A DNA stretch of 11,835 nt from an uncultured Deinococcales bacterium. Its GTDB lineage: Bacteria; Deinococcota; Deinococci; Deinococcales; JAAFIG01. Numbering within the stretch: the stretch's first letter is position 1; each line of letters opens with the position of its first letter. Below are positions 1-11,835 of the stretch, piece by piece. The stretch covers positions 1 to 11,835 of the forward strand of contig CAXTKV010000168.1 in the NCBI GenBank assembly GCA_964244895.1. The letters run 5' to 3'. The notes beneath the pieces were generated by a model. The model did not search any database, was not told the DNA's origin, and was given only the letters and a program-made list of their open reading frames with translations. The translations under genes and the position numbers were made by a program.

Positions 1-196
1 GTTTGCGCATGCTCTCGTAGCCGTTGCGGTTCGGCATGACCACGTCCATCAGGATCAGGTCGGGTTTCTCGGCCACGGCTTTTTCCTCGAGCCCATCGCC
101 GTTGAGGCACAGCATCACGCGATGTTTGGTCGAGAGCATCGATTCGATCAAGCGCAGGTCTGCCACGGAATCGTCCACTGCAATAATTTTGGCCAT
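1..196 (-). CDS. CheY-like receiver-domain response regulator, PilH-like (partial, runs off window start)
   Basis: Not in ORF track. Manual translation from ATG at 196: MAKIIAVDDSVADLRLIESMLSTKHRVMLCLNGDGLEEKAVAEKPDLILMDVVMPNRNGYESMRK; receiver motifs VDDS and KPDLILMDVVMP; SD GAGGAG upstream (204-209, - strand). Confidence 0.88.
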   Translation of the reverse strand, partial: MAKIIAVDDSVADLRLIESMLSTKHRVMLCLNGDGLEEKAVAEKPDLILMDVVMPNRNGYESMRK

Positions 197-344
197 CGCG
201 TCTCTCCTCGCCCGTGCTGACCTGCCCTCGATTGCTCGAGTTCTGGGCTGTCAGCGGGCCGTGGATTGAGGTATAGATCAAAGGGAATGAAAGATTTCTT
301 ACTTTGCTTTCCAGAAGCATGGCTGATTCCCGATCAAATGAAGC

Positions 345-393
345 GAACACCGTCCAGGACGCAAAACAAACCATGCCGTCTACGACGGTGTTC
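345..393. repeat. Family-1 paired palindrome, locus A
   Basis: GAACACCGTCCAGGACG...CCGTCTACGACGGTGTTC; cores CGT-N5-ACG at 351 and 377; outer GAACACCGTC/GACGGTGTTC inverted; just after MFS stop. Confidence 0.85.
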
Positions 394-396
394 TTT

Positions 397-1662
397 TTAG
401 AGATCGCGCCTGAGGCGGCTGGCCAGCCCCCACGAAAGCCCGTAAAGCACCACGCCCAGCGCGAACACGGGCCGATACCCGACCCAGTCCGCCAGTTGTC
501 CGCCCACGACGGACACGAACATCACCGCGCCGACCAGCGTGTTGGCCGTGCCGATGTACCGGCCTCTGGCTTCCGGTTTAGCGACCCCGAGCATGAAATT
601 CGCGTTGCCCAGGTTCAACCCCGCCGCGCCCAGGCTCGAGAGCACGAACACCAGCGCGAACCACAAGCCCGCCCCTTTGGGCATCAAGAGCGCGGTCAAG
701 GGCGCGAGCGCGGCGCAGGCCACCGCGTAGCGAATCAATCGTCTCGAGCCGAAACGTTCCGCGAGCCGCGACCAGACGGCGTTGGAAAGCGGTGCCACCA
801 CCCCGATCACGATCGCGAACGCACCCACGGCGGCCTTGCCGACCCCGATCTCGCGCAGCGCAAACACCGTGAAAAAAGGATCGGAGAGCGTGGCGATGGC
901 GACCGCCGTGCGGTAAATCAAAAACGCGCGGTAATCCGGGTCGTCGCGGATGGTATCCGGCACAGAGCGCACCTCCTGGCGGAAATGCGCGGGTTCCTGA
1001 GGCGGGTCCGGCGGTTCGACGGTGAAGCCGAACAACCACCAGCAGATCGAATGGGCCGTCATGCCCAGCACGAAAATCAGCGTGTAATCGAACGGAAACC
1101 GCCAGTCCGCGCCCAGGATGGCGCGCACCGCGAAGCTTCCGACCAGCGCCAGCAGACCGCCGTAGAGGTTGCGAATTCCAAAAAATCCGGGTCGTTGGCG
1201 GGCCGGAATGACCTTGGCCGTGACTTCCATCCACGGCAGGCCAGAGATGCCCGACGCGAGCGCGTTGGCCGTCAGACCGATCAAAAAGGCGATCAGCAGC
1301 AAGGATGGTTGGCTCGAGAGCAGAACCGTGCTGGTGACAATCCACACGTAAGACGCCGTGCGAATCGTGCTGGCGCGCTGGTACACGACGATCTTGCGCG
1401 GCAAGTGCCGGATGCGGCTGGCGACCAGCAACTGCGGGATCATCCAGCCGCCCGTCTGGATCGCGGGCAGAAGCCCAATCACCGTGTTCGATGCGCCCAG
1501 CACGGCGGCGAAGCTGGACAAGACCACGCTGGCATTCATGAAGCCATCGCCCAATGACGCGAACCAGCCGTTCAGCACGCCGAAAGCGTAATTTCTCTCC
1601 CAGCCAAAACGGTTTTCGAGCCACCCAATCAGTGGCTCGAGCCGGGCAGGAAAGCGGGTCAC
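397..1662 (-). CDS. MFS transporter (~421 aa)
   Basis: Many hydrophobic helices, MFS loop motifs (WSRLAERFGSRRLI, GGQLADWVGYRPVF, IPARQRPGFFG). Start set at GTG 1662 because TATGAT lies 7 nt upstream; ATG 1674 is an alternative; the ORF-track extension to 1905 crosses a repeat and is non-MFS-like. Confidence 0.9.
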   Translation of the reverse strand: MTRFPARLEPLIGWLENRFGWERNYAFGVLNGWFASLGDGFMNASVVLSSFAAVLGASNTVIGLLPAIQTGGWMIPQLLVASRIRHLPRKIVVYQRASTIRTASYVWIVTSTVLLSSQPSLLLIAFLIGLTANALASGISGLPWMEVTAKVIPARQRPGFFGIRNLYGGLLALVGSFAVRAILGADWRFPFDYTLIFVLGMTAHSICWWLFGFTVEPPDPPQEPAHFRQEVRSVPDTIRDDPDYRAFLIYRTAVAIATLSDPFFTVFALREIGVGKAAVGAFAIVIGVVAPLSNAVWSRLAERFGSRRLIRYAVACAALAPLTALLMPKGAGLWFALVFVLSSLGAAGLNLGNANFMLGVAKPEARGRYIGTANTLVGAVMFVSVVGGQLADWVGYRPVFALGVVLYGLSWGLASRLRRDL

Positions 1663-1669
1663 ATGGGCA

Positions 1670-1675
1670 ATCATA
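1670..1675 (-). promoter_or_regulatory. -10 box (TATGAT), leaderless-type promoter of MFS gene
   Basis: TATGAT-TGCCCAT-GTG on - strand, no SD. Confidence 0.6.
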
Positions 1676-1761
1676 CGTCTGGAGCGAATGTTGCTTCTTC
1701 GGGCGGGTTGCTCTTTCGGTGGCTCGGGCTCGAGCGCCAGATTCGCGGGTGTGGCGTAAAA

Positions 1762-1815
1762 AGACCGTGCTGGACGCGGTTCTGCACTGTTTGAGTTTCG
1801 CGTCCAGGATGGTCT
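1762..1815. repeat. Family-1 paired palindrome, locus B
   Basis: AGACCGTGCTGGACGCG...CGCGTCCAGGATGGTCT (17-bp IR, 2 mismatches); cores at 1766 and 1801 (second is CGT-N5-ATG); between divergent genes. Confidence 0.8.
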
Positions 1816-1900
1816 ACCTCGAGGAGGCGTTCCCGGCGTGAACTGACCAATCTGGATCGCGTATGCCATCTGCTTTACCCGGTTTAAAGCCCAACTCGGG

Positions 1901-1906
1901 TACACT
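1901..1906 (+). promoter_or_regulatory. -10 box (TACACT), leaderless-type promoter of VanW-family gene
   Basis: TACACT-CAGATCC-ATG(1914), no SD. Confidence 0.65.
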
Positions 1907-1913
1907 CAGATCC

Positions 1914-3317
1914 ATGAAGTGGATGACATACCTCGCTGCACCGTGCCTCGTCGTGCTGATCAGCATGGCGGGTGCGCAGACCGACCCCGTCCAGCCTCCC
2001 GCCCCGAGCGTTCCCACAGAACCCGCACCGCAACCCACGCCGCCCGCAGATCCGGTCGTGCCTTACCTGCCCAGCCCGCCCGCCCCGACCTTGCCGCCAC
2101 CCGCACCACCCGCCCCCAAACCCGCCGTCAAACCCACCCCCAAACCCGCCGTCAAGCCCGTCAGCAAACCGCTCGAGCTGCGCGCCGACCTGACGGAAAC
2201 ATCCATCCAGGACGGTCAGTTGGTCACCAAGACCTTCTCGCGCGGCTTCAAACTGACCAAAGCGGGCGTGGACGCCAGCCGCAAGTTCAACAAGCTCTCT
2301 TCGAACCTCGAGCCCGAACTGAACCGGATCTTCAACGCTTTAGCGCAGACATCGGACAACGCCCTCTGGAACTACGAAAATGGCGTCTGGGTCGCCCGCC
2401 AGCGCACGGGACGCCGGGTCAACCAGACCGCCACGCGCGACAACATCCTTCAGGCCATCAAGTTCAACAAGAGCCTGGCCATCATTCAGGTGGACGCCGT
2501 GCTACCCGCCCGCAACCTGCAGGACTGGTACGCCAAGGGCATCCGCTATTACTTCGGCGGCGGAACCAGCACCTTTTACGGCAGCCCGCCGTTTCGCGTG
2601 GCGAACATCATCAACGGCGCATCCAAACTGCACCTGACCTACATTCAGCCCGGCGAAAGCTTCGACTTCAACCGTCGCGTCGGGGACATCACCGCCCAGA
2701 CGGGTTTTGTGGACGGCTACATTATCAGGGACGGCCTGCTGGAAAAAGATGTCGGTGGCGGTATCTGCCAGGTCTCCACGACGATGTTCCGCGCGGCCTA
2801 CGAATCCGGCCTGCCGATCCAGCAGCGCAACTTCCACAGCTACCGCGTGCATTACTACGACCCGGTCGGTTACGAGGCGACCGTTTTTGCGCCTTACAAG
2901 AACCTCAAGTACCAGAACGACACGGGCGCACCGTTGTTTATTCAGGCCAGTTGGAATATTCGCCGTTCGACCCTGTCGTTCTTCTTTTTCGGTGCGAAAC
3001 CGGATCGGACATCGAGCGTCTCCAGACCGGTCGTCTGGAAGGTCGTGCAACCGCCTGCGACGCGCTGGGTGGCGGATTCTGCCATCGCGCCGGGGCGTTT
3101 GAAGGTGCTGTCCGGGCCGGAGCGCGGCATGAACGTCCGGATTGACCGCGTGGTGCGCATGAACACCGGCGAGATCAGGCGCGATTCGACCAGCTCGTAT
3201 TACGTTCCGTGGGGCGCGATTTACGCCATCAACCCGAGCGACCCGCGCGTGACCGTGCGGCCCGCATACAGCCTGACGGGTGGCACCGCGCAACGCACCA
3301 GCACCGCCCGCCGCTAA
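1914..3317 (+). CDS. VanW-family exported protein (~467 aa), signal peptide and Pro-rich N-terminal linker
   Basis: MKWMTYLAAPCLVVLISMAGA signal; VanW motifs RVANI, IQPGESFDFN, GGGICQVSTTMFRAA, RNFHSY, LKYQNDTG. Confidence 0.9.
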   Translation: MKWMTYLAAPCLVVLISMAGAQTDPVQPPAPSVPTEPAPQPTPPADPVVPYLPSPPAPTLPPPAPPAPKPAVKPTPKPAVKPVSKPLELRADLTETSIQDGQLVTKTFSRGFKLTKAGVDASRKFNKLSSNLEPELNRIFNALAQTSDNALWNYENGVWVARQRTGRRVNQTATRDNILQAIKFNKSLAIIQVDAVLPARNLQDWYAKGIRYYFGGGTSTFYGSPPFRVANIINGASKLHLTYIQPGESFDFNRRVGDITAQTGFVDGYIIRDGLLEKDVGGGICQVSTTMFRAAYESGLPIQQRNFHSYRVHYYDPVGYEATVFAPYKNLKYQNDTGAPLFIQASWNIRRSTLSFFFFGAKPDRTSSVSRPVVWKVVQPPATRWVADSAIAPGRLKVLSGPERGMNVRIDRVVRMNTGEIRRDSTSSYYVPWGAIYAINPSDPRVTVRPAYSLTGGTAQRTSTARR

Positions 3318-3333
3318 CACCTGTTTCTATGAG

Positions 3334-3390
3334 GAACACCGTCCAGGACGGTGTTCTTTTCTTTTCAAAAAGGCCGTGCCAGACGGTTTT
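3334..3390. repeat. Family-1 paired palindrome, locus C (first unit may double as terminator)
   Basis: Perfect GAACACCGTCC-A-GGACGGTGTTC (3334-3356) followed by T-rich run, then CCGTGCCAGACGG; cores at 3340 and 3375. Confidence 0.85.
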
Positions 3391-3447
3391 CTCGAGCAAC
3401 CGATACGCACTTCGAGCGCGCGAGACATCCCGCGCGCCGCGCGCAGG

Positions 3448-3453
3448 TATCAT
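3448..3453 (+). promoter_or_regulatory. -10 box (TATCAT), leaderless-type promoter
   Basis: TATCAT-CAATCC-GTG(3460), no SD. Confidence 0.6.
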
Positions 3454-3459
3454 CAATCC

Positions 3460-4314
3460 GTGACGCCGACGACGGGGCCAGAAATAGAGCGGTGGCTCGA
3501 GACGATCTACGGCGCCGTGACGCGCGTGGGCGGCGGAGCGCACTCCAGGGTCTTCCGCCTGATGGCCGAAGGCGACGGTTTTGGGGCGGGCGAACGGATC
3601 GTCAAGGTTTACCGCCGCGCGGACGGCATGAACCAGCTCGAGGCGGGCAACATGCGCCGCGCCGGATTGAGCGAGTGGGTCGTCGGGACGCAAAAACCCT
3701 GGGCGGGCGACCCCGAAGTGCTGATGCTGCGCTACTTTCCGGGCACGCCGATATCGGCGGCGCAGATTCCTTACGGCCTGGGGCAACTGAGCGCTTTCTT
3801 GCGCGGACTGCACCGGCAGGGTGCCGGACGCGCCGTCGATCTGCGCGGCGTGCGCGAAAAAATCGTGTCGTTTCGTGAAAGCCTCCAACATCGTCCCGGC
3901 CTGAAACCGCTTTTTGATGCCGTCGAACGCGCCCTTCAATCGGGTTTGCTCGAGACCGAAGCGCGATTGTGCCACCTCGATTTGTGGCGCGCCAACGTCC
4001 TTTACGGTGGCCAATCGCCCGACCTGGGCCGCGTGCTGGTCGTGGACTGGGGCCGCTCCAACTGGGACGATCCCGCCCGCGATTACGCGATTTTAATGAC
4101 CGGAACCTTCGATCAACTGCCCGCCGATCAGGCGGTGCGAACCGCCTTCGATCTGGTCGAACCCGAAGGCATCGCGCCGCGCTTCCCGGCTTACGTCGCG
4201 TTGCAGACCCTGAACGACCTGCACTGGTTCTTGAACCGCGAATCGCAGGGTTTTCAGGATGCGCTGGACGAGAAGCTGCCGCGCGCATTGATGGTGCTCG
4301 AGCGGAAAGTCTGA
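3460..4314 (+). CDS. Aminoglycoside phosphotransferase/choline kinase-like (APH family) protein (~284 aa)
   Basis: GGGAHSRVF loop, IVKVY lysine, Brenner-type CHLDLWRANVL, VVDWG, DPARDYA. Start moved to in-frame GTG 3460; upstream ORF part is repeat/promoter DNA. Confidence 0.85.
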   Translation: MTPTTGPEIERWLETIYGAVTRVGGGAHSRVFRLMAEGDGFGAGERIVKVYRRADGMNQLEAGNMRRAGLSEWVVGTQKPWAGDPEVLMLRYFPGTPISAAQIPYGLGQLSAFLRGLHRQGAGRAVDLRGVREKIVSFRESLQHRPGLKPLFDAVERALQSGLLETEARLCHLDLWRANVLYGGQSPDLGRVLVVDWGRSNWDDPARDYAILMTGTFDQLPADQAVRTAFDLVEPEGIAPRFPAYVALQTLNDLHWFLNRESQGFQDALDEKLPRALMVLERKV

Positions 4315-4328
4315 CGGATCAGCTCAAA

Positions 4329-4372
4329 AACACCGTCCAGCACGCAAATTGGCAACAGCGTGCTGGACGGTG
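4329..4372. repeat. Family-1 paired palindrome, locus D
   Basis: Perfect 15-bp IR CACCGTCCAGCACGC (4331-4345) / GCGTGCTGGACGGTG (4358-4372); cores at 4334 and 4359. Confidence 0.88.
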
Positions 4373-4390
4373 CTCTCGCGGTAAGAACCT

Positions 4391-4639
4391 ATGGGATCAA
4401 ATCCGTTTTGATTTGATCTGTATGTTGATCAAATCAAAACCGCGCCGTGGCGCGTAGGATGCGAATGAAATCGTCTGGAACTGAAGCGGCGAAGCCGCGC
4501 AAGTGAAAGACGATTTCATATGATGGGATCGGACCCGCTCGAGAACTCCCGTTGCGCGCCCTGGAAGGGCGACTCAGCAACGGCGAAAGATCCTTGACTT
4601 CGTTCAGGATGACAAACGAGGGAATCCCTCGAACAGTTC
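4391..4639. other. Multi-hairpin intergenic element (candidate structured RNA or mosaic of small mobile palindromes)
   Basis: IRs at 4405-4418/4427-4440, 4441-4454, 4465-4476/4508-4519 (enclosing GCGGC-GAA-GCCGC), 4549-4583 nested, 4591-4609, 4617-4631. Confidence 0.6.
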
Positions 4640-4664
4640 ACAGATGCCCTCGAGCCGCAGAGCG

Positions 4665-5840
4665 CTATTTCAAAAACTGTTGCAAGATCGGCATCTGCCG
4701 CGCGTCCTGACCATTTTTCGGCTCCAGGCTCGGCGCGTCGCCCCACCACGGGCCCGCCGCCCAGTACGTCCAGCCGCGCCAGACATCCGCGTTCGATTCC
4801 ACGTATTTGATCATGTCCTCCAGAGCCGCGTCGCACTGCGCGTTCTTGCCGCTCGAGACTTCGCCCAGGAAACCTTTGCGCTTGTTGTCCCGCAACCAGC
4901 CCGTGAACGCTTTTAACCGTTCAGATCCGATGGTCGCGCTGACGCACGCGTCTTGCGTGCCCGACCCGTCCGAATCCATGTATTGATGCACCTCGAAGAC
5001 GATGTTATTTCCGGGGTCGGTGATGCCCAGCATGGCCGCAGCGTTGGACGCACCGTCCTGATCGGGTGAAAACCACGTCCACGCGCCCGTCCAACGGTTG
5101 CCGGGCACGAAGATCGTGTTGCTCGCGCCCGCCGCGCGGATCGCGGCGATGGCGGCGTTGGCGGCGCTGACCCATTGCGCGGTGGGGATGTTGTGCGGTT
5201 CGTTGACCAGCCCAAAGACCACGTTCTTGTTGCCCTTGTACTGCACGGCCAGCCTGCGCCAGAAGTCCGCGAAGCCCGCGTTCGGCACGGCGGATGAGCC
5301 GATCAGTTGGCCGTTGTAGCGCGCGTAATTGTGCGGATCCAGGATCACGATCTTTCCTTTGGCAGTGGTGGCCCTGACGAAACCATCCAGGCGCGCGAGT
5401 TCATCGGCGTCGAAGTCGGCGTTCAGCGCGCGTTGCAGGCGCTCCCAGCGGAACGGCAGGCGGTAGATGCTCATGTTTTTGGCGCTGAAGTAATCCACTT
5501 CCGTCTGGTTCGGGTAGGTGTACTGCTTGCCGAACGTGCCCGGCAGGACGCTCTCGCCGAAATCCGCGCCCGCCAGGTTGACGCCTCGCGAGTACGCCAG
5601 GCTCGAGGGTGGGTTGGGTGGCGGTGGGTTGGGTGGTGCGGGCGGTGGTGTGGGGTTCGGTGGCGTCGGTGTTGGCGGGCTGGGTGTTGGTGGGGTGGGT
5701 GGCGTCGGGCTCGAGGGTGGCGCGGGTGGAGGAGAGGCGACGGGCGGCGCGACCGGGTTGGATCCGGACTGAGCGTTGCAGGCTACGAACGCGACCAGCG
5801 CCAGCAATCCGGCCATGAAGCTCACGTGGAGTCTGCTCAT
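4665..5840 (-). CDS. Glycoside hydrolase family 5 endoglucanase (GH5_5-like), predicted lipoprotein with Pro/Thr linker
   Basis: Lipobox-like LVAFVA-C21; Pro-rich linker; GVNLAGADFG, RLPFRWERLQ, LDPHNYARY, NEP (acid/base Glu), EVHQY, FLGE (nucleophile), WAAGPWW. Confidence 0.93.
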   Translation of the reverse strand: MSRLHVSFMAGLLALVAFVACNAQSGSNPVAPPVASPPPAPPSSPTPPTPPTPSPPTPTPPNPTPPPAPPNPPPPNPPSSLAYSRGVNLAGADFGESVLPGTFGKQYTYPNQTEVDYFSAKNMSIYRLPFRWERLQRALNADFDADELARLDGFVRATTAKGKIVILDPHNYARYNGQLIGSSAVPNAGFADFWRRLAVQYKGNKNVVFGLVNEPHNIPTAQWVSAANAAIAAIRAAGASNTIFVPGNRWTGAWTWFSPDQDGASNAAAMLGITDPGNNIVFEVHQYMDSDGSGTQDACVSATIGSERLKAFTGWLRDNKRKGFLGEVSSGKNAQCDAALEDMIKYVESNADVWRGWTYWAAGPWWGDAPSLEPKNGQDARQMPILQQFLK

Positions 5841-5846
5841 GGCTCG

Positions 5847-5852
5847 AGCCTA
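5847..5852 (-). promoter_or_regulatory. -10 box (TAGGCT), leaderless-type promoter of GH5 gene
   Basis: TAGGCT-CGAGCC-ATG on - strand. Confidence 0.6.
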
Positions 5853-5907
5853 AGCGCGTTCCACCCGAAGCGACCGTGAAGAAATCCGAATCGGTGCGTT
5901 CAAAACC

Positions 5908-5957
5908 TATCGTGCCAGACGGTATTCGCGAGGACAACACCGTGCAGGACGGTGTTT
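5908..5957. repeat. Family-1 paired palindrome, locus E
   Basis: TATCGTGCCAGACGGTA and AACACCGTGCAGGACGGTGTT; cores at 5911 and 5941; between divergent genes. Confidence 0.82.
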
Positions 5958-6003
5958 CTCGAGCATCGCCCGAAGCTTTGAGCATCGCGGGAACCCGGAA
6001 TGG

Positions 6004-6009
6004 TAGTTT
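6004..6009 (+). promoter_or_regulatory. -10 box (TGG-TAGTTT), leaderless-type promoter of upp
   Basis: TGnTAGTTT-CGAGCC-ATG(6016), no SD. Confidence 0.6.
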
Positions 6010-6015
6010 CGAGCC

Positions 6016-6642
6016 ATGAGCCTGACCGTGATCGACCACCCGTTGGTGCAGCACAAACTCGCCCTACTGCGCGACCGGGATACCGGATCGAAAGATTTCC
6101 GCGAACTCGTCACGGAAATCACGATGCTGATGGCCTTCGAAGCCATGCGCGACCTGGAACTCGAGGAAATCACCGTCCAGACGCCCGTGTCCGAGGCCAG
6201 GGTCAAGGTGCTGGCGGGAAAGAAGCTCGCGCTGGTGGCGATTTTGCGCGCTGGCCTGATCATGGTGGATGGCATTCTGCGATTGGTTCCCGCCGCCAAG
6301 GTCGGTCACATCGGCACGTACCGCGACCCGGAATCGAAAAACCCCGTGCGCTACTACGCCAAACTGCCCGCCGACATTCAGGATCGGCGCGTTTTCATCC
6401 TCGATCCGATGCTGGCCACGGGCGGCAGCGCGATTGACGCCATCGAGGAACTCAAGAAGGCCGGAGCCTCGAGCATCAAGCTTTTGAACATCATCGCCGC
6501 ACCGGAAGGCGTGGCTCGCGTGGAAAAAGCCCACCCGGACGTTGAAGTGATCGTGGCCGCGCTCGATTCGCATTTAAACGATCACGCGTACATCGTGCCT
6601 GGATTGGGTGACGCCGGAGACCGCATCTACGGCACAAAGTAA
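6016..6642 (+). CDS. upp: Uracil phosphoribosyltransferase
   Basis: [18 protein letters not shown]-binding [11 protein letters not shown]-terminal [17 protein letters not shown]; 208 aa. Confidence 0.98.
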
Positions 6643-6645
6643 GCC

Positions 6646-7176
6646 GTGCGCTACGCCGCCTTTTTGCGCGCCATCAACCTGGGCAAGCACAACCAGGTGC
6701 GGATGCAGGACTTGAGGCTCGCGCTCGAAGCGGCTGGCCTGGGGTGCGTCAGCACGCACCTTCAAACGGGCAACGTGCTGTTCGATGCCGACGGCTCGAG
6801 AGACGAGATCGCTTTGAGCATCGAAGCCGTGATGCGCTCGCTCGGTTGCGTCAACGTCAGCGCGATGGTCAGGACGGGCGCCGAAATGCAGCACCTGGTG
6901 GCGATTCAACCGTTTTCGCCTGCGCCCATACCCGACGACGTGCGCCACTGCATCACCTTCCTGCGCGAGCCGTCCGCCTTGACGCTGCCCGAGCGCAATA
7001 CCAAAGCCGATCTGGAGGTGCTGCACGCCACGATCCTGGACGTGTTCACGCGGCTGCATCCGGTCGTGAATGGTGCGTCACCGAACGCCTTCGTGGAATC
7101 GAAATTGAAAGTTCCAGCCACCACGCGCTTCTGGAACGTGGCGCAGACGGTCGCTGGCTTACTGCGGGAAGAATAA
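6646..7176 (+). CDS. DUF1697 domain protein
   Basis: YAAFLRAINLG...VRMQDLR...THLQTGNVLF and C-terminal TTRFWN pattern; GTG 3 nt after upp stop (operonic). Confidence 0.88.
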   Translation: MRYAAFLRAINLGKHNQVRMQDLRLALEAAGLGCVSTHLQTGNVLFDADGSRDEIALSIEAVMRSLGCVNVSAMVRTGAEMQHLVAIQPFSPAPIPDDVRHCITFLREPSALTLPERNTKADLEVLHATILDVFTRLHPVVNGASPNAFVESKLKVPATTRFWNVAQTVAGLLREE

Positions 7177-7226
7177 AGAACACCGTCCAGCACGCAAATC
7201 ACAAATCGCGTCCAGAACGGTGTTCT
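7177..7226. repeat. Family-1 paired palindrome, locus F
   Basis: AGAACACCGTCCAGCACGC...GCGTCCAGAACGGTGTTCT; cores at 7184 and 7209; between convergent genes. Confidence 0.87.
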
Positions 7227-7241
7227 CGAGAAAACCTGACT

Positions 7242-7784
7242 TCAGGCCGCGGCGCTTCCCTTCGAGCTGGCGCTTTTGAGCTTGGCGATCACTTTCGGGT
7301 TCGATGCCAGATCGATGGCGCGCGTGACGGTTCCCGGAACGAGGGCGTTCGCGTCGGCTCCGGCGTCCAGGAGCGCCTTGACGACGCTCAAATGACCATA
7401 AAAGCTGGCGTGGTGCAACGCCGTCCAACCGTGCGCATCGCGCTGGTGGACGGTGGCGGCGTGAAACCCGGCCCATTCGCGCACGCGCCGTTCGTTGCCC
7501 AGCGCGGCGGCTTCCAGGATGTTCAATTTCATGCCTAAAAACGCCAGCACGTTGGCGACCGCGCGCCGTCTGTGCCGCAAGGCCAGCAAAATGGGTGACG
7601 CGCCCAGGTCGGTTTCCAGCAACCACTGGTGCTGAAGCGCGAGGTGGTGGACGCCGGGCAGATCGCCCGTTTTGATGGCGTTCAGGAAGCTGGCGGCGAT
7701 ATCCGATGGTCGCGGGGTTGGTGTGCGCGCCGCGCCGACGATGTTCGGGTTTCCGGGCAGGTCGTAGGAGATCGCGTTACGCAT
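7242..7784 (-). CDS. Ankyrin repeat protein
   Basis: [32 protein letters not shown] canonical repeat plus degenerate repeats ([20 protein letters not shown]); TAAGAT 8 nt upstream of ATG. Confidence 0.88.
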
Positions 7785-7872
7785 ATGACAGAATCTTAAA
7801 GTGTGTTTTCTCGGATTGCAAGGGGTCAGGCTCGGGTATCAGGAGAGCGAGAAAGTGGCTCGAGACGAAGAG

Positions 7873-7932
7873 CGACCCTGCCGTCATCAGCCAAAAGCGG
7901 GCTGATGACACGTCCCGCACGCCGGGGAGGAC
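7873..7932 (+). repeat. Family-2 REP-like element, copy 1
   Basis: CGACCCTG-CCGTCATCAGCCAAAAGCGGGCTGATGACAC-GTCCC...GGGGAGGAC; internal hairpin GTCATCAGCC/GGCTGATGAC; 7881-7911 is the exact reverse complement of 11460-11490. Confidence 0.85.
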
Positions 7933-8008
7933 TTGAGGGCGGCTTTCTCGGGCGCGGCACATCGCGCCCACGCACGAATCCACCTCTCGAGCCAGCATTT
8001 TGACCAAG

Positions 8009-8065
8009 AAGACCGTCCAGCACGGTGTTTCTCGAGGTCGCAAAAACGCCGTCCGGCACGGTGCG
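8009..8065. repeat. Family-1 paired palindrome, locus G
   Basis: AAGACCGTCCAGCACGGTGTT and CGCCGTCCGGCACGGTGCG; cores at 8014 and 8050; just after response regulator stop. Confidence 0.85.
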
Positions 8066-8066
8066 C

Positions 8067-8720
8067 TCACTCCAGCCCGACCAGACCGATCTTCAGCGCG
8101 TACAACGCCGCCTGCGTCCTGGATGTCAGCCCCAACTTGGAAAGCAAGCTCGAGACGTGCGTCTTGACGGTGCGCTCCTCAACGCCCAACTCGCGCGCGA
8201 TCACCTTGTTGGCGTGACCCTGCGCGATCAAGCGCAGAATCTGCGTCTCGCGCGGCGTCAGGCTCTCGGTCGCGTCGGGCGTCTTGACCTCGCGCGCCAG
8301 GCGTTTGGCGGCCTCCGGGTGCAGGCGAACCTCGCCGCGCCCAGCCGCGTGGATGGCTTCGACCAGCGCGTCCGCCTGCGTGTCCTTCAATAAGTACCCG
8401 ATCGCGCCCGCCTGCACCGCGCCGATGACTTTCGCGTCCTCCAGCACGCTGGTGACGGCGATGACTTCGGTGTCCGGGAACCGAGCTTTGATTTCCTTGA
8501 TCGCACCCACGCCGTCCAGCACGGGCATGACCAGATCCATCAGCACCACGTCAGGCCGCAACGCACCGACCATCTCGACGGCTTCCTGGCCGTTGCTGGC
8601 CTCACCGACGATCTCGAGGGCAGCGTCGAGCGCCAGGAACATCTTCAAACCCTGGCGCACGACCGCGTGATCGTCCGCCAGCAGGACGCGCGTGATCCGG
8701 GTTTCAGGGTTCTCGCTCAT
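8067..8720 (-). CDS. NarL/LuxR-family (LiaR-like) DNA-binding response regulator
   Basis: Receiver LLADDH, LMDLVMP, GYLLKD; LuxR HTH LTPRETQILRLIAQGHANKVIARELGVEERTVKTHVSSLLSKLG. Confidence 0.96.
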   Translation of the reverse strand: MSENPETRITRVLLADDHAVVRQGLKMFLALDAALEIVGEASNGQEAVEMVGALRPDVVLMDLVMPVLDGVGAIKEIKARFPDTEVIAVTSVLEDAKVIGAVQAGAIGYLLKDTQADALVEAIHAAGRGEVRLHPEAAKRLAREVKTPDATESLTPRETQILRLIAQGHANKVIARELGVEERTVKTHVSSLLSKLGLTSRTQAALYALKIGLVGLE

Positions 8721-8726
8721 GCCAGC

Positions 8727-8798
8727 AGTATTTCACTGCGCGCGCCTTCTCGCCTCGTCCTTTGGGCCGAGGACAGGCTCGAGCGCGCGCCCTAAGCT
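8727..8798. promoter_or_regulatory. Bidirectional promoter with central candidate response-regulator box
   Basis: TCGTCCTTTGGGCCGA (8755-8770) is 22 bp from AATACT (8727-8732, - strand, 6 nt before RR ATG) and 22 bp from TAAGCT (8793-8798, + strand). Confidence 0.7.
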
Positions 8799-8849
8799 CG
8801 AGCCATTCATCAGGAGCGCCCCGAAAGGACGCCCGGAAAAGAGAAACGC

Positions 8850-9611
8850 ATGCTGAACCTGGAACGCAACCCGCCACGACCCGCGCCCTGGTCTGACCTG
8901 CTCGAGCCGCGCACGTACTTGAGAATCGCGTATTTGCTCTTGGGTTTCCCGCTCGGGCTGACGTATTTCGTGGTGCTGGTGACGGGACTGGCGCTCGGGC
9001 TTGGGCTTTCGATCACGCTGCTGGGCGTTCCGGTGCTGCTCTGTGTGGTGGGTTTCGTGTGGTCGTTCGTCTGGCTGGAACGCGAGGCCGCCGCGATCGT
9101 GCTGGGACTCGAGTCAACCCAAAGAACGCCGTCCACCACGCGACGCGATTCGGCAATACCGTCTGGAACGGTAAATTCCACCTTTTTCCAATGGTGGAAC
9201 AGCCTGCGCACCTACCTTTCTGGCGGCGAATTCTGGCGCGGACTGGCGCACCTGTTATTGCGCTTCCCGTTCGGCTTGTTCGGTTTCGTGGTGACGGTCG
9301 CGCTGCTGTCCGTCAGCCTCGCGCTGATCGGTGCGCCATTTTTTTACAACCACGACGATTGGAGCTTCGTTTGGAGCGGCTGGCAGCCGAACTTCCTGGG
9401 GTCGTTGTGCCTGTGCGCTGTCGGACTGGGATTGGGTCTGGTTTCGTTGCGCGTCCTGAACCTGCTGGCCGAGAACCTGGCGCGCATGACGTACAGCTTG
9501 CTCGGCGAGGTGTGGCATCTCGAGAAACCGCATCTCGAGCGGGATCTCGAACCTCTGGCGAGGCAAAATCTCGAGCCCACCGACGCGCCGACGGGCCGCG
9601 ACGGGCGTTAA
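8850..9611 (+). CDS. Stand-alone membrane 'putative sensor' domain protein (PF13796-like), paralogous to N-terminus of adjacent kinase
   Basis: RTYLRIAYLLLGFPLGLTYFVVLVTGLALGLGLSITLLGVPVL aligns with kinase RTYSNAVYLLIALPLGIAYFVALIVGFTVGLALAITLIGVPIL; about 4 TM segments; no kinase domain. Confidence 0.85.
   Translation: MLNLERNPPRPAPWSDLLEPRTYLRIAYLLLGFPLGLTYFVVLVTGLALGLGLSITLLGVPVLLCVVGFVWSFVWLEREAAAIVLGLESTQRTPSTTRRDSAIPSGTVNSTFFQWWNSLRTYLSGGEFWRGLAHLLLRFPFGLFGFVVTVALLSVSLALIGAPFFYNHDDWSFVWSGWQPNFLGSLCLCAVGLGLGLVSLRVLNLLAENLARMTYSLLGEVWHLEKPHLERDLEPLARQNLEPTDAPTGRDGR
9122..9177. repeat. Family-1 paired palindrome, locus H (degenerate, inside CDS)
   Basis: AAGAACGCCGTCCACCACGCG and AATACCGTCTGGAACGGTAAATT; cores at 9130 and 9160. 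Confidence 0.7.
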
Positions 9612-9620
9612 GCTCAGGCC

Positions 9621-11366
9621 GTGGCGAGCCTCTCGAACGCGACGCGAATGCGAATTGGGCCAGCCTGGGCTGGCCCGTTCGCGGAATTGATCGCGTGGCG
9701 AACGTACTCCAACGCGGTGTATTTGCTGATCGCGCTGCCCTTGGGAATCGCGTACTTCGTGGCCTTGATCGTCGGATTCACCGTTGGGCTGGCGCTGGCC
9801 ATCACCTTGATCGGCGTGCCGATCCTGCTCGGCACGGTCGGGTTGGTTTCGGGCTTCGCGGGAATCGAGCGCTCGCAAGCCCGATCCCTGGTCGGCCTCG
9901 AGATGCCCGGCTCCGTGCGCGAGGGCTTCACCAGGGACGGAACGCTGTGGGCTTGGGCGCGCAGTTACGTGACGCGGGCGGTGTTCTGGAAATCCTTGAC
10001 GTACCTCTTTTTGAAACTGCCGTGGGGCATCGTGTCGTTCACGCTCACCGTGACGCTGGTGGCGGTCGGCTTGGCGTTTCTGGCCGCACCCGCCTACGCC
10101 CTGGGTTTGCCGATCGCGCTGGGCTTCGGGCAGTCCTACGCGCCGTCCATGCCGCAAGCGTTGGCGCTGTCCGTCGTCGGTTTGGGTTCATGCATGATCG
10201 GAGCGCGAGCCATCAACCTGATGGCGCTCGGTTCCGCGCGGATCGCCCGGTTCATGCTCACTGATGACCAGCAGGAAGCCGAAACGCAACGCTTGCGCGT
10301 AGAAGCTTTGACGCTCGCCTCGAGCGCCGCTAGCCTCGTCTCGAGCATGGGCGACCGGGATTCGTTGACGCGCACGCTGGAAACGTTGATGGCGTCCGTC
10401 AGTCAGGCCTCCAGCGCGAACGCGTGTGCGCTCGTGACCACGACCTCCGGTGCGATCAGACGCGTGGCTGCCGCGCACGGTTTCGCGCCCGGCCCGCTCG
10501 AGGTGGCGCTCGATGAACTTCCCGCGCTCGAACCCGATTCTGGAGCGCGGGTGCAAAAATCCCGCGCCCTGAACGGTGCGACGCTGGCCGCGATCCCGCT
10601 CGAGGCCGGAGGGCGCGTCTTCGGGCAGTTGGTCGCCGCTTACCCGAAAGGTGCGAATCCCAACCGCAGCGAACTCGAATTCCTGAAAGCCATCGCGGAT
10701 CAGTCCAGCCTGGGTCTGGAGAACGCCCGCTTGATCTCCGCCGCCCGCGACGGCGCGGCCCTGGAAGAGCGCCACCGTCTGGCGAGAGAACTGCACGACA
10801 GCGTCTCGCAGGCCCTCTACGGCATCGCGCTCGGGGCGCGCACCGCCAAAACGCAACTCGCGCGCGACCCCTCGAAGGTGGCTGAACCCCTGGAATACGT
10901 GCTGCAACTGGCCGAGGCCGGACTGACCGAAATGCGCGCGCTGATCTTCGAGCTTCGCCCGGAAGCCTTGGAAACCGAAGGTCTGGCGGTCGCGTTGCAA
11001 AAACAGGCCGATGCCGTGCGCGTGCGCTACAAACTTCCGGTCGAAACTGCGCTCGGTGCGGAACCCGATGTCAGCCTCGAAATCAAACAAGCCCTCTTGC
11101 GCATCGCGCAGGAAGCCCTGCACAACACCGTCAAACACGCCCGCGCCAGCCACGCGCGGCTGAAGCTCGAGACATCGGCGTCCAACATCGCGCTCGAGAT
11201 TACCGACGACGGCGCGGGCTTCGATCCGAATGCGCGCTTCGATGGGCACCTCGGGCAACGCTCCATGCGCGAACGCGCCGAAGCCATCGGTGCGCACTTT
11301 GACCTGGAGACCGCTCCCGGCGCTGGCACGCGCATCCGCGTGTCCCTCGAGATGCACTCCGCATGA
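9621..11366 (+). CDS. Sensor histidine kinase (membrane sensor + GAF-like + HisKA_3 + HATPase_c)
   Basis: H-box ERHRLARELHDSVSQ, N-box RIAQEALHNTVKHA, ITDDGAGFD, LGQRSMRERA; GAF-like AIPLEAGGRVFGQL. TAAGCT-6nt-GTG supports the 9621 start. Confidence 0.96.
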   Translation: MASLSNATRMRIGPAWAGPFAELIAWRTYSNAVYLLIALPLGIAYFVALIVGFTVGLALAITLIGVPILLGTVGLVSGFAGIERSQARSLVGLEMPGSVREGFTRDGTLWAWARSYVTRAVFWKSLTYLFLKLPWGIVSFTLTVTLVAVGLAFLAAPAYALGLPIALGFGQSYAPSMPQALALSVVGLGSCMIGARAINLMALGSARIARFMLTDDQQEAETQRLRVEALTLASSAASLVSSMGDRDSLTRTLETLMASVSQASSANACALVTTTSGAIRRVAAAHGFAPGPLEVALDELPALEPDSGARVQKSRALNGATLAAIPLEAGGRVFGQLVAAYPKGANPNRSELEFLKAIADQSSLGLENARLISAARDGAALEERHRLARELHDSVSQALYGIALGARTAKTQLARDPSKVAEPLEYVLQLAEAGLTEMRALIFELRPEALETEGLAVALQKQADAVRVRYKLPVETALGAEPDVSLEIKQALLRIAQEALHNTVKHARASHARLKLETSASNIALEITDDGAGFDPNARFDGHLGQRSMRERAEAIGAHFDLETAPGAGTRIRVSLEMHSA

Positions 11367-11375
11367 TCGCCGCTC

Positions 11376-11427
11376 GAGAACACCGTCCAGCACGTAAATA
11401 TCAACTCGCGTGCTGGACGGTATTCTC
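11376..11427. repeat. Family-1 paired palindrome, locus I
   Basis: GAGAACACCGTCCAGCACG / CGTGCTGGACGGTATTCTC, 19-bp IR with 1 mismatch; cores at 11384 and 11409. Confidence 0.88.
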
Positions 11428-11434
11428 ACTTTTT

Positions 11435-11498
11435 GTCCTCCCCTGCTTTAGGAGGGGAAGTGTCATCAGCCCGCTTTTGGCTGATGACGGAGGGGTCG
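11435..11498 (-). repeat. Family-2 REP-like element, copy 2 (inverted relative to copy 1)
   Basis: GTCCTCCCC...GGGGAA-GTGTCATCAGCCCGCTTTTGGCTGATGACGG-AGGGGTCG. Confidence 0.85.
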
Positions 11499-11505
11499 TC
11501 GTCGT

Positions 11506-11552
11506 TCGTCCTCGCGCCGATGCACCCGCTCGTCCTCGCGCCGATGCACCCG
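11506..11552 (+). repeat. 24-bp tandem duplication
   Basis: TCGTCCTCGCGCCGATGCACCCG at 11506 and 11530 (23 nt identical), followed by a related unit at 11555. Confidence 0.9.
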
Positions 11553-11554
11553 TC

Positions 11555-11598
11555 TCGTCCTTTGGTCGGATGACGCGAAACCGTGCCTTGGACATACT
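11555..11598 (+). promoter_or_regulatory. Candidate response-regulator box plus -10 of downstream gene
   Basis: TCGTCCTTTGGTCGGA (11555-11570; 14/16 to box at 8755) 22 bp before CATACT (11593-11598). Confidence 0.7.
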
Positions 11599-11640
11599 GA
11601 ACCCGAGGTTCAGGATCGATCCTGACGAAAGGAGTTTTTC

Positions 11641-11835
11641 ATGCGTACAGCATTCGCTTTGATCGTCGTCGGCGCGTTGGCTTTCGTGGCGCTCTCACGG
11701 GATCTGATCGCGGAGGCCACTGGCAGACCGTTTTTGGGCATCAGCCCGGTGCAGGCGCAAAGTTTGCAACTCGACTCGGATTTCAGCGCGCCCAACCTGG
11801 ATGGCATCGCGCGACTCGAGACGAACATCTTCAAC
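11641..11835 (+). CDS. Exported or membrane-anchored protein, function unknown (partial, runs off window end)
   Basis: Not in ORF track. SD AAAGGAG (11628-11634); MRTAFALIVVGALAFVALSRDLIAEATGRPFLGISPVQAQSLQLDSDFSAPNLDGIARLETNIFN, open to window end, hydrophobic N-terminus. Confidence 0.8.
   Translation, partial: MRTAFALIVVGALAFVALSRDLIAEATGRPFLGISPVQAQSLQLDSDFSAPNLDGIARLETNIFN

Follow-up and report, generated by a model that had tools for sequence, protein, structure and literature searches.

A genome-wide family of paired palindromes with turn-quantised spacing and phase-locked A/T flanks in a Deinococcales bacterium

The window analysed here, a single stretch of 11,835 nt from a Deinococcales genome, contains nine doublets of a palindromic unit, none of them assigned a strand. 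Doublet A (343..395; cores at 351 and 377, spacing 26) lies in a tandem gap between an MFS gene and a response regulator, with arm scores of 26.6 and 21.8 bits. Doublet B (1758..1819; cores at 1766 and 1801, spacing 35) occupies the divergent gap between MFS and VanW-like genes, and its register and length are unchanged in a relative of ~95% identity. Tandem gaps also hold doublet C (3332..3393; cores at 3340 and 3375, spacing 35), both units of which are self-palindromic, doublet G (8006..8068; cores at 8014 and 8050, spacing 36), past a LuxR-type regulator, and doublet I (11376..11427; cores at 11384 and 11409, spacing 25), past a histidine kinase. Two lie in convergent gaps: doublet D (4326..4377; cores at 4334 and 4359, spacing 25) directly past an APH-family gene, and doublet F (7176..7227; cores at 7184 and 7209, spacing 25) with an arm adjoining the stop codon of a DUF1697 gene. 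Doublet E (5903..5959; cores at 5911 and 5941), in the divergent gap between a cellulase gene and upp, belongs to a minor class with a spacing of 30. Doublet H (9122..9178; cores at 9130 and 9160) has the same spacing, equal to 10 codons, and lies within a PF13796 sensor ORF (8850-9611), where it codes TPSxT...TPSxT; the 10-codon distance is kept in 10 homologues of 61-79% identity.

An earlier sequence-only reading of this DNA had placed all 18 cores at these positions, with spacings of 26, 35, 35, 25, 30, 25, 36, 30 and 25, and every one is there, the core at 1801 being imperfect (it ends in ATG, not ACG). The gene contexts it gave (B and E divergent, D and F convergent, A, C, G and I tandem) are also correct, while its intergenic placement fails for doublet H. 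Long hairpins for B, D and I and two self-palindromes for C and E were recovered; doublet G, also described as two self-palindromes, folds best as one imperfect long hairpin. The window holds 15 strict cores and 5 strict pairs, compared with means of 0.6 and 0 (maxima of 3 and 0) in 200 Markov shuffles.

The paired palindrome family is real and genome-wide. We found 4,811 units at 2,976 loci, about one locus per intergenic gap, in an assembly with 91% completeness. In the genome-wide scan suggested by the sequence-only reading, 1,775 of the 2,976 loci are doublets, spacings are quantised and 401 loci lie between divergent genes; only 29 loci carry more than two units, and there are no tandem arrays. 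The consensus first proposed, CGT-N5-ACG, is better written as a CGTCC-W-GGACG core with an outer GAACAC arm, and this consensus is symmetric. The string CACCGT-N5-ACGGTG occurs 291 times in the genome, against at most 3 times for each of 12 other spacer lengths. Using the boundaries of our own simple gene caller, 4,325 of the 4,811 units are intergenic. Among gaps of 100-299 nt, elements are found in 251 of 290 convergent, 843 of 1,184 tandem and 149 of 321 divergent ones, so that gene 3' ends are favoured. Units within genes (346) exceed the 145-150 seen in synonymous shuffles, and in-gene pairs keep the spacings of intergenic pairs. Units are scarce in island-like contigs, the genes richest in nearby sites are unrelated housekeeping genes, and a codon-bias proxy for expression showed no relation to sites (p=0.29).

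The spacing of close pairs is strongly constrained, with 1,657 of 1,835 (90%) at 25/26 or 35/36 bp (791 at 25, 128 at 26, 536 at 35 and 202 at 36), two classes that differ by one helical turn. The genome-wide histogram has no pairs below 22 bp or at 28, 38, 44 or 45, and only 5 of the 1,835 pairs fall at 28, 32, 33, 38, 39 and 44-51 together. The half-turn steps proposed from the window did not hold up as the rule: the predominant step is one whole turn, and the class at 30/31 bp, seen at 2 of the 9 window loci, comprises 48 of 1,835 pairs genome-wide. In this class polarity is reversed, the GAACAC-type flank being inner in 74-83% of pairs versus outer in 89-94% of pairs at 25/26/35/36; a 41 class, although also half a turn off, is unflipped (76% outer). 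The linker is unconserved, as had been claimed, with a genome-wide identity of 0.40-0.42 (~41%) versus 0.75-0.81 for arms and cores, and linkers are unpaired and anti-covarying while their length is kept. Hairpins with a paired linker but without the outer halves have a flat length spread. Because linkers are saturated and yet show no length scatter, selection is needed to explain them. Tandem duplication was rejected as the origin of the 35/36 class: there is no lag-10/11 excess, and a 7-mer repeat at lag 9-12 occurs in 2 of 719 linkers.

The phase-locked A/T oscillation around doublets is a new observation. Outside the doublets, A/T content oscillates with a period of ~11.25 bp and stays locked to the unit for ~80 bp (power 134, compared with a maximum of 24 for shifted anchors; 3,329 flanks), so that ~80 bp on each side of every doublet belongs to it statistically, as for 11428..11500 beyond doublet I. 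Single flanks are noisy, and over the 18 flanks of the window A/T content is 0.43 at peak versus 0.34 at trough positions. The phase follows the unit and not the dyad, the A/T peaks falling 30.5, 43.5, 55 and 65.5 bp from the dyad in the 25 class versus ~35.5, 48.5 and 60 bp in the 35/36 class. The rhythm is found in convergent, divergent and both tandem sides, persists with CTCGAG masked and in coding flanks, and within host genes shows at codon positions 1 and 3; it is absent at 2,055 stop-anchored controls. Its amplitude is 3.55 points, whereas 12 sets of A-tract anchors gave 0.3-1.4 and 1,770 other hairpins gave 0.66. An 11.25-bp A-tract rhythm exists in this genome far from the loci too; near elements the rhythm is 2.5 to 3 times as strong as at generic A-tract anchors, and beyond ~85 bp it does not exceed that of generic phased tracts. 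Decayed third units, at spacing 42, were rejected as its source since they account for ~2% of flanks, too few. The spacing, polarity and flank tests together support the earlier view of a paired, spacing-quantised, double-stranded element over that of a simple terminator.

The sequence-only reading had recognised no described family, and our searches agree: Rfam gave 0 matches at gathering score, and each of 363 other Deinococcota genomes has 0 or 1 doublet. A dialect of the repeat in other genera was sought too: a de novo search of 388, 220 and 240 kb of three genomes of the family (G003, G004 and G006), and of shorter pieces of its other genomes, found nothing comparable. A relaxed pattern gave at most 10 matches per strand in relatives versus 866 here, many of them tRNA terminators or coding sequence. 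Ten scattered single matches were among the matches listed in a genome-collection scan, viral scans returned 53 single and 19 paired matches with no case of two scoring units at family spacings, and a first metagenome scan had no match. The literature search, outside which most subscription journals fell, found no description of this paired palindrome family. Among congeners, the orthologous gap keeps a same-class doublet in 3 of 4 contigs, one with its linker rewritten at equal length. Loss of Rho was rejected as a driver. Rho was not found here and is present in 17 of 18 family genomes, but contig C149 opens, at its first bases, with the gene that directly follows rho in 4 of 10 regions from relatives, so the absence is most likely an assembly gap.

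Given these patterns, we propose that each doublet is probably bound, as duplex DNA, by two protein dimers that cause bending or wrapping; insertion likely seeded the sites, some of which would later have been adopted as 3' hairpins. Two dimers of a candidate sequence-specific protein would sit together on each doublet, touching at a fixed rotational angle, and would bend or wrap ~200 bp of chromosome. The complex may organise the nucleoid, for example by holding supercoil apices in place or by drawing gyrase to gene ends. Since doublet gaps are longer than in relatives, sites may first have spread by insertion and later been kept by selection, and some copies, mainly of the 25-bp class, may secondarily have become 3' RNA hairpins or terminators. 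The earlier suggestion of a dimeric protein bound in pairs thus stands as to the double-stranded, paired character, whereas the protein itself is still inferred. Measured from the unit centre, the conserved CGT/ACG lies at 3-5 bp and TT/AA at 9-10 bp, an arrangement that would presumably suit a helix-turn-helix-type dimer. Among candidates tried, three HU paralogues showed no link to sites, nor did a basic 159-aa protein at C258, which 12 of 18 repeat-free relatives also have (its protein-atlas matches are hypothetical clusters only, and its predicted model has a pLDDT of 41, too low for use). None of 11 tyrosine-recombinase matches, one DUF559 and one GIY-YIG match was linked to sites, and no histone fold was found.

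Evidence for a role as RNA differs among spacing classes. Pooled sense-orientation mismatches comprise 882 G-U versus 940 A-C, there is no U-tract asymmetry around doublets, 35/36 doublets fold no better than chimeras of their halves, and matched arm changes are not in excess in the 26 (25 v 24 expected) or 35 class (163 v 153). The 36 class has a mild excess of matched changes (70 v 52) and of G-U (138 v 97, p=0.009). In the 25 class, matched changes are in modest excess (161 v 83; 0.76 v 0.64 complementary), doublets are more stable than chimeras by 1.7 kcal/mol, and of the tandem copies about half have a stop no more than 30 nt away. This arm-to-arm covariation and stop-codon proximity, with several unit-built tRNA terminators, partly contradict the claim that the element is not a simple terminator. 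Even so, it is highly improbable, and the least probable of the readings weighed, that the loci are mostly intrinsic bidirectional terminators of stereotyped sequence. The unit does form a stem with a U-tract after several tRNA genes, look-alikes in relatives are frequently tRNA terminators, and at element-bearing gaps canonical terminator calls are commoner in sense than in antisense (94 v 44 of 844, a small net excess of 50); the bulk of doublets, however, are stems without a following sense-strand U-tract, apart from that handful after tRNA genes. Of the 25-class doublets in sense orientation, only ~12% have TTTT after the arm, the same as the mirror tally (37 v 36 of 310), many loci separate divergent genes, and neither spacing nor flanks would be accounted for. 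An ancient family of REPIN/MITE type, founded at two lengths, is unlikely, though less so: its members would act as single-stranded hairpins (a mobility substrate and mRNA 3' protection), the spacing peaks would reflect descent, and the phased flanks the target choice of a mobiliser since lost or, at 91% completeness, unassembled. Inverted, lineage-specific doublets, one per gap and biased to gene 3' ends, fit this reading, as do the covarying, stop-hugging 25 class and doublet gaps exceeding those of relatives by a median of 131 bp (n=30) versus 6 bp (n=57). The available portions of the REP/REPIN-RAYT literature (PMC3116915; PMC2817692; PMC3733652) likewise describe intergenic inverted doublets that are lineage-specific, high in copy number and set at preferred spacings, with spacers less conserved than repeats (and, in PMC3116915, more in length than in sequence), gene 3' end bias, few in-frame genic copies and singles probably derived from doublets; P. 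fluorescens SBW25 is there credited with 431 doublets, compared with 1,775 here. The partner that the sequence-only reading had envisaged, a recombinase or RAYT, did not emerge from this 91%-complete assembly, with no match to the Y1 transposase (PF01797; best E 1.23) and no transposase seen by eye in any of 69 stretches with a lone unit pointing inward at each end. Unlike REPINs, the consensus has no unpaired GTRG or CGTC tag (CGTC sits within the palindrome), there are no young or near-identical copies (all doublets are unique, the closest pairs differing at 4/56 and 8/66 positions), pieces of a 92-95% relative show no clean empty site, and neither the anti-covarying linker nor the 26 and 35 classes show compensatory pairing. 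Unlike MITEs, the doublets have no convincing target duplication (1,622 doublets; best of 567 boundary/length combinations z=3.7). The doublet in nuoG occupies a linker equal in length to that of relatives without one. The missing trace of 10-bp duplication in 35/36 linkers, the selection that saturated linkers require, and two classes one turn apart with a half-turn polarity flip and phased flanks also count against descent of this kind.

Gyrase offers a further comparison, in which the loci would be strong sites like E. coli BIME-2, gyrase wrapping the phased flanks and palindromes favouring cleavage. In the available part of its description (PMC6379681), the E. coli gyrase motif has a 36-bp centre and two flanks of 10.75-bp period, and the enzyme shows enrichment both at BIME-2 and downstream from transcribed genes. 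Our elements share the symmetric centre, periodic A/T-G/C flanks and position downstream of genes; the core-to-core span of the 25 class is 36 bp, the 35/36-class peaks lie near the gyrase tracts (~38.5, 50 and 61, by eye from the supplement), and a motif search found one GyrA and one GyrB. That same text calls gyrase recognition degenerate, not base-specific, whereas here the cores are base-specific, the centre has two lengths, the period is 11.25 and the flank signal extends past 130 bp in total; the unit-tied phase moreover puts the 25 class half a turn off, and we consider this reading improbable. The likeness to BIMEs is broader, as the excerpts consulted (PMC2817692; PMC6379681) describe dispersed gene-end palindrome pairs serving as double-stranded protein sites, IHF-bound at the linker in BIME-1 and gyrase-bound in BIME-2, and our predicted sites also have an A/T-rich linker in a genome with HU/IHF-family proteins and gyrase. 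Unlike BIME-1, the linker here is free in sequence, has two lengths and lacks a conserved IHF-type element; unlike both, there are no tandem arrays, and phasing reaches into host genes. It is very improbable, more so than the gyrase reading, that the unit is a lineage-specific DNA uptake sequence accumulated in permissive places through biased uptake and recombination. Thousands of copies, scarcity in island-like contigs, the in-gene excess over synonymous shuffles, in-place replacement in nuoG and terminator use would suit it, and Neisserial DUS, in the portion of PMC2397512 available, share such copy numbers, core-genome bias, permissive placement and terminator reuse. There, however, DUS are non-palindromic and singly active, with no helical spacing rule given, and pairs are terminator hairpins within 21 nt; uptake would not explain why pairs are turn-quantised or why 80-bp flanks are phased, and the units here are mostly intergenic. 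A ComP search of 19 genomes had no match, and its positive control likewise matched nowhere.

Returning to the reading of paired dimers on double-stranded DNA, the question of whether dispersed palindromes in bacteria serve as RNA hairpins, as parasites or as protein sites that organise the chromosome is a long-standing one. With 1,775 naturally varying doublets that obey a one-turn spacing rule and carry phase-locked flanks, this single family allows the geometry of a paired site to be probed using nothing but synthetic DNA, and the flank test is transferable to REP, BIME and HIP1. We know of no anchor points for the 11-bp periodicity of bacterial genomes. A dedicated protein, if one exists, would count as a sequence-specific organiser of the nucleoid whose sites, to our knowledge, would far outnumber those of MatP, SlmA or ParB. 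We tentatively raise the possibility, which we hold with less than even confidence, of a sequence-encoded, chromatin-like positioning: at ~3,000 dedicated sites, one per intergenic gap, a lineage-specific dimer-of-dimers might fix ~200 bp of bent or wrapped DNA, stably enough for the synonymous codons of neighbouring genes to carry its helical phase, as in eukaryotic nucleosome positioning. HIP1 and the 11-bp 'structural code', as far as the accessible parts of PMC5861425 and PMC4132750 describe them, are likewise hyper-abundant, conserved, genic and intergenic, act at the DNA level with a proposed nucleoid link, and place signal on codon positions 1 and 3. HIP1 is there a single octamer; the unit here is polar, 19 bp long and set in phased pairs, and provides a local anchor for the 11-bp signal. 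The HIP-like CTCGAG of this genome is a separate, family-wide feature.

The host genome, that of an uncultured Deinococcales bacterium (GCA_964244895.1; hereafter G000), is a 5.12-Mb assembly of 328 contigs, 91% complete and 62.7% GC, and the single representative of its genus among the genomes compared; 18 others share its family. Gene boundaries came from a simple purpose-made caller (4,551 genes, 80.8% coding), which agrees with Pfam-supported ORFs in the window. All nine pairs of palindromes that the sequence-only reading had claimed in the window were found, and they exceed chance: the window contains 15 strict cores where its shuffles average 0.6, and 5 strict pairs where they average 0 (200 shuffles). 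A weight matrix trained on G000 yielded a polar 19-nt unit, RRGAACAC followed by CGTCC-W-G(G/C)ACG. The genome-wide matrix scan proposed with that reading returned 4,325 intergenic and 486 genic units at 14 bits; the Markov control for intergenic DNA yielded 13 matches, the reversed genome 36. The claimed intergenic placement holds for the bulk of units, but not for locus H (window 9122..9178), which lies inside a gene. Pairing also prevails genome-wide: the 2,976 loci comprise 1,775 doublets, 1,172 singles and 29 larger clusters, and about 279 of the 808 intergenic singles are accompanied by a weak second unit 25, 26 or 35-37 bp away. G000 has 681 matches to the doublet pattern; none of 363 other Deinococcota genomes has more than one. 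No Rfam family matches the repeat, and the full-text literature searched, in which few subscription journals are represented, gives no description of it. The repeat is a real, lineage-specific family of the dispersed-palindrome kind.

Core-to-core spacing of successive units is quantized as claimed, with 791 cases at 25 bp, 128 at 26, 536 at 35 and 202 at 36; these four classes hold 1,657 of the 1,835 pairs within 60 bp, and 5 of the 1,835 fall at 28, 32, 33, 38, 39 or 44-51 bp. The step, however, is one helical turn and not the proposed half turn, since the 30/31 class has 48 pairs. Other minor classes are 24 (17), 34 (34) and 41/42 bp (31), and no successive units of G000 lie <22, 28, 38, 44 or 45 bp apart. 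The linker is indeed not conserved, copy-to-copy identity being 0.40-0.42 against 0.75-0.81 for arms and cores. Whether a pair is spaced at 25 or 26 bp, or at 35 or 36, goes with its type of inner flank. In 89-94% of main-class pairs the GAACAC flank faces outward, whereas the 30/31 class is reversed (inside in 74-83%); units of the 41 class are not turned round. Each doublet sequence in G000 is unique, with no trace of 10-bp tandem duplication and no convincing flanking target duplication. Nearest-neighbor doublets are somewhat more alike than in column shuffles, which points to some subfamily or motif structure.

The new result on this family is that its flanks are phased. A/T content outside the doublets is highest about 12, 25, 36, 47 and 58 nt beyond the end of the core. 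Across 3,329 flanks the rhythm fits best to a period of 11.25 bp, with a power of 134 where 200 shifted-anchor controls reach no more than 24. The rhythm persists in both spacing groups, at singles, in coding flanks and with CTCGAG masked; it is seen whichever way the neighboring genes are oriented (convergent, divergent or either side of tandem ones), and within codons at positions 1 and 3, with position 2 borderline. It is absent at 2,055 unit-free stop codons. Moving outward, its significance holds up to 54-98 nt and is marginal at 65-109, and by 76-120 the rhythm has disappeared. About 2% of flanks carry a weak third unit at spacing 42. Because an 11.25-bp A-tract rhythm exists in G000 far from loci too, generic tracts were used as control anchors. 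At 20-65 nt the amplitude was 3.55 points around the elements, 0.3-1.4 around 12 tract sets and 0.66 around 1,770 other hairpins; at 43-87 it was 1.7 versus at most 1.1 for the controls, with no clear excess beyond. Such a rhythm, present in both strands, independent of transcription and carried in host codons, would mark bent or wrapped double-stranded DNA, and may have arisen by selection or as a mutational footprint. An 11-bp period is commonly linked to negatively supercoiled DNA (PMC4132750). As the phase is tied to the unit whichever the spacing group, an extra turn leaves the entire array in register.

The proposal of a paired double-stranded site rather than a simple terminator is supported, among other results, by the lack of U-tract asymmetry in transcription-oriented doublets, but a minority, mostly doublets of the 25 class, also act as RNA hairpins. 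Pooled mismatches in transcription-oriented doublets comprised 882 G-U and 940 A-C; the 36 class had 138/97 (p=0.009), and the remaining classes 370/418, 95/109 and 279/316. Chimeric halves folded as well as real doublets in the 35/36 classes and 1.7 kcal/mol worse in the 25 class. Pairing at the first linker positions falls short of expectation (z -6 to -7 in the 25 class, with two inner positions slightly positive), and in the 25 class the two variable center positions covary (z 8). That class has 161 matched off-consensus changes where 83 would be expected; the 26, 35 and 36 classes have 25 (24 expected), 163 (153) and 70 (52). RNA selection is plain 3' of tRNA genes (contigs C118, C31, C48, C159, C306, C147, C4 and C16), where terminators consist of a unit as stem with a U-tract, or of a doublet's inner half with its linker paired and its outer halves decayed; the lengths of the latter hairpins spread flat. 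From the fold, mismatch and covariation tests and these flat lengths, it follows that the spacing rule is not a property of the RNA.

Among gaps of 100-299 nt, loci occur in 251 of 290 convergent, 843 of 1,184 tandem and 149 of 321 divergent ones. Copies are not confined to gene 3' ends, but these ends are favored, and loci stay near stop codons even in long gaps. One locus per tandem gap was found in 800 gaps, versus 612 +/- 15 under random placement, and the median distance between loci is 1,313 nt. Units also lie between tRNA genes on contig C151, where about 24 of these genes, some of them atypical, form a large array; a smaller array is on C178. The repeat is nearly absent from contigs C5, C15, C130, C173, C181, C187, C190, C221 and C50, which by eye carry sugar-catabolism, defense-like or conjugation-like genes and are probably recently acquired DNA. 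The HIP-like CTCGAG has 21,883 copies in G000 (4.3 per kb; 2.4-8.3 per kb in family fragments) and adjoins the outer arm at 439 of 3,405 doublet ends. It was rejected as a target duplication because left and right ends show no co-occurrence.

We compared four metagenome contigs from congeners, picked because each bears a doublet and 76-84% identical over aligned stretches. For three, the orthologous G000 gap holds a doublet of the same class (26 v 25, 25 v 25 and 36 v 35), the 25 v 25 case with a rewritten linker; for the fourth it bears one two-armed unit, which looks like the loss of the other along with the linker. At locus B (window 1758..1819, spacing 35), a relative of about 95% identity keeps the register: comparison by eye shows identity at 11 of 21 positions in the linker and 7 of 9 in the core, with one change striking a conserved base. 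Set against synonymous shuffles, genic units are in excess, numbering 346 versus 145-150 at a threshold of 14 bits and 64 versus 8-15 at 22 bits, and their pairs sit at 25, 26, 30 and 34-36 bp; genic doublets number 44, some by chance. Locus H keeps a spacing of exactly 10 codons in 10 homologs (61-79% identity) and is missing from two at 49%. In-frame doublets encode TPSST- or NTVQDG-like peptides in protein linkers on C274 (nuoG), C3:11339-14584, C220, C101, C146 and others. The nuoG doublet occupies a linker equal in length to that of doublet-free relatives, and doublet-bearing gaps are longer than relatives' by a median of 131 bp (n=30, 3 shorter), versus 6 bp for doublet-free gaps (n=57); insertion and in-place overwriting therefore both seem to have taken place. 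Syntenic junctions such as C8:22348, C129:9004, C14:15158 and C223:4155 measure 260-390 bp in G000 against 8-27 bp in relatives, and the extra DNA far exceeds the doublet, with no common sequence by eye. Upstream of upp in another genus (g4; sequences L032-L038), a palindromic stretch, conserved and placed where locus E (window 5903..5959) lies in G000, loosely recalls the unit; no repeats of it were found in 388 kb of G003, the genome of another family member.

From the observed geometry, flanks, distribution and conservation of the doublets, we infer protein binding. Two dimers of a base-reading protein would sit on the two cores in a fixed rotational relation, bending the A/T linker and constraining about 80 bp on each side; the resulting unit of about 200 bp would recur roughly every 1.3 kb. 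We consider this joint reading probable. Gyrase by itself accounting for the loci is a weaker fit: the E. coli gyrase motif, with 10.75-bp flanks symmetric about the dyad (PMC6379681), fits the 35/36 class, but the 25/26 class lies half a turn away. Returning to paired dimers, a dedicated nucleoid-positioning system seems to us a rather unlikely extension, and the candidate binding proteins examined in G000 gave no link to the repeat. G000 encodes three HU paralogs (C10:5198-5500, C103:16593-16886 and C117:13596-13862) against two in most family genomes, the extra one with strong codon bias. L163 (C258:1094-1573), a basic protein of 159 aa that bears a lysine/alanine tail, belongs to no Pfam family and is conserved in Deinococcota, is possibly an uncharacterized nucleoid protein, without a tie to the repeat.

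By its predicted binding, the repeat would work like BIME-type protein sites. Its layout is like that of REPINs, but the features that define these, namely the tag, the RAYT transposase, common compensatory changes and recent copying, failed or did not appear (PMC3116915, PMC2817692, PMC3733652). Spacing, polarity and flanks, taken across the genome, speak against regarding it as an ordinary REP-like family. The mobilizer that the sequence-only reading had envisaged, flanked by copies, was not found in the 91%-complete assembly. In-place gain and terminator reuse are common to the repeat and the neisserial uptake sequence DUS (PMC2397512), and DNA-level conservation to the repeat and HIP1 (PMC5861425). 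A turn-quantized doublet with phased flanks had no description in that same searched literature; phased flanks around known REPs, if present, would bear directly on the novelty of the repeat.

The gene rho is missing from the G000 assembly and most likely sits off the start of contig C149. A second, low-copy repeat occurs at window 7876-7945 and 11429-11505 as a hairpin, GTCATCAGC...GCTGATGAC, with 5 and 16 BLAST pieces and 6 pattern matches; we presume that it resembles CGTC-type or DUF559-associated repeats. A further hairpin, at window 4590-4616 on the minus strand with about two genome copies, is REP-like and, we assume, of the CGTC type.
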